A stretch of DNA of 64,000 nt from an uncultured Nitrospiraceae bacterium (lineage in GTDB: Bacteria > Nitrospirota > Thermodesulfovibrionia > Thermodesulfovibrionales > UBA6898). Location: contig CAWEQH010000008.1 of NCBI GenBank assembly GCA_963811165.1, positions 32,001 through 96,000 on the forward strand. The letters run 5' to 3'. The notes below the pieces were generated by a model that was not told the DNA's origin, made no database searches, and saw only the letters and a program-made list of their open reading frames with translations. Below, in pieces: positions 1 through 64,000 of the stretch (its first letter is position 1; each line of letters starts with the position of its first letter). Made by a program: the position numbers and the translations under genes.

Positions 1-1
1 G

Positions 2-664
2 CAGCCCGAGCAGGCGGCCGACACCAATCCCGCGGTGGTCGCCGCAGTAGTTAAGCTCTGCCTGGAGGCGCGGGCATCAGAGGTCTGGGTAACGGATATT
101 CCGGTGAACGATCCCTACAGATGTTTCGCCCGTTCCGGCATCGAGGATGCGGTGAAGAGGGCGGGCGGAAAGATCAGATTGACTACCGAAAACGACTTTG
201 TCCTTACCGATCTGAGGGGCGAATCTCTAAAGGTGTGGCCTGTAAGCGCATTCTATCACCAGGCTGACAAGCTCATCAATCTGCCGGTCGTAAAACACCA
301 CTCCCTCAGCAAATGCACAATGGCCATGAAAAACCTTTACGGCTCTTTAGGCGGACAGAGGAACCGGTTGCATCAAGACATCAATACCTCGATCGCTGAC
401 CTCGCCTCTGCGATCAGGCCGACACTCACTGTCATGGATGCCACGAGGGTACTTAAGAGGAACGGTCCGACCGGCGGTAACCTTTCGGACGTATCCATAG
501 AGAATACGGTCATCGCCGGAGTGGACCTGGTGGCGGCTGAGTCTTATGGTCTCAGGTTTCTTGATCTGAAGGTTGAGGATATTCCTTTTATCATGATGGC
601 GCAAAAGAGGGGCATCGGGATTTCCGATTGGAAATCCCTAAACATTGCCGAGATAAACGTATGA
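2..664 (+). CDS. DUF362 domain Fe-S protein (5'-partial)
   Basis: Frame is open from the window edge (QPEQAADTNPAVV...). Motifs INLPVVKHHSLS, MAMKNLYG, LHQDI and NGPTGG are typical of DUF362; paired with the 4Fe-4S membrane gene downstream. Confidence 0.85.
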   Translation, partial: QPEQAADTNPAVVAAVVKLCLEARASEVWVTDIPVNDPYRCFARSGIEDAVKRAGGKIRLTTENDFVLTDLRGESLKVWPVSAFYHQADKLINLPVVKHHSLSKCTMAMKNLYGSLGGQRNRLHQDINTSIADLASAIRPTLTVMDATRVLKRNGPTGGNLSDVSIENTVIAGVDLVAAESYGLRFLDLKVEDIPFIMMAQKRGIGISDWKSLNIAEINV

Positions 665-2179
665 TCCGTAATATCCTGTCTCTGAGAAATATCAGGAGAA
701 TTTACGCTGTCTTTTTCATGGCGCTGTTCATACTTCTTCTTTGGCTGACGAGTTTCAGGCGCATAAAGGGCTACGAGACCCCGCTTTTTCTTGAGCTCGA
801 TCCCCTTGCCGCCATCGCCTCTTTTCTTACCAGCTGGACAGTCTATAAGGGACTCGCCCTTTCGCTTTTTGTCATTATCGGGACACTCTTTTTCGGCCGT
901 TTCTTTTGTTCGTGGATCTGTCCGATGGGCATAATCAACCAGATTGCAGGTAGCATCTTTGTCAGGCTGAGGGCGGCAGATGCCGTTTCGCTGAATTCTT
1001 ATCGCACTCTCTACCGTCTCAAATACTATTTCCTTGCTCTACTGCTCGCCCTTGCTGCTTTTGGTTCGCTCCAAAGCGGATTGCTCGATCCCATTCCACT
1101 TATCACGAGGTCCTTCTCTATCTCGGTATTTCCTGCGATTAATCACGGCCGGGGTTGGCTCTATCTGAAGCAGCCCATTTTTAACGGGGGGACTTTGCTG
1201 GGCCTTATCTTCCTTGCGGTGATCTTTGCCAACAGGTTTCTGCCGAGATTCTGGTGCCGTGCGGTCTGTCCCCTGGGTGCCTTTTTGGGACTGCTTTCCT
1301 TCCGGCCTTTTCTTAGGATATGGCGCGACGTTGACCTCTGCACCGACTGCAAAAAATGCCTCGGCCACTGTCACGGCGGATGCGATCCCCACGAGGCCCT
1401 CCGTGTCACCGAATGTCACCTTTGCATGAACTGTATAGAAGACTGCCCGGAGGGCGCGGTCCATTACGGCCTGTCAAAACCTTCAAGTTCTGTCCAGATG
1501 CCTCTCGACGTAAGCCGTCGCAGGCTGATCGAAAGCGCCCTCGCAGGGGCGGTCCTATTCCCTATGATACGAAGCACCATCACCTCCAAAACTTCACCGC
1601 AGTATCGCGTAATCAGGCCTCCCGGTTCCATTTCCGAAGAGGACTTCCTCACGGCGGTGCATCAAGTGCGGAGAATGCATGAAGGTCTGTCCGACCAACG
1701 CGATCCAGCCTGCTTTACTTGAGGCAGGATTCGAGGGGATCTGGACACCGATCCTGATCAACAGGATCGGCTACTGCGAGTACAACTGTGTGCTTTGCAG
1801 TCGCGTATGTCCTACCGGCGCCATCGGCCCTCTTACTGTTGATAAAAAACTCGGAAAGGGCGCCGGACAAAAACCCCTTAAGATCGGGACCGCCTTTTAT
1901 GACCGGGGGAGGTGCCTGCCCTGGGCGATGAACATCGACTGCATAGTCTGCGAGGAGGTCTGCCCCACATCGCCGAAGGCGATTTGGTTCCAGACTTTTG
2001 AGGTGGAGCTTCGCGACGGAACGAAAAAAATGCTGAAGCGCCCTTATGTAGACCCGAATCTCTGTATCGGGTGCGGGATATGTGAAAACAAGTGTCCTAT
2101 CCGCGACAAAGCAGCAGTGCGTGTTACCTCTATAGGAGAGACGCGGTCGTCAACGAATCAGATGATACTCAAGTCCTGA
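661..2179 (+). CDS. 4Fe-4S binding polyferredoxin membrane protein (NapH/MauN + MauM/NapG-like), one frameshift near 1653
   Basis: ATG at 661 overlaps the DUF362 stop. TM segments with GRFFCSWICP and RFWCRAVCP. Removing one G at 1653-1654 joins RPPGS..EEDFL to (T)RCIKCGECMKVCPTN and further CxxCxxCxxxCP motifs in ORF 1679-2179. Confidence 0.85.
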
Positions 2180-2729
2180 TAAAAAGACACTTTGATGAGT
2201 GGTATTCGGAAGAAAAGGATCAAGAGATAAGAGGCGGAAAAGGACCTCTAAAAAAGGTCGGGCCCTGGTCAGTGCGCCGATCCCCTTTGTCGCCGGTTGA
2301 GACATCTAACGACAAAAAACACACTGCCAAAGCCCCCCTTTGCCTGACACGATCTAAATATGATCTTGTCAGCCCGCCCCGCGTTACAAGTACCCTCCGT
2401 GACCAAGCCCCGATAGCGATCTCCTCCAAGAGATGTCAATAAGTACGACATAGTCGTCTGCAAGTGAGGTGCCAGTACTTTTGAAGTAAGAAAGTGGCCG
2501 ATTTAAAAGGCTTTATATAAAGCCATCTCTCCAAAGATATAGAACTTAGATATAAACGAACTCAATAATTTGTATAGTTGAGAAAATGTTGTTTGAAATC
2601 AGCATGATACGTCTTAGGCAGATATTAAGAAATTCAGAGAGTAATACGTTTTACACTCTATTTGCCGCGTCTAGGCCTGAGATCTAATGATGAACGGGAT
2701 AAATAGCACCCGTCAAAATTTCTTGTGCT

Positions 2730-3104
2730 CTACGTTGTGTACTGCACGGAAACTTCATAAGTAATAGTCGAGTGGTCGGCAGACGGGGTATTGCCTTCAC
2801 AGCTGAGATTTCCTTTTGCAGCCACTCTACGGTTTCTGATCATCCCGGTAATAACCTGGGTGAGATCAAACCCGCCATCGACACATTCCTTGTTCAGGCA
2901 GTCTATCCTGAACAATGCAGAACTGCCGGGAAAGAAATTAACGACCCTGGGCAATGATTTTTGGATGCCCTTTTGATTATATATCATGTTGATGACAATG
3001 CCCGAAACTTCAGGGAAGTGGGCAACCATAAAACCCGCGTCGATCTTCCGCTGGCGCCTTTCCATCCTTGCTGCATTCTTTCTGCTGTTAGCACTGTTGT
3101 TCAT
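2730..3104 (-). CDS. Hypothetical protein downstream of cold-shock gene; Cys motif CLNKECVDGGFDL...C
   Basis: 124-aa ORF with purine-rich RBS (AGGGGG); basic N-terminus; three spaced Cys residues. Confidence 0.7.
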   Translation of the reverse strand: MNNSANSRKNAARMERRQRKIDAGFMVAHFPEVSGIVINMIYNQKGIQKSLPRVVNFFPGSSALFRIDCLNKECVDGGFDLTQVITGMIRNRRVAAKGNLSCEGNTPSADHSTITYEVSVQYTT

Positions 3105-3121
3105 ATCCCCCCTGATGAGAA

Positions 3122-3146
3122 GACCCCTCCCGTTTGGGGAGGGGTC
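3122..3146 (-). terminator. GC-rich hairpin after csp (weak U-tail; probably leaky terminator or stabiliser)
   Basis: GACCCCTCCC(3122-3131)/GGGAGGGGTC(3137-3146) 10-bp stem just after the csp stop. Confidence 0.6.
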
Positions 3147-3152
3147 CGTTAA

Positions 3153-3353
3153 TTACAGTTTGACGACGTTGATTGCCTTGGGGCCTTTCGGGCCTTTTTC
3201 GGTATCAAAGCTGACCTTGTCACCCTCGGCAAGACTCTTAAAGCCATTACCCTGGATAGAAGTATGATGGACAAAGGCTTCGCTTCCATCGTTATTCGCG
3301 ATGAATCCAAACCCTTTGCTGTCATTAAACCATTTTACAGTTCCTTGTTCCAT
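3153..3353 (-). CDS. cspA: Cold-shock protein (CspA family)
   Basis: [15 protein letters not shown] (RNP1), FVHHTSI (RNP2), [20 protein letters not shown]. Confidence 0.97.
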
Positions 3354-3401
3354 TTCCTATTACCTCCTTATCGTTAGACTCAAATCTCAGAAGGTCTCGG
3401 C

Positions 3402-3439
3402 AAATAAAAAGGCCACAAAGTCAAAAGTCTTTGTGGCCT
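3402..3439 (-). terminator. Intrinsic-terminator-like hairpin in csp leader / after infC
   Basis: AGGCCACAAAG(3410-3420)/CTTTGTGGCCT(3429-3439) 11-bp stem followed on the minus strand by a U-rich tract (TTTTATTT). Confidence 0.7.
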
Positions 3440-3473
3440 CATGAACGGCAAAAACTTCTAAAATCCTGCATGT

Positions 3474-3503
3474 AGGATAGCACGTCCTCGTATATTAAAG
3501 CAA
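3474..3503 (-). promoter_or_regulatory. Putative sigma70 promoter of csp
   Basis: Minus strand TTGCTT-N18-TATCCT with TG extended -10. Confidence 0.45.
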
Positions 3504-3516
3504 GGAAGAAATGATG

Positions 3517-4062
3517 TCACGAAGCCCTGAGAATCATTACCATCTGGCGGCCGTCCATCTTCGGCTGGGATTCTACTTTCGCGATATCTTCCAGTTCGAG
3601 CGCCAACCTGTTTAACACATTCGTCCCCAGGTCCTGGCGACTGAATTCCCGTCCTCTAAAGCGAATGGTAACCTTGACCTTGTCCCCGTTACCGATGAAC
3701 TTCCGCACATTACGCTTTTTGAACTCATAATCATGAGTATCGATCGAAGGGCGCATCCTGATTTCCTTCAGTGTGAGGGTAGTTTGATTTTTTTTGGCCT
3801 TCCGCTCTTTCTTGCCTTCCTCGAACTTGAACTTCCTGTAGTCCATGATCTTGCATACCGGCGGCTCAGCCAGGGGGCTGATTTCAACGAGATCCAAATC
3901 CTGTTCTTCTGCGAGCTTCAATGCCGATTCAATATCCATTATGCCGATCTGCCCTTCCTCGGCGACAACCCTTATCTCTTTCGCTTTAATGAGCCGTATC
4001 TGGTTGTTTACGCGGGTCTTGTCGACGACCCTCCCGGGCGATATCCTTCTTTGATTGACTAT
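3517..4062 (-). CDS. infC: Translation initiation factor IF-3, non-canonical ATA start
   Basis: DLDLVEISPLAEPPVCKIMDY, KEIRMRPSIDTHD, DKVKVTIRFRGRE. SD AAGGAGG lies 7 nt upstream of an in-frame ATA at 4062. Confidence 0.95.
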   Translation of the reverse strand: MVNQRRISPGRVVDKTRVNNQIRLIKAKEIRVVAEEGQIGIMDIESALKLAEEQDLDLVEISPLAEPPVCKIMDYRKFKFEEGKKERKAKKNQTTLTLKEIRMRPSIDTHDYEFKKRNVRKFIGNGDKVKVTIRFRGREFSRQDLGTNVLNRLALELEDIAKVESQPKMDGRQMVMILRAS

Positions 4063-4233
4063 GGTGTGTCCTCCTTTTGCCGGTAGTCTTTGCCGGACTT
4101 TGTCTTCCGTGCAGTACAATCGGCATCTCTAGTGTAACATGTTTACACGATAAGACTGTTTTTTATATTCTCAAGGCAGTCAAGAGGCACAAAAAGCCGG
4201 ACTATATTACGGCGGCAGTCTTGAAGTGTATCA

Positions 4234-5763
4234 CTATTGTCCCCTGTCCAATGTCCTATATTGTATCGCCTCGGATATGTGGTGAGACTGGATATCTTCT
4301 GAGGATTCAAGGTCCGCAATCGTGCGGGAGAGCTTAAGTATCCTCGTATAGGCCCTTGCGGAAAGTGCGAGCTTATGCATCGCGTTTTCGATGAGGGTCT
4401 GGGCGTCGCCCTTGAGTCTGCAGAATTTCTTTATATGCCGTGTCTTCATCTGTCCGTTACAGTAGATCCTGTCACCTTTGAATCTTTCAAGTTGACTGGA
4501 CCTTGCGCCGATGACCCTCGCCCGGATATCTTCCGACTTTTCGCCTGCGTATTCTGTAGACAGGTCCTTGTAGGGGACCGAGGGGACCTCGATATGAATA
4601 TCGATCCGGTCAAGAAGGGGGCCCGATACCCTTCTTCTGTAGCGGTATATCTGGCCGGGCGTGCAGGTACATTGGTGCCTGGGGTCCGAAAGGTATCCGC
4701 AGGGGCAAGGGTTCATGGCGGACACAAGCATGAAAGATGCCGGATAGGTGATCGATGCCACGGCCCTTGAGACGGTGACCTCTCCGTTTTCAAGCGGTTG
4801 CCTTAAGACCTCAAGGACGTTCCTTTTGAACTCCGGGATTTCATCTAAAAAGAGTACGCCGTTATGGGCAAGACTTACCTCACCTGGTTTCGGGACCTGT
4901 CCGCCTCCTATCAGTGCGACATCAGAAATAGTATGGTGGGGGGACCGAAACGGCCTTGTGGCTAGAAGTGGCTGGTCGTCCCGCAAAAGACCGGCGATAC
5001 TATGGATCCGGGTTGTCTCAAGCGCTTCATCGAACGTCATGCCGGGAAGGATCGTCGCCAGGCGCCTGGAAAGCATCGTCTTTCCAGAACCGGGAGGGCC
5101 GACCATTAGGACGTTGTGGCCGCCCGCCGCAGACACCTCGAGCGCCCTTTTTGCGTGTTCCTGTCCCTTGACCTCGGAGAAATCATCATCGTAGACCGAT
5201 AGCACCTTTATCGTCTCGGGGATGTCAATCGCATAGGGCGGGCAGTCCTTTGTCCCACAAAGGAAATCCACGACATCAGGAAGGCTTTTGATACCGTATA
5301 CCTTCACCCCAGTGACAACTGCGGCCTCAGGCGCATTTTCAAAAGGGAGAATGATGCCTCTTAGGCCCGCCGCCCTGACCATCAAGGCCATCGAAAGCGC
5401 CCCCCTTACGGGTTTGATCCTTCCATCGAGTGAAAGTTCCCCGGTAAACAGATAGCCGTTGAGCGCGTCCTGTTCTATCAGTCCCTCGGAGCTGATGATG
5501 CCGACGGCTATCGGAAGGTCGAAGGCCGAGCCCTCTTTCTTGAGGTCGGCCGGAGCAAGGTTGACGGTGATCTGTTTTAGCGGAAAGTTGAAACCGATAT
5601 TTTTCAGGGCCGCCTTTACCCTGTCACGGCTTTCTTTGACAGCGGCGTCGGGAAGTCCGACCATCGAAAAATGCGGCAGTCCCCGGGAAGAGATGTCCAC
5701 CTCGACCTCTACTTTGTATGCCTCGATCCCTATGACACTGGCGCTCAATACCTTAGAGAGCAT
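4234..5763 (-). CDS. comM: YifB/ComM Mg-chelatase-like AAA+ ATPase
   Basis: MLSKVLSA start; [54 protein letters not shown]. Confidence 0.95.
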
Positions 5764-5955
5764 TATAGGTCCTTTCTTGTCCCAATACAATGCGGGGCGC
5801 AATCGAAAACGGCCGAAAGGCTGCTGATAATCCCCGCCAAAGGATAGCATTAAATAAGCAGGAAGGGCAAGATTTTTTTCGGCCCATAAGATTGCAAAAA
5901 TAAACCGCGCCGTTTTATTATTAGCGAGGCTGTGTTACGACATGAAAGGGAAGGT

Positions 5956-6405
5956 ATGAGAAAGACTGCTCTTTTTTTAACGATTTTATTTGCCGCAATG
6001 TTCCTTTTTTCCTGCGGGAAAAAAGAGGTCAAGATTGCCTCTCAGGAGTCAAAGACCGCCGAAGAGTCCTTCGCGCTGGCCGAGAGGATCAGGGACGCAT
6101 TCATACGAAATGACCTCGACACGCTCCGGAAAAACGCTACTGAGAGCGGCTTTAAGGAAATAACCGCCGACAAAAAAACCTATGAGAGCGTCGAGCTCAC
6201 ATTCACTCCCAGGTGGGTGGAGATCGATAAAGACACGGTAACCCTGAATGTGACGTGGAAAGGCAAATGGACCTCCGGGGGAAAAAAGACTGAAGACCGC
6301 GGCATGGCCGTCTTTGTCATGGAGGGAATGCCTCTGAAACTCTCCGGGATATTAAGGGCGAACCCCTTTACCTTCCCCGATCAGCAGCTACCTAAGTCTT
6401 ATTAG
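5956..6405 (+). CDS. Hypothetical lipoprotein
   Basis: MRK + hydrophobic stretch + lipobox LFSC; NTF2-like length. Confidence 0.75.
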   Translation: MRKTALFLTILFAAMFLFSCGKKEVKIASQESKTAEESFALAERIRDAFIRNDLDTLRKNATESGFKEITADKKTYESVELTFTPRWVEIDKDTVTLNVTWKGKWTSGGKKTEDRGMAVFVMEGMPLKLSGILRANPFTFPDQQLPKSY

Positions 6406-6614
6406 TGGCAGGAACTGCACGTCCCCTTGCTGCACGAGGTACAGCCGGATGACGATCCGGCAGAGGGCTTTTCAACCCCGCTCATGCCAAAGGTGGACAT
6501 CTTCTTCTTTATATCACGAGATGAGCAGTTCGGGCAATCCACATCCTTATTCCCAAAGACGAGTTTTTCGAACTCCTCGCCGCATGCGGTGCATCTATAT
6601 TCGTAAATAGGCAT
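6402..6614 (-). CDS. FmdB family zinc-ribbon protein
   Basis: [12 protein letters not shown]...CPNC plus Cys-rich C-terminal tail. Confidence 0.93.
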
Positions 6615-6668
6615 CTTCTTCCTTATTTAGATGATTTTCCATAAAGGGCGGGGAATACCCCGACCCCA

Positions 6669-7319
6669 CTATTTTTTCTTAGGTACTTTTTCCCAGTCCT
6701 TAAGGAATTTCGCAAGCCCTATATCGGTAAGCGGGTGCTTGATCAACTGAGTGATTACCGAATACGGGATCGTTGCGATATGGGCACCCATCCTTGCGGC
6801 ATCGACCACATGCAGAGGGTTACGGATGCTGGCGACGATTATCTCGGTCTCAAACATATAGTTTTCATAGATATCTAAAATATCGCTGACTATCGCCATC
6901 CCATCATGGCTTATGTCGTCCAGCCTTCCTACAAACGGGCTTACGAATGTAGCCCCTGCCTTGGCCGCAAGGAGCGCCTGGGTAGGCGAAAAGACGAGGG
7001 TGACATTCGTCTTTATCCTGAGGCCGGAGAGCTTTTTGACCGCCTTCAGCCCCTCTTCGATCATCGGTATCTTTACGACGATATTCTTATGAATGCCCGC
7101 GAGTTCCTTAGCTTCTTTTACCATGACATCGGCAGTCATGCCGACAACCTCGGCGCTTACAGGGCCCTTGACGATGCCGCAGATGGCCTTAAGCACTTGG
7201 ACCGGGTCTTTGCCCTCCTTCGCCATAAGGGAGGGGTTGGTCGTGACCCCGTCGATAACACCCAGTTCGTTGGCCTTTCTGATCTCTTCAATATTTGCCG
7301 TATCGATAAAAAATTTCAT
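6669..7319 (-). CDS. fsa: Transaldolase / fructose-6-phosphate aldolase family
   Basis: [43 protein letters not shown]. Confidence 0.95.
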
Positions 7320-7768
7320 ATATTCCCCTTATAAATAAATTGGTCCTTTATTATAACGAAAATACCCGTGTTTTTGCCTCGTCGTAAACATAAGCGGGGC
7401 GACTGTATTTGAGCGGATTATTTCTTGTAGCGGCGCTTCGATACAGTCCCCGGACTCATAGTTCCCCGTTTTAAAGCAGGACATTTTGGCATAAAAATAG
7501 TATCAATGAAGCGAATTCCAGCTTTGGCATCCTAGGGCACTGAAGGCAATGCTGTATAAGGCTGAAGTTAAAATACGAAGATCTTTAGTTTTAGGAGGTG
7601 TATCATGGCAAATCCAGTGTGAAAAAAGAGAGGATGGCTAACAATTCTTGATATTTACTCCATATAAGGGCGGTGACATGTATAAAGACCATTGCTGTAT
7701 GCACGCCATCATCTTTTTGCTGTCGATATCGGTTACTCTTTTTGCCATGCCGTTTTGTAATTAACGAA

Positions 7769-7793
7769 AAGGGGCTGTCATCGACAGCCCCTT
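7769..7793 (-). terminator. Intrinsic terminator of the IPTL-CTERM gene
   Basis: AAGGGGCTGTC/GACAGCCCCTT 11-bp stem; short U-tract on the minus strand. Confidence 0.75.
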
Positions 7794-7826
7794 AAACGGG
7801 CAATCTGCGCGGAGCAAATGCAGCCC

Positions 7827-8993
7827 TTATCCTCTGGACTTTTGTCTCCTGAAGAAATAAATTGAGCCAAGTCCTGATAGAACGACAAATATGATCGCGC
7901 CCCACTGGCCCATAGCGGGTATCGATACCGGCTTAGGCGGCTGGACACTGAAATTGGCCACCCGTGACTTGTCAGTTGCGCTCATGCAGGTCAGGGCATT
8001 GGGATTAGTCAGGTTCGCGAGTTCGGCGGACTTCGCCGCGGCAGCGGCCTTTGAGGGCTGGCTTACCGCAAAATTCATGATGATCTTCGTCTCGCCGGGT
8101 GCAAGAGTGAAGGTGTAACCCCAGAAGGGGTTGTCATCGCCGTTGACAAAGTTGATGCCGGCAAGTCCCACCGGGGAGCCGGTGCCCCTGAGTACATGTC
8201 CAAGGCGCGGATCACCAGATGTGGTACCTGAGTAGTTCTGCATAGAGGCGACCCAGGTGTCGGTGACTTCGGCGGTCAAATTGCCGCTTGAGGTATTGGT
8301 GATGATCGTGTTGGAGTCGGAACCCAGGTTGTTGGCCTGAACAAGCGTGACCGTCTGGGGCGTGGCACCGGTGTTTGTGATTATGTTTTGCCAGCGGGCA
8401 AAAGAGTCATTGTCCGGCACAAAGACCTTCCTCGATAGTTGGATGTTCCCGATCGTCTGCGTGGGGAATACGATCTGCCGGTTGACGCCTGAGACTGAAC
8501 CAAGACACTCAGAAGTCGCTGGCCCGTTTTGGTTGTATATGACAAAATTGGCGTTGCCGGTGGCGCAATTCGCCACCGTGTTGTTGAGGCTGAGACAGAT
8601 TGTGTTGTAACCGTCATAGGCATCGTTCAGCGTTGAAGCTGTTAGCCCTCCGTTCGCTGTTGTTGCCTGAACCGGAGCCTGATATGATGCCTCGCTCATG
8701 GCGCCTGAGGCCGACGATGTGGTATTGAAAGTAATGTTGGTGTTAATGAACCACTCCATACCTGAGTTGTCGATGAGATGTTGCGAGCCCGTTGCCTTAA
8801 GTGGAGTGCCCACATTCCCTCCCTTGCTTTTCATCTGTTTGGCATAAGACTTCCTGTCGGTGAGCGACACGTCGGCAAACGCACTGGTTGCGATTATCAA
8901 GGCCAGCACCATAAAGACGCCGTATACACGGACCATTTTGGCAAGTCTGTGCCCAATGTTACTTCCCCCTTTTACAAGATACTCGAATCTCAC
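7827..8993 (-). CDS. Secreted surface protein with IPTL-CTERM sorting signal
   Basis: SD AAGGAGG before GTG; signal peptide ending AFA; Thr/Asn/Ser-rich beta domain; C-terminal IPAMGQWG + TM helix + RRQKSRG. Confidence 0.8.
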   Translation of the reverse strand: MRFEYLVKGGSNIGHRLAKMVRVYGVFMVLALIIATSAFADVSLTDRKSYAKQMKSKGGNVGTPLKATGSQHLIDNSGMEWFINTNITFNTTSSASGAMSEASYQAPVQATTANGGLTASTLNDAYDGYNTICLSLNNTVANCATGNANFVIYNQNGPATSECLGSVSGVNRQIVFPTQTIGNIQLSRKVFVPDNDSFARWQNIITNTGATPQTVTLVQANNLGSDSNTIITNTSSGNLTAEVTDTWVASMQNYSGTTSGDPRLGHVLRGTGSPVGLAGINFVNGDDNPFWGYTFTLAPGETKIIMNFAVSQPSKAAAAAKSAELANLTNPNALTCMSATDKSRVANFSVQPPKPVSIPAMGQWGAIIFVVLSGLGSIYFFRRQKSRG

Positions 8994-9242
8994 AAATAAG
9001 CCCTCCTTTTCAAGGATATTTAGGAATTTTAGCTGTTCATTAATTTTAGAAATACTATGCTAAACAGCTGCTCCTGTCAAGTATTCTTTTGGTATTCGTT
9101 TTTGGTCTCTATTTTTGCCTCTTTGCAAAGCAATCCTTATTTGCGCAACTATTTACCGGCGTCTGCTCCTCGAACCCGGCCTTGTACACGCGGCCACGGA
9201 GCAAAATCTGCTGTAGTTTTGCTATAGTATAAAATGAATTTA

Positions 9243-11454
9243 ATGAATTCCCGGCAGTCCGAACAAGTACCGTTGCGCAAAAGGTTCTTCTCACGTGGCT
9301 TTCTCATTTTTATCGCCTTGATGCTTTTTCCCCTGATTTATGTTTCTCTTGTAAAACTGCGTCCAGTCGGGCCATCCTAACGTCCTGCTTATCACAATCG
9401 ACACGCTCAGGGCAGATCGGCTGGGCTGCTACGGGTTCGCTTTGGCAAGGACTCCAAACATAGATGCCATTGCGCGGGAAGGGGTCCGTTACAGCGATGC
9501 GATTTGCGTTGCGCCCATCACTCTGGTTTCCCATACATCGATACTCACCGGGATGAATCCTCCTGCGCACGGCGTTCGCGACAACGGAACCTATAGGGTC
9601 GGCGATGATACCGTGACCCTTGCAGACCGCCTGAAGTCGGCCGGGTACACCACGCATGCCTTTGTATCGGCAGCCGTATTGAACCGCAGATACAACCTCT
9701 CCAAAGGGTTCGAGGACTACGACGACAACCTTTGGGGTGAAGACAATCCGAAGTTATTCATGATCCGCGAGCGGCAGGCGAATAAGACTATTGACAGTGT
9801 GCTCACCTGGTTCAACCGTTGGCGCTCTGTAAAGGACCGCAAGCCCTTTTTCACCTGGGTGCATCTCTTCGACCCTCATCAGCCCTACCGGCCGCCCTCC
9901 TGGGCGCGTATCTTAACGCCCTCCCTCTATGATGGGGAGATCGCCTTCGCAGACCGGGAGCTTGGCAGGCTGTTCAGCGCATTGCGCCAAAGCGGGGTCA
10001 TGGACAACACTATCGTCGTTATCACGGCAGACCATGGAGAAAGCCTCGGCGACCACAATGAAAAGACGCATGCGATCTTTATCTATGACGCCACGGTCCA
10101 TGTCCCGCTGATCATGCGTTTTCCACGCCTCCTGCCGACAGGGTCTGTTTACAAAGGACCCGTGCGCTCGATCGACATCGTACCTACGTTGCTGTCTATC
10201 CTTGGGGTCAAAGGGGCCGAAGAGACCCAGGGGGTCAACCTGCTGCCGGCTACGCTCGGGAAGATACGGCCTCCCGATCTGCCCCAGTACTCGGAGTCGC
10301 GCCTTTCCGAGCTCGGATTCGGCATGGCCCCTCTTTACGGTCTGCGCAAGGGCGGCTATAAGTGGATCAGAGCGCCGAAGCCGGAGGTATACGACCTCAG
10401 GGCCGACCCGCAGGAGCTTGTCAATATATATGACACGAACAAGCCGCTGGCCGCGGGGCTTGACGATGAACTTAGCCGCATTATGGAGAAGGGATACAAG
10501 GGGCCGGCATCAGGCGCCGACAACCCCATGAACCGTGAAACCCTCGATATGCTCCAGAGCCTGGGGTATCTCGCCTCTTCGGAAGAGCGCCGGAGCATGT
10601 CCGGGATGGACCCCAAGGACGGCATCGCCGTTTATAACGATCTCGACGAGGCGCGCCATCTGGCCCAGCAGAACCGGCTGAAGGAGTCCGAGGCGAAATT
10701 AAATGATATCCTCCGGTCAATCCCGAAGCATGTTTCGGCGAGGAACATTTTAGGCTTTGTCCTGATGAAGGAGAACCGGCAGGCGGAGGCGCGTCGTCAT
10801 TACCTCCAATCTCTCAGGGACGATCCCAAGCAGGCCCGTGTCCATGTAATGCTTGGGCACCTTGCCCTTCTAGAAGGCAACTTCGCCGAGGCCGAGCGGC
10901 GCATGCATGAAGCGCTCGCAATATCTCCCCAGTTCGTCGAGGCGGCAAGCGGCTTAGGTTTTATCGAGGACCTTCGGGGCAATACGGCAGCAGCTCTCAG
11001 CTGGTATGAAAAGGCGATAGCCATGGATCCCTACTATCCCCTCGTGTATCGGCGTATCGCTGATTTCCATTACGATCGAAAGGATTTCAGCAAGGCGCTC
11101 CACTACTATGAGAAAAGCCTTGAGCGTCTGCCCGGTGATTTCAGGTCCCTGATCCAGGCCGGCAACAGCGCCCGCAGGCTGAACGATATGCAGAAGGGCA
11201 GACAATATTATGAAAAGGCCGCCAAACTCCGGCCTGACTCGTGGATCCCGCTTTACAACATGGCGTGTCTAAAATCACTCAACGGAGATGTGGACGGCGC
11301 CCTTGGGGCGCTGCGCGAGGCGGTCGGCAAAGGGCTTCATTCGAAGGACCTGCTGAGGACGGACGGCGACCTTAAGAATGTTCGCAGTAACCGCGGGTAC
11401 CCCGCCATTGTTGCGGCAATCCGGCCCGGCAGCGGCGGGGATGAGCCAGAATAA
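9243..11454 (+). CDS. Sulfatase-like hydrolase/transferase with C-terminal TPR array; frameshift at ~9355-9380
   Basis: ATG 9243 gives a basic + hydrophobic leader that stops at 9380. The other frame carries PNVLLITIDTLRADRLGCYG, then APITLVSHTSILTG, HLFDPHQPY and ADHGESLG, followed by TPR repeats. Confidence 0.85.
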
Positions 11455-11457
11455 CCC

Positions 11458-12255
11458 TTACATGTAGCCGAGCGCCCGAAGCCTGTCCATGAGTTGTTCT
11501 TTCTCCTGACCCCTGCCTGCGCGCTCCGGCGACGCTTCCAGGTCTTGCTCCCAGGCAGGCAGATCGGACGTCTTGATCGTATTATATCTCGCTCCAAGAG
11601 ACCGGTACCCAAGTGCATAAAGCCCGCAGTAAGGGATGTCATTCCCTAAAATAGCGTCCCAGACATCCCGCTCGGTAAAGTGCAGGATAGGGTGCACGCG
11701 CATATGGGGCGGCTCGTTATCCGGCCTATCGCTGAAATAATTCTCCTGCCCGCGCGCCGACTGCTCGTCGCGTCTGATCGCCGTGGCAAGGGCCTTCAGC
11801 CCATGCTCACGGATAAAAATATTCATCGCGCAGGTTTTCAGCAGATGGTTTCCGACCAGGCTTTCGGGTTCGAAGGGAAAGGTCTCTCCGGTGTAGCCGA
11901 TCCTCAGGAGTTCGGCCCTGTTTTGCTCGTTGAGACTCGATACCGCGATGGTATCACCTATCCCATGCGCTCTGGAGATGACATCAGTGTTTCTTGCTTC
12001 AATGAGCTCGACATCCCACGCAACGGTAACCGTTCTCATGAAAGTCCTGATCTCATCGAAGATATCGCCCTCGTCGATCATCATGCATTTTGGAAGGCGC
12101 ATTCCCGTCTCGCTGCATACGAGCCTGAATAGCCAGAGCACCAGTGTGCTGTCCTTGTGGCCGGTCCAGGCGATCGCCATCTTCTCGCTGCCGAACCGGT
12201 CAAACGCCTCGGTGATGATCTCCTTCGATCTTTCAATCTTCTGCGCCAGCGTCAT
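11458..12255 (-). CDS. PAPS reductase family / CysD-like (sulfate adenylyltransferase subunit 2-like) PP-loop protein
   Basis: PP-loop variant WTGHKDS, AIRRDEQSAR, RVHPILHFTERDVW, GYRSLG, ERAGRGQEKE...RLRALGYM. Confidence 0.85.
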   Translation of the reverse strand: MTLAQKIERSKEIITEAFDRFGSEKMAIAWTGHKDSTLVLWLFRLVCSETGMRLPKCMMIDEGDIFDEIRTFMRTVTVAWDVELIEARNTDVISRAHGIGDTIAVSSLNEQNRAELLRIGYTGETFPFEPESLVGNHLLKTCAMNIFIREHGLKALATAIRRDEQSARGQENYFSDRPDNEPPHMRVHPILHFTERDVWDAILGNDIPYCGLYALGYRSLGARYNTIKTSDLPAWEQDLEASPERAGRGQEKEQLMDRLRALGYM

Positions 12256-12419
12256 TTTTTTACTATAGAGAATGTTTGTGAATCATGTCAATCGGTCGGC
12301 ATGAATCACGGACGCATCCTGAAAAGACAAGCCGCGTAATATCTGTTTCACCCGGCCTGCTCAGGGCCTGATTGACAACCTTATCTCTAAACAATTATTA
12401 TGAAACCACATTGAAAACA

Positions 12420-12698
12420 ATGACGAAGAGAACATCAACAATTTGCCGCGTTTTAGTTGCGGCCGGATTGCTTTTGTCCGGCACTGCCTATGCGTATGTC
12501 GACCCTTATACCGGCGGGATGATTACCAGTTCCCTCTCAACCATCCTCGCTGCGGTTTTGGGTTTCCTGAGCGCCGGCCTCGTTCTCTTCAGAGGCTTTC
12601 TTGGCCGCTTGCTCGGCAATAAGTTTGCTCGCTATCTGACCTTCACGGCCCTGGCATGTCTCGCCGTGGCGGGAATATATGTATTCGTCTATTCCTGA
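12420..12698 (+). CDS. Small membrane protein with AYA-YVDPxTG motif
   Basis: Signal peptide ending AYA, then YVDPYTGG and two hydrophobic helices; resembles the YIDPGTGS-type small proteins that accompany alkaline-phosphatase-family genes. Confidence 0.7.
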   Translation: MTKRTSTICRVLVAAGLLLSGTAYAYVDPYTGGMITSSLSTILAAVLGFLSAGLVLFRGFLGRLLGNKFARYLTFTALACLAVAGIYVFVYS

Positions 12699-12748
12699 TG
12701 TATCGGGTTGCCGGTTGGCGCTGAGGGCGGTTTCCACGGCATAGCGAT

Positions 12749-14599
12749 ATGATCGATAGACGGGATTTCTTGAAGTTTGCGGCCGTTGCTCCCTTGCTCC
12801 TGTCAGCAGGCTGCGGCAGGAATACTACCACACACGGAGTTCGCATGAATAAACGCCTTATTATCCTGGGTATCGACGGCATGGACCCGGACCTGGTCAA
12901 TCTTTTCATGAAAGACGGCTCGCTCCCTCATATCGCCGGCCTTGCCGCCAGGGGCACGATGTCGCGTTTCCCTACGATTGTCCCCCCCCAGAGCCCCTCG
13001 GTCTGGACCACACTGTCAAGCGGGGTATATCCGGAGCGGCATGGCGTCTTTGATTTCATCCAGCGAAAGGCCGGCAGCTATCTTCCGTACCTGAGCATCA
13101 ACAGCATGAATGAAAAAAGCGGCAGGTTCGAAAATCCCAACCGTGCCGTGCCATTTTGGAGAGTCACGTCGAAGGCTGGCATTCCCACTTCCGTTTACCG
13201 GTGGCCCGCGTCATTTCCCTCTGAAGAGATCAACGGGGACATGCTCTCCGGTCTTGGCACGCCGGATGTCAAGGGGTTCCTTGGTGTCTATACTTACTAT
13301 ACCGACGAGGACGTGCCAATCCCTCCCGATTCCAGAAAAAACGTCAGGCGAATCACATTCTCCGGAGATAGGGCGACGACCGTTTTAGAGGGCCCCTTTG
13401 CGGAAAGAAACAAGGCGTTTGAAAAGGAACTTATTATACAGAAGGCCGCCGACGGCGTTTCGATCGGCGTTGATGGGAGCACAGTACGGCTGAAGGTGGA
13501 GGAGTGGTCTCCGCTGCAGACCGTATCGTTTAGGAAAGGGATTCTCGGCGGCCTCACAGGGGTCTGCAAATTTCACCTGATGAGCATTAATCCTTTCCGT
13601 CTTTATGCGACGCCCGTGCAGCTCGATCCCTCGAATCCGATTGTGCCGTTTACGAATCCGAAGGGTCTGGCAGCCTCAATCGCAAAGGCAATAGGTCCGT
13701 TCCAGACGCTGGGCATGCCTGAGGACACATCCGCTCTCAACAAAAAGCATTTAGACATGGATGGCTTCAACGCTCTTTGCGCTTCCATCAACAAAGAACG
13801 CGCGGCAATGTTCAGGGAGGCTTTGGGGCGCTTCCGAGGCGGCGTATTGGCCTTTGTCTTTGACACCTCCGACCGTCTGCAGCACATCCATTTCCGAAAA
13901 GGCGGCCCAAATGCTGAAATCAAACAACACTACATGGAGATGGACCGGCTGATCGGCGAAGTCGTGAAAATGCTTTCTCCCGAGGACAGCCTCATCATCG
14001 TGTCAGACCACGGTATCACGAGCTATGATTACGACTTTCACCTCAATACCTTTTTGGTGCAGAAGGGATTTATGCATCTCACGTCAGAGCCTGGAGAAAC
14101 AAATAAGGGCGAACTTTTCAACCTGGTGGATTGGACGAGGACAAAGGCCTATGCGCTCGGATTTTCCGGAATATATATAAATATGCAGGGAAGAGAACCA
14201 CACGGGATTATCGCGCGCTCTGAGAAGGAAAGAGTCGCGGCCGAACTCAGGGACGCCCTCCTTGGTTTTGCGCCTGGCGGATTTAGAAAGCCCGTAATCG
14301 CTGTTTACCCTACATCAGTCAAAGACGATCCCCTTGCTCCGGACCTCATTATCGGCATGAATGAGGGGTTCAGAGTTTCATCCAACACGGCAATAGGGGG
14401 TGTATCGAAGGATGTGCTCACGCCAAATAACCTCCCGTGGTGTGCAGACCACATCGTTGACAGGTCACTCGTAGACGGTCTTCTTGTTACAAACAGGAAG
14501 CTCACGAGGGCGCCTCTCATGGTCGATCTCGCCCCTACCGTAACCTCATTCTTTGGCGTACCACCGGACCCATCCTGGGAAGGCAAAGCTTTTTTCTGA
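12749..14599 (+). CDS. Tat-lipoprotein alkaline phosphatase superfamily protein (type I phosphodiesterase/NPP-like)
   Basis: RRDFLK twin-arginine motif + lipobox SAGC; IILGIDGMDP, PPQSPSVW, DRLQH, VSDHG, DWTRTKAYALG. Confidence 0.88.
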   Translation: MIDRRDFLKFAAVAPLLLSAGCGRNTTTHGVRMNKRLIILGIDGMDPDLVNLFMKDGSLPHIAGLAARGTMSRFPTIVPPQSPSVWTTLSSGVYPERHGVFDFIQRKAGSYLPYLSINSMNEKSGRFENPNRAVPFWRVTSKAGIPTSVYRWPASFPSEEINGDMLSGLGTPDVKGFLGVYTYYTDEDVPIPPDSRKNVRRITFSGDRATTVLEGPFAERNKAFEKELIIQKAADGVSIGVDGSTVRLKVEEWSPLQTVSFRKGILGGLTGVCKFHLMSINPFRLYATPVQLDPSNPIVPFTNPKGLAASIAKAIGPFQTLGMPEDTSALNKKHLDMDGFNALCASINKERAAMFREALGRFRGGVLAFVFDTSDRLQHIHFRKGGPNAEIKQHYMEMDRLIGEVVKMLSPEDSLIIVSDHGITSYDYDFHLNTFLVQKGFMHLTSEPGETNKGELFNLVDWTRTKAYALGFSGIYINMQGREPHGIIARSEKERVAAELRDALLGFAPGGFRKPVIAVYPTSVKDDPLAPDLIIGMNEGFRVSSNTAIGGVSKDVLTPNNLPWCADHIVDRSLVDGLLVTNRKLTRAPLMVDLAPTVTSFFGVPPDPSWEGKAFF

Positions 14600-14652
14600 G
14601 TGCACCTGTAAGTTCGGCCAGTCTGAGGGGCAGGATTGCCTCGGCACAGCTT

Positions 14653-16566
14653 TCATAGCTCCAGCGCTACGGCAGTTGCGTCTCTCAGCGCTGCACCGAG
14701 GTTGCCCGGCTCCTTTGCGTCTCCCACCACGTATACCTCTTCAAGAGCGCCTCTGAGAGTTTCAACCAAGGAGTCGACAGAGACGGCGCCGGTCGAAAAA
14801 ATCACCGAGTCAGCCGCTAATTCTTTCCCGATACCTTCTTTGGTCTCGACAATGACTTTCCCAGGCCCGACCGCGATCACCTTTGTGCTTGTCAGGATTG
14901 CGACGTTCTTGTTCCTGAGTCTTTTGAACAGTTCCTGTTTCGGGATCTCTTTCATCCTATGGAGGGCCTCTTCGAAGGCTTCGACGATAGTGACACTCAT
15001 GCCTTTCTCTGCGAGAAGGTCCGCTGTCTCGCAACCGATGTCCCCGCCGCCGACGATGACCACGTTCTTTCCCAGATCGATGGCGTCCTCGTAGACTGCC
15101 CTGACGTCGTACACCGAGGGTAGGTCTATGCCGGGGACATTCGGAAGAGATGGCCTGGACCCCAGAGCGACGATTACTGCATCGGGATTGTGAGAAAGGA
15201 TCTCCTTATTTGTCGGAGCCTTGTGCAAAATAACCTTCGCGTTCGTCTTGCCAAGCATATATTTCATGTGCTGCAAGGCCGCTTCCATCTCCTCCTTGCA
15301 GGGAGCGACAGAGGAAATTTTCAGTTGCCCTCCAAGGGTATCTTCCTTTTCGTAGAGGATCACCTCATGCCCCCGTTTACTCGCCAGGAGCGCAGCCTGC
15401 ATGCCTGCAGGGCCTCCGCCTACAACAACGACTCTCTTCTTCCTTTGAGCGCTCGTTGGCTTCAATCGGTATTCTTGCCCTGAGAAAGGGTTCACGGTAC
15501 AGGTTCTGCCGATGCCTTTGACCCCTTTATCGGCACAATCTTCCAAGTCGTAGAGGCATCTGCGTATCTCTTCGGTCATTCCTGCCCGGGCCTTAATGGG
15601 GAAATGGGGGTCGGCGAGGAGCGGCCGGGCCATGGCAACAAAATCGGCGTCTCCGTCCCTGAGCACCTTTTCCGCCAGCTCCGGGGTGTTGATCTTTCCG
15701 ACCGCGATGACCGGTATGGCGACCGCATTTTTAATTCCTCCGGCAAGGTGAATCAAAACGCCGGGTGGAAGATAGTGGGAGGGGATCGTCATGCCCTTAG
15801 TCGCCTTATTGCCTCCCGATGCAAGGATGGCATCGGCGCCCGCCTGCTCAGCGAGTCGGGCGATTTCTGTCGTGTCATTCAGCCTTAGCCCTCCTTCGAT
15901 AAATTCGTCGCATGCGAGCTTCACCATCACCGGATAGTCCTTGCCCGCTTTCTCTTTGACCGCTTCGATGAGCCCTATGAGAAAACGCGTGCGGTTTTCG
16001 AGACTGCCGCCGAATTCGTCCGTCCTTTTGTTTGAAAGGGGAGAAAGGAGCTGCGAGATAAGATCACCGTAGCTCGCCTGGACCTCGATCCCATCGTACC
16101 CCAGTTCACGTGCCCTCTTTGCCCCGTTTGCCATGATCCCGATGATTCCGCCTGCCTCCGCCGTAGTCATGATCCCCACGAGAGGCGCGACCCACGTGTT
16201 GCCCTTCTGTTTCGACCCGGGGACCTCGCGATCAAAGATACGCTCTTTCGGATAATTGAGCTGCATGAACGCCTTTGCGCCCTCAGTGTGGATCGCGGCA
16301 AGGAGATTCTTGACAGCATCCGCATACTCCGGCGCGTCGAAGCGAAGCTCGTTCGGCCCTTTATATGCGTTTGGGTAGTCGAGGCAGGGACAATCCAGGA
16401 CGATCATGGCAACGCCCCCGCGCGCCCTCTCGCGGTAGAACTCGATCATCCTTTCGTTCACCTTACTGTCGGTGGCATACTTTGTGGGATAGAGAGACAT
16501 GATGAGACGGTTTCTAAGGGCGGCGCTGCCGATTCTTCCTTCGTGAAAGATATGAGGGAAATGCAT
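14653..16566 (-). CDS. NADH:flavin oxidoreductase (OYE TIM barrel + FAD/NAD domains, 2,4-dienoyl-CoA-reductase-like) with atypical active site
   Basis: LRNRLIM, FYRERARGG, SPLSNKRTDEFGGSLENR, VGGGPAG, VGGGDIG. Confidence 0.9.
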   Translation of the reverse strand: MHFPHIFHEGRIGSAALRNRLIMSLYPTKYATDSKVNERMIEFYRERARGGVAMIVLDCPCLDYPNAYKGPNELRFDAPEYADAVKNLLAAIHTEGAKAFMQLNYPKERIFDREVPGSKQKGNTWVAPLVGIMTTAEAGGIIGIMANGAKRARELGYDGIEVQASYGDLISQLLSPLSNKRTDEFGGSLENRTRFLIGLIEAVKEKAGKDYPVMVKLACDEFIEGGLRLNDTTEIARLAEQAGADAILASGGNKATKGMTIPSHYLPPGVLIHLAGGIKNAVAIPVIAVGKINTPELAEKVLRDGDADFVAMARPLLADPHFPIKARAGMTEEIRRCLYDLEDCADKGVKGIGRTCTVNPFSGQEYRLKPTSAQRKKRVVVVGGGPAGMQAALLASKRGHEVILYEKEDTLGGQLKISSVAPCKEEMEAALQHMKYMLGKTNAKVILHKAPTNKEILSHNPDAVIVALGSRPSLPNVPGIDLPSVYDVRAVYEDAIDLGKNVVIVGGGDIGCETADLLAEKGMSVTIVEAFEEALHRMKEIPKQELFKRLRNKNVAILTSTKVIAVGPGKVIVETKEGIGKELAADSVIFSTGAVSVDSLVETLRGALEEVYVVGDAKEPGNLGAALRDATAVALEL

Positions 16567-16760
16567 CGTATTCTCCCATTCGTGATCGGACAGGGGATAC
16601 CTATCCGGCGTTTATTCCAGATACGTTTTAATGATAGCAGATATTGAGAATTCGGGAAACAATGCGGGCAGGTCTCTTGAGAGACGTCCCTCTCACTACG
16701 TATTAGGGGGAAGTAAGTGAAAAACCTCTTCCTTTTGGAACGGGCCTCAACGGCCGCGCA

Positions 16761-17984
16761 TCAAAAGAGCGTCGGCTCTTTTTCGGTGTCTTTTTTTTCT
16801 TTCCCTGACTTCTCCGCCGTCCGGTAGCAGTAGGCCTCCTCGATGAGCTCGATGAGATGAAGCAACGGCCTGTCGGTGACGACCCTGCCAAGCTGCAGGA
16901 CGCATCCCGGGCATGAGGTGATCACCATGTCGGCATTGGATTCCACTATCCGGTCCGCCTTTTTCTTAAGCAAGGACGAGGACGTTTCTTTGAAGGAAAG
17001 ACAATAGAGGCCCCCAAAGCCGCAGCAGCCGGGCTCTTGAGAGCCGGCCAGGTCGAGACCTGCTTTTTTTATTATCTCCCGCGGCTCTTTTTTTACCCCC
17101 AGCCCGTAATACAGATGGCATGGGTCATGGTAGTAGGAGGTCTTATAGATCTTGTCCAAGGGTTTGAGTTTGTCCTCGAAAAAGGTGGATATGTCCATCG
17201 CCCTTTCGAGCCCCTTGCCTATGGTCTTGGGGTATTCGGTCCGCAGATGCATCGTGCAGGTCGGGCATGGACTGAGTATCGCATCTACCTTAAGTCTGCT
17301 TAGCACATGATAGTTTTTTTTCGCCAGTTCCTCCGCCTCCTGTTCGAGCCCGAGCGCCCTCAGCGGCGCTCCGCAGCAGGTCTCACCTTTTGGGAGGACG
17401 ACTTCGTATCCGAATTTCTGAAGCACGTTGATCAAAGAGTCGCCGAAGTGAGGGAACAAATAATTTGTGGAGCAGCCTGCGAAGATGGCGACCCTTCCCT
17501 TTTTCTTATGTGCCTTAAAGACCTGTTCACTCTTCCTAAACGGCGCGTCAGGGAGTTCAGGGCTGAAGGGGAGTATTCCCCTTCTCACCAGGAAGGGCAA
17601 GATGAGCCGTTTCGCAAGCCGGAGCGTTTTAAAGGCCTGATCGGGCCACTTCGCCGATACTCTGGCCACGGACCTAAGAAGCCTCCGCTTCTTGTCGCTT
17701 GCGCTAAGGAAGGCCCTGCCGCGATATATGGCCGCGGGTATGTCGACCCCCAGGGGGCATGTCCCTTCGCAGGCCCCGCAGAGGATGCAGCTGAAAATCC
17801 GCTCATTTAGCAGCGGGGAAGGCTCGATAGTTCCCTCGAGGAGACCCCGCAAAAGAATGAGCCGTCCCCTTGTACCCATAGGCTCAAAGGGATCATTGTC
17901 AAACGTCGGACATAGGGCCTTGCAGCTGCCGCAACGGACGCATTTTGAGAGCTCTTCCTGGTATGTCGATAATTCAGTGCGCAT
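16761..17984 (-). CDS. GlcF-like Fe-S protein (2x[4Fe-4S] + 2 CCG domains)
   Basis: CVRCGSCKALCP, CILCGACEGTCP, CCGAP, YHDPCHL, CCGFGG, SCPGC. Start could also be the TTG at 18002. Confidence 0.9.
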   Translation of the reverse strand: MRTELSTYQEELSKCVRCGSCKALCPTFDNDPFEPMGTRGRLILLRGLLEGTIEPSPLLNERIFSCILCGACEGTCPLGVDIPAAIYRGRAFLSASDKKRRLLRSVARVSAKWPDQAFKTLRLAKRLILPFLVRRGILPFSPELPDAPFRKSEQVFKAHKKKGRVAIFAGCSTNYLFPHFGDSLINVLQKFGYEVVLPKGETCCGAPLRALGLEQEAEELAKKNYHVLSRLKVDAILSPCPTCTMHLRTEYPKTIGKGLERAMDISTFFEDKLKPLDKIYKTSYYHDPCHLYYGLGVKKEPREIIKKAGLDLAGSQEPGCCGFGGLYCLSFKETSSSLLKKKADRIVESNADMVITSCPGCVLQLGRVVTDRPLLHLIELIEEAYCYRTAEKSGKEKKDTEKEPTLF

Positions 17985-18010
17985 AGAAAAATAAGAAGGC
18001 AAGGACAGCC

Positions 18011-18853
18011 TTAGTCGCGGATCTTGTTCTCATTGCTGTTTTTAAGCACCCTGTTCATATTCCCGCTTCTATACCCTTGCAGGTCCATCGAGACGAATGT
18101 ATATCCGAAGGAGCGCAATCTATCCGTGATGAGACGCCTGTTGGCCGGATCCATAAGCAAAGACATATCTTCTTCCTTCACCTCGATCCGCGCAGAGTCC
18201 CCATAATCTCTTACCCTCGCCTCGCGAACTCCGAGAGAAATGATAAATTCCTCGGCCCGCTCCACCCGGGCCAGGGCCTCGGCGGTTATTCTCCGGCCGT
18301 ATGGGACCCGCGAAGAAAGGCATGGCGAAGAAGGACGGTCCCAGGTCTTAAGCCCGAGTTTTTTTGACAATGCCCTGATCTGCTCTTTCGACAGGCCCTG
18401 TTCGGCAAGGGGGCTACGCACTCCGTGGACAGAGGCGGCCCTTCTTCCGGGCCTGTAGTCTGCAAGGTCGTCCGAGTTGGACCCGTCGAAGACATAGTCA
18501 AAGCCGTCTTGCTCTGCAATACCCTTTAATTTCCCGAAAAGCTCATCTTTGCAGAAAAAACAACGTTCGGGCGTATTACTGACATAAGACTCGTTGGAAA
18601 GTTCGCTCGTCTGTATGAAGCGGTGGTCCGCGCCGAGCTCCCTGACAAACGATGCGCAGATATCCATGTCTTTTCGCGGCATCGTCTCTGAGATCGCAGT
18701 GACCGCCAACGTCCTCATATCTGTTTTCTTCATCGCCGCAAGCAAAAATGAGCTGTCGACGCCGCCTGAAAAGGCGAGCACCGCACTTCCCAATCTTTGT
18801 AACTCGGCAAGAAGCTCCCGGAACTTACCGTCCAAGATAGGTGATTTCCCCAT
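18011..18853 (-). CDS. larE: ATP-dependent sulfur transferase LarE family
   Basis: AFSGGVDS PP-loop, RCFFCK, DYRPG, PSSPCLSSRVPYG, GYRSGNMN. Confidence 0.92.
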   Translation of the reverse strand: MGKSPILDGKFRELLAELQRLGSAVLAFSGGVDSSFLLAAMKKTDMRTLAVTAISETMPRKDMDICASFVRELGADHRFIQTSELSNESYVSNTPERCFFCKDELFGKLKGIAEQDGFDYVFDGSNSDDLADYRPGRRAASVHGVRSPLAEQGLSKEQIRALSKKLGLKTWDRPSSPCLSSRVPYGRRITAEALARVERAEEFIISLGVREARVRDYGDSARIEVKEEDMSLLMDPANRRLITDRLRSFGYTFVSMDLQGYRSGNMNRVLKNSNENKIRD

Positions 18854-18856
18854 CGC

Positions 18857-20361
18857 TCACAGTGCGCCTACGTCGTAGTTTTCCTGGTGCATCTTGTTGT
18901 CGGCCCGGATGATCACCTTCACGCCATATTTGCTTTCGACATCTTCTATGCCGAGCATCTCCTCATCGGAGAGCATCTCGGCGACGATCGGGTGTGCGGT
19001 GATGATGATCTTTTGGCTGCCGTGCCTTGCAAGCTTTTTTATGGTCCTCAGGATTTCATAGCAGAGGGTGTCGGGGGATTTCACGAACCCTTTGCCTTCG
19101 CAGTAGGGGCAGGTGGTGCTCAGGGTCCTGCCCAGACTCTCCCTCACCCTTTTTCTCGTCATCTGGATGAGCCCGAGCTCTGATATATGGAAGATGGTGT
19201 TTTTTGCCCTGTCCTTTTTCATGGCCTCGGTGAAGGCGTTAAAGAGCTTGTCCCTGTTTTCGGCCTTGTCCATGTCGATGAAATCGATAATAATAATGCC
19301 GCCCAGGTTCCGAAGCCTTATCTGGTAAGAGATCTCCTTGACCGCCTCGAGGTTTGTCTTGAGGATTGTGTCTTCTAGTCCTTCCTTGCCGACGAATTTG
19401 CCGGTATTTACGTCGATGACGGTCATCGCCTCTGTCTGGTCGACGACGATATACCCGCCGGATTTGAGCCAGACCCTTCTGCCGATCGCCCTTGAAATGT
19501 CGAGCTCAATACCAAATGCGTCGAAAATCGGCTCGGTCTCTTCGTATAACTCGATCTTTGTCCAGGAGCTTGGGGAAATACGTCTTCACAAATTCGATGA
19601 TCCTGTTGTATTCTTCGGTTGAATCGATAATAAGCCGCTCGACATCCTGGCTCATGAGGTCGCGGACAGACCGAAATACAAGATCGAGGTCGCTGTAGAG
19701 AAGGCCTCTGGCAGGGACCCTGTCTTTTTTCTCAGCGAGATTTTCCCAAAGAAGAAGCAGAAAATGGAGGTCTTTTTCGATGTCCTCTTCTGTGGAAGCT
19801 TCGCTCGCCGTCCTGATGATAAGGCCGTACCCCGCGGGCTTTATCCTCTCGACGATCGCCTTGAGCCTGTTTCTCTCTTCCTCATCGGATATCCTCCGTG
19901 AGATGCCGATATGCTCGACATTGGGCATAAGGACAAGATATCTGCCCGGCAGGGTTATGTATGAGGTGACGCGGGCGCCTTTGGCCCTATCGGGTCCTTT
20001 GACACCTGTACCAGAAACTCCTGCCCCTCCTGGATGATCTCTTCAATCGTCATCTCGGACCGGCATTTCCGCGATATTACCTCGAGGAATTTTCTTTTTC
20101 TTCCTCTTCAAAAAGGGGAGCGTATTCATCCGTGTCGGCCTTAATGTCGGCCACATAGAGGAAGGCCGCTTTTTCGAGGCCGATGTCTACAAAGGCGGAC
20201 TGCATGCCCGGAAGTATCTTTACGACCTTCCCTTTGAAAATGTTCCCTACGAGGCTCGCGTCTCGTTTGCGCTCGACATAGAATTCGACGACCTGTCCGC
20301 CTTCAAGCAAGGCCACACGTGTTTCCCCTCTTGTGACATTTATCAGGATCTCGCTGCCCAT
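18857..20361 (-). CDS. rng: Ribonuclease G/E family, three frameshifts (~20090, ~19986, ~19558)
   Basis: GNIFKGKVVKILPGMQSAFVDIG; shifted frames give QEFLVQVSKDPIG, KGARVTSYITLPGRYLV, VWLKSGGYIVVDQTEAMTVIDVNTGK and LRNLGGIIIIDFIDM. Confidence 0.93.
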
Positions 20362-22844
20362 ACCCTCTCGTCCTCTATCGGTTCTGCCCAGCTTCCGTTC
20401 CACCCGAAGACCGACAAACGGGTGATATCGAGTTGCTCCGCGGGAACTCCAAATAGGGCAGGCATCAATTCACCGAGCCTCACCTTCAGGTTCCCCTGGT
20501 CCCGAAGCGTCAGTCGAAAAGTCTTCTCGTCGAGCCTCACTGCTTCTTCCACCATCTTCCTTATATCAATGAGTTCTTCTTTTCTTTCTACAAGTACTTC
20601 TTCCCTGCCGAAAAATCCGGAGCCGTCAAGCTTCTGATCGGACCGTATTTCATATGTATATCTTACAACAAAACTGTTAAGTGACTTTTCCCTCCTGTCA
20701 AGCAAGACCGCCTTATTGGCCCTTATGCCCGCAGGAAGGACCCTATTGAGTGTCTCTAAAAAAAACTCCTTCTTAAAAGGCGGCGCGATTTCCACGTCCA
20801 GGTATTCTTTGATGCCCGCGACGCCTACGCCCAATGCCGGGCCGAGGGAGACCTTCGGAGAAGGGTGGAATCCGGACGAATACTTAAGCGGGAAACCGGC
20901 CCTCCGCAAGGCCCGCATAATAGCGGTCATCAGTTCGAGATGGGAGAGATATCTTGCATTGCCGGTCTTTGAATACTCGGCCCTGATCCTCACTGACTCA
21001 TCATTACGCGAAGAGATGAAGTTTTTGAAAGGACGCACGGGCACGGTTTCCATTACCCCTTCAGAGGCCGCCCTCCCGATGCCGTTTTCCGACCCCGCAT
21101 CCGCCTCTTTGTCATGCTCGCATTTCAGACCGCAGCCATGACAGCTTTTTCTGCAGTCAGGGGTAAAATTCCCTGAAAGGGCGTTCTGATATTCCCTGAT
21201 AAGATATTCCTTTGTGACCCCAGTCAGAATGTTTTCCCAGGGGAGGGGAGATTCCAGGGAGAATGTCTTTTCTGCGGAGGCGTGGGCGTCTATCCCGGAA
21301 ATATCCATCGCCTTTTGCCATTTTTCGAAATCGAAGACATCTGTCCAGGCATCGAGCCTGCACCCTTGCTTCCATGCGGCCTCAATCAGGGCCGAAACAC
21401 TTTCGTCCCCCCTCGCAAAGACCGCTTCCAGTAAGGACATCTCTTCGTTATGTCCCTTGTATTTTACGCCCTTTTTTAATAGCGCCTTTTTGAGGTAAGC
21501 GTTTTTTTCTCTAAGGACCTCAAGCGGGTTTTGCCCGAACCACTGAAAGGGCGTATGCGGCTTAGGGATAAAAGAAGAGACCCCTACACTGATATTTACG
21601 TGCCTGCCGGTAAGCCTCTTTGATATCTTTATCGCCTGATGGACCATCTCGGGGATTGCGGTAATGTCCTCTTCGGTTTCTGTCGGCAGCCCGGACATGA
21701 AATAAAGCTTGAGGTTATGCCAGCCCTCCTTAAAAAGGGTCTCAAGGGCCTTAAGGTAAATCTCTTCCGAGAAGTCCTTGTTTATCACCGACCTGAGCCT
21801 GTCGGTGCCTGCTTCCGGCGCTATGGTGAACCCTGTTTTTCTCACGGCCCTGATTTCCCGCAGGATACCGCTGTTTACCGAGGCGACCCGCAGGGAGGGC
21901 AAAGAGATGGAGATCCTGTTACCGCCGAACTTTCTGTTGAATTCTCTCATCAGTGACTGAAGGCAGGAGTAATCTCCGGAACTGAGGGAGGTAAAGGAGA
22001 CATCCTCATATCCCGTATTTTTCAATGATTTTTCGGCAAGTTCGAGCACCTTCTGAGGTGACCTTTCACGGACCGGCCTGTAGGCCATCCCTGCCTGACA
22101 GAACCTGCAGCCCATGGAACAGCCCCTGGCGATCTCGATGTTGACCCTGTCATGAACAATGTTCGTATAAGGGAGCACCGGGCTTTCAGGAAACGGGGCG
22201 TCTTCTAGAGAAGTGATGATCCTGCGTGTGACCTTCCTGTCCTTCCCCAAAGATGGGACGAAGACACCTTCTATTTCTGCAAGGGCCTTAAGGAGACCCT
22301 CTTTCCCCTCTCTCCCCGCTTCTTTCCATCCGAGGTGAGTGCCCAGGATCTCCTTTATCGCCTCCTCGGCGTCTCCTATAAAGAAGGCGTCTATGAAGGG
22401 GGACATCGGGAAAGGGTTAAGGGTGCAGGGGCCCCCCGCAATAACAAGAGGTCCTCCTTTTTTACTAAGGCGCTCCTCTGTCCTGACCGGAATGCCGCCC
22501 AGGCTGAGCATGTTTAAGACAGTGGGGTACGCAAGCTCATACTGAAGACTGAAACCGACAATATCGAAATCCTTTAAGGGAAGCCCCGACTCAAGTGATG
22601 AGAGAAGCACCCCCTTCCTTCTCATCGCATCTTCCACGTCGGTCCATGGAGCAAAAACCCTTTCCGCCGAAGCATAAGGGAGTTTATTGATAATGTCATA
22701 GAGGATCTTTAGGCCCAGGTGCGACATCCCTATCTCGTAGATGTCGGGGAAGGCGAGTGCCACCTTCAGGGGGGCCTTCTTATGGATAGAATTCAGCTCG
22801 CTGTTAATATATCTGCTGGGTTTTTGAAAAGATAAAAGATTCAC
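20343..22844 (-). CDS. B12-binding radical SAM protein (TIGR03960-like) fused to DUF2344 (TIGR03936-like) domain
   Basis: KPSRY, AFPDIYEIGMSHLG, CSMGCRFC, FTIAPEAG, PKPHTPFQW; C-terminal YLSHLE...GFHPSPKVS. Confidence 0.92.
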   Translation of the reverse strand: MNLLSFQKPSRYINSELNSIHKKAPLKVALAFPDIYEIGMSHLGLKILYDIINKLPYASAERVFAPWTDVEDAMRRKGVLLSSLESGLPLKDFDIVGFSLQYELAYPTVLNMLSLGGIPVRTEERLSKKGGPLVIAGGPCTLNPFPMSPFIDAFFIGDAEEAIKEILGTHLGWKEAGREGKEGLLKALAEIEGVFVPSLGKDRKVTRRIITSLEDAPFPESPVLPYTNIVHDRVNIEIARGCSMGCRFCQAGMAYRPVRERSPQKVLELAEKSLKNTGYEDVSFTSLSSGDYSCLQSLMREFNRKFGGNRISISLPSLRVASVNSGILREIRAVRKTGFTIAPEAGTDRLRSVINKDFSEEIYLKALETLFKEGWHNLKLYFMSGLPTETEEDITAIPEMVHQAIKISKRLTGRHVNISVGVSSFIPKPHTPFQWFGQNPLEVLREKNAYLKKALLKKGVKYKGHNEEMSLLEAVFARGDESVSALIEAAWKQGCRLDAWTDVFDFEKWQKAMDISGIDAHASAEKTFSLESPLPWENILTGVTKEYLIREYQNALSGNFTPDCRKSCHGCGLKCEHDKEADAGSENGIGRAASEGVMETVPVRPFKNFISSRNDESVRIRAEYSKTGNARYLSHLELMTAIMRALRRAGFPLKYSSGFHPSPKVSLGPALGVGVAGIKEYLDVEIAPPFKKEFFLETLNRVLPAGIRANKAVLLDRREKSLNSFVVRYTYEIRSDQKLDGSGFFGREEVLVERKEELIDIRKMVEEAVRLDEKTFRLTLRDQGNLKVRLGELMPALFGVPAEQLDITRLSVFGWNGSWAEPIEDERVWAARS

Positions 22845-22924
22845 CGTTTAAGATACCACCCGCTGAGCCGCTTTGGCAAGCCGTCCGCTTGACTTACGGC
22901 CGCGGCAAGCGTTTAAATAAGAGA

Positions 22925-23692
22925 ATGAAAATATTCAGATTCATATCAGTCCTCGTCCTTGTGCTTTCCTTTTTTTCCTGTTCCGCAAAGCCGATCGTGA
23001 AGACCGATGAGCCGTTCGACGCGGAGAAATTTTTCACAAAAGCCAACAAGCTCATCGACGATAAACAATACAGCGAAGCGCGCACCGTTTTGCTCGAAGT
23101 AAAAAACAGAGACCTTACGAAAAAATTTGCCCCCCTTGCCCAGTTGAGGATCGCCGATTCCTATGTGAAGGAAGAAGAGACCGAACTCGCCGTAGCCGAA
23201 TACAGGAAGTTCATCGAGATGTATCCTGATCACAGGAATGCCCCGTACGCGCAGTACCAGATCGCGATGGTGTATTTCAATCAGATCGAAAGCCCCGAAA
23301 GGGGGTACAGCGGTGCGGCCAGCGCCCTTGCCGAATTCGAAAAACTAAAGCGTAATTTCCCCAGGAACCCTTACAAGGAACTGATCGAGATAAGGATTGA
23401 GAAGTGCCGCAACGTCATGGCGGATTACGAATTTCTCGTGGGGGAATTTTATATGAAGAAAGGCTCCTACGCCCCGGCGATCGACCGGTTCGAGGGGTTG
23501 TTGAAAAACTTTCCGGATTACAAGAAACAGGAGAAGGTCCTGATGGACCTTGCACTGTCCTATAAGAAAACCGGCCAGAAGGAAAAATCCGTGGAAAGGC
23601 TAAAGAGTATTATCGAAAAGTACCCCAGCAGCCCTGTCACCTCTGATGCCAAGAAAGAACTTTCCTCTATCCAGGCCGGGAACAAAAAGTAA
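22925..23692 (+). CDS. bamD: Outer membrane assembly lipoprotein BamD
   Basis: Lipobox FFSC; TPRs; AQLRIADSY, YPDHRNAPYAQY, EFLVGEFY. Confidence 0.88.
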   Translation: MKIFRFISVLVLVLSFFSCSAKPIVKTDEPFDAEKFFTKANKLIDDKQYSEARTVLLEVKNRDLTKKFAPLAQLRIADSYVKEEETELAVAEYRKFIEMYPDHRNAPYAQYQIAMVYFNQIESPERGYSGAASALAEFEKLKRNFPRNPYKELIEIRIEKCRNVMADYEFLVGEFYMKKGSYAPAIDRFEGLLKNFPDYKKQEKVLMDLALSYKKTGQKEKSVERLKSIIEKYPSSPVTSDAKKELSSIQAGNKK

Positions 23693-23707
23693 CGCGGCGC
23701 CCGGCCG

Positions 23708-24343
23708 GTGAATTACTATCCCGTATTCCTTAACCTAAACGGCAAGAAAGCGGTTGTCGTGGGAGGCGGGAAAGTCGCACAGAGAAAGGTAATCTCTCTC
23801 CTTGATGCAGGGGCGGATGTTACGGTAATAAGTCCTTCTCTTACGAGTGAACTCCGAAAGGCCCTCGTGGGGGGGAAGATACGACATATTCCCCGCTTTT
23901 ACAGGAAGAATGATTTAAAAGGTGCTTTCCTCGTGATCGCCGCTACCGATTCTGCCGAAACGAACAGGAAGGTCTCAAAGGGCGCGCCTGCCCTGGTCAA
24001 CGTGGTGGATGTACCCGCAGAATGCAATTTTATCACGCCCTCTGTTGTCAGAAGGGGACAGCTTCTTATCGCGATATCGACAGGCGGGGCGAGCCCGGCA
24101 TTTTCGAGGGCCCTCCGGAAGGACCTTCAGATGCGGTACGGTCCCGAGTTTTCAGGGTATCTGAAATTTGTGAAACAGATCAGGGCGAAGGCCATGGCAA
24201 CAATCCCCCAAGGGCACGGCAGGGAGCGGTTCCTCAAGGGGCTCGCTTCGGAGGATACCATAAAGGCACTCCGGAGTCGGGGTGTCGACGCGGTAAAGAA
24301 GACGGTTATAGGCAGGCTCGAGAAGTTGGCACGGACCACCTGA
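23708..24343 (+). CDS. sirC: Precorrin-2 dehydrogenase / sirohydrochlorin ferrochelatase (CysG N-terminal type)
   Basis: YYPVFLNL, VVGGGKVAQRK, VNVVD, IAISTGGASP. Confidence 0.92.
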   Translation: MNYYPVFLNLNGKKAVVVGGGKVAQRKVISLLDAGADVTVISPSLTSELRKALVGGKIRHIPRFYRKNDLKGAFLVIAATDSAETNRKVSKGAPALVNVVDVPAECNFITPSVVRRGQLLIAISTGGASPAFSRALRKDLQMRYGPEFSGYLKFVKQIRAKAMATIPQGHGRERFLKGLASEDTIKALRSRGVDAVKKTVIGRLEKLARTT

Positions 24344-24414
24344 GTGGCATAGCGAGGCCGCTCGAATGCGTCACCTCGCAAAGGTGATGATGGATTCTGC
24401 AATAAAGTGCGTTC

Positions 24415-24443
24415 TTGAAAAAAAACGAAGGGTATGGTAATCT
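24415..24443 (+). promoter_or_regulatory. sigma70 promoter of rpsB operon
   Basis: TTGAAA-N17-TAATCT with TG extension. Confidence 0.6.
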
Positions 24444-24479
24444 TTTAAACTTACACAGCCCGCATTTTACGGGTTGAAA

Positions 24480-24560
24480 ATTCACACGCCGGCTACAGTC
24501 CTGCCATATGGTCCCGAAACGGGTTGGCAGTGCAGGCGGAGGAAAAACCACAGGAGGCAT
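24480..24560 (+). ncRNA. rpsB 5' leader (S2 autogenous operator, t44-like)
   Basis: CACACGCC...hairpin CTGCCA/TGGCAG...GGCGGAGG-AAAAACC arrangement resembles conserved rpsB leaders; expected position. Confidence 0.55.
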
Positions 24561-24565
24561 ATACA

Positions 24566-25330
24566 ATGGTAGTTTCAATGAAAGAGTTGCTTGAGGCCGG
24601 GGTGCATTTCGGCCATCAGGTAAAGCGCTGGAACCCGAAGATGAAGAAGTATATCTTCGGCGAAAGAAACGGTATCTACATCATCGATCTTCAAAAGACC
24701 CTCAAAGGCCTGGAGGAGGCGTATAATTTCGTGCGGGAGGTTGCCGCTACGGGCGCAGAGGTGCTTTTTGTCGGCACGAAGAAACAGGCCCAGGACGCGG
24801 TCATGGAGGAAGCCAACAGGGCATCGGTGCATTACGTCAACCAAAGATGGCTCGGCGGCATGATGACAAATTTTACGACGGTAAAGAAGAGTATAGAAAG
24901 ACTGAAAAAGATAGAGGCGATGAAGGAGGACGGGACGATGCAGCTCCTGCCCAAAAGGGAAGCCTCGGCCATTGAGAAGGAAAGGGCCAAGCTCGATAAG
25001 AACCTCTCGGGCATAAAGCCTATGAAAGAGCTGCCCGGGGTGATGTTCGTCATCGACCCCAAGAAAGAGAGGATCGGGATAGCGGAGGCAAGGAAATTGT
25101 CGATACCGATAGTGGCGGTGGTGGATACGAATTGCGACCCCGATGAGATTGATTATGTAATACCGGGCAACGACGACGCCATCAGGGCGATAAAGCTCCT
25201 TACGTCAAAGATCGCCAATGCGGTCCTCGAGGGGCGGGCGGTGCTCAACAAGGAGTCCCAGCAGGAGGCTGAAAAGGCCCAGGTCGCAGAGAAGATCCAG
25301 GCTGAAGAGGCCCAGGAGGTGACGGAATGA
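24566..25330 (+). CDS. rpsB: 30S ribosomal protein S2
   Basis: [40 protein letters not shown]. Confidence 0.99.
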
Positions 25331-25941
25331 CGACGATATCGGCCGACGCAGTAAGGGACCTCAGGGAAAAGACCGGCGCCGGCATGATGGAATGCAAGAA
25401 AGCGCTGGTCGAAAGCAGCGGAGATTTTGAAAAGGCGATAGACCTGCTCAGACAGAGGGGCCTGGCGACGGCCGCGAAAAAGGCCGGAAGGACCGCCTCC
25501 CAGGGATTAATCGGTTCTTACATACACATGGACAAGATCGGCGTAATGATCGAGGTCAACTGTGAAACGGATTTTGTGGCAAGAACGGATGATTTTAAGG
25601 AACTGGTGAAGGACCTGGCCATGCAGGTTGCCGCAGCAAACCCGGCCTATCTTTCAAGGGAGGAAGTCCCTCAGGACGTCATCGAGCGCGAGAAGGAGAT
25701 ATACCGCGCACAGGTGACGAACAAGCCGCCTCAGGTGGTCGAAAAGATAGTCGAGGGGAAGCTTGAGAAGTTTTTTTCCGATACCTGCCTGGTGGACCAG
25801 ATATTTGTGAAAGACCCCGACAAGAAGGTGAAGGACGTCATCACAGAAAAAGTATCAAAGGTCGGTGAGAATATAGTGGTGAGGCGGTTTGTGAGATATC
25901 AGCTCGGGGAGACCCAGCCTTCGGAGTCCAAGAGCTGCTGA
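25327..25941 (+). CDS. tsf: Elongation factor Ts (short form)
   Basis: [26 protein letters not shown]. Confidence 0.98.
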
Positions 25942-25947
25942 GGAGAT

Positions 25948-26694
25948 ATGCCCCATAAATATCAGAGGATACTCCTTAAGTTAAGCGGTGAGGCCCTTAT
26001 GGGTAACAGGGGATACGGTATCGACGCCGCCACTGTTGACTTTATGGCGAAGGAGATCAAGGACGTGGCCTCGATGGGTGTCCAGATATCCATAGTCATC
26101 GGCGGGGGCAATATCTTCAGGGGCGTACAGGGAAGCCTTGAGGGCATGGAGCGGGCTTCGGCGGACTATATGGGAATGCTTGCGACGGTGATCAATGCAC
26201 TGGCCCTTCAAAATGCGCTTGAAAAATACGACCTCCCAACGAGGGTGCAATCTGCAATCGAGATGCAGGAACTCGCCGAACCCTATATCAGGAGGAAGGC
26301 GATGCGGCATCTTGAAAAAGGGAGGATAGTCATCTTCGCTGCAGGTACCGGAAACCCCTATTTTACGACGGACACCGCCGCGGCCTTGAGGGCGATGGAG
26401 ATCGGGGCGCAGGTCATCCTCAAAGGGACGAAGGTGGACGGTGTATATTCTTCGGACCCGGTGAAGGACCCCAAGGCCAAAAAGTACTCCGAGCTTACCT
26501 ACATGGAAGTGCTCAAGAAGGGCCTCGGGGTAATGGATTCGACTGCCGTTACTTTATGTATGGACAACAACCTCCCTATTGTGGTATTTAATTTAAAAGG
26601 GAAGGGAAATATACGGAAGGTCGTTGAGGGAAAGAAAGTCGGGACAATAGTCAGGGGGAATGATGCAGCAGGAGCTAAGAAAAAAGACAGTTGA
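25948..26694 (+). CDS. pyrH: UMP kinase
   Basis: [36 protein letters not shown]. Confidence 0.98.
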
Positions 26695-27220
26695 TCGTAT
26701 GCACGGCGCGCTCGAGGCGCTAAAGAAGGACTTAGGTTCCATACGGACCGGGAGGGCGAGTCTTGCACTTCTGGACGGAATGACGATCGATTATTACGGC
26801 ACCCCGACGCCGCTGCAACAACTTGCGAGTCTGAGCATCCCCGAAAGCAGACAGATAGCGATCCAGCCGTGGGAAAGCAAGATAATCCCCGATATAGAGA
26901 AGGCCATTCTTAAGTCCGACCTGGGGCTTACCCCGATGAACGACGGCAAGCTCATCAGGATTACGATCCCTGTCCTTACCGAGGAAAGAAGGAAACAGCT
27001 CGTGAAGGTGGTGAAGAAGAGGTCCGAAGAGGCCAAGGTGGCCGTCCGCAACATACGGAGAGAATCGAACGAGGAGCTTAAGAAGTTTGAAAAAGAAAAA
27101 CACCTTTCCGAAGATGATGTGAAAAAGGAACAGGAAGAGATACAAAAGATTACCGATGCAAATATAAAGAAGGTAGATGAGATCCTGGAACACAAGGAAA
27201 AAGAGATAATGGAGGTTTAG
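26660..27220 (+). CDS. frr: Ribosome recycling factor
   Basis: [28 protein letters not shown]. Confidence 0.98.
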
Positions 27221-27222
27221 CA

Positions 27223-27360
27223 ATGAACAGCAACTTTATGCTCAAGGTGGAAGACGCAAAGCTTCCCGATATCCAGAAGGCCCTTCAGCAGGCCGGCATC
27301 AAAGTCAGGAGCATCATAGAAGTCTTCAAAGAGGAACCCAAAAAAGAAGAAGCGAAATAA
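27223..27360 (+). CDS. 45-aa small protein (not in ORF track)
   Basis: MNSNFMLKVEDAKLPDIQKALQQAGIKVRSIIEVFKEEPKKEEAK; SD GGAGG inside the end of frr; its stop overlaps the dksA ATG. Confidence 0.7.
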   Translation: MNSNFMLKVEDAKLPDIQKALQQAGIKVRSIIEVFKEEPKKEEAK

Positions 27361-28034
27361 TGGCCGAAAAGAAAAAGAAGACAGTTCCTTCAAAAAAGCG
27401 GGCGACAAGACCCGGCGCCGTAAAAGCGCCTAAGAAAAAAACAGGCGTTGTTGGAGCCGCCAAAGGGAAGACATCCAGCCGTCCAAAGTTGACGAAGCCG
27501 GCTTCAAAGCCGGTAACGAAAAAGACGGCATCAAGCAGGAAGCCCGCTGCAAAAAAGGTGTCGGCGCTCAAAAAGACGCCTCTAAAGGCGAAAGTAGCGG
27601 CGAAAACGAAACCCAAAAAAGTTTCGAAAACTCCCAAGGCTATAGACGCCCTGAAGAATATCAAACAGGCCCTGATAAAGAGAAGGGAAGCTATCGTAAA
27701 AGAGGCAAAAGACGAGATCGCCAAATATATAAGCGGCGAGAACCGGCAGCTTGTAGATACCGCTTTGGACGATGGGGACTGGGCGGTGGTCGACATCTCC
27801 GAAGACATTAACCTAAGGAGACTCGCTACGCACCGGACGGCCCTTCACGACATCGACGAAGCACTGAGAAAGATAGAAGAGGGTTCCTACGGAATATGCG
27901 AAGAGTGCGGGGAACCGATAGGCGAAAAGAGATTAAGTGTCCTTCCTGCCGCGACACTCTGTGTCATCTGCCAGGGGAACAAGGAGCGGCTCGAAGCCAT
28001 AGAGAACGCGGCGCCTCTTCGGCCTTCTTCCTGA
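27360..28034 (+). CDS. dksA: DksA/TraR family C4 zinc-finger protein with Lys/Ala-rich N-terminal extension
   Basis: Coiled coil with DDGDWA (DxxDxA) tip; YGICEECGEPI..KRL...LCVIC. Confidence 0.88.
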   Translation: MAEKKKKTVPSKKRATRPGAVKAPKKKTGVVGAAKGKTSSRPKLTKPASKPVTKKTASSRKPAAKKVSALKKTPLKAKVAAKTKPKKVSKTPKAIDALKNIKQALIKRREAIVKEAKDEIAKYISGENRQLVDTALDDGDWAVVDISEDINLRRLATHRTALHDIDEALRKIEEGSYGICEECGEPIGEKRLSVLPAATLCVICQGNKERLEAIENAAPLRPSS

Positions 28035-28141
28035 AATTCACACAAGCTGCACTTTCTCATTATCCTTTTCTGTTCCAAACCTCTTGGTTTCTCCCACTAC
28101 GGGCTTAGACTGTTTGCCCTGCGGTTTTCTTAGGATTATCG

Positions 28142-28336
28142 GGTAGTGTCCTAATTTGCCTCGATCAAATCCCAAACCGACCAAAGATGATCCGTGACAC
28201 CCGCAGCCATCGCAGGAGTCATCCCGAGACTGCCATGAATCCTCACAAAGTTATAGTGTGCCCAATGCAGGGCGACCGCAGCCTTTAAATTGTCCAGCTT
28301 CTTGCTGAAAGCATGTGTAAGACGTGTAAAGCGCTT
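28142..28336 (-). mobile_element. IS1-family transposase C-terminal remnant with one terminal IR
   Basis: Minus-strand 28336-28151 translates KRFTRLTHAFSKKLDNLKAAVALHWAHYNFVRIHGSLGMTPAMAAGVTDHLWSVWDLIEAN*; GGTAGTG IS1-like end at 28142. Confidence 0.8.
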
Positions 28337-28397
28337 CTAGACCTCCCCGAAAGGTCCGCAGCCCCGAATCGGATGAGGACGTTCTCTACGCGACCCA

Positions 28398-28425
28398 TTG
28401 ACTAATCCCCCTTTTGCCCTACAAT
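28398..28425 (+). promoter_or_regulatory. Putative sigma70 promoter of the ACT gene
   Basis: TTGACT-N16-TACAAT. Confidence 0.5.
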
Positions 28426-28454
28426 GAGAATAAAAACCAGTCTGGAGGTGTGTT

Positions 28455-28853
28455 ATGGCAAAGGCAACGAAGGAAAGACTCCTAAGCTTCAGCATGCAGG
28501 ACAAACCCGGTCTGCTCTCTGAGATCACCACAAGGCTTTCGAAGGCGAAGGTGAACATCTCTGCGATCTGCGCATATGCGTGGGACGACACGGCTTACTT
28601 TGACATGACGACCGATAGTAACGCGAAGGCGAAGAAGGCCCTCAAGGACCTTAAATTAGAGTTCGAGGAAGAGGATGTCGTCGTGGTAGAGATGCCTGAC
28701 AAGGCCGGGGAGCTCGATAAGGTGGCAAAGGCGATCTCCGCCGCCGGGATCAACATCGGCTATATGTACGGAACTACTTCGGCCGGGAAGACTTCGAAGT
28801 GCCTGTTTAGCACATCCGACAACAGGAAGGCCCTGAAGCTGATCAACAAGTAG
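28455..28853 (+). CDS. Tandem ACT domain protein
   Basis: DKPGLLSEIT..LSKAKVNI and DKAGELDKVA..AAGINI.YMY; SD GGAGG. Confidence 0.9.
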   Translation: MAKATKERLLSFSMQDKPGLLSEITTRLSKAKVNISAICAYAWDDTAYFDMTTDSNAKAKKALKDLKLEFEEEDVVVVEMPDKAGELDKVAKAISAAGINIGYMYGTTSAGKTSKCLFSTSDNRKALKLINK

Positions 28854-28890
28854 GGCAATAAAGCATGTGAAGGAAGATTAGCTCCCACAC

Positions 28891-29859
28891 TTACGGCGGG
28901 TCGATCTGGTTGATGCACCTGCCGTAAACTTCCGAGAGAATCTTGTCCGCACCTTTCGTCAGCAGGTCCTCGGCAAGTTTTGTACCGAGGGCTTTTGCGT
29001 CTTCGGGTCTGCCTTCCACTTGAGACCTGATGATCCTGTCGCCCGAAACGCTCCCCACGAGTCCGTCCATGACCATTTTCCTCTCGATCAGCCTTGCATG
29101 GGCAGCTATCGGCACCTGACAGCCGCCTTCGAGTCTCCTCAAGCAGGCCCTTTCCCCCCTGACGCATATTTCTGTCTCATAGTGATTTAGCGCAGAGATG
29201 AGGTCGTTAATAAACTTGTCGTCGGTCCTGCATTCGATCCCGACAGCTCCTTGTCCTATGGCTGGAAGACTTGTCTCCGGGGAAAGGATTTGCGTAATCC
29301 GTTCAGCCCATCCGAGTCTCTTTACGCCCGCAGCCGCAAGGATGATCGCATCGAATTGACCCTCGTCCAATTTCCTTAGCCTTGTGTCGAGGTTGCCCCT
29401 AAGTTGCATCACCTTAAGGTCAGGTCTTGCGTTAAGGAGCTGGCATGACCGCCTGAGACTGCTTGTTCCGACAGAGGCACCCTCCGGCAGCTGTTCGAAA
29501 TTCGGGACCCTAAACGTTGCTCCCTGCATTTGAGATAAAAAGGCATCGCGAGGGTCTTCGCGCCTGCATATTGCCGCAAGATGTAGCCCTTCGGGAAACT
29601 CCGTCGGCACGTCTTTCATGCTGTGCACGGCAAGGTCAGCCCCGCCGCTTAGAAGCGCCTCTTCTATCTCCTTTACGAAAAGACCCTTGCCGCCGACCTG
29701 GGCCAGCGGTACGTCGAGGATCTTATCGCCGGTGGTCTTTATCTTGTTCAGTTCTATTTCGAGTGCCGGGTTGATCCTCTTTAACTCAGACTTCACCCAC
29801 TCGGCCTGCCAAAGCGCTAGCTTGCTGCCGCGGGTTCCTATGATGACTTTATCTTTCAT
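28891..29859 (-). CDS. hemC: Porphobilinogen deaminase
   Basis: IGTRGSKLALWQA, GKGLFVKEIE, AVHSMKD, GTSSLRR, GGCQVP. Confidence 0.98.
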   Translation of the reverse strand: MKDKVIIGTRGSKLALWQAEWVKSELKRINPALEIELNKIKTTGDKILDVPLAQVGGKGLFVKEIEEALLSGGADLAVHSMKDVPTEFPEGLHLAAICRREDPRDAFLSQMQGATFRVPNFEQLPEGASVGTSSLRRSCQLLNARPDLKVMQLRGNLDTRLRKLDEGQFDAIILAAAGVKRLGWAERITQILSPETSLPAIGQGAVGIECRTDDKFINDLISALNHYETEICVRGERACLRRLEGGCQVPIAAHARLIERKMVMDGLVGSVSGDRIIRSQVEGRPEDAKALGTKLAEDLLTKGADKILSEVYGRCINQIDPP

Positions 29860-30000
29860 GACCGTACATCGCCTCCCATCGTTTCAAAGCCCACTATTTT
29901 ACCTTTTTCTCCCAGAGGAAATAAAATCCGTGCAGGGAAGACTGGTAGTGGCCAAGGCCACTACCCAATGAATTACAATAAACAGGCCGGAGGAGACGGA

Positions 30001-31029
30001 CTATGTCTCGCTTTTATTCTTCGGCCCCGGGGCCCGCTCTTTTTCCCGCTTCATCCGGACTGCGCTGTCGAGGCGGGTAAGAACTCTTCTGGCCCCCGCG
30101 AAATGATTTCTGAAGTGCTCGTCTGAAAGACTGCTCACGGCAACGCCTTTTTTTCCTCTGCTGGAATGGATAAAGTTCCCATTGCCTATATAGATGCCTA
30201 CATGGGTTATCCTATTGGCCTTCTCCGACTTAAAAAAGACCAGGTCCCCGGCCCTAAGCTCGGTAATCGGCACATCAAGCCCTTCCTCCGCCTGCAGATA
30301 AGAGTCTCTCTTAAGGTATATTCCGTTTAGGCGAAACGCGGTATATACAAACCCTGAACAATCCATGCCGCCGGTGGTGATCCCGCCCCATTTATAATCT
30401 GAGCCGTGAAATTTGGATGCCTGCAATATGTCTTCGGCCGTGACTTCTTTCCCGATGCGCTCGCTTTCCATCCACGCAGCCTCCAGGGGGAGATATCCTG
30501 TGGAGCCATCCGGGACGACCACTTCATATCGCCTGTTGTCCTTATTTAAGAGAGGGAGCCGCGTGCCGGCATATACGTTGATAAAAGAGCCGTCCCTGAA
30601 GGTGATCCTCGCCTTTGCGTTTTTTACTTCGACAAAGGTCTTATCTTTCCCCGGAGAACTGATAGGCGATGAAAAAGAGATGTTCTCCTTTTTTATCCAT
30701 CCGCGATACCCTTTCTGAGACGGGATGTACCCATAGGCCCAGTCCTTGTCTTCTTTTATCACCGTGAACTCGTCTCCCAGGAGGACTTCGGTTATCCGTT
30801 CGGATCCCTGTGAATTTCTGGAAAAGACGTCTGAACTGGGGATGCTGACGATCGCCGACCTTTCCTTGTAACTGCCTGCCTTTCCCGCATCCACGGCCTT
30901 TTCCACCTTCTTCTTGGCATATTTCGCCTTGTGAGACGGCCTGCCGGCGGACGCAAACGAAGACCAGAGAAATACCGTCACCAGGCAAAGGAAAATGCAG
31001 TACGTCTTTCTCTGAATCCCCCTGATCAC
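30001..31029 (-). CDS. SH3-containing NlpC/P60 (C40) peptidoglycan endopeptidase
   Basis: Signal peptide; SH3b-like domains; YKWGG..GMDCSGFV, HVGIYIG, FIHSS catalytic Cys-His-His. Confidence 0.92.
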   Translation of the reverse strand: MIRGIQRKTYCIFLCLVTVFLWSSFASAGRPSHKAKYAKKKVEKAVDAGKAGSYKERSAIVSIPSSDVFSRNSQGSERITEVLLGDEFTVIKEDKDWAYGYIPSQKGYRGWIKKENISFSSPISSPGKDKTFVEVKNAKARITFRDGSFINVYAGTRLPLLNKDNRRYEVVVPDGSTGYLPLEAAWMESERIGKEVTAEDILQASKFHGSDYKWGGITTGGMDCSGFVYTAFRLNGIYLKRDSYLQAEEGLDVPITELRAGDLVFFKSEKANRITHVGIYIGNGNFIHSSRGKKGVAVSSLSDEHFRNHFAGARRVLTRLDSAVRMKREKERAPGPKNKSET

Positions 31030-32666
31030 GGCGTTCTCTCCCCGGAGCCTATCAGGAGCATGTCAGCCATCTCAATACCTTCCTCAAGCACCGGAGACGA
31101 AGGCACCTGTCTTAGCCCCTGCATATAGACCTCCTTCGCCTTCAGATACATCCCCAGAAAAAGATACATCCTCGCGAGCCTTTCATATACAAGGACTGTC
31201 TTAGGACTAAACGATATGGCCTCCTTATACATCTCGATCGCCTTTGAGGGCTCTTCTTTGCTTTCGTATATCTTTCCCAGCATTGTGCGGGCCTTTACCG
31301 CGTCAGGGTTTGTCCCGACGTACCTGATCAGTTTCGCCTCGGCAGTCAGATTGTCTCCGGCAATAAAAGCCCTTTCGCCTTCCCTGTAGAGATCAATATC
31401 AATGATCTGAACAAGCGCGTACCTGTTTTGGTCAATCTTGATGACGCCGCTTGTCTGTCCCTCCCGAAGTTTTGACAGCGCGTCCTGTAGGGATGCGTGA
31501 AGGGAGTCCACCTCGACTTCTCCGAGGTAGCCATATGTTTCCCGGGTCTTTTCATCGACGGACCTCTCCTTTGCAAGCAGTGCAAAAGGCCTTCCCTTCA
31601 TAAGCTCAGAGAGGATACCATGCGCGTCGGATTCCTTCTCTGTAAAGATTATCCTGATATGCATTTTCTTTTCATGCGTGTTTTTTGGAGTCTCGTTGCG
31701 AGAGGGCCTGTCCTTTGATGCCTCAGAAACCCGCATCTCCTTTTTAGGGGTATCCGCTTTCAGGGCTTGTTTTTTTTCTGCATCTGTCTGAGAGATTTCG
31801 CGCCCCCGCGTCTCAGCCCCTGCGGTTTCTTCTTTTGGGGTTTCGGCCTTGGCAGCGGCGAGACGTTTTTTCGTCTTCTCCAGAGCCGTCCTCAGAGACT
31901 TTGAATCCGGGAGATGATTGAGCCCGTCATCGTAAAGGTCCCTGGCCTGCTGCAACTGTCCCGCGCTAAGGTATAATGCACCCAAACGCAGATAGGCCTC
32001 TTCACAGCCGGGATCAAACCGCAGGGCATCTCTGTAATTCACCTCCGCCTTCTTCGTCTCATTTCCCGTCTCGTAGATCCGCCCGAGGATGACACGGGCC
32101 TTTACCGCATCCGGATTAAGCTCAACATGTCTCAAAAGGTTTATTATTGCAGTTTTGAAGTCTCCTTCTCTGAAGGCCTTTGCCCCTTTCCTGTAATGAG
32201 ACATGTCTACGACCAGCAAAAGCGCAAACCTTTTGTCCTTAAGCATAATCAACCTGCTGACGCCGCCTTCCCCTAACTGAAGCGCTGCTTCCTTGAGCGG
32301 CTTATCGAGGCCCTCAAAGGCGGCCGCCTCGATCTCTCCAAATCTTTCCCTGCTATGTTCGTCGATGGACCTTTCTTTTGCTAAGGAAGCGAACGATCTG
32401 CCTTTGTCTAGTTCGGAAAGGATGCCTTCCGCCTCTGACTGCGTGTTCACTACGATGATCCTTACGACAGGACTTTTTGCCGCATGGAGCGGCGACGCAA
32501 TGAGAGAGATAAGGGCGATAACGGCGAAGCAAAGAAGGGAAAAAACAAGACCTTTACATAAGTCGCTCCGCTTAAGGCAAAAGAGCTTTGCCCGTTCTTC
32601 TATAGAGCTGATATATGAAACTGCCGATTTCCCGGAGGGAGGGTATTTTCTTTTACGTGACATCAT
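31026..32666 (-). CDS. Duplicated PpiC(parvulin)-TPR periplasmic protein
   Basis: Two units of RII..T..EA..IL.EL.KG..FA.LAKERS.D followed by TPRs (NPDAVKAR..LG.IYE); N-terminal TM/signal. Confidence 0.8.
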   Translation of the reverse strand: MMSRKRKYPPSGKSAVSYISSIEERAKLFCLKRSDLCKGLVFSLLCFAVIALISLIASPLHAAKSPVVRIIVVNTQSEAEGILSELDKGRSFASLAKERSIDEHSRERFGEIEAAAFEGLDKPLKEAALQLGEGGVSRLIMLKDKRFALLLVVDMSHYRKGAKAFREGDFKTAIINLLRHVELNPDAVKARVILGRIYETGNETKKAEVNYRDALRFDPGCEEAYLRLGALYLSAGQLQQARDLYDDGLNHLPDSKSLRTALEKTKKRLAAAKAETPKEETAGAETRGREISQTDAEKKQALKADTPKKEMRVSEASKDRPSRNETPKNTHEKKMHIRIIFTEKESDAHGILSELMKGRPFALLAKERSVDEKTRETYGYLGEVEVDSLHASLQDALSKLREGQTSGVIKIDQNRYALVQIIDIDLYREGERAFIAGDNLTAEAKLIRYVGTNPDAVKARTMLGKIYESKEEPSKAIEMYKEAISFSPKTVLVYERLARMYLFLGMYLKAKEVYMQGLRQVPSSPVLEEGIEMADMLLIGSGERTP

Positions 32667-32699
32667 CGTATTTACGTCTTTATGAATCGATAGGGTATT

Positions 32700-33968
32700 T
32701 TATTCCTCTTCCCCGTTTATCCCGTAGAGTTTCTTTATCATCGCGATGAGTTCGTCCTTGTCTTCGGTATCCTCTTTAAGCGCTACCGTAGGGGGGTGAA
32801 TGAGCTTGTTGATGATCGCAGCCGCCATATATTCGACGGCCTTCAACTTCTCCTCATCGAGGCCGGAAAGCCTGCCCTTGAGTTTTTCAAGTTCCTCCGC
32901 CTTTATCTCCTCAGCCTTCTGTCTGAGGGCAATGATCGTTGGGACCGAATCGAGCGACGACATCCATCTAATAAATTTTTCTACCTCTTCGTCGATTATC
33001 TTTTCGGCCTTTTCCGCCTCGATTTTTCTGCCGTGGATATTGGTGTCGACCACCTCCTGCAAATCATCGACACTATAGAGGTAGACGTTGTCGAGCTTGT
33101 TTATCTCAGGGTCTATATTCCTGGGCACTGATATATCGATGATAAAGACGGGCCTGTGTTTCCGCTCCTTCATGACTTTGTGCATCTGCTCTTTCAAAAG
33201 GACATAGGATGGCGCTCCGGTTGAGCATATGATGATATCCGTATGGACCAGTTCAGTCAAAAAATCTTCGAACTTCACCGGCTTGCCGTTAAATTCGCTG
33301 GCCAACTCGCATCCCCGCTCATAGGTACGGTTGACGACCATGACGTCTTGGACACCGTTGTTCATGAGATGGCGGGCCGCCAGTTCTGCCATCTCCCCGG
33401 CCCCCATAAGCATGAAGGACTTACCGCTAAGGTTGGTGAATATTTTTTTTGCGAGTTCCACCGCAGCAAAACTGATCGAGACCGCATTTTCGGCTATCTT
33501 TGTCTCGGTCCTCACCCTTTTGGCCGTTGAGATGGCCTTTTTCATAAGTTTATTCAGAAGCACCCCGGTCGTTTTCTTACGAAGGGCAAAATCAAAACAG
33601 TCTTTTATTTGACCGAGTATCTGAGGTTCCCCGACGACCATCGAATCGAGGCTCGATGAGACCCTGAAGATATGCCGTATGGCGTCCTCTCCTTCATGCA
33701 CATAGAGGGATTTTTCGAAATCCTGCCTCTTAAGACCGTGGAAGCCGGAGAGAAAATCCTTGATATTGTCGGCCGCAGCCCCCCTCTTGTTCGCACAGAT
33801 ATAGAGTTCCACCCTGTTACAGGTCGACAAAACGGCGGCCTCCCTGACTTCGGGGATCTTCCTTAAGCCAAACACCCCTTCTTCGAGCTTTGGCCCGTTG
33901 AAGGCGAGCTTCTCCCTGATCTCTACATTCGCTGTCTTGTGGCTTACCCCTACTACGAGAACCTTCAT
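32700..33968 (-). CDS. hemA: Glutamyl-tRNA reductase
   Basis: LSTCNRVE, SLDSMVVGEPQILGQ, GAGEMA, DISVPRNI. Confidence 0.98.
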   Translation of the reverse strand: MKVLVVGVSHKTANVEIREKLAFNGPKLEEGVFGLRKIPEVREAAVLSTCNRVELYICANKRGAAADNIKDFLSGFHGLKRQDFEKSLYVHEGEDAIRHIFRVSSSLDSMVVGEPQILGQIKDCFDFALRKKTTGVLLNKLMKKAISTAKRVRTETKIAENAVSISFAAVELAKKIFTNLSGKSFMLMGAGEMAELAARHLMNNGVQDVMVVNRTYERGCELASEFNGKPVKFEDFLTELVHTDIIICSTGAPSYVLLKEQMHKVMKERKHRPVFIIDISVPRNIDPEINKLDNVYLYSVDDLQEVVDTNIHGRKIEAEKAEKIIDEEVEKFIRWMSSLDSVPTIIALRQKAEEIKAEELEKLKGRLSGLDEEKLKAVEYMAAAIINKLIHPPTVALKEDTEDKDELIAMIKKLYGINGEEE

Positions 33969-34780
33969 CAGAATACGTGTTTGCTCTGCAAGATAAAGTT
34001 AACGCCGAAGAACGTAAACAAGACGATGCAGAAACCGAAGATAGAGAGTATGGCGGCCCGTTTTCCCCTCCAGCCTGCGATGAGCCTCACATGAAGTACT
34101 ACGGCGTATATGAACCAGGTGATCAAAGACCAGACCTCCTTCGGGTCCCACCTCCAGTAACTCCCCCAGGCGCTTTCGGCCCATAAGGCTCCGGATATGA
34201 TCGCAAGGGTCAGAAGAGGGAATCCCAGGGTGATGAGTCTGTAGTTGATCTCGTCGAGTATCTGGAGGCTCGGCAGTCTTTGAAACAGTCCGCCCAAATG
34301 CTTTGACTTTACATAGTGTTCCTGCAAGAGGTACATGATCCCTATACCAAAGGCCATTGCAAAGGCGGCATCCCCCAGGAATGCAAGTATGGTATGTATC
34401 CCCAGCCAATAACTCTGAAGCACCGGGCTTAAGGGTTCGATCTTGCGCGGCAGCATTGATGACGACAGCATAAGGATGAATACGACCGGCATGATAAAGG
34501 AGCCTAGGAGGCCGATCCTGTATCGGTATTCAAGGAACAAAAACAGCATGACGATGCACCAGGAAAAAAAGGAGGCGGCCTCATGGAGGTTTGCGATGGG
34601 GATATGCCCTGAAATCACATAGCGGGCGACGATATTAGAGGTATGGAAGAGAAACCCGATGATCGCGAGACTCAGCATGATTATCGAGGTGGTCTTTGTT
34701 CCCTTGAAGAGCTCCATCACGCAGACGATCGCTGCTGCAAAATAGAAGGTGAGGGCGATTTCAAAGAGGTATATTTCCAT
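33968..34780 (-). CDS. ccsA: Cytochrome c biogenesis protein CcsA/CcsB (system II)
   Basis: Multiple TM helices; WWD motif WAESAWGSYWRWDPKEVWS; conserved His; directly upstream of hemA. Confidence 0.93.
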   Translation of the reverse strand: MEIYLFEIALTFYFAAAIVCVMELFKGTKTTSIIMLSLAIIGFLFHTSNIVARYVISGHIPIANLHEAASFFSWCIVMLFLFLEYRYRIGLLGSFIMPVVFILMLSSSMLPRKIEPLSPVLQSYWLGIHTILAFLGDAAFAMAFGIGIMYLLQEHYVKSKHLGGLFQRLPSLQILDEINYRLITLGFPLLTLAIISGALWAESAWGSYWRWDPKEVWSLITWFIYAVVLHVRLIAGWRGKRAAILSIFGFCIVLFTFFGVNFILQSKHVF

Positions 34781-34950
34781 TAAAAGCAACCGAGCTGACA
34801 GTCTTTGATCTTTATTCCCAATTCGTTGGCAGCGGCACCTACTTCTTTGTAAGGCAGGCCGAGTTTTTCGGCCAACTCTCTTGCTACGGCGCAAGAGAGC
34901 CTCCCGTTAATAGCCTTCCTCAGCATCTCTTCCTTTAGCTCTTCCTTCAT
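34780..34950 (-). CDS. 56-aa small protein ending CQLGCF (not in ORF track)
   Basis: MKEELKEEMLRKAINGRLSCAVARELAEKLGLPYKEVGAAANELGIKIKDCQLGCF; TAATG coupling with ccsA. Confidence 0.85.
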   Translation of the reverse strand: MKEELKEEMLRKAINGRLSCAVARELAEKLGLPYKEVGAAANELGIKIKDCQLGCF

Positions 34951-35051
34951 TAAATGCCCAAGATTTATTTAAAAACAAATACTTCCGGATATTTTACGGA
35001 TCACAGGTAGATGTAATTTTACCTTATTATCCCCTAAAAACACAATCGGGC

Positions 35052-36047
35052 TCAGTAACCGACAGGTATCCCAGATTCGAACATTTTTTTAGCGACCCCG
35101 AGTTCATCGGATGCCAGTAGTCGTGGCATCATAACAGACAGAGAGCGCAGGATCGGCAGGAACTTTCCGTTGCCATAGCGCCCAATCTCAATTGCCACTT
35201 CCCTGCCCGGCATCCTCAATTCAAAAAAACCTCTTCCGACTCTGCCCTCTAACTTCATATCTAAAAAAACGTCCCTGCTTACTCTCAGGGATTCGCTCCC
35301 TGTCACATCGAATACGCGCATCGTGAACCCGTCTTTTGCCTCCGGCACTTCTTCTTTTTTTATCTCCCAGTCGACAAATACGACGTTGGGGTCCACTGCC
35401 ATCAAAATCAGCTCGTTCTCTCCGTATTCTTCGGGCAATTCCGCCCGGACGATATCTTCGAGTACCTTATCGCCCCTTTCCCGGGGAACGCTTTTTGTCT
35501 TCCGGTTCTTTGCCCCGCCGCCAACCTTCCGCTTTTGTTTCGGAAGTACAGGTTTAATAAGCCGCATCTTAGCTTTTTTTGTCCCGGCCGCCTCTCTGGG
35601 CTTTGTCTTTTCCGAAACTTTTTTCTTCTCAACCCGAAGGGATTTTTTAGAGGCCTGCGCCGCTTCAGGGAGTGCAATCTTTGAGGGTCTATTTCCCGCC
35701 GTCTTTCTCACGGCAAGAGCTGTCGCTATCTTCTTTTTGACAGTCTTTGACTTGGCCCCTGCCGGTTTCAACGGCGGTTTACCTGCGGACTTTTTCTTGG
35801 CGGCCGGGGCAGGACCCGCCGGTAAATTTTTCCTCACCTTTAAGGATTTCTTTACTGCCTTCTTTAAAGAAAGGGATCTTTCGCCTGCTTCCGCGGATTT
35901 TTCAGGCGGTTTTCCGGCGGACTTAGCCTTTTTTTTGGCAGAAGTGAGGGAGGGAGGATTTTTCCCGGGGGCGTTTTTCTTTGCCGGCACTGCCTTTGCC
36001 GGGGGGATGGTCTTTCCCTTTGTATTTCGGGTCTTCATGCTTTCCAA
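35052..36047 (-). CDS. DUF4912 domain protein with long Lys/Ala/Pro-rich N-terminus
   Basis: ELPEEYGENELILMAVDP..VFVDWEI...RVFDVT DUF4912-like core after ~190 low-complexity basic residues. Confidence 0.8.
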   Translation of the reverse strand: MESMKTRNTKGKTIPPAKAVPAKKNAPGKNPPSLTSAKKKAKSAGKPPEKSAEAGERSLSLKKAVKKSLKVRKNLPAGPAPAAKKKSAGKPPLKPAGAKSKTVKKKIATALAVRKTAGNRPSKIALPEAAQASKKSLRVEKKKVSEKTKPREAAGTKKAKMRLIKPVLPKQKRKVGGGAKNRKTKSVPRERGDKVLEDIVRAELPEEYGENELILMAVDPNVVFVDWEIKKEEVPEAKDGFTMRVFDVTGSESLRVSRDVFLDMKLEGRVGRGFFELRMPGREVAIEIGRYGNGKFLPILRSLSVMMPRLLASDELGVAKKMFESGIPVGY

Positions 36048-36086
36048 GCATGTATTCTACCAAATAAGACGGGGTTAATATAGTCT

Positions 36087-38726
36087 TTAGTGCGCCTCGT
36101 CCCAGTTTCTGCCGTGCCCCACCTCGACCTTTACAGGAACGGACAATATCGCCGCCCCTTCCATTTCTTCCCTTGCAATGCTGCGGACCTTTTCTAGCTC
36201 CTCCGCCGGAAACTCGAACAAAAGTTCATCATGCACCTGCAGTATCATTTTTGCCCGGACCGATTCTTCCCTGAATCTTTTCTCTATCCTTATCATCGCA
36301 ATTTTAATGATGTCTGCGGCCGTGCCCTGTATCGGAGAATTGACCGCGAGTCTTTCGCCCTGCTGCTGCGTATTTTTATTATGGCTTTTTAGTTCAGGTA
36401 CCGGTCTTTTCCTTCCGAAAAGCGTTGCCACGTAGCCACGCCCCCTCGCCTCCGCAAGGACGGTTTCCGTGTATGTCCTGACGCCGGGATGCCGGTCGAA
36501 GTACCTGGTGATATATTTCTGGGCATCCGCTCTCTCTATATCGAGAGTCTCCGAAAGGCCGAAGGCAGATATCCCGTAGATAACGCCGAAGTTTACGGTC
36601 TTTGCGGTCCTCCTCATATCAGGCGTCACCTCATCGAGGGGCACGCCGAAGAGTTCGGCAGCAGTCCGCATATGAATATCGAGTCCGTTATGAAACGCCT
36701 CTCTGAGCCCTTCGTCGCCGCTCATATGCGCCAGCACTCTCAACTCCACCTGCGAATAGTCTGCAGAAAGAAGGAGGTTGCCCTCTTCGGCAATGAATGC
36801 CTGCCGAATGCGCTTCCCCCATTCCCCCCTTATCGGAATATTCTGGAGGTTTGGGTCGCTGCTGCTAAGTCTGCCTGTGGCGGTGGCTGTTTGATTGAAA
36901 GACGTATGGACGCGGCCGGTTTCCGGGTTTACGAGCGCGGGCAGGACATCGAGGTATGTTGTCTTAAGTTTGGTCAGGCTCCTGAAGTGCAGTACCTCCA
37001 TCGGCAGGGCATGATGTCCGGCAAGCTCCTCAAGCACGTCCATATCAGTCGAAAATCCCGTCTTTGTCCTTTTAGTCGGGCTCAGCCCGAGACTTTGGAA
37101 AAGGACCCTGCCTAATTGTTTCGGTGAGTTAATGTTGAATTCTTCTCCCGAGAGGAAGAATATCCTCTTTTGGATGCTCTCTATCTCAACCGCCATCTCA
37201 TCAGCCAGGGCTTTCAAAAGCACCGCATCAACCTTGATGCCGGACCTCTCCATGCCTACGAGCACTTCAATAAGCGGCATCTCGATATCGGTATAGATCT
37301 TTTCGAGGCCCTCCTCACGGAGTTTCTTAAAAAGCACATCCCGCAGTTCGAAACTGAGCGCTGCATCTTCGGCCGCGTAGGAAGTGGCCTCTTCAATGGT
37401 GACATCTGCAAAGGACTTTCGCTTCTTTAATACCTCGACAAAAGACTTTTTCTTCGATGAAAGGTATTCAAAAGAGACCTCCTCAAGGGTATGGCCCGCC
37501 TTGTTTGGGTTCAAAAGATAGGCGGCAATCATCGTGTCGTACAATCTGCCGGTAACGGGGATCCCTTCCCGTCCCAAAAGCATGACGTCATATTTTAGGT
37601 TGTGGCCTATCTTTGCAATCTGCGCGTTCCCAAGCAATGGACGGATAAGGCGAAAGACATCGTCCTTGGCGGGCTGTTTCTTTGTGTCGGGATAAGAATG
37701 TGAGATCGGCACATAATACGCCTTCTCTTTGTTATAGCAGAAGGCGATCCCCACAAGATGGTCGGTCAGGGGGTTCCTGCCGGTTGCCTCTGTATCGAAG
37801 GCGACCTCATCAGGGACTAAAGAAAGGATCTCTTGAAGCCTCTCAGGAGAGTCTATTGTTTCGTGCTCCCGGACCGTCTCGGCCGAGGGGATGAGCTTCA
37901 TAAAGCTCGATAATTCGAGTTCCCTAAACAGAGAAAGAAGGGAAAGCCAATCCGGTTCCCCGAGCGTGAAATCGCTTACTTCGATATCTAAAGGGACAGA
38001 TATGTCGATAGTCGCCAGCCTCCTGCTAAGAAGTACGATCTCCTTGCTCGAAGAGACCATCTCCCTAAGCCTTTCCTTTTTTATGCGTTCCGGGTGCTCA
38101 AGCAGGTCCTCTATGCTTTTGAAATGGGCGAGGAGTTCCTTCGCCGTCTTTTCCCCCACACCTTTAATGCCGGGGATATTGTCTACGGCGTCGCCGGTAA
38201 GGGCCATAAATTCAGTCACCCTCCCGGGGCCGACGCCGAACTTTTCCCTGACGTAGTCTCTGTCAAGGACCCTCTCTTTCATCGGGTCGTATATCTTGAT
38301 ATTCTCATCTACGAGTTGAAGCATGTCCTTGTCCGCCGTCACGATAAAGACCCTGTTTCCCTCCCCTGCGGCCCTTTTCGCTATGGTGCCGATGAGGTCA
38401 TCGGCTTCGTAACCCGGGACCTCAAAGGTCCTGATACGAAACGCCGATATGATTTTTCTGATATACGGAAGCTGGACCACCAGTTCTGAAGGGGCCTCGG
38501 GTCTGTGCGCCTTGTAGTCTTCGAACAGCTCATGTCTTTCCGTACGGGCCGGCGAATCGAAGCAGACCGCAAGACCGTCGGGGCCTTTCTCTCTGAGTAT
38601 CTTCAGCAGCATATTCGTGAAGCCGAATGTGGCATTTGTCGGGAAGCCCTTTGAATTCGTCAGCCCTTTAATTGCGTAGAACGCACGGTAGACATACGAA
38701 TTTCCGTCGATGAGATAAAGGTCCAT
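36087..38726 (-). CDS. polA: DNA polymerase I
   Basis: LIDGNSYVYRAF 5' nuclease; FDTE 3'-5' exonuclease; ADYSQVELR, AKTVNFGVIYG, QVHDEL. Confidence 0.99.
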   Translation of the reverse strand: MDLYLIDGNSYVYRAFYAIKGLTNSKGFPTNATFGFTNMLLKILREKGPDGLAVCFDSPARTERHELFEDYKAHRPEAPSELVVQLPYIRKIISAFRIRTFEVPGYEADDLIGTIAKRAAGEGNRVFIVTADKDMLQLVDENIKIYDPMKERVLDRDYVREKFGVGPGRVTEFMALTGDAVDNIPGIKGVGEKTAKELLAHFKSIEDLLEHPERIKKERLREMVSSSKEIVLLSRRLATIDISVPLDIEVSDFTLGEPDWLSLLSLFRELELSSFMKLIPSAETVREHETIDSPERLQEILSLVPDEVAFDTEATGRNPLTDHLVGIAFCYNKEKAYYVPISHSYPDTKKQPAKDDVFRLIRPLLGNAQIAKIGHNLKYDVMLLGREGIPVTGRLYDTMIAAYLLNPNKAGHTLEEVSFEYLSSKKKSFVEVLKKRKSFADVTIEEATSYAAEDAALSFELRDVLFKKLREEGLEKIYTDIEMPLIEVLVGMERSGIKVDAVLLKALADEMAVEIESIQKRIFFLSGEEFNINSPKQLGRVLFQSLGLSPTKRTKTGFSTDMDVLEELAGHHALPMEVLHFRSLTKLKTTYLDVLPALVNPETGRVHTSFNQTATATGRLSSSDPNLQNIPIRGEWGKRIRQAFIAEEGNLLLSADYSQVELRVLAHMSGDEGLREAFHNGLDIHMRTAAELFGVPLDEVTPDMRRTAKTVNFGVIYGISAFGLSETLDIERADAQKYITRYFDRHPGVRTYTETVLAEARGRGYVATLFGRKRPVPELKSHNKNTQQQGERLAVNSPIQGTAADIIKIAMIRIEKRFREESVRAKMILQVHDELLFEFPAEELEKVRSIAREEMEGAAILSVPVKVEVGHGRNWDEAH

Positions 38727-38881
38727 GGGTGATTATAACCGGACGGGAAAAGACATGCAAATCGCTTTCCTCCGGACCCCTACTCGAAATAATCCCTCGA
38801 TTTCTGTTATAGTTTCTATCGGGCATTTTTTCCTGAGGTAAATTTGAGAGGTGAAAAATATTTTTTTGAAAGGAGAGCATC

Positions 38882-39556
38882 ATGAATATCTTGATTTTCG
38901 GTCCTAATGGAAGCGGTAAGGGGACGCAGGGTGCGATTATCCAGAAGAAATACGGGATAACCCACGTAGAGTCGGGCGCCATATTCAGAAAAAATATCGG
39001 CGGCGGCACTGAACTCGGCAAAAAGGCGAAGGTGTATATCGACAGGGGGGACCTTGTGCCGGATGATATCACCATCCCGATGATCCTCGACAGGCTGAAA
39101 GAGGATGACTGTAAAAAGGGCTGGCTATTAGACGGGTTCCCCAGGAACCTGGTGCAGGCCGAGACGCTTCATAAGGCGCTTAAGGATGCCAATATCAACC
39201 TTGACTATGTCATCGAAATATCGCTTGACCGTAAGACCGCAGCAGACAGGATTATGGGAAGAAGGCTTTGCGTCAACGATAATAACCATCCTAACCATAT
39301 CCATATCGACGCGATCAAGCCCATTGAAAAAGACGGGAAACTCGTCTGCCGCGTATGCGGAGGGGAACTAAAGACGAGGGCCGATGACCAGGATGCCTCG
39401 GCGATCAATAAAAGACACGACATCTATTATGACGAAAAGACCGGCACCATGGCAGCGGTCAATTACTTCAAAAAGATCACCGGGCCTAAGGTAATCACCG
39501 TAGACGGCGCGCCTCCGATCAATGCAGTTTCAGAGAAGTTAATGGCCCAGCTGTAG
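38882..39556 (+). CDS. adk: Adenylate kinase (Desulfovibrio-type metal-binding LID)
   Basis: GPNGSGKGTQ, GDLVPD, LDGFPR; LID C-X5-H-X19-C-X2-C. Confidence 0.97.
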   Translation: MNILIFGPNGSGKGTQGAIIQKKYGITHVESGAIFRKNIGGGTELGKKAKVYIDRGDLVPDDITIPMILDRLKEDDCKKGWLLDGFPRNLVQAETLHKALKDANINLDYVIEISLDRKTAADRIMGRRLCVNDNNHPNHIHIDAIKPIEKDGKLVCRVCGGELKTRADDQDASAINKRHDIYYDEKTGTMAAVNYFKKITGPKVITVDGAPPINAVSEKLMAQL

Positions 39557-39580
39557 AAAGTTTTCTCTTCCCTTGCAATT

Positions 39581-39615
39581 AACGGCCGGCCTACGAAGAA
39601 AGTGAGCCGGCCGTT
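39581..39615 (+). terminator. Hairpin after adk
   Basis: AACGGCCGGC/GCCGGCCGTT 10-bp stem; short U-tail. Confidence 0.5.
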
Positions 39616-39618
39616 TCT

Positions 39619-39840
39619 ATGACGGGCGGCGCAACCCTTGTGCCTCAATCGAAGGAAAGTCTTTCGAGAGCGTCACAACTAATGGAGAAATATAGAGATG
39701 TTCCAATGGATTTTGCCGACGCTACACTTGTAGTCTTGGCGGGGGAAATGGAGGTCGAGGAGATATTCACATTGGATATTAGAGGGTTCGGAACGTATCG
39801 CATCACAGGGAAGAGGGCCTTTAAGATATGGCCGAAGTAG
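39619..39840 (+). pseudogene. vapC: N-terminally truncated PIN-domain (VapC) toxin fragment
   Basis: LMEKYRDVPMDFADATLV..IFTLD..F..YR is a PIN C-terminal half; in-frame stop at 39580 upstream; no antitoxin. Confidence 0.75.
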
Positions 39841-40008
39841 AAAACCTTGGAGAATCCGGTAATTCAAGGGGCAAGATTACCTAGAGCCGATAGTGGAAAT
39901 AAAGCCGGCGGAAGATCGGTGCTCCGAAGAGCCTTTGCGGCAAGATCGGCCGCGGTTAACACCACGCTATACGTAACAAAACCTGCTTTTTCTTTTGTTG
40001 TCAGTAGG

Positions 40009-40941
40009 TTAAAGCCTACTATTTATAAGCTCTTTTTGTTCCCATTCAAAGTTATCAGCTCTTATCGGCTGGGTATTCTGCAAAACAATCTTTATCGCTT
40101 TGAAGTAATCTCTCTGTACTTTGAGATTGGAGACTCTACAGTAACATTGAGTTGTTGTAATCCGGCTGTGGCCCAATAGATCCTGTATGGTAACGAGATC
40201 GGCATCGGCGTTCAGGAGCTGTGTTGCCATAGTATGTCTAAGGTGATGACAGGATACCGCAGTCCCGGTCCTCTGTGCATAGTATTCAATCCTCTTTTGA
40301 ATGCCGCGAACTGATATCGGCTTTCCCCTCAGCGGCCCCTTCTGCACTAAGAACACTCTTTTCTCCTTCGACCATTTCCGTTTCTGCATATACGCCTCTA
40401 AGGCACTCTGGGCATCTTCGCTGAGATAGACAACCCTGTCCTTGCTGCCTTTGCCATTGAAGACATAAAGCTGTCTGCTGCGATACTCTATCGCATCTAC
40501 TGTCAGTCGTGCAACCTCCTCAACTCGCAAACCGCACCTGAGCATGAGCATGAACATGGCCCGATCCCTGGCGTCATTGATCTCCCTAAAGAGAGTCACA
40601 ATCTGTTCGTCTCTTAGATGTTTGGGCAATGGCCTGGGCAGACGAAGCCTATAATTCTTTCTTACCGGATTGGTAAGAGGCATTCTCTCATCTTCGATCA
40701 GATAATCGTAGAAGGCATGGATGCAGCCGAAATGACAGTTGATAGTCTTTGGTTTCATTCTCCTTCTCAATAGATGGTCCATATACGCATCGGTTTCTTT
40801 GTGGGTTATTTGCTCCAAAGAAACCTGCGACCAGACATTGAAGTGACCGAGGATATTCATGTAGTTTTTTACAGTGTTGGCCGAACAGTTCCTTCGCTTT
40901 AGGAACCTTCGGTACTTGGCAATCAGATCAGTAAGCCCCAT
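40009..40941 (-). CDS. Tyrosine recombinase B (XerC/D-like, N-terminal SAM-like domain)
   Basis: Full catalytic set: CGLR, GKGSKDR, HHLRH, LGHS, TTQCY. Confidence 0.93.
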   Translation of the reverse strand: MGLTDLIAKYRRFLKRRNCSANTVKNYMNILGHFNVWSQVSLEQITHKETDAYMDHLLRRRMKPKTINCHFGCIHAFYDYLIEDERMPLTNPVRKNYRLRLPRPLPKHLRDEQIVTLFREINDARDRAMFMLMLRCGLRVEEVARLTVDAIEYRSRQLYVFNGKGSKDRVVYLSEDAQSALEAYMQKRKWSKEKRVFLVQKGPLRGKPISVRGIQKRIEYYAQRTGTAVSCHHLRHTMATQLLNADADLVTIQDLLGHSRITTTQCYCRVSNLKVQRDYFKAIKIVLQNTQPIRADNFEWEQKELINSRL

Positions 40942-41928
40942 TAATGCCTCCCTGCTCGATGATTTCCATGGCACGGAAGTACTCCTCTTCACGGCTCTTA
41001 TCTGTCAGGCGGGCATATCGTCGGGTCATCTCTATATCGCGGTGGCCCAACAAAAATTGCAAGACATTCCAGGCGCATGCCGGCATTGAGCAGTTCACTT
41101 GCAAAGGTATGACGAAGACTGTGTATTGTATAGCCTTTGTGTTGGAGCCCTGTTTCTCTCAAGTATCGCGTGAAGATATTACGGGCCGAGGTATAACACA
41201 AGTGACTCCTCAGACCATGGAAGAGATATTCTTTTGTCTTATCTCTCTTTTTAAGCCAGAGCCCTAAGGCCATCAGTGCATCATCACTCAGATAAACCAC
41301 TCGCCCAAGATAGTTCTTTTCGCCCTCATAGATGTGTATCTTCCTCTCACGGACATCAAGATCTATCATCTTCAAGCTGAGAAGCTCACCGATTCTCATG
41401 CCTGTCCGTAAGAGCACGAGGATTAGGGCACGGTCACGAATCTCCTTAATGACACCAAGAATCTTTCTGACATCGCCCGGCGCAATGGCCCTCGGCAGGA
41501 AATCCGGCACTTTGAGTTTTATCTTGCGTTTGAGTATGCGTCCGTCAATGATATCCTGTTCGATCAGAAAACGAAGAAAAGCAAAAAGGCAATGAAGCCG
41601 TGTTCTGACTGATGTGACCTTGAGTCCCCGATCCTGCTCGTGTTCAATAAATGCTTCCAGATCGTTACCGGCAATCTCCTCGATATGACTCTTCCCAATG
41701 GTCGCCATAGAAAATGAGAAAGGAACTCACCGAGAGGAAGCTCGCCCAAAGAGTGCTTGGCTTGTGATTCATTCTCCACTTATAAAGCATGTAGCTCTCG
41801 AAATGCTCTCTGCCGGGAAGGTCTAACTTAGAGATCCTCTGAAGAATACGATCAATGGGGGGCTGGTAATTGACTACTTCGATGTCACTGACGATTGCTT
41901 TGAGAATTGAACCTGCTTTGGTCATCAT
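40928..41928 (-). CDS. Tyrosine recombinase A, two +1 frameshifts (~41705, ~41062)
   Basis: ORF pieces join to give ...AFIEHEQDRGL...TGMRIGE...HSLRHT...LQFLLGHRDIEMTRRYARLTDKSREEEYFRAM...GAY*; SD GAGGAGG; overlaps the start of recombinase B. Confidence 0.88.
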
Positions 41929-42071
41929 TCCTCCTCTTTCTATATGAAAAAGCAGGATTTATCATGACCCTCAGTGCACTTGAGGTTCAATCCATTTTGT
42001 TACGTATAGCACCGACAAAGAAATAGTTATAGGAAATTGAAACAATTGAAGATTACCGTGAAAACAGACAC

Positions 42072-42100
42072 AAAAAGGGCGAGTAATTTACATCTCGCCC
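42072..42100 (-). terminator. Intrinsic terminator upstream of the recombinase element
   Basis: GGGCGAG/CTCGCCC stem followed by TTTTTG on the minus strand. Confidence 0.6.
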
Positions 42101-42294
42101 CTGTATGGGTTATTTTAGAAAGTTCTTTTATTTGTAAGCTCTTACTCTGTCTCCTTAGATAGTCACTCGACCCAAGCTCTGCAAGAACATGAAGATTATC
42201 GCGCCCGCTTGGAAAGCGTGGAGATGGCAGTGGCAAAGTCCATCCCGGTGATATAAGGGTCTAATGGTCCCATGCCGTCTTATATCACTTTAGA

Positions 42295-43343
42295 TCAATA
42301 ACACTGCCATAGTACCCTGTACTGGTTTGAGGCCGTACCTTGATCATACAGGATAGTTGGTATGCATCATCCTGACTGAAGGTTGGCCCGTATAGAGGGC
42401 ACAATGGCAATTATCTCATTGGTCTGCCCCGATGACCAATTCCAGAAGAAGACACCGCCGCCTGTTGCCCTTGTCCAATCCTGCCCCTGCCCGTAGCCGT
42501 GTGCTGCAAATTCAGCATTATAATCCGCAAGGGTAGGCCATGCAGGAGAAGCACCGTGATTCATGCTTTTTACAAGCAACTGCCCATCGCCGCCTGTCAG
42601 GCGCACATTTATCATGATTATGTTCAGCCACGTATTAAGAGAAGTGCTGCAACCACCAGCAGGAGTGGTAAGGTTGAAATACTGCATTTCGTGCGAAGCC
42701 AATGTCACAGAGTATTCCTGGTTTATCGCCATGTTTATCGGTGGGGCGGCCTGGCCGTCGGTTTCCAGGGCAATAATACCCGAATTAATACCAATAAAGA
42801 ATTGAGAGTTGAAATCGAGCCATGAAGGAATACTACTTATTGTCCCGGATACTGTTTGTCCTTGATAAATATAATCACATCCGTTCCAACCCCCCGAAAA
42901 TGTTATGAGGGCAGTATTAGTATCGGCCCCAAATGTGCTCAAGTCAAAAGTGTAGTTGCCCTGCATAAATCTATAATCCCCGGCCACACAAACAAAAGGA
43001 TTCCCTGTGCCCGGACTAAAGGAAATATTGAATGTCTGATCCGCATTAGACTTTAATGTCACATAATAAGAGGTAGAATCATCGACAACCAAAAAATTCC
43101 AAGTTTTCTCTATAACAGCAACTTCCCGGCCATAAGCAGTCGGGACAAGATCAGTTGATTGGGATCCCATTTTAAATCTGCCCAATATTTACCGGGCTTC
43201 CCAATAACAGTAACACCCGAAGCACGGATAGATGTTGAATCCTTGACCTGGATGCTCGCGCCAGTAAGATCGATATCGAACACTCCGAAGGCCATACCAG
43301 ACAACGAAAAAAGAATGATGGCAACTAAAAAGAACTTCTTCAC
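42295..43343 (-). CDS. Secreted hypothetical beta-rich protein, frameshifted (~43146; probably also near 42400; C-terminus uncertain)
   Basis: SD AAGGAGG + GTG, signal peptide KKFFLVAIILFSLSGMAFG; the frame switch at ..PNQLIL/VPTAYG.. joins ORFs 43110-43418 and 42367-43185. Confidence 0.65.
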
Positions 43344-43429
43344 TTTGCTCCTCCTTAAGCTCCGATTGTTTATCGCACCCGGTTCATGTCTATCACAATA
43401 CTCATTGTAGCAGAGCAAGACTCAAGAAA

Positions 43430-43452
43430 GATTCCCGGCAGGCGGGAATGAC
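43430..43452 (+). repeat. REP/dRS3-like palindrome
   Basis: GATTCCCGGCAGGCGGGAATGAC matches the ATTCCC-N7/8-GGGAATGAC repeat class. Confidence 0.6.
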
Positions 43453-43566
43453 AGAAAATAATGTAAGAATATTTCAATGACTTATTCCATATTCGTCAGA
43501 GCATATGCTCTCCGAAAACCGGCGGGTCCCCTTGCGAAACAATCCTTCCAGTCTTTAAAATGGTCT

Positions 43567-45243
43567 ATGCCGATAATAAAGGTCCTTCCTGTAGACGTAA
43601 GAAATAAGATAGCCGCCGGAGAAGTGGTAGAGCGGCCGGCCTCGGTGGTAAAGGAGCTCATAGAAAACGCCATAGACGCCGGGAGTACGGAGATCAGGAT
43701 CGATGTGCTTTCCGGCGGGAAGCGGATGATTAAGGTCTCCGATAACGGTTCGGGGATGGAAAGGGAGGACGCCATCCTCTGTTTCGAACGTCACGCAACA
43801 AGCAAGCTTCTAAGCGAGAGAGACCTCTTTGATATAAGGACACTTGGATTTAGGGGGGAGGCCCTCCCCTCTATCGCATCGGTCTCGAAGATAAAGCTCG
43901 TGACCGGGCTGAAAGGTTCCGATACCGGCATCGCCTTGGAACTTCACGGCGGCCAGATGAAGGAGGAAAGGGAATCTGCCTTCTCAGGGACTTCTGTTGA
44001 GATAAGGGACCTCTTTTTTAATACTCCGGCAAGAAAAAAATTCCTCAAGTCAACCACGACGGAGGCCCTTCATATTGTCGACATCGTGACAAGGGAGTCG
44101 CTCTCTCATAGCGGCATCCATTTTGTGCTGTTTACCGAAGGCCGGGAGACGATGCTTTTGCCCAGGGCATCCGGTTTCAGGGAGCGGATAATGCAGATCT
44201 ACGGCGAAGAGTTTGCCCGGGGGCTTGCCGAGGTCTCTGGGGAGCAGGAAGGAATGCGGCTGCAGGCCTTTATTTCGAAGTCCGGCAACTTCAGAAACAG
44301 CAGGTCCCATCAATTCATATTCGTCAACGACCGCCCGATAAAAGACCAGTCTCTTACCCATGCGGTGTACGGCGCATACGAGGGGATACTCCCCAGTGAC
44401 AAACATCCGGTATTCTTTCTCTTCCTCGAACTGGACCCTGAAAGGGTCGATTTTAACGTCCATCCTACAAAGCGGGAAGTGAGGTTTGAGGAAAAGGAGA
44501 GGATCTATAGGTTCATAAATTCCCATGTGAGGGAGGCCGTAAAAAGCGAGAGGAAGGATTTTACTGGACCTTTTCTTGAACCTTCCGGCGGCAAAGAAGA
44601 GAAATTCCAAACCCCTTATCCTTCCCATTTTTCTCAGGCCTTCCCCGGGACCGCGATATCGGAGGATATCGAACTGGCATATAAACCCGAGCTGCCTTTT
44701 ATTTATCTCGGCGACACGTTCATCGCGCTTTCGGGAAAGGGCGGGCTCACCCTTATAGACCACCATGCCGCACACGAAAGGGTGCTCTATGAAAGGCTTC
44801 TGAGAGGCGTCAGGTTGCAGCCCCTTCATCTTCTTTTCCCTCAGCAGGTGAAGCTCTCGCACGGGGAGTACAGGGTAGTGCTCGAAAATAAGAGTGTCTT
44901 ACAGGAATTGGGTATTGAGCTGGATGATTTCGGGCACGACACGATTGTCGTTCGCTCGGTCCCTCACGATCTGGGGGAGGCGGACTTAAGAGGGACGCTC
45001 TCCGATGCAGCATCAGTCTTTACCGGAGAACCCAGAAGAGGGATGTCTCTTAAGGAGTCCCTTGCCGCCAGTATCGCCTGTCATAGTTCTGTACGCGGCA
45101 AGGAGATATTGAGCCGTGAAGAGGTTTCAAGACTGCTTGCGGACCTTGAACAGACGGAGTACCCCGACCAATGCCCTCACGGAAGACCCACGAGGATATT
45201 TTATTCCCTCGACGACCTCAAAAAGATGTTCAAAAGGAAATGA
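43567..45243 (+). CDS. mutL: DNA mismatch repair protein MutL
   Basis: IAAGEVVERPASVVKELIEN, GFRGEAL, DFNVHPTK, endonuclease DHHAAHER and CPHGRP. Confidence 0.98.
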   Translation: MPIIKVLPVDVRNKIAAGEVVERPASVVKELIENAIDAGSTEIRIDVLSGGKRMIKVSDNGSGMEREDAILCFERHATSKLLSERDLFDIRTLGFRGEALPSIASVSKIKLVTGLKGSDTGIALELHGGQMKEERESAFSGTSVEIRDLFFNTPARKKFLKSTTTEALHIVDIVTRESLSHSGIHFVLFTEGRETMLLPRASGFRERIMQIYGEEFARGLAEVSGEQEGMRLQAFISKSGNFRNSRSHQFIFVNDRPIKDQSLTHAVYGAYEGILPSDKHPVFFLFLELDPERVDFNVHPTKREVRFEEKERIYRFINSHVREAVKSERKDFTGPFLEPSGGKEEKFQTPYPSHFSQAFPGTAISEDIELAYKPELPFIYLGDTFIALSGKGGLTLIDHHAAHERVLYERLLRGVRLQPLHLLFPQQVKLSHGEYRVVLENKSVLQELGIELDDFGHDTIVVRSVPHDLGEADLRGTLSDAASVFTGEPRRGMSLKESLAASIACHSSVRGKEILSREEVSRLLADLEQTEYPDQCPHGRPTRIFYSLDDLKKMFKRK

Positions 45244-46148
45244 AGCGGGTCATTATCCTTCTCGGGCCGACGGGAGTCGGCAAGACAGGCGCCTCTATAT
45301 TGCTTGCGCAAGCGCTCGGCACAGAGATAATCAGCGCAGACTCGATGCAGATATACAGGGGTATGGACATCGGTACCGCAAAGCCCTCGAAAGAGGAAAG
45401 GGCGGGCGTGAAACACCATATGATCGATATCGTCGATCCCACCGAGTCTTACAGTGCAGGGGAGTATATAAGGACGATCACCCCGATCATCGAGGACCTC
45501 CACGCCAGAGGGAAGGTGCCCCTTATGGTCGGGGGCACCGGTCTTTACATCAAGGCCGTTACGCGCGGTATCTTCGGAGGCCCTTCCGCAGATTGGGACC
45601 TCAGGGAGGAACTTCTGTCGGCCGAGGAGGCTGAGCAGGGCTCCCTGTATGCATATCTTTTGAAGGTCGACCCGGATGCGGCCGTCAGGATCGAGCGTAA
45701 CGATACCAGGCGGATTGTGAGGGCATTGGAGGTTTGCCTGAGAGGCAAAGACAGGATTTCAGTCCTTCAGGACAGGCTGACAAGGCCCCTTCCCTACGAC
45801 TTCGTCAAGATCGGTCTTACGAGAGAAAGAAAGGAACTCTACAGGTTGATAGAGCGCCGGATTGAGCGCATGCTGGAGGCGGGGCTGATAGAAGAAGTGA
45901 AGGCCTTTATCGGAAAAACGCCTGACAGGACCCCACTTCAGGCGATAGGCTATAAAGAGATCGCGAGCTATTTAAGAGGCGAGATTCCGCTTGATGAGGC
46001 AGTCAGACTTGTCAAGAGGAACACCAGGAGATATGCCAAGAGGCAGTTCACGTGGTTCAAAAAGGAAGAGGGGATCAAGTGGATAGAGGTGACAAGGGTA
46101 TATAATAGCGGGGACGTTTTCAGAAAAATAATGAATACTCTTGAATAA
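45240..46148 (+). CDS. miaA: tRNA dimethylallyltransferase
   Basis: GPTGVGKT, ISADSMQIYRGMDIGTAKP, GGTGLY, YAKRQFTWF. Confidence 0.98.
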   Translation: MKRVIILLGPTGVGKTGASILLAQALGTEIISADSMQIYRGMDIGTAKPSKEERAGVKHHMIDIVDPTESYSAGEYIRTITPIIEDLHARGKVPLMVGGTGLYIKAVTRGIFGGPSADWDLREELLSAEEAEQGSLYAYLLKVDPDAAVRIERNDTRRIVRALEVCLRGKDRISVLQDRLTRPLPYDFVKIGLTRERKELYRLIERRIERMLEAGLIEEVKAFIGKTPDRTPLQAIGYKEIASYLRGEIPLDEAVRLVKRNTRRYAKRQFTWFKKEEGIKWIEVTRVYNSGDVFRKIMNTLE

Positions 46149-46220
46149 TTAAGAAAAATATTTTATGGTAAATGAAAACTGTGAAGAGAAAAAACCAAAG
46201 AAAGATGAGGGTGGCAGGGG

Positions 46221-46457
46221 ATGACAAATAGCAAGAGCCAGAGTCTCCAGGACAATTACCTGAACCAGCTCAGGAAAGATAAAATACCCGTTGTGGTCTA
46301 TCTGACTAATGGTGTCCGCCTGAAAGGAGTAGTAAAGGCATTCGATAATTTCGTCATCCTTTTGAAGGAGGCGACCCAGCAGCTCGTCTATAAGCATGCG
46401 GTCTCCACTATCGTGCCTGAAAGGGACATAGATACACGGTTTGAGAACCAGCAGTGA
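46221..46457 (+). CDS. hfq: RNA chaperone Hfq
   Basis: [33 protein letters not shown]; follows miaA. Confidence 0.97.
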
Positions 46458-46848
46458 ACACAGCAACCCGTTTCCTACCGTAGACATCATCATCAAGTAC
46501 ATGGGGGGGATCGTTTTAATCAGGAGAAAGAACCCTCCTCCCGGCTGGGCCCTTCCCGGGGGGTTTGTCGATTACGGGGAGACCCTCGAGGATGCCGCGG
46601 TGCGGGAGGCGAGGGAAGAGACGGGACTCGATGTGAGGCTGCTTCGGCAGTTTCACAGCTATTCAGACCCCGGCCGGGACCCGAGATTTCATACCATATC
46701 GACGGTGTTTTTGGCTGAGGCCGCGGGGCAGGCCTTGGCAGGAGACGATGCAGCAGAAATCGGCGTTTTCAGCGCCGCGGAGCTGCCTGACAACCTGGCT
46801 TTCGACCACAGGCAGATACTAGAAGATTACATTACAGGGAGGTATTGA
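46441..46848 (+). CDS. NUDIX hydrolase (ADP-ribose pyrophosphatase-like)
   Basis: [28 protein letters not shown]udix box, RDPR, LAFDH; start uncertain. Confidence 0.93.
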
Positions 46849-46852
46849 TCAG

Positions 46853-47527
46853 ATGCTCAAGGTTATGCGGCACCACGCAAAATACTTTTATGTGCTTTTT
46901 TTCATCGTGATACTTTCGTTCATTTTCTGGGGAGTAGGCTCGGTGGATAAGACAGATAGGAGAGACGTCGTAGCGGAAGTCGGGAAATACAAGATAACGG
47001 GCGAAGAGTACTCGCGGACCTATGGCAGGATGTTCGATTTCTACAGGGACATGTACAAGGAAAAATTCGACGAGGAGATGCAAAAAAAGCTCAACCTCAA
47101 GGAAGGCGTACTGTATTCGCTTGTCAACAACAGGGTGCTCCTCATCGCTGCTAAAGAAAACGGCATTACGGTCACCGACGATGAGCTCAATGAGGCGATA
47201 AAGAACGAGCCGGCTTTTACAAAAAACGGATCTTTTGACATGGAGGTCTATCAAAACAGGCTAAGACTGATGAGGCTCACTCCCGAGGCTTTTGAGGCCG
47301 CAAAAAAACAGGAACTGATCCTGGCAAAAATGAGACGGTTTATCGAACTGTCGGCGCCCGTGCCTACGGCTGATGAACTTGCAAAGATCTCGGGCCAAGA
47401 TGATCAGGCCACGAAGGCGCTTCAGGAGGCGATGGTCGAGAATGCAAAGACGACCGCGCTGAGGGCCTATATCGAGGGGGTAAAGAAGGGTCTTAAGATC
47501 AAGCTCTATACGGACCGTATATCGTGA
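46853..47527 (+). CDS. SurA/PpiD N-terminal chaperone domain protein
   Basis: N-terminal TM (SFIFWGVG), VAEVG..IT, PAF..NG.FD..Y; no PPIase domain. Confidence 0.85.
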   Translation: MLKVMRHHAKYFYVLFFIVILSFIFWGVGSVDKTDRRDVVAEVGKYKITGEEYSRTYGRMFDFYRDMYKEKFDEEMQKKLNLKEGVLYSLVNNRVLLIAAKENGITVTDDELNEAIKNEPAFTKNGSFDMEVYQNRLRLMRLTPEAFEAAKKQELILAKMRRFIELSAPVPTADELAKISGQDDQATKALQEAMVENAKTTALRAYIEGVKKGLKIKLYTDRIS

Positions 47528-48489
47528 AGGGGAAAACCCCGAGGGACATCGGCTGGCTGAGACGTATATCAGCCTTCTCACCTTCGAGGATCATCCTCAC
47601 TTCAAACAATTACCGCATCTTCGATTACCTTGACGGCAGGGGCAGGACCGCTGCGGCGCTTTCCAAAATAATCAGGACTGACGGAAGGGCGACCGAACTT
47701 CTCTTAAACAGCCTTGCGGCAATCGGGCTTTTGGAAAAGAGGGGCGGAAATTACAGGAATGCCTGGGTCGCGTCGCGATATCTCGTAAAGGGAAAGGCTG
47801 ATTACCAGGGAGATATCCTTACGCATAATGATGTTCTCTGGGACAACTGGTCCGGTCTGGACGAGGTGGTAAAGACCGGCAGGCCCTATCGAAAAGCGCA
47901 CGATCATGAGTCTTTTATCCTCGGCATGCATAATCTGGCCCTGCAAAAAGTCAAGGGGGTCATGAAGAATCTCGACCTAAAAGGGATGAAAAAGGTATTG
48001 GACCTCGGTGGGGGGCCCGGTACCTATTCGTTGGCTTTTGCGAAGAAAAAAATGGACGTGACGCTCCTCGATTTTCCTGATACCCTTAGAATCTCAAAGA
48101 GGGTAATTACTTCAGCCGGGATGGAAAAAGATATAAGACTTCTTCCCGGCGATTTCATGAAGGACAAGCTTGGCAGCGGATATGACATGATCTTTATTTC
48201 ACAGATATTTCACGCCTACGGCCCTGATGAGTGCACCGCCCTGCTCAGAAAGTGCCGCGCCTCTTTGCAAAAAGGAGGGCGCGTCGTCGTCCAGGAATTT
48301 TATCTTGAGGAGTCGAGGACCAGTCCCCTCCAAGGTGCGGTATTTGCGATCAATATGCTGGTGAATACTCCGCACGGGAGGACTTATACTCCCAATGAGA
48401 TGTCTGCCTGGATGAAAAGGGCGGGTTTTACAGGCATAGCGAAAAAGATCCTCGATGAGACCGTGTTGATGATTGGGACGAAGAAGTAG
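47524..48489 (+). CDS. SAM-dependent O-methyltransferase with dimerisation domain
   Basis: N-terminal wHTH; LDLGGGPG, GDF, IFHAYG, NMLVNT..G. Confidence 0.9.
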   Translation: MKGKTPRDIGWLRRISAFSPSRIILTSNNYRIFDYLDGRGRTAAALSKIIRTDGRATELLLNSLAAIGLLEKRGGNYRNAWVASRYLVKGKADYQGDILTHNDVLWDNWSGLDEVVKTGRPYRKAHDHESFILGMHNLALQKVKGVMKNLDLKGMKKVLDLGGGPGTYSLAFAKKKMDVTLLDFPDTLRISKRVITSAGMEKDIRLLPGDFMKDKLGSGYDMIFISQIFHAYGPDECTALLRKCRASLQKGGRVVVQEFYLEESRTSPLQGAVFAINMLVNTPHGRTYTPNEMSAWMKRAGFTGIAKKILDETVLMIGTKK

Positions 48490-48526
48490 AGTTGGGTTGT
48501 GTTCGTAGTGCGGTTCTCTCCTGTTG

Positions 48527-48982
48527 CTAGTTTTTCTCGATGGCAGACTCTACGGTCTCTTCCCCGCGGACTTCTTTGTACCGGGAGACCCTGTACCGGG
48601 AATGGGCGGCACTTTTGTGGTCATAAAGGTAGATCGTGTCTCCCCTGACGTTACCGATATAGTATGCGGAGCTGCCGCAGACATGGACGATGAAGGTCTT
48701 GAGGTTGACGAAGATCTCTATGGAGTAGCCTGACCCGGAAGTAAATCGGTAGCTGCAGTCGTTGGCATAGCCGGGGATGTAGTCCTTATGCTGCTCGTCG
48801 AATTCCCTGAGGAACCCTTCAGTGATAAGCGCTGCCATATCGATCTCAGCCGATCCTGAGACATCATAGAGGACGGCTATTTTTTTGCCGGTAATAAGGC
48901 GGCAGACTATATAGGCAATGCCGGCGTGCGTGAATTGGCTCATGATTTCATCTCCTAAATATTCCATGTCCCCTCTATCCAC
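48527..48982 (-). CDS. Hypothetical protein
   Basis: 151-aa ORF immediately downstream of nrdJ; no motif recognised. Confidence 0.55.
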   Translation of the reverse strand: MDRGDMEYLGDEIMSQFTHAGIAYIVCRLITGKKIAVLYDVSGSAEIDMAALITEGFLREFDEQHKDYIPGYANDCSYRFTSGSGYSIEIFVNLKTFIVHVCGSSAYYIGNVRGDTIYLYDHKSAAHSRYRVSRYKEVRGEETVESAIEKN

Positions 48983-49032
48983 TCCTCGGGCCCTTCAGGA
49001 TGTTTTACTATAAGACCTCATAGTTCACCTTC

Positions 49033-51267
49033 TCAGCCGCATTTCGTGAATCCGCAGCTACGGCAGACCGCGCACCCTCCTTCGTGCTCTACCGCTCCGC
49101 CGCATTCGGGACACTGTCCTATGCGCATTATCTCGCCATGGCCGTTGCCGCCGTTGCCGTTGCCCTTTTCGCCCCTCTGGAGATATTTTTCCAGGGCCTT
49201 CGCGATCGCGTCCGAGCAGGAAGTGATCTTGCCGCCGTTTGCCCATGTCTGCTCATGGCAGGTGATGCCCTTGAGCTGGCTGATTATTACTTCCGGTTCT
49301 ATATTGGATCGGAGGGCCAGGCTTACGAGTCTGCCTATCGCCTCCGCCTGGCTTGCGGCGCATCCCCCGGCCTTGCCCATATGGGTGAAGAGTTCGAAGA
49401 CCTGGCCGTTTTCGTCCTCATTTACCGTTATATAAATGTTGCCGCAACCGGTCTTCATGCCTCTTGTCTCGCCCTTAATGTTCTCGGGCCTCTTCCTCGG
49501 CACGATCTTCATCTGTTCCGGGCGGACGGGCTCCGTCTCTTTATTCGTCTTGCCGGTAGAGAGTACCTGGTCTTCCCTAGAACCATCGCGATAGACGGTG
49601 ACGCCCTTGCAATTAAGCGTATAGGCGAGCATGTAAACGTCCTCCACGTCATTAGGTGAGGCGTCATGGGAGAAGTTGACCGTCTTAGAAACCGCGTTGT
49701 CTACATATTTCTGGAAGGCGGCCTGCATGGCGATATGCTCCATAGGTGAAATGTCGTGAGCGGTCACGAATACCGCCTTGACGTCCTCGGGTATCTCCGT
49801 GAAGTCATGGAGGGAGCCTTTGTCTGCGATCCTCTCCATGAGGTCTCTCGACCAGAAGCCGCGCTCTTTCGCGACTTTTTCGAAATATGGGTTGACCTCG
49901 AGGAGCTTTGTCCCTTCCATCACATTTCGAACAAATGAGACGGCAAAGAGCGGCTCTATGCCCGAGGAGCATGAAGCGATAATCGAGAGCGTTCCCGTCG
50001 GTGCGATCGTCGTCACGGTTGCGTTTCTTAACCGCGCCTTCCCGCTGAATATACTGCCTTCATAGTTTGGGAAGACGCCTCTGTCTTCGGCGAGGGCAGC
50101 CGATGCAGACTTTCCTTCCCTTTGTATGAACCCCATGACCTCTTCGGCGAGATGTATCGCACTGTCGGAGTTATAGGGGATGTTCATCTGTATGAGCATA
50201 TCGGCAAATCCCATCACGCCGAGGCCTATCTTCCTGTTGGATTTAGTGACCTCATCGATCTTCTTAATAGGGTATTTGTTTACGTCAATTACGTTATCGA
50301 GGAAGTGGACCGCCTTCCATACGGTCCGCTTCATCTTTTCGTAGTCGACGGCACTGTCTTTGACCATCTTTGCGAGGTTTATCGACCCCAGATTGCAGGA
50401 CTCAAAAGGCAGAAGAGGCTGTTCGCCGCAGGGGTTTGTTGACTCGATCCGTCCTATCTTCGGTGTGGGATTGGACTTGTTGATCCTATCAATAAAGACA
50501 ATGCCGGGCTCGCCGTTTTTCCATGCGTGGGTAACGATCAGGTCGAAGACCTCCTTTGCCCTGAGGCTATGCACCACCTTCTTCGTCCTGGGGTTTATAA
50601 GGTCGTATTTGTCGTCTTCTTTCACGGCCTTCATGAATTCGTCGGTGATGGCGACGGAGATGTTGAAGTTATTGAAACGGGAGTTATTGTCCTTTGCGGT
50701 AATGAAATTGAGGATGTCGGGATGGTCTACGCGCAGTATCCCCATGTTGGCACCGCGCCTTGTACCGCCCTGTTTCACCGCCTCCGTTGCGGTATCGAAG
50801 ACCGTCATGAAGGATATTGGCCCAGAGGATACGCCCTTCGTAGACCCCACAATGTCGCCGCTGGGTCTCAGATTTGAAAAACTGAACCCTGTTCCCCCTC
50901 CCGATTTGTGTATAATCGCCGTATTTTTGACCGCATCGAAGATCGACTCCATAGAATCATCAACCGGCAGCACAAAGCATGCGGAGAGCTGGCCGAGTCT
51001 CCTTCCGGCATTCATAAGCGTAGGGCTGTTGGGAAGAAAGTCGAGGGATGTGATGATCGAATAGAACTCCTCCTCAAGGAGCACTACGTCGGCCTCAGAT
51101 TTGCCGTATTTCATATCTGCAGAGGCTATTGTCTTTGCGATTCGCCTGAAGAGTTCTTCGGCGGTTTCGATAACTTTTCCATCTTCGTTTTTTTTCAGAT
51201 ACCTCTTCTCAAGGACTTTTAACGAGTTGGGCGTGAGATTGATTTTAGAAGAAAAAGAAGTTTCCAT
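49033..51267 (-). CDS. nrdJ: Class II (adenosylcobalamin-dependent) ribonucleotide reductase with C-terminal TSCPD/Zn-ribbon domain
   Basis: PNSPTLMNAG, QLSACFV, GGTRRGANM, TNPCGEQPL, CNLGSINL, TIAPTGT, TSCSDAI, CPECG..EGGC..C..CG. Confidence 0.96.
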   Translation of the reverse strand: METSFSSKINLTPNSLKVLEKRYLKKNEDGKVIETAEELFRRIAKTIASADMKYGKSEADVVLLEEEFYSIITSLDFLPNSPTLMNAGRRLGQLSACFVLPVDDSMESIFDAVKNTAIIHKSGGGTGFSFSNLRPSGDIVGSTKGVSSGPISFMTVFDTATEAVKQGGTRRGANMGILRVDHPDILNFITAKDNNSRFNNFNISVAITDEFMKAVKEDDKYDLINPRTKKVVHSLRAKEVFDLIVTHAWKNGEPGIVFIDRINKSNPTPKIGRIESTNPCGEQPLLPFESCNLGSINLAKMVKDSAVDYEKMKRTVWKAVHFLDNVIDVNKYPIKKIDEVTKSNRKIGLGVMGFADMLIQMNIPYNSDSAIHLAEEVMGFIQREGKSASAALAEDRGVFPNYEGSIFSGKARLRNATVTTIAPTGTLSIIASCSSGIEPLFAVSFVRNVMEGTKLLEVNPYFEKVAKERGFWSRDLMERIADKGSLHDFTEIPEDVKAVFVTAHDISPMEHIAMQAAFQKYVDNAVSKTVNFSHDASPNDVEDVYMLAYTLNCKGVTVYRDGSREDQVLSTGKTNKETEPVRPEQMKIVPRKRPENIKGETRGMKTGCGNIYITVNEDENGQVFELFTHMGKAGGCAASQAEAIGRLVSLALRSNIEPEVIISQLKGITCHEQTWANGGKITSCSDAIAKALEKYLQRGEKGNGNGGNGHGEIMRIGQCPECGGAVEHEGGCAVCRSCGFTKCG

Positions 51268-51325
51268 GTCCTATCCCCCGGGTCTCTTAATTTAATAGTT
51301 TACTGCCATTATTAGAAATGATGGC

Positions 51326-51372
51326 TTACAACAATTTGTATGTTTAAAGAATTAAACCACAACATATTGTGC
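51326..51372. promoter_or_regulatory. Tandem NrdR boxes
   Basis: ACAACAATTTGT (51328) and ACAACATATTGT (51359) lie 31 bp apart upstream of nrdJ, matching NrdR-box consensus and spacing. Confidence 0.8.
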
Positions 51373-51511
51373 ATGTCAAGACAAAAAAAAAGAAAAAATC
51401 AACCATTTGATTTTTAATAATTTTTCCAGTGAAATGCCTGTTTGCTATTTGTCAGTTCAAAATCACGGCCGATCATGTATTATAACGAATGGCCGGAAAA
51501 GGTTGCCAGTT

Positions 51512-52417
51512 ATGAAAATTACCTCCATATTTTTGAGTATCCTGCTAATCTTCTCACTTATCATTTATTTTTTCGCCAGGGAAGTGATGATAGCCCAGCC
51601 GGCCATCTGTAAGGCTTGTCATTTCATCTACCCGTATTACAACAAATGGGAAAGGTCAACGCATAAGATGGTGCCTTGCCTAAAGTGCCACGAGTACGGG
51701 CCCCTGAATGCGATTTCAGGACAACTCCGCTTTATCGCAGGCACTTATAACCCCAGGCCGCTTACGAATGTGCCTGATTCCAAGTGCCTCCAGACAGGGT
51801 GCCATGAGATGAGACTGATAGAATCGAAGGTAAATTTTACGCGGCAGATGATTGTATTTGATCACAAACCCCATTTCACCCAGCACCGCAGGGGAATAAA
51901 CCTCCACTGCCGGAGCTGCCATTCCGATATCGTCCAGGGTGAGCATATGAAGGTCTCCGTAAACGTCTGTTTCCTCTGCCATCTGAATGTCGGGGACGCT
52001 TCCGAGAACAAAAAACGATGCACAGTCTGCCATAATGAGCCGAAGGCAACCGTTCAGTACAAAGGGTTTTCCTTCAAACACATCAAACCGCTTGAAAAAG
52101 GGTATTTATGCATCGACTGCCATACGTCGGTAAAGCTCGGTGATGGTGCTGTCCCGAAAGAAAGGTGTTTTTTCTGCCACGTCGACAGGACTGAAAAATT
52201 CAAGGACCCGGAATTCGTTCACAGGCAGCACGTTACGAAAAAGCAGATATCCTGTTTCTTCTGTCATGAACTCGTTGAACACGGAAGTGTCAAGATTGAA
52301 AACGTAGAAAGGATATTACAGGACAAAACGCCCAAAAATAAGGGGCACGGGATAGACGTACGATCGCCCGATGACTGCCGTAACGAAAGAGGAGACGATG
52401 CCGGGGCGTTTTCCTAA
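51512..52417 (+). CDS. Membrane-anchored multiheme cytochrome c (8 CxxCH + 1 CX4CH)
   Basis: N-terminal TM; CKACH, CLKCH, CLQTGCH, CRSCH, CFLCH, CTVCH, CIDCH, CFFCH x2. Confidence 0.92.
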   Translation: MKITSIFLSILLIFSLIIYFFAREVMIAQPAICKACHFIYPYYNKWERSTHKMVPCLKCHEYGPLNAISGQLRFIAGTYNPRPLTNVPDSKCLQTGCHEMRLIESKVNFTRQMIVFDHKPHFTQHRRGINLHCRSCHSDIVQGEHMKVSVNVCFLCHLNVGDASENKKRCTVCHNEPKATVQYKGFSFKHIKPLEKGYLCIDCHTSVKLGDGAVPKERCFFCHVDRTEKFKDPEFVHRQHVTKKQISCFFCHELVEHGSVKIENVERILQDKTPKNKGHGIDVRSPDDCRNERGDDAGAFS

Positions 52418-52680
52418 TCGAAGAGGCCTGTAAGGGCGTTGGCCCTTTCCTCTATATTCTTGGTTATGCTTTCCTGGGCTTCTTTTAACTTCTGCAATTC
52501 GTCGGCGATGTTCAGGGACGCAAGGATTGCGGCCTTTAGCGGTGATATCCCCGGCGAGGAGTTATAGACCTCCTTGAGTTTCTCATCTACGAATGAGGCC
52601 AGCCCTTTAATATAGTCTTCCGGAGCGTCTCCCTTGAGAGTATATTTTTGACCCAGGATAGTGACCTCGATGCTCCCCAT
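52414..52680 (-). CDS. zapA: Cell division protein ZapA
   Basis: IEVTILGQKYTL, LASFVDEKL, AAILASLNIADEL. Confidence 0.92.
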   Translation of the reverse strand: MGSIEVTILGQKYTLKGDAPEDYIKGLASFVDEKLKEVYNSSPGISPLKAAILASLNIADELQKLKEAQESITKNIEERANALTGLFD

Positions 52681-52687
52681 ATCCGCC

Positions 52688-52906
52688 TCAGCTCTCTATC
52701 GTTTCGAGTTCGTTAAGGAGCTCTTCCAACTGAAAGCCGATAGAACTTTTCTCCGTCTTCAACGATTCTACCTCCTGGTTCTTCTCGTCCAGAAGCGCCT
52801 CGAGCTTTTTTATCTTTTTTTCGAGATCTATTTTTTCTTCCTTCAATGCCTTTACCCGCTCCACTGCGGCGGTGATCTTTTCCTCAAGATTTTTCAGTCT
52901 ATCCAA
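52688..52906 (-). CDS. zapB: ZapB-like coiled-coil protein
   Basis: Pure coiled coil upstream of zapA; TTG at 52906 preceded by GGGAGG (longer ORF to 53014 possible). Confidence 0.7.
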   Translation of the reverse strand: MDRLKNLEEKITAAVERVKALKEEKIDLEKKIKKLEALLDEKNQEVESLKTEKSSIGFQLEELLNELETIES

Positions 52907-53077
52907 TGGCTGGACCTCCCTGTTTATTTTGGAAGAATCTGTCCTTATTTTCCCGGCGGATTCTTTTCCATGGGTATCATCGTCAAATAGGGTTTTTCCC
53001 CATTCCATTTTCATAAAATACCAAATGTAAACCCTGTCTGTCTATACACCCGATACAGAAGTTACATGAATACTCTC

Positions 53078-53599
53078 TTACTGGCCCCTGTCGTGTCCCT
53101 CGCTGCCGCCGCTGAGCATTTTTTCTACGGAAGGCAAAAGCCTTATCTTGACGACCACCTTGCCGTCTTTGACCCTATAGTCCGTGTCAAGAACATCATC
53201 GATCCCGAAGACAAAAGGAAGATAAAGGGGCCGTATCTCGTACCCGAGCACATCTCCCTTTGCATCGACAAGCTCGCCTAGCTGGGCCCTGTGAAATGCG
53301 GGGTTACAGCCAACAAACTTCCGGGCCACTTCAAGGGCCTCCTTTGCGGGAACCCCCTTTACGGTGCGGTAATTAAAATCAGGGGCAAAAATATCAAAGA
53401 CATACGGGCCGCCTTCCTTTGCGAGTATCGCGACCGATTCGAGGTCGTCTTGGTAGCTGCAGCCATAAAGTATCAGCGTATAGCTTCCGGTTACCGTGCT
53501 CTCGGTGGTTGATTTTATATCCAGCCGATTTCCAAGGGAGCATGAACCCAGGGTCATCGCCAGGACAGCCAGCAAAATTATGTACATAACCCTCTTCAT
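53078..53599 (-). CDS. Hypothetical lipoprotein
   Basis: MKR + hydrophobic stretch + lipobox LGSC. Confidence 0.75.
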   Translation of the reverse strand: MKRVMYIILLAVLAMTLGSCSLGNRLDIKSTTESTVTGSYTLILYGCSYQDDLESVAILAKEGGPYVFDIFAPDFNYRTVKGVPAKEALEVARKFVGCNPAFHRAQLGELVDAKGDVLGYEIRPLYLPFVFGIDDVLDTDYRVKDGKVVVKIRLLPSVEKMLSGGSEGHDRGQ

Positions 53600-53625
53600 G
53601 GTTATATTATAGCTCTTTTTTCAAG

Positions 53626-54290
53626 CTATTGCGAAATGAGTTCCCTGAAATCATCAAGGGACGGGAACTCCCTAGAACTCCCCTTTTCCGCCTTTGAACT
53701 TGAGAACGATTTATAAAGAATATATCTTATCCCGAATTTTTTTGCCGCCCTAAGTACCGCCTTGGTATCGTCTATAAATAAGGACTCCTCCTTCTTAAAC
53801 CCGAGTCGTTTTTCGGCCTTTTCCCAAAATTCCTGCATCTCCTTGGGATAGCCTATTTCAAACGACGTTACCGTAGCGTCGAAAAACCTTCCAATTCTGG
53901 TCTTTTTCAGTTTGATGTCAAGAACCTTATAGTGGGCGTTTGTGACGAGGAAGACCTTTTTTTTGCGCCGCTTCAGCATCTTGAGGAATTCCTCCACATG
54001 GGGATGTACCTCGATGAGGTGTTTGATCTGCTCTTTAAGGGCCGGGATGTCTATGTCCACCTCCCTGGACCAAAAGTCTATGTCGGTCCAGTTCAGCGTG
54101 CCTTCATGGGCCTTATATTTTACGAGCAGTTCTTCTTTTGCCTTGCCGAAGGTGATGTTTTTTTCTCGGCATATTTCTCCGGCAGAAGGTGTTCCCAGAA
54201 GTAGTCGTCGAAATATTTGTCGAGCAACGTCCCGTCCATATCCAAAAGGACATACCTGATATCGGCTAGTGGAATTATTGTGGTATACAT
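53626..54290 (-). CDS. HAD hydrolase, YrfG (GMP/IMP nucleotidase)-like; frameshift in the A7 run (minus strand) at 54158-54164
   Basis: LLDMDGTLLD.YFDDYFW motif I upstream joins TLNWTDIDFWS, LVTNAH, GYPKE, LFIDD when one A is added. Confidence 0.88.
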
Positions 54291-54344
54291 CGCATACTCC
54301 TTATGGGAAGACTGAAGGCGGCCGAAAAGGCCGTATGTGTGCGG

Positions 54345-54932
54345 CTACAGTTTTCCCTTTGTCGAGGGCACGCCTTTTACGCGCGGGTCGATCTCGACCG
54401 CCTGTCTAAGCGCCCTGCCGAGTGCCTTGAAAACCGCTTCGATTATATGATGGGTATTTCTGCCATAAGGGACTAAGACGTGGAGCGTGGTCCCTGAGTG
54501 GCTGACAAAGGCCTGCAGAAAATCCTCGATAAGATCGGGATCAAAATCCTTTAGTTTGCTCTTTTTCGGGAATTCGACCCGGTAAATGAGATAGGGCCTC
54601 CCGCTCATATCGAGATTTACCGAGGCCAGAGACTCGTCCATCGGTACCGAGGCCTGGCCGTAACGGCGTATCCCCCTCATGTCGCCAAGGGCCTGCCTGA
54701 ACGCTTTTCCAAGGACTATCCCCGTGTCTTCTACCGTATGATGGTCATCGATCTCGATGTCGCCCTTTGCCTTTATTTTAAGGTCGAAAAGACCGTGCTT
54801 TGACATAAGGGAAAGCATATGATCCAGAAAGGGGATAGAAGTATTTATCGTGTATCTGCCTGTGCCGTCGAGATCTATCTCTATCTTTATGACTGTCTCT
54901 TTGGTCTTCCTCTCAACCGAGGTTCTCCTCAT
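54345..54932 (-). CDS. hisB: Imidazoleglycerol-phosphate dehydratase
   Basis: [33 protein letters not shown]. Confidence 0.98.
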
Positions 54933-54960
54933 GTAAGTCTCCCTTTCAACGAAGCGGACA

Positions 54961-55992
54961 TCATAGCCCGATTTCCCTTAAAGCTCCTAAAAAGGCGGTA
55001 TTTTCCGAAGGCTTGCCGACGGTAACCCTCAGGCACCCCCTGACGGCGGCCGTCATATTTCTTACGAGAATGCCCCGGTTAAGAAGTGAATTATATACGC
55101 TATCCGGGTAATTTACCGAAAAAAGTATGAAATTGGCTTCCGAAGGAAACGGTCTGATGCCATTTATCTTTTTCATCTCCCTAAAGAGCCTCTTTCTTTC
55201 AGAGATGATAGCCCTGACGGAGGAGCTCAGGAGTTTTTTCTCTTTCAGCGCGGCAATTGCAACAGCCTGTGAGAGTGAATTAACATTAAAAGGAAGCCTT
55301 ACCTTGTTGACCTCGCCCACAATAGTGTGATCGGCGATAAGAAAACCGGTCCGAAGCGCGGCAAGGCCTATTTTGCTCAATGTCCTCATAATGACGAGGT
55401 TAGGGTAGTCTTTTTGCATAGGAAGGAAGCCTTCTTCACTCGCAAAAGGCTGATACGCCTCATCAACTACGACAATGCATTTTGACCTCTCGATAATCTT
55501 CAATATTTTTTCCGCTGAAAAGCAGTTGCCGGTCGGGTTATTGGGGCTGCTGAGAAATATAAGCTTAGGCCTCTCTGCTTTGATCGCGGACAAGATCTCC
55601 TCCAGGTCGAGATCGAACTCACCATCCAGGGGGATACCGATATTTTTTTCACCCAGCGCCTGGGCGATAATTCCGTACATCGAAAAAGTCGGCACAGGAT
55701 AGAGGACCGGCCCCCCAAAGGTGGCGATAAGATAATAGATCAGCTCGTCCGAGCCGTTTCCTTGCAAGAGAGCATCCTTATTTACCCCGAGGTCTTTTGC
55801 AAGAAGTCCTCTCAGTCGCCCGGCTTCAGGGTCGGGATACCTGTTCGTCTCAAGTCCGCTCACTGCCTTTAACGCACGGCTAAAGCCGTAAGGGCTTTCG
55901 TTTGCATCGAGCTTTATCCTGCAGGGAATCTCCTTCGCATTATATGCCCTGAGACCGGAGACTTCCTTTTTCACAAGTCTTCTGATATTCAT
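54961..55992 (-). CDS. hisC: Histidinol-phosphate aminotransferase
   Basis: [35 protein letters not shown]. Confidence 0.96.
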
Positions 55993-56106
55993 CGCGAGCA
56001 TTATATCATAAAAAGCGCGTAGTTCTCCCAAAAACACGGGGTGTAGCGATGCGCCCGGAATTGTTATAAAATATGAACAAGATTTTTAAAGAACGGAGGA
56101 TGAGAG

Positions 56107-56298
56107 ATGAAGATACCAGTTATTGATTTCGAGGCGTGCGAAGGATGCGGTACCTGCGAAGCCCTCTGCCCGGATGTCTTTAAGGTAAAAGAGGACGGCA
56201 AAGCGTATGTGATTAACGCCAAGGCGTGCGAGACATGCGACTGCCAGGAGGCTGCCGATTCGTGTCCGGTCGAATGCATAAAAATGGAGGAGGCGTAA
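56107..56298 (+). CDS. Ferredoxin (single-cluster type)
   Basis: CEGCGTCEALCPDVF...AADSCPVECI; SD GGAGG. Confidence 0.93.
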   Translation: MKIPVIDFEACEGCGTCEALCPDVFKVKEDGKAYVINAKACETCDCQEAADSCPVECIKMEEA

Positions 56299-56307
56299 CA
56301 GGGACCC

Positions 56308-56339
56308 CATAAGCCTGCCGTGACCCCGGCAGGCTTATG
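56308..56339. terminator. Strong hairpin between convergent genes
   Basis: CATAAGCCTGCCG/CGGCAGGCTTATG perfect 13-bp stem. Confidence 0.65.
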
Positions 56340-57015
56340 CCTCAGGCAGTGTTTTTGATTTCCTTTTTTGGGCCGCCTCATCCAGGGCGAAATTTGTCCA
56401 GACGAGATTAAAGACGTCTCCGTAATCTCTCAGATAATCCTTTATCGAGCCTGAGCTGTCGACATTTTTTATATACCTCTTAAACTGCTTGTTGACTGAG
56501 GTGAGCACGTCTTGCTTTCTGTCTGCGGTATACGGATAGACGCATCCACTCATGACAGTGTTGCCGTCAAGGTTCAGGAGCCTTGTCGCAAAGATATCGC
56601 CTTTCTTGAGCCCCTTTGCGAGGTTCTTGTCGCGAAGTGAGAATTCTTCTTCCCGCAAAAGGTCTTTAATGACGACCCTTTTGTCTTTCGAAACGGAGAG
56701 CACCTCGTAAAGACTCAATATCGATCCCTTTATCTTTTTGATAATGTCCAGCTCTTCATCTTTCAAGTCCTTGTTGTCCCTTACGTAGATGTCCAGAAAA
56801 GTCTCCTTCTCCTCATTCACCTTGTGATCGAATATAAGCCAGTCTTCGAAATTGATAAACCCCAGTTCTAAGGCGGTGCCGGTCAGGAATTCGTCAGGGG
56901 AGTGTTCGTCCCAAAAAAATATATATGCCTTATCGATAGTTTCTGCGTGGTTTGTCCTTATCCACTGTATGATCGATTGAAACAACCGCGTTTTAAGGTC
57001 CTCTTCTTTTCCCAT
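56335..57015 (-). CDS. Conserved hypothetical protein
   Basis: 226 aa; F.DWLIFD, SLYEV, G.IFATRL pattern resembles SEC-C-associated proteins (weak). Confidence 0.7.
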   Translation of the reverse strand: MGKEEDLKTRLFQSIIQWIRTNHAETIDKAYIFFWDEHSPDEFLTGTALELGFINFEDWLIFDHKVNEEKETFLDIYVRDNKDLKDEELDIIKKIKGSILSLYEVLSVSKDKRVVIKDLLREEEFSLRDKNLAKGLKKGDIFATRLLNLDGNTVMSGCVYPYTADRKQDVLTSVNKQFKRYIKNVDSSGSIKDYLRDYGDVFNLVWTNFALDEAAQKRKSKTLPEA

Positions 57016-57270
57016 TTATCGTTCTCCTTGGCGTTTTTTGTCGGCTTGAGAGGAAATATATTAACTCTCCGGAAGGGTTTCCCGCAATGTCCCGGTGCCA
57101 AAGGGCAGTGTCCAGGGGACACTTTAGCGCAAAGGCATCCGATCCCGGCGTCGGGGTGTCCTTGACAACAGTGCCCGGCATTGATTAAAAAGGGATATGC
57201 ACGGCGGCCAGAGGATGTTTGAATGTGTATGCGTAAAGGCGTTAAGGGACCGATGTAGCATGGAGATAAA

Positions 57271-57972
57271 ATGCTGATCATCACGGGCACGGGGAGGTGC
57301 GGGACCGTCACACTTGCGAGGATGTTTGGAGGCCACCATGAATTCCGGGTGCAATATATCCTCGATAAATATTTCCTCAAGGCCGACCCCTTTTCAGACC
57401 TCTTTGGCACCATTGAAAAAAGGATTGAGGTGATGCTCGATCTTCACCAGGGGATAAATCGCAGTACCTTCATCGATTCATCGAACCTCTATATATATTT
57501 TATCGACGCCCTGTATGCGCTTGACCCCTCCACCCGGGTCATTCTTTCGGTAAGAAACGGGAAAGATTTTGTAAGGTCGGCACTAAGCCGCAGATGGCAT
57601 GAACAAAATATCTTCGGGACCCTGCCCTTTCGTAACGACCCCTATTATGAAAAATGGCCGTCCATGACCCCACTTCAAAAGAATGCATGGATATGGGTCT
57701 TTAGGAACAATAAGGCGTTAGAAGGGCTAAAGAAGGCGCCGGAAGGCAATAAGATGATCGTGAGGATAGAGGACATCAGAAAAGAAGATACCCTCGAAAA
57801 GCTCAAGGTCTTTACGGGGACAGGACTTAAGGAAAGGGAATGGGCTTCAAAAAGGGTTAACGCGAACCCCTCTTTCGATCTGCCGCCTAAAGAGGAATGG
57901 TCCGACAGCATGAACAGAGACTTTGATGAGATAGCAGGCGGGATGATGCGGTTTTTCGGGTACGCGTCCTAA
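57271..57972 (+). CDS. Sulfotransferase-family P-loop protein
   Basis: GTGRCGT (5'-PSB-like), VRNGKDFVRS (3'-PB-like), C-terminal MRFFGY. Confidence 0.75.
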   Translation: MLIITGTGRCGTVTLARMFGGHHEFRVQYILDKYFLKADPFSDLFGTIEKRIEVMLDLHQGINRSTFIDSSNLYIYFIDALYALDPSTRVILSVRNGKDFVRSALSRRWHEQNIFGTLPFRNDPYYEKWPSMTPLQKNAWIWVFRNNKALEGLKKAPEGNKMIVRIEDIRKEDTLEKLKVFTGTGLKEREWASKRVNANPSFDLPPKEEWSDSMNRDFDEIAGGMMRFFGYAS

Positions 57973-57981
57973 TCCGGATGA

Positions 57982-58356
57982 TCAGTATCTCTCAAGTCTT
58001 ATGGCCGCCGAACCTTTGGCCCTTCGCAAAATTGTTGCGTCGCCGGCGATCCTCCCTACTATATTTACCTCGCTTGCAGGCACCGGCTCAGGACCCTTGC
58101 TCATCGGCGTCGGCCCAAAAAAGATTGCGAGGGCGTTTCCAGGCGGCCAATAGCCTATGTCGCCGATCGATACCTTCGTCGTTGCAGTCTCATCCAGGGG
58201 CATCCTGACCGGGATCTCAAAATAAAATTCGTCTCCCCATTCATTGGGTTTCACTTGGATAGGAAGTATGTCAGCAATGGCCTTTGCCGTGGCTGTGTCG
58301 AAAAGCTCGGCATCGAGCATAATATCTTTGATTACGATCTTTATCTTCACAGGCAT
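57982..58356 (-). CDS. Cyclophilin-like fold protein (DUF369/TM1367-like)
   Basis: WGDEFYF, GDIGYWPPGNALAIFFGPTP, PASEVNIVG. Confidence 0.9.
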   Translation of the reverse strand: MPVKIKIVIKDIMLDAELFDTATAKAIADILPIQVKPNEWGDEFYFEIPVRMPLDETATTKVSIGDIGYWPPGNALAIFFGPTPMSKGPEPVPASEVNIVGRIAGDATILRRAKGSAAIRLERY

Positions 58357-58618
58357 ATGAGTCCCTTGTTGTTAATTGTACCACGCATAAGCCGCACACG
58401 CCCGATATTTGTAGTGGTTTAATTAACCCATTACCCGATATTTCCCCCGGCATAACGGAGGCGAGGAAAAGGAGAAGAACCTGATAACTGATAGGTCTAC
58501 GCAATCGCAACTGTTGAAGAGTTCGTCCCGGCATACGCACCCGTTTTTTTCAACTGACAGGGTCACTCTTTTTCGGACTCAGCGTGCGGCGAGAGATAAG
58601 CCGACGTTTGTTTCATTC

Positions 58619-59868
58619 TGAGCTTTCCCCGATAATGTGGACACTTGGTTAAGTTTCATCAAGGAGCCGTTCAAATTGCTCTGGGCTCCTGTACCCTAAT
58701 GCCGAGTGTCTCCTCTGACGATTATAAAACACTTCTACGTACTCAAAGATACTAAGCCTTGCCTCAAGCCGTGAACGGTACTTCTCACCGTGGACCAATT
58801 CCGTCTTGAGCGTTCCGAAAAATGACTCCGCATAGGCATTGTCATAGCAATTGCCACTTCTGCTCATACTCGGAGTAATGCCGTATTCTCTGAGAAGCTC
58901 CTGATATGCATAACTCGCGTACTGCCTGCCTCGATCGGAGTGGTGGATCAACCCCTCAGGAGGGCTCTGCCTGCTGGCTGCCGCTTTTAGCGCATCAGAG
59001 GCGAGTTCCTGAGAAAGTTTATCGCTCATGGACAACCCTATAACTCTTCTGCTTTTCACATTTATCACAGCTGCCACATACAACCACCCCTCGGAAGTAG
59101 GAACAAACGTAATATCTGATGCCCATACCCCATCGGTCTGTCTCTTGCCAATCAGCAGGTTTGCCGCCAGAGCATAATCATGCCGTGAATCGGTAGTCCG
59201 CCTAAACCTCCTCCTCTTCACTTCCCCGCATATGGCATGATCCTTCATGATCCTGGCTACCCGGTTCTTCCCGCATTTGACACCCTCATCATTGAGTTCA
59301 GCCGTGATCCTTAGGCTCCCGTACAGCTTCCTGCTTCTTCTGTGGATCTCCTGTATGTGTCCCAGCAACTCCTGGTTGTCCTTTTGCCTCCTGCTAAGCG
59401 GACGGCTGCGCCACGCATAATACCCACTCCTGGATACCTTTAACACCTTGCACATGCTTCCCACCCTGTACTTCTCCCGATGCTCTTCCATCAACCCGTA
59501 CTTCGTCTGCTGCGTTTGGAGAATACGGCCAAGGCTTTTTTTAAAATGTCCCTCTCTTCCCTCACCCTTTCCAATTCCTTCCGAAGCTGCTTTATCTCCG
59601 CTCCCTCCGGACTTGAATGGCCTTTCCCCACAAATCCCTTCTCCCCGTCTTTCAGCAACCTCCTTCTCCATAAATGAAGTAAGTTGGGATGAATATCAAG
59701 GTCCCGAGCTACCTTCCCTACCGGCATACCCTTCTCCGTCACAAGGTGAACAGCATTCCTCTTGAACTCTCTCGTGAAATGACGACGCCTATCCTCTTTC
59801 CCCATACACACACCTCCTTTTCCATCTTACAAATCTTTAGGTGTGTCCATCAATTCGGGGAAGGCTCA
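58619..59868 (-). mobile_element. Complete IS3-family insertion sequence (1,250 bp)
   Basis: TG...CA ends; imperfect 26-bp IRs TGAGCTTTCCCCGATAATGTGGACAC / TGAGCCTTCCCCGAATTGATGGACAC; 3-bp TTC duplication on both sides. Confidence 0.95.
58649..59811 (-). CDS. IS3 transposase OrfAB (OrfA 59491-59811; OrfB in -1 frame via A7G at 59535-59542)
   Basis: OrfA HTH (FTREFK..AV...VARDLDI); OrfB SRSGYY, YGSLR, WASDIT, HHSDRG, DNAYAESFF (DDE). Confidence 0.95.
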
Positions 59869-60049
59869 TTCGGTAATCAATAGGCAACGTCACGCCTGAC
59901 AGAAACACAGTTCCGCCCCGAATTCCGCATTGCTCCTGAACAGTGAATGAGGTAGTGCTGCGATCTCGGCTCCACCACTAACCCGCAAAACTAGCTCCTT
60001 GCTGAAATAAAGATTTCCGGTACAACCACGCATATTTTTTTGAGCAGTG

Positions 60050-60275
60050 GTTCGCGCCTCCAGTGCCATCTTTGTCTTGAACACTGCTCCGTGATTCTTT
60101 CTCGGTCTTTTTGCCATCTTAGCTGCTCTTTTTTGCTTTTTACAGGGGTCAATAGCAGAAATCGGTTTCGCCATTTGCCCCATACGTAGCGATCATGACA
60201 TGTCTAGATGTCTGATGCACCCTGTGAGCAGCTTTATCACTTATGTCTCTGTCCGGTTTTTCCGGGACAGCTCCT
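60050..60275 (-). mobile_element. Degenerate second IS3-family left end and OrfA start
   Basis: MAKRPRKNHGAVFKTKMALEA resembles IS3 OrfA N-termini; GAGCAG..ATCACTTA..CTGTCCGG..GGGACAGCTC resembles an IS end. Confidence 0.5.
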
Positions 60276-60464
60276 GGATGGGGTTAGATTAAGAAGTATT
60301 AATAAGTTCTTCATGTTGTCTTAATGTCTATCCCTTAAAGTTCAGAGGGTTGAGCGATATATAAGATGGCGCAAGGAATTAAGGACATCGTTGGAAAAGC
60401 CGGTACTCTCGTGCCGGGAGAACCCGGCAATCACTCATTGGTAGAGGCTGCGGAGGTATAGAGT

Positions 60465-61988
60465 ATGTTGAGAAGGCATGCCGTTTGGAGATATTTAATA
60501 CAAAAAATTCCGTATCTTTTTCTTTCATCTCTTTTTTTGCCTGGGATGGTTGCGATATGCATTTTGGCTCCGCAGTATGCTTTTTCGGCGCAGGCCACGC
60601 TAACCTGGGACGCTCCGACCACAAATATTGATGGGACTCCTCTGACGGACCTTGCAGGCTATAAGATTTACTATGGCACTGCATCCGGCAATTATTCTCA
60701 GACTGTCGATGTTGGAAATGTAACGAGTTCAGGCGTTTTGAATCTGTCCGACGGAACTACCTATTACTTTGCAGTTACGGCATATGATACATCAGGCAAT
60801 GGAAGCGGTTATTCCAATGAAGTGAGTAAAACAACGCCGGCCGGACAGCAATATTCGGTATTGATAACAAAGAGCGGGACCGGGTCAGGTACTGTAACAA
60901 GTTCTGCGGGAGGGATAAATTGTGGCTCGTCCTGCACAGCGACTTACAATTCTGGTTCAGTAGTAACGCTGACAGCAACGCCTGCGGGTGGTTCGACGTT
61001 TACAGGTTGGTCAGGGGGAGGTTGTACAGGCACCGGCACATGCTCATTGTCAATGAGCGGCAATGTAACGGTAACGGCTTCCTTTGCGGTTAGCTCTTAC
61101 ACTGTTACTGCAACGGCTGGGACCGGCGGGACAGTATCCCCGTCTGGTTCGGTAGCTGTAAATAGCGGAGCAAGCAAGACATTCACGATAGCCCCGAATA
61201 CGGGTTATACAGTGTCGGGTGTGAAAGTGGATGGCGCATCGGTCGGGGCTATTACGACGTATACCTTCACCAACGTGACAGCAAACCACACGGTAGCCGC
61301 AACCTTCACCTATGTGGTTGCAGCAGCACCGACGGTCACCAGCATTTCGCCTCTGGCCGGGTCGACAGCGGGAGGCACAGCTGTGCAGATCACCGGCACC
61401 GGCTTTATCTCAGGCAGCGCGGTTAAGATAGGGGCTACGAATGCAACGGGTGTAGTTGTCAATAGCGCCACGAGTATAAGCGCAGTTACATCTGCCGGTG
61501 CAGCAGGCGCTGCTGATGTAGTCGTAACGAATACCAACGGAACAGGCACGCTCGCAGGCGGGTTTACTTACGTGGTTTCAGCACCCACAACAATCACCTT
61601 TGACAATCCTGTTCCATCAGGCGGTTCGGGAAGTTACTTGAACGGTCTCTTCCAGGGCATAAATTTCGGGACTAATCAGTGGCGGTGGGAAACTGCCTGG
61701 TTGGTTGATAGTACCAGGCATATCTACTTTGCCTCCTCTTCAGGCACTTCGCGCACCTTCACTTTTTCACCGGCGCCCAGGTTCCTCATCAGCATGAGAG
61801 TATTCGCGGGGCAAAATGGTACCCTCACGCTGAAGGATAACCTGGGGCAGACCATTACACAGGCAGTTACGACGGGTTCGATGCAGACCGTGACAACGGG
61901 CTGGACTCGGGCGTCTACGACAATCACGGTTCAATTTACCGCAGGCTGGGAGCTGGCAGTTGATGATATCACATTCAGAGCACCATAG
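60465..61988 (+). CDS. Secreted surface protein: Fn3 + two bacterial (InlB-B/Flg_new-like) repeats + IPT/TIG + C-terminal beta domain
   Basis: Signal ending AFS-A; LTWDAP..DLAGYKIYYG (Fn3); GSGTVTS..GINCG..C; APTVTSISP..GSTAGGT.V.ITGTGF (IPT). Confidence 0.88.
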   Translation: MLRRHAVWRYLIQKIPYLFLSSLFLPGMVAICILAPQYAFSAQATLTWDAPTTNIDGTPLTDLAGYKIYYGTASGNYSQTVDVGNVTSSGVLNLSDGTTYYFAVTAYDTSGNGSGYSNEVSKTTPAGQQYSVLITKSGTGSGTVTSSAGGINCGSSCTATYNSGSVVTLTATPAGGSTFTGWSGGGCTGTGTCSLSMSGNVTVTASFAVSSYTVTATAGTGGTVSPSGSVAVNSGASKTFTIAPNTGYTVSGVKVDGASVGAITTYTFTNVTANHTVAATFTYVVAAAPTVTSISPLAGSTAGGTAVQITGTGFISGSAVKIGATNATGVVVNSATSISAVTSAGAAGAADVVVTNTNGTGTLAGGFTYVVSAPTTITFDNPVPSGGSGSYLNGLFQGINFGTNQWRWETAWLVDSTRHIYFASSSGTSRTFTFSPAPRFLISMRVFAGQNGTLTLKDNLGQTITQAVTTGSMQTVTTGWTRASTTITVQFTAGWELAVDDITFRAP

Positions 61989-62412
61989 CTGATAATGAGC
62001 CGTCTCGGTTAAGCACACAACTACAGCGTTTTTTTTAAGATGAGATGGAAGGTGCAGTTGACCCTCTACCCAAAAAGGAAAACTTTGGCCCTTATCTTGA
62101 GTCCGCTATCGTTGAAGGTTTATTCCGGCATTTGACACGGGAGAAAGTGGACTCCCAAATCTTTTCGAAGTAAGGCAACGAGTCGAATGCCAGAGGGACT
62201 CCTAAAGATGCGGGACGAACTCCTCAGTTATCGCGAATTGAAACTCGCGTTTAGTTTTGTGAGTATCTGTCATAGGATCTTTTATCACTAGAATGGCCGA
62301 AAGAAACACCCTCCGGCTTTCCCGGTCTTTGTGGCTGAGTTGATGTGCGCTGAAAACTCTGAGGATAACGGGGGCTCAGGCCGGATCACAGAGGGGGCTA
62401 AGGGACTGACTT

Positions 62413-63027
62413 TTAGGCTTCCTTCACAGGAACAGGCTTTCTTACTCTTTCCGTCAACTTCCCTTCTTCATCAAACAAAAGTATATCCCCTGCTTCGCAC
62501 GCCACCCCCTGGACTACCGCGTCTTCGGTGAGCCTGTAATTGTCTAGCATGCCGTTCCCGTGGAAAGAGGCCCATGCCCCCTGGCTGAGCGTTACGCCTG
62601 AGACTTTAGTGTCTTCAGCGAGAAAGCATCTTTTTAGACCGCCGGCATCATAAAACCCTATCCAGCGTCCCTCCATACAGGGAATCCCCTGATAAAGGAT
62701 GTTTTCTGAAAGCCTGCAGGCAGAAAGGGCGCCATTGTCATGAAAGAGCAGAAACGTATCGGACCGCACCGGTATTCCTTTTACCATACTGTCTTCCGGC
62801 AAGTTGCATCTGAGCAGCCTCCCGTTTTCGTGGAAGTAGACCTTTGAGCCTGCCCTGCAGGGAACCCCGTCAATCACCTTATCAAAAAGAGGCACGAAGC
62901 TTGAGACGCCACCGCGCAGATGAAACCATACCCAGGAACCGGCCCTGCATAGTATCTTTCCCGCATCTTCATCGGAAGCAAGGAGTTTTCCCTGCAAACT
63001 GCCGTTGGGGTAATAAAGCGTTGTCAT
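62413..63027 (-). CDS. 30-aa beta-repeat protein (MORN/YwqK-like), paralog 2
   Basis: About 6.5 repeats of xxF(H/Y)xNGxLxxCxLxEDxxVxG(I/V)xCxAGxx. Confidence 0.75.
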   Translation of the reverse strand: MTTLYYPNGSLQGKLLASDEDAGKILCRAGSWVWFHLRGGVSSFVPLFDKVIDGVPCRAGSKVYFHENGRLLRCNLPEDSMVKGIPVRSDTFLLFHDNGALSACRLSENILYQGIPCMEGRWIGFYDAGGLKRCFLAEDTKVSGVTLSQGAWASFHGNGMLDNYRLTEDAVVQGVACEAGDILLFDEEGKLTERVRKPVPVKEA

Positions 63028-63665
63028 GAGCGGTAGTCAAGCAAAGCGCCGTCTTCCCTGAAGACAATAAGCTCGCCGGCCTTGTAGAGATCGCCCTGTA
63101 TTATTACATCCCGGCCGGCGGTACATGCGGAGAGCCGTCTGTCTTCCCGGAGCCAGACGCGCGTACCTGCTTTGCATGATATCCCTTCGATGGCGCAGTC
63201 TTCAGAGAGATAAAAGGCTGACAATCGGCCGTTATCGAAAAAACAGACGTCTCCCCCGCAACGAACAGGGTACCCTTCGATGGACGTGTCATGAACCATA
63301 TCACATTTGAAGAGGCTACCATTTCGGTGAAACATGACCAAGGATCCTGCAACTGAAGAGATGCCCCCGATCTGCGTATCCGCCGAAAGCACGCACGAAA
63401 GAACGTTTCCTTGGGGGAAGAATTCCACTTCACTATTTGCCTTGCACGGCAAGCTGTTTATGACCGTGTCTTCGGAAAGATTGCATCTCCAGAGCGTCCC
63501 GTTTTCATCGAAGCCTAAGATTGAAGCCTTTTTAAAATGAACCCCATGGACTACGAAATCTTCGGAGAGGGCACCGGATTTAATGACTTTTGATGCCGGG
63601 TAAGTGACGGTTGAGTCTTCGGTGAAGGGGATTTCCTCAGTTCCGGCCGCCACTAGATCCTGCAT
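63024..63665 (-). CDS. 30-aa beta-repeat protein (MORN/YwqK-like), paralog 1
   Basis: Same 30-residue period; ATGA overlap with paralog 2. Confidence 0.75.
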   Translation of the reverse strand: MQDLVAAGTEEIPFTEDSTVTYPASKVIKSGALSEDFVVHGVHFKKASILGFDENGTLWRCNLSEDTVINSLPCKANSEVEFFPQGNVLSCVLSADTQIGGISSVAGSLVMFHRNGSLFKCDMVHDTSIEGYPVRCGGDVCFFDNGRLSAFYLSEDCAIEGISCKAGTRVWLREDRRLSACTAGRDVIIQGDLYKAGELIVFREDGALLDYRS

Positions 63666-63999
63666 TGCCCTGACCGAGGCCTCTGTAGAAGGCCCTGACC
63701 GAGGCTTCTTTGACGTCTTCCATCATCTCTGCCTTTGCTTTTTCAAGACGGCCGACCTCGACGCCCAATTTCTTTGCCATGCCATCGAGGGAGACCCCTT
63801 TTGTGAAATGCTCCTCTCCAATAAGGACCTTCAACATGTCGTCGATGATGCTCTTCCTGAGTTCTTCGTCCTCTACCGTAACGGCTGCACAGGCACTGTC
63901 GAAATCAAGACCCTGGTCGAGCTTCTCCCTGATTATCGCTTCGGCCTTTTCGTATATCTTGGCGGTATCGGTCTTAAACGCGTCATCCGGCAGGCCCTC
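63637..63999 (-). CDS. Hypothetical protein (5'-partial)
   Basis: Frame is open to the window edge: EGLPDDAF...GLDFDSAC...IIDDMLKVLIGEEHF. Confidence 0.75.
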   Translation of the reverse strand, partial: EGLPDDAFKTDTAKIYEKAEAIIREKLDQGLDFDSACAAVTVEDEELRKSIIDDMLKVLIGEEHFTKGVSLDGMAKKLGVEVGRLEKAKAEMMEDVKEASVRAFYRGLGQGNAGSSGGRN

Positions 64000-64000
64000 A

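Follow-up and report, generated by a model that had tools for sequence, protein, structure and literature searches.

The locus considered here raises the question of whether two tyrosine recombinase genes enclosed by short inverted repeats can by themselves constitute a mobile element, and to what kind of element they would then belong. The locus lies in a 64,000-nucleotide stretch of DNA from an uncultured Nitrospiraceae bacterium (the whole of the stretch that was analyzed is referred to as the window), for which an initial, sequence-only reading had proposed a 2,045-bp recombinase duo as a candidate new class of mobile element.

A 2,050-bp unit filled by two recombinase genes

The exact 16-bp inverted repeats of the sequence-only reading are present at positions 39966–39981 and 41995–42010. 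Perfect 16-mer inverted pairs spaced 1.8–2.3 kb apart occur three times in the 3.66-Mb genome, and all three are copies of the element. The outermost base of the repeat is part of a 7-bp core, and the inserted DNA, as measured on an empty-site contig, is 2,050 bp long rather than 2,045 bp. As had been recognized, the unit is nearly filled by two Xer-like genes (A and B) that overlap by 14 nt; both carry the PF00589 domain, and the R-K-HxxR-H-Y residues read in both proteins do not vary across the 19 A and 21 B proteins aligned. The ORF list and a Pfam scan likewise revealed no DDE transposase, third gene, or cargo within the window copy, no other credible gene lies between the inverted repeats, and no tRNA was found in the 64-kb window. 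Assignment to the classical insertion sequences was rejected, as the unit contains tyrosine recombinase domains only and no DDE, HUH, or serine transposase. The features are as follows.

39951..39959, + strand: host half-site flanking one side of the target core (degenerate half-site consensus, 120 flanks)
39960..42009, − strand: whole inserted element, 2,050 bp (the boundary slides by 4 bases, the shared CACC; run X1 contig and 4 genome copies)
39960..39966, + strand: element-borne 7-bp core CACCACG at the gene-B end, absent from the empty site
39967..39981, + strand: terminal arm at the gene-B end, a putative recombinase-binding site conserved in 38 distinct right ends
39978..39992, + strand: subterminal motif CCTGCTTTTT, with an inverted copy at 41946–41960; conserved at both ends across the family
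39999..40011, + strand: predicted IHF-like site, 33–45 bases inside the gene-B end (consensus match, putative binding)
40009..40941, − strand: gene B, intact tyrosine recombinase of 310 aa (Pfam PF00589)
40928..41925, − strand: gene A, tyrosine recombinase of ~331 aa (Pfam PF00589), spread over three frames
41961..41990, − strand: likely promoter of gene A, a TTGA box and a CATNAT box, proposed from conservation in 34 distinct left ends
41995..42009, − strand: terminal arm at the gene-A end, conserved in the left-end alignment
42010..42016, + strand: target-derived 7-bp core CACCGAC, kept in the empty site and the commonest host-site core (18/38)
42050..42064, + strand: target-site accessory motif, 33 bases from the core

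Position −2 of the host half-site is A or T in 119 of the 120 flanks, and the core CACCACG is the same in 4/4 copies of the source genome. An imperfect palindrome overlaps the putative promoter boxes of gene A.

Additional copies, an empty allele, and a second polymorphic site

Four full copies of the element, 85–96% identical to one another (a difference of 4–15%), are found in the source genome at unrelated loci with unrelated flanks, and a further 12 paired-end copies are present in genome G061. An empty allele was also found: a contig from run X1 joins position 39959 to 42010, with 2,050 bases skipped and 4 ambiguous letters. This joint is seen in one contig with a depth of 3.9 and 86 bases on its shorter side. 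Because the contig joins these two positions, the empty site is seen to keep CACCGAC and the element to bring CACCACG. The earlier statement that there is no exact target duplication is literally correct, but both junctions bear 7-bp cores with a common CACC.

At a second polymorphic site, a run X2 contig links the gene-A end of the element, with an exact match, to position C1:67208 onward of the source assembly (G000). This site is empty in G000 and was picked independently by the target profile described below. In addition, a run X4 contig places the other element end at a flank that is absent from the source genome. The empty-site and second-site evidence consists of one low-depth contig each, and the four public runs belong to one study, possibly with the source sample among them. 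That the unit is a genuine mobile element is close to certain, and its family consists of recently active two-recombinase transposons of minimal size.

Frameshifts in gene A are probably assembly errors

As had been read from the sequence, two +1 indels, near 41697–41700 and 41061–41064, split gene A across three frames. The gene is frameshifted in all four copies of the source assembly, one of which has many indels, as would be expected if the element were an assembly artefact or a dead relic. This explanation is regarded as extremely improbable: the indels are not the same between copies, the host xerC-like gene is likewise frameshifted in the source assembly, and insertion polymorphism is seen. 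Moreover, the indel near 41700 is missing from short-read contigs of 4/4 runs, one contig running into the window flank, and the indel near 41064 is missing from those of 3/4 runs, although these contigs may stem from other copies. The frameshifts are probably consensus or assembly errors, although an individual copy may be inactive. Among complete relatives, the gene A ORF is open in at least 46 of 56 and that of gene B in all 56, and the dN/dS values are 0.10–0.20 for gene A and 0.10–0.19 for gene B (6 pairs of relatives each). As judged from these comparisons, both proteins are catalytically complete and under purifying selection.

A family of near-constant size

A gene-B scan of GTDB genomes gave 263 confirmed stretches. 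The best 79 of these loci, which were analyzed further, are mostly from Nitrospirota and deltaproteobacteria. Both ends could be located in 56 of the 79, many of the others being cut by contig ends. In 46 of these 56, the unit measures 2,024–2,503 bp and contains two genes, and the near-constant size of 2.0–2.5 kb holds over 50–86% protein identity. Seven of the 10 longer units have an extra ORF of ~400 aa after gene B, and the other three contain nested IS transposases. Five of the ~400-aa ORFs were scanned and gave no recombinase and, in three cases, weak TPR matches; PADLOC returned no match for the extra ORF in 5 copies, and its Atlas neighbors are hypothetical proteins. Extra ORFs of 8 of the 10 longer units were scanned, and no third recombinase was found among them.

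The presence of the family is patchy (3/400 other genomes of its own phylum and 17/400 of the phylum of G062). No close relative was found in the PLSDB plasmids (A had no match at 1e-20, and B reached no more than 36% identity) or in phage records, and the 80 viral loci listed show at most 35% identity. An apparent tandem with two co-directional arms (G422:C8) was rejected, as it corresponds to two separate partial copies. Because annotation calls their genes xerC/xerD, these elements have been overlooked. The homologous gene pairs have the same arms and no third recombinase, and the element occurs at several loci and has an empty allele, the reverse of what the sequence-only reading had listed as evidence against itself.

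Relationship to other recombinases

A phylogeny, which had been suggested as a check, was calculated as a quick tree of 94 sequences, with references that comprise 6 Rit sequences (two pHG1 trios), XerC/D, and one Tn554-like pair. The A proteins form one clade (SH-aLRT 99) and the B proteins another (98), and these clades join both halves of a family of fused proteins (SH-aLRT 87). The next branch, which is the nearest named one, is an actinobacterial Tn554-like pair (support 95, long branches), the sole such pair in the tree and assigned from gene size and order. RitA/B/C and XerC/D lie outside the A/B/fused grouping. In profile scores, the Rit proteins reach at most 96 bits, below XerC/D at 106–127. 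Relative to the XerC/XerD cut-offs of 330–335 bits, A and B score lower (131–196 bits), and the possibility of a host XerC/XerD locus was rejected on the basis of these scores and of the separate xerC- and xerD-like genes of the host.

This placement bears on the proposal that the element is a truncated or degenerate RIT or Tn554, left with two genes after loss of the third and mobilized in trans. The overlapping recombinase genes and terminal inverted repeats are as described for RIT in excerpts of PMC3414803, and the position of the Tn554-like pair would also be in agreement with such an origin. In contrast, A and B form separate clades whose nearest neighbors are one another and the fused family, with RitA/B/C more distant, the Rit proteins score below XerC/D, and no TnpC-sized third gene is present. 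The size of 2.0–2.5 kb in 46/56 units, retained over 50–86% protein identity together with purifying selection, further argues against degeneration. Loss of a third gene is considered very improbable. As the catalytic residues of both recombinases are retained and both lie apart from RitA/B/C, the element is not a truncated RIT.

Among the proteins retrieved by the profile search were also many of 600–700 aa with two complete recombinase units, of which the B-like unit comes first. A search with one fused protein gave 735 proteins at E ≤1e-80; those with names are from Chloroflexota, mostly on 2–3 kb contigs. On the evidence of these predicted proteins, single-chain double recombinases exist in Chloroflexota.

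Core sequences and a proposed integration mechanism

The conserved arm is CTATACGTAACA, with the 7-bp core just outside it, and the arms in the family are 12–16 bp long. The cores were compared in 60 de-duplicated insertions, for which elements flanked by <30 bases were left out and 13 insertions from later loci were added. In 37/60 insertions the two cores are identical. Identity at positions 1–7 is observed in 49, 45, 44, 52, 57, 56, and 60 of the 60 insertions, respectively, and in 12, 8, 7, 15, 20, 19, and 23 of the 23 imperfect ones. As a rule, these imperfect insertions have the element's own core at one end and 3–4 bases of identity to the target. Among pairs of elements that are ≥97% identical and have an imperfect member, the right core is shared in 11/12 and the left in 1/12, the 12 pairs being mostly from two genomes and not independent. 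Exceptions are L053 and L187, in which the matched side is reversed, and L024 and L051, in which only 2–3 of 7 positions agree. The cores vary by lineage and occur in both orientations (CAGGAAG, CTTCCTG), even among elements that are >90% identical. A promoter-like pair of boxes is conserved at the left end, and the right end has at most one mismatch to the IHF consensus in 39/60 insertions, compared to 0% at random internal positions.

The sequence-only reading had envisaged excision as a circle with an arm-spacer-arm joint. An arm-core-arm joint with the right-end core was found on one metagenome contig of a relative (L102), which could represent a circle, tandem copies, or an assembly path. 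It is the one true left-end/right-end joint among 4 pattern matches in 241 million metagenome records: L100 and L103 were rejected as solo arm-core-arm palindromes that lack recombinase genes, and L101 as an insertion beside an arm-like site. A free circle of the window copy was not seen among the joints listed from the contigs of 8 runs, and viral contigs gave no match to a circle joint.

The one-sided core match points to strand-biased integration of a circle. In the proposed mechanism, the ends would join as arm-core-arm in a circular intermediate, which the two enzymes would integrate at degenerate host sites whose 7-base core need match on one side only. The first strand exchange would occur at the side where 3–4 core bases match, and the same side would set the orientation. 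Cleavage of the bottom strand at the matched side, with a swap of about three bases, would give exactly the observed product, namely the target core on the left, at the gene-A end, and the core of the element on the right, at the gene-B end. Usually, only one strand's product would be fixed, by replication or biased repair, and occasional use of the other strand would lead to different or inverted cores in close relatives. A and B would work jointly in a hetero-oligomer, and IHF would probably assist. Excerpts of two sources describe comparable behavior: one-sided identity sets first cleavage and orientation for IntDOT (PMC2817482), and SE elements show the target spacer on the left, the circle spacer on the right, and a strand bias (PMC10214605). 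As the overall explanation, a two-recombinase element that moves through a circle with a one-sided core match is held to be quite probable; the full mechanism, with fixation of one strand included, is held to be probable, slightly less firmly.

If excision and integration followed the ordinary two-strand route of CTnDOT and Tn916, heteroduplex cores would arise, and the constant right core would reflect descent from a few perfect-core donors. The perfect 7-bp repeat in 37/60 insertions agrees with this view, a perfect-core copy in G061 (L029) could be such a donor, and IntDOT tolerates one-sided mismatches in the quoted part of PMC2817482. However, the two-strand route predicts the element core at the left and right about equally, as opposed to the 1/12 and 11/12 observed in close pairs. 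In addition, G000 lacks a perfect-core copy, yet its four copies (4–15% apart) have one right core, and the element core is found in 0/38 profile sites of the host. This route is considered unlikely. Fixation of one strand is favored, as the heteroduplex cores left by a two-strand exchange should yield either pattern.

For the joint action of A and B, a complex prediction gave a score of 0.43 (best control, 0.00), with agreement of at least 57% of contacts between runs and a partner pLDDT of at least 75. Scores up to 0.60 were obtained for only 18 of 157 solved complexes and for both passing mismatches of 215; a pass at such scores is more often wrong than right unless the complex is likely beforehand. 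The score may be explained by likeness to solved XerC/D or Cre complexes. Cooperation of A and B is suggested by gene coupling and the related fusions and, weakly, by the predicted complex.

Targets belong to a family of host sites

Rebuilt empty targets lie in an open frame of at least 150 codons in 0/52 cases, compared to 64% of 500 random positions. The core is flanked by weakly palindromic sequence, and an unguided motif search revealed an accessory motif 32–33 bases from the core in 30/54 targets, control flanks being without a peak. This motif was rejected as an IHF site, as it fits the IHF consensus poorly (2–7 mismatches in 30 sites). A profile trained only on the targets of other genomes identified 20 sites above 20 bits in G000 versus 1 in the reversed genome, and the iterated profile identified 38 sites above 18 bits versus 0 in the control. 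Of these 38, 34 are intergenic, 18 have the core CACCGAC, and three are occupied copies. With the core columns blanked, a CACC start is found in 11/51 top matches versus 0/19 controls (background 0.33%). In the host-site core, positions 1–4 are fixed and 5–7 are variable.

Similarity between sites often begins or ends at the core. The site at C1:67201, for example, is similar to one site over −106 to −1 and to another over +2 to +101. In congeneric genomes, synteny breaks within the core at 2/4 sites tested: G001 has the same upstream DNA and a similar core with a different motif-bearing end, and G002 and G004 diverge after 2–7 core bases. At the remaining two sites, similarity ended ~50–230 bases before the core. 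The genes nearest the host sites have varied accessory functions (20 regions). By these alignments, the targets form a set of ~35 related intergenic host sites, the two halves of which have been reassorted at the common core; the sites resemble junctions of other mobile modules.

A strict site pattern, derived from these same targets, has 12 matches in G000 and 0 in the control. It has 13 matches in 7 other element-bearing genomes of the order (7 in G428 and none in two), and 45 in 143 genomes without the element, where the reversed control gave 38 in 150. Five element-rich genomes gave 5, 7, 8, 2, and 0 matches versus 0, 1, 0, 3, and 0 in controls. An enrichment of the host-site pattern where the element is present is suggested by these counts, and they go no further than suggestion.

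Two readings of the host sites can be considered. In the first, the element is a passenger, and another recombinase, which could be host XerC/D or an integrase encoded elsewhere, created the sites and shuffles them. G000 has other tyrosine recombinases (XerD at C10:410671, a frameshifted XerC-like gene at C9:89819, and others at C10:706956, C1:6139, and C9:101668), and the host half-sites have only ~4–5 of 9 positions in common with the element arm, both of which are in line with a passenger. The same 7-bp core length and one-sided conservation at the sites speak against it, as does the pattern being at chance in element-free genomes and higher in element-bearing ones although XerC/D is expected in all. 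A passenger origin is possible but doubtful. This alternative bears on how the sites arose and does not conflict with the explanation given above for the element. In the second, A and B would also recombine the ~35 host sites in trans and so insert and swap accessory modules (sensors, cytochromes, transporters, and toxin-antitoxin pairs) without an array, with the fused double recombinase of Chloroflexota as a relative; this idea is tentative and rather unlikely.

Comparison with known systems

No description of this family was found in the open full-text literature, and subscription papers might mention such gene pairs. The family of two-recombinase transposons is apparently undescribed. It makes it testable why more than one recombinase is needed and how mismatched cores are handled, and the lineages with strict and relaxed cores and the single-chain fusions, both natural, are ready comparisons. 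If the enzymes also shuffle host sites, a new route of accessory-gene turnover would be indicated in soil and sediment Nitrospirota and deltaproteobacteria. XerC/XerD with dif/pdif likewise combine two Xer-like enzymes with dispersed sites that bracket accessory genes. The enzymes of the present family differ in being element-borne, and the 7-bp core and arms are unlike the dif consensus.

A 2023 overview, in the available excerpts, distinguishes five groups of tyrosine-recombinase transposons and states that transposition of RIT and GInt has not been reproduced in the laboratory (PMC10214605). The present family is smaller than the multi-recombinase groups of that overview, with two genes, short arms, and known empty and filled sites. 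The proposal of a new mobile-element class holds in the sense of a new family among these transposons. The word class is somewhat strong, since two-recombinase Tn554-like elements, some of them actinobacterial and without TnpC, were known earlier, according to excerpts of PMC3414803. In the same excerpts, Tn554 and Tn554-like elements share two adjacent co-directional tyrosine recombinase genes and identical copies at several loci; one partner there has 611–828 aa, whereas both are ~310–340 aa here. The Tn554-like proteins are only ~25–34% identical to those of the family, which, unlike Tn554, lacks TnpC and has perfect short arms and many target sites rather than one.

RIT elements also have overlapping recombinase genes that fill a unit bounded by inverted repeats, multiple copies, and no cargo, as far as portions of PMC3414803, PMC5737581, and PMC10214605 describe them. 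They differ in their three genes, ~3.5 kb length, and inverted repeats of 28–34 bp (the same three sources), compared to arms of 12–16 bp here, and their RitA has two core-binding domains in an excerpt of PMC8138268. TnPZ/XerT of Helicobacter, in the quoted text of PMC2731543, resembles the family in having a 7-bp core at both ends that is single at empty sites, many insertion sites, 13–14 bp terminal inverted repeats, and an Xer-like enzyme. It has one recombinase, is 39–55 kb long and conjugative with a type IV secretion system, and uses one fixed core word in that text, whereas the family lacks conjugation genes and its cores differ and invert between lineages. For CTnDOT/IntDOT, one-sided overlap identity likewise suffices, in addition to setting first cleavage and orientation; that system has a single integrase with an arm-binding N domain, is a large conjugative element, and exchanges both strands (excerpts of PMC2817482).

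Finally, SE elements share with the family the target spacer on the left and element spacer on the right in most imperfect insertions, the strand bias, the few selected targets, and two catalytic recombinases, according to portions of PMC10214605. They contain four genes (IntA, Tfp, IntB, and Srap) and have a median length of 15.7 kb in that source, compared to two genes and 2 kb here, and membership was rejected as the Tfp and Srap genes are missing from the family units. Their 6-bp spacer, described there as copied from the donor left flank in each round, also differs from the 7-bp core of the family, where a lineage mostly retains its right core; this argues against carry-over from the left flank of the SE type. 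The junctions of the element are most like those of SE, CTnDOT, and TnPZ, and it is a member of none of the three.

Flanking features

The variable block between adk and mutL is made up of the element and two abutting ORFs. Features flanking the element in the window are as follows.
39570-39840: ORF, apparently frameshifted at its start
42367-43418, minus strand: two abutting ORFs (102 and 272 aa)
43422-43465: short repeat

Judged by eye, the first ORF looks like a PIN-domain (VapC-type) toxin; a 73-aa piece of it has no match in Pfam, and similar DNA is present in several relatives. The two abutting ORFs, for which no family match was found and whose start resembles a signal peptide, are probably one frameshifted surface protein. 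The repeat, also found twice in locus L026 and once each in L022 and L008, is REP-like. Elsewhere in this genome (G000), the host's xerC-like gene (contig C9, 89819-90756) is frameshifted as assembled, which would fit indel errors left in the sequence.

Related elements and sites

In one subfamily of the element, a gene of ~400 aa separates gene B from the right arm; its product has weak, C-terminal TPR matches.
Extra-gene subfamily: L065:6990-8207, L067:7035-8222, L068, L069, L070, L087, L097

Solo arm-core-arm palindromes occur in two metagenome loci (L100:97-129 and L103:2601-2632; spacers of 7 and 6 bases), with no recombinase gene found near either; the latter is flanked by a recQ-like gene and the gene following it. 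At L101:208-280, the element is inserted immediately adjacent to two additional arm-like sequences.

Within G000, a family of 38 scattered sites, 34 of them intergenic, combines the 7-bp core with a motif 33 bases off. Their halves are shuffled, with the breakpoint at the core. Some lie only ~96-126 bases apart, and such pairs may be likened to empty modules.
Example sites: C10:830591, C10:780158, C10:780254, C4:720228, C1:67201

At two target-type sites, another multi-copy element has its start ~50 bases away from the core; in L277 this element adjoins an IS3-type integrase-core gene.
Loci in G000: C1:481416-482665, C10:814063, C8:91763, C4:711281, C4:55193

Single-chain double recombinases

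The profile search revealed chains of 600-700 aa that each hold two complete tyrosine recombinase units. A search with one of these fused proteins gave 735 relatives (E up to 1e-80). The named examples come from Chloroflexota. Contigs carrying such genes are mostly 2-3 kb, as would be expected of a small repeated element. A second set of double recombinases is unrelated to the first and mostly groups nearer Xer.
Fused double recombinases: P0136, P0143, P0147, P0148, P0152, P0161-P0164, P0169, P0178, P0181, P0182
Second set, mostly nearer Xer: P0211, P0226, P0243, P0245, P0257, P0263
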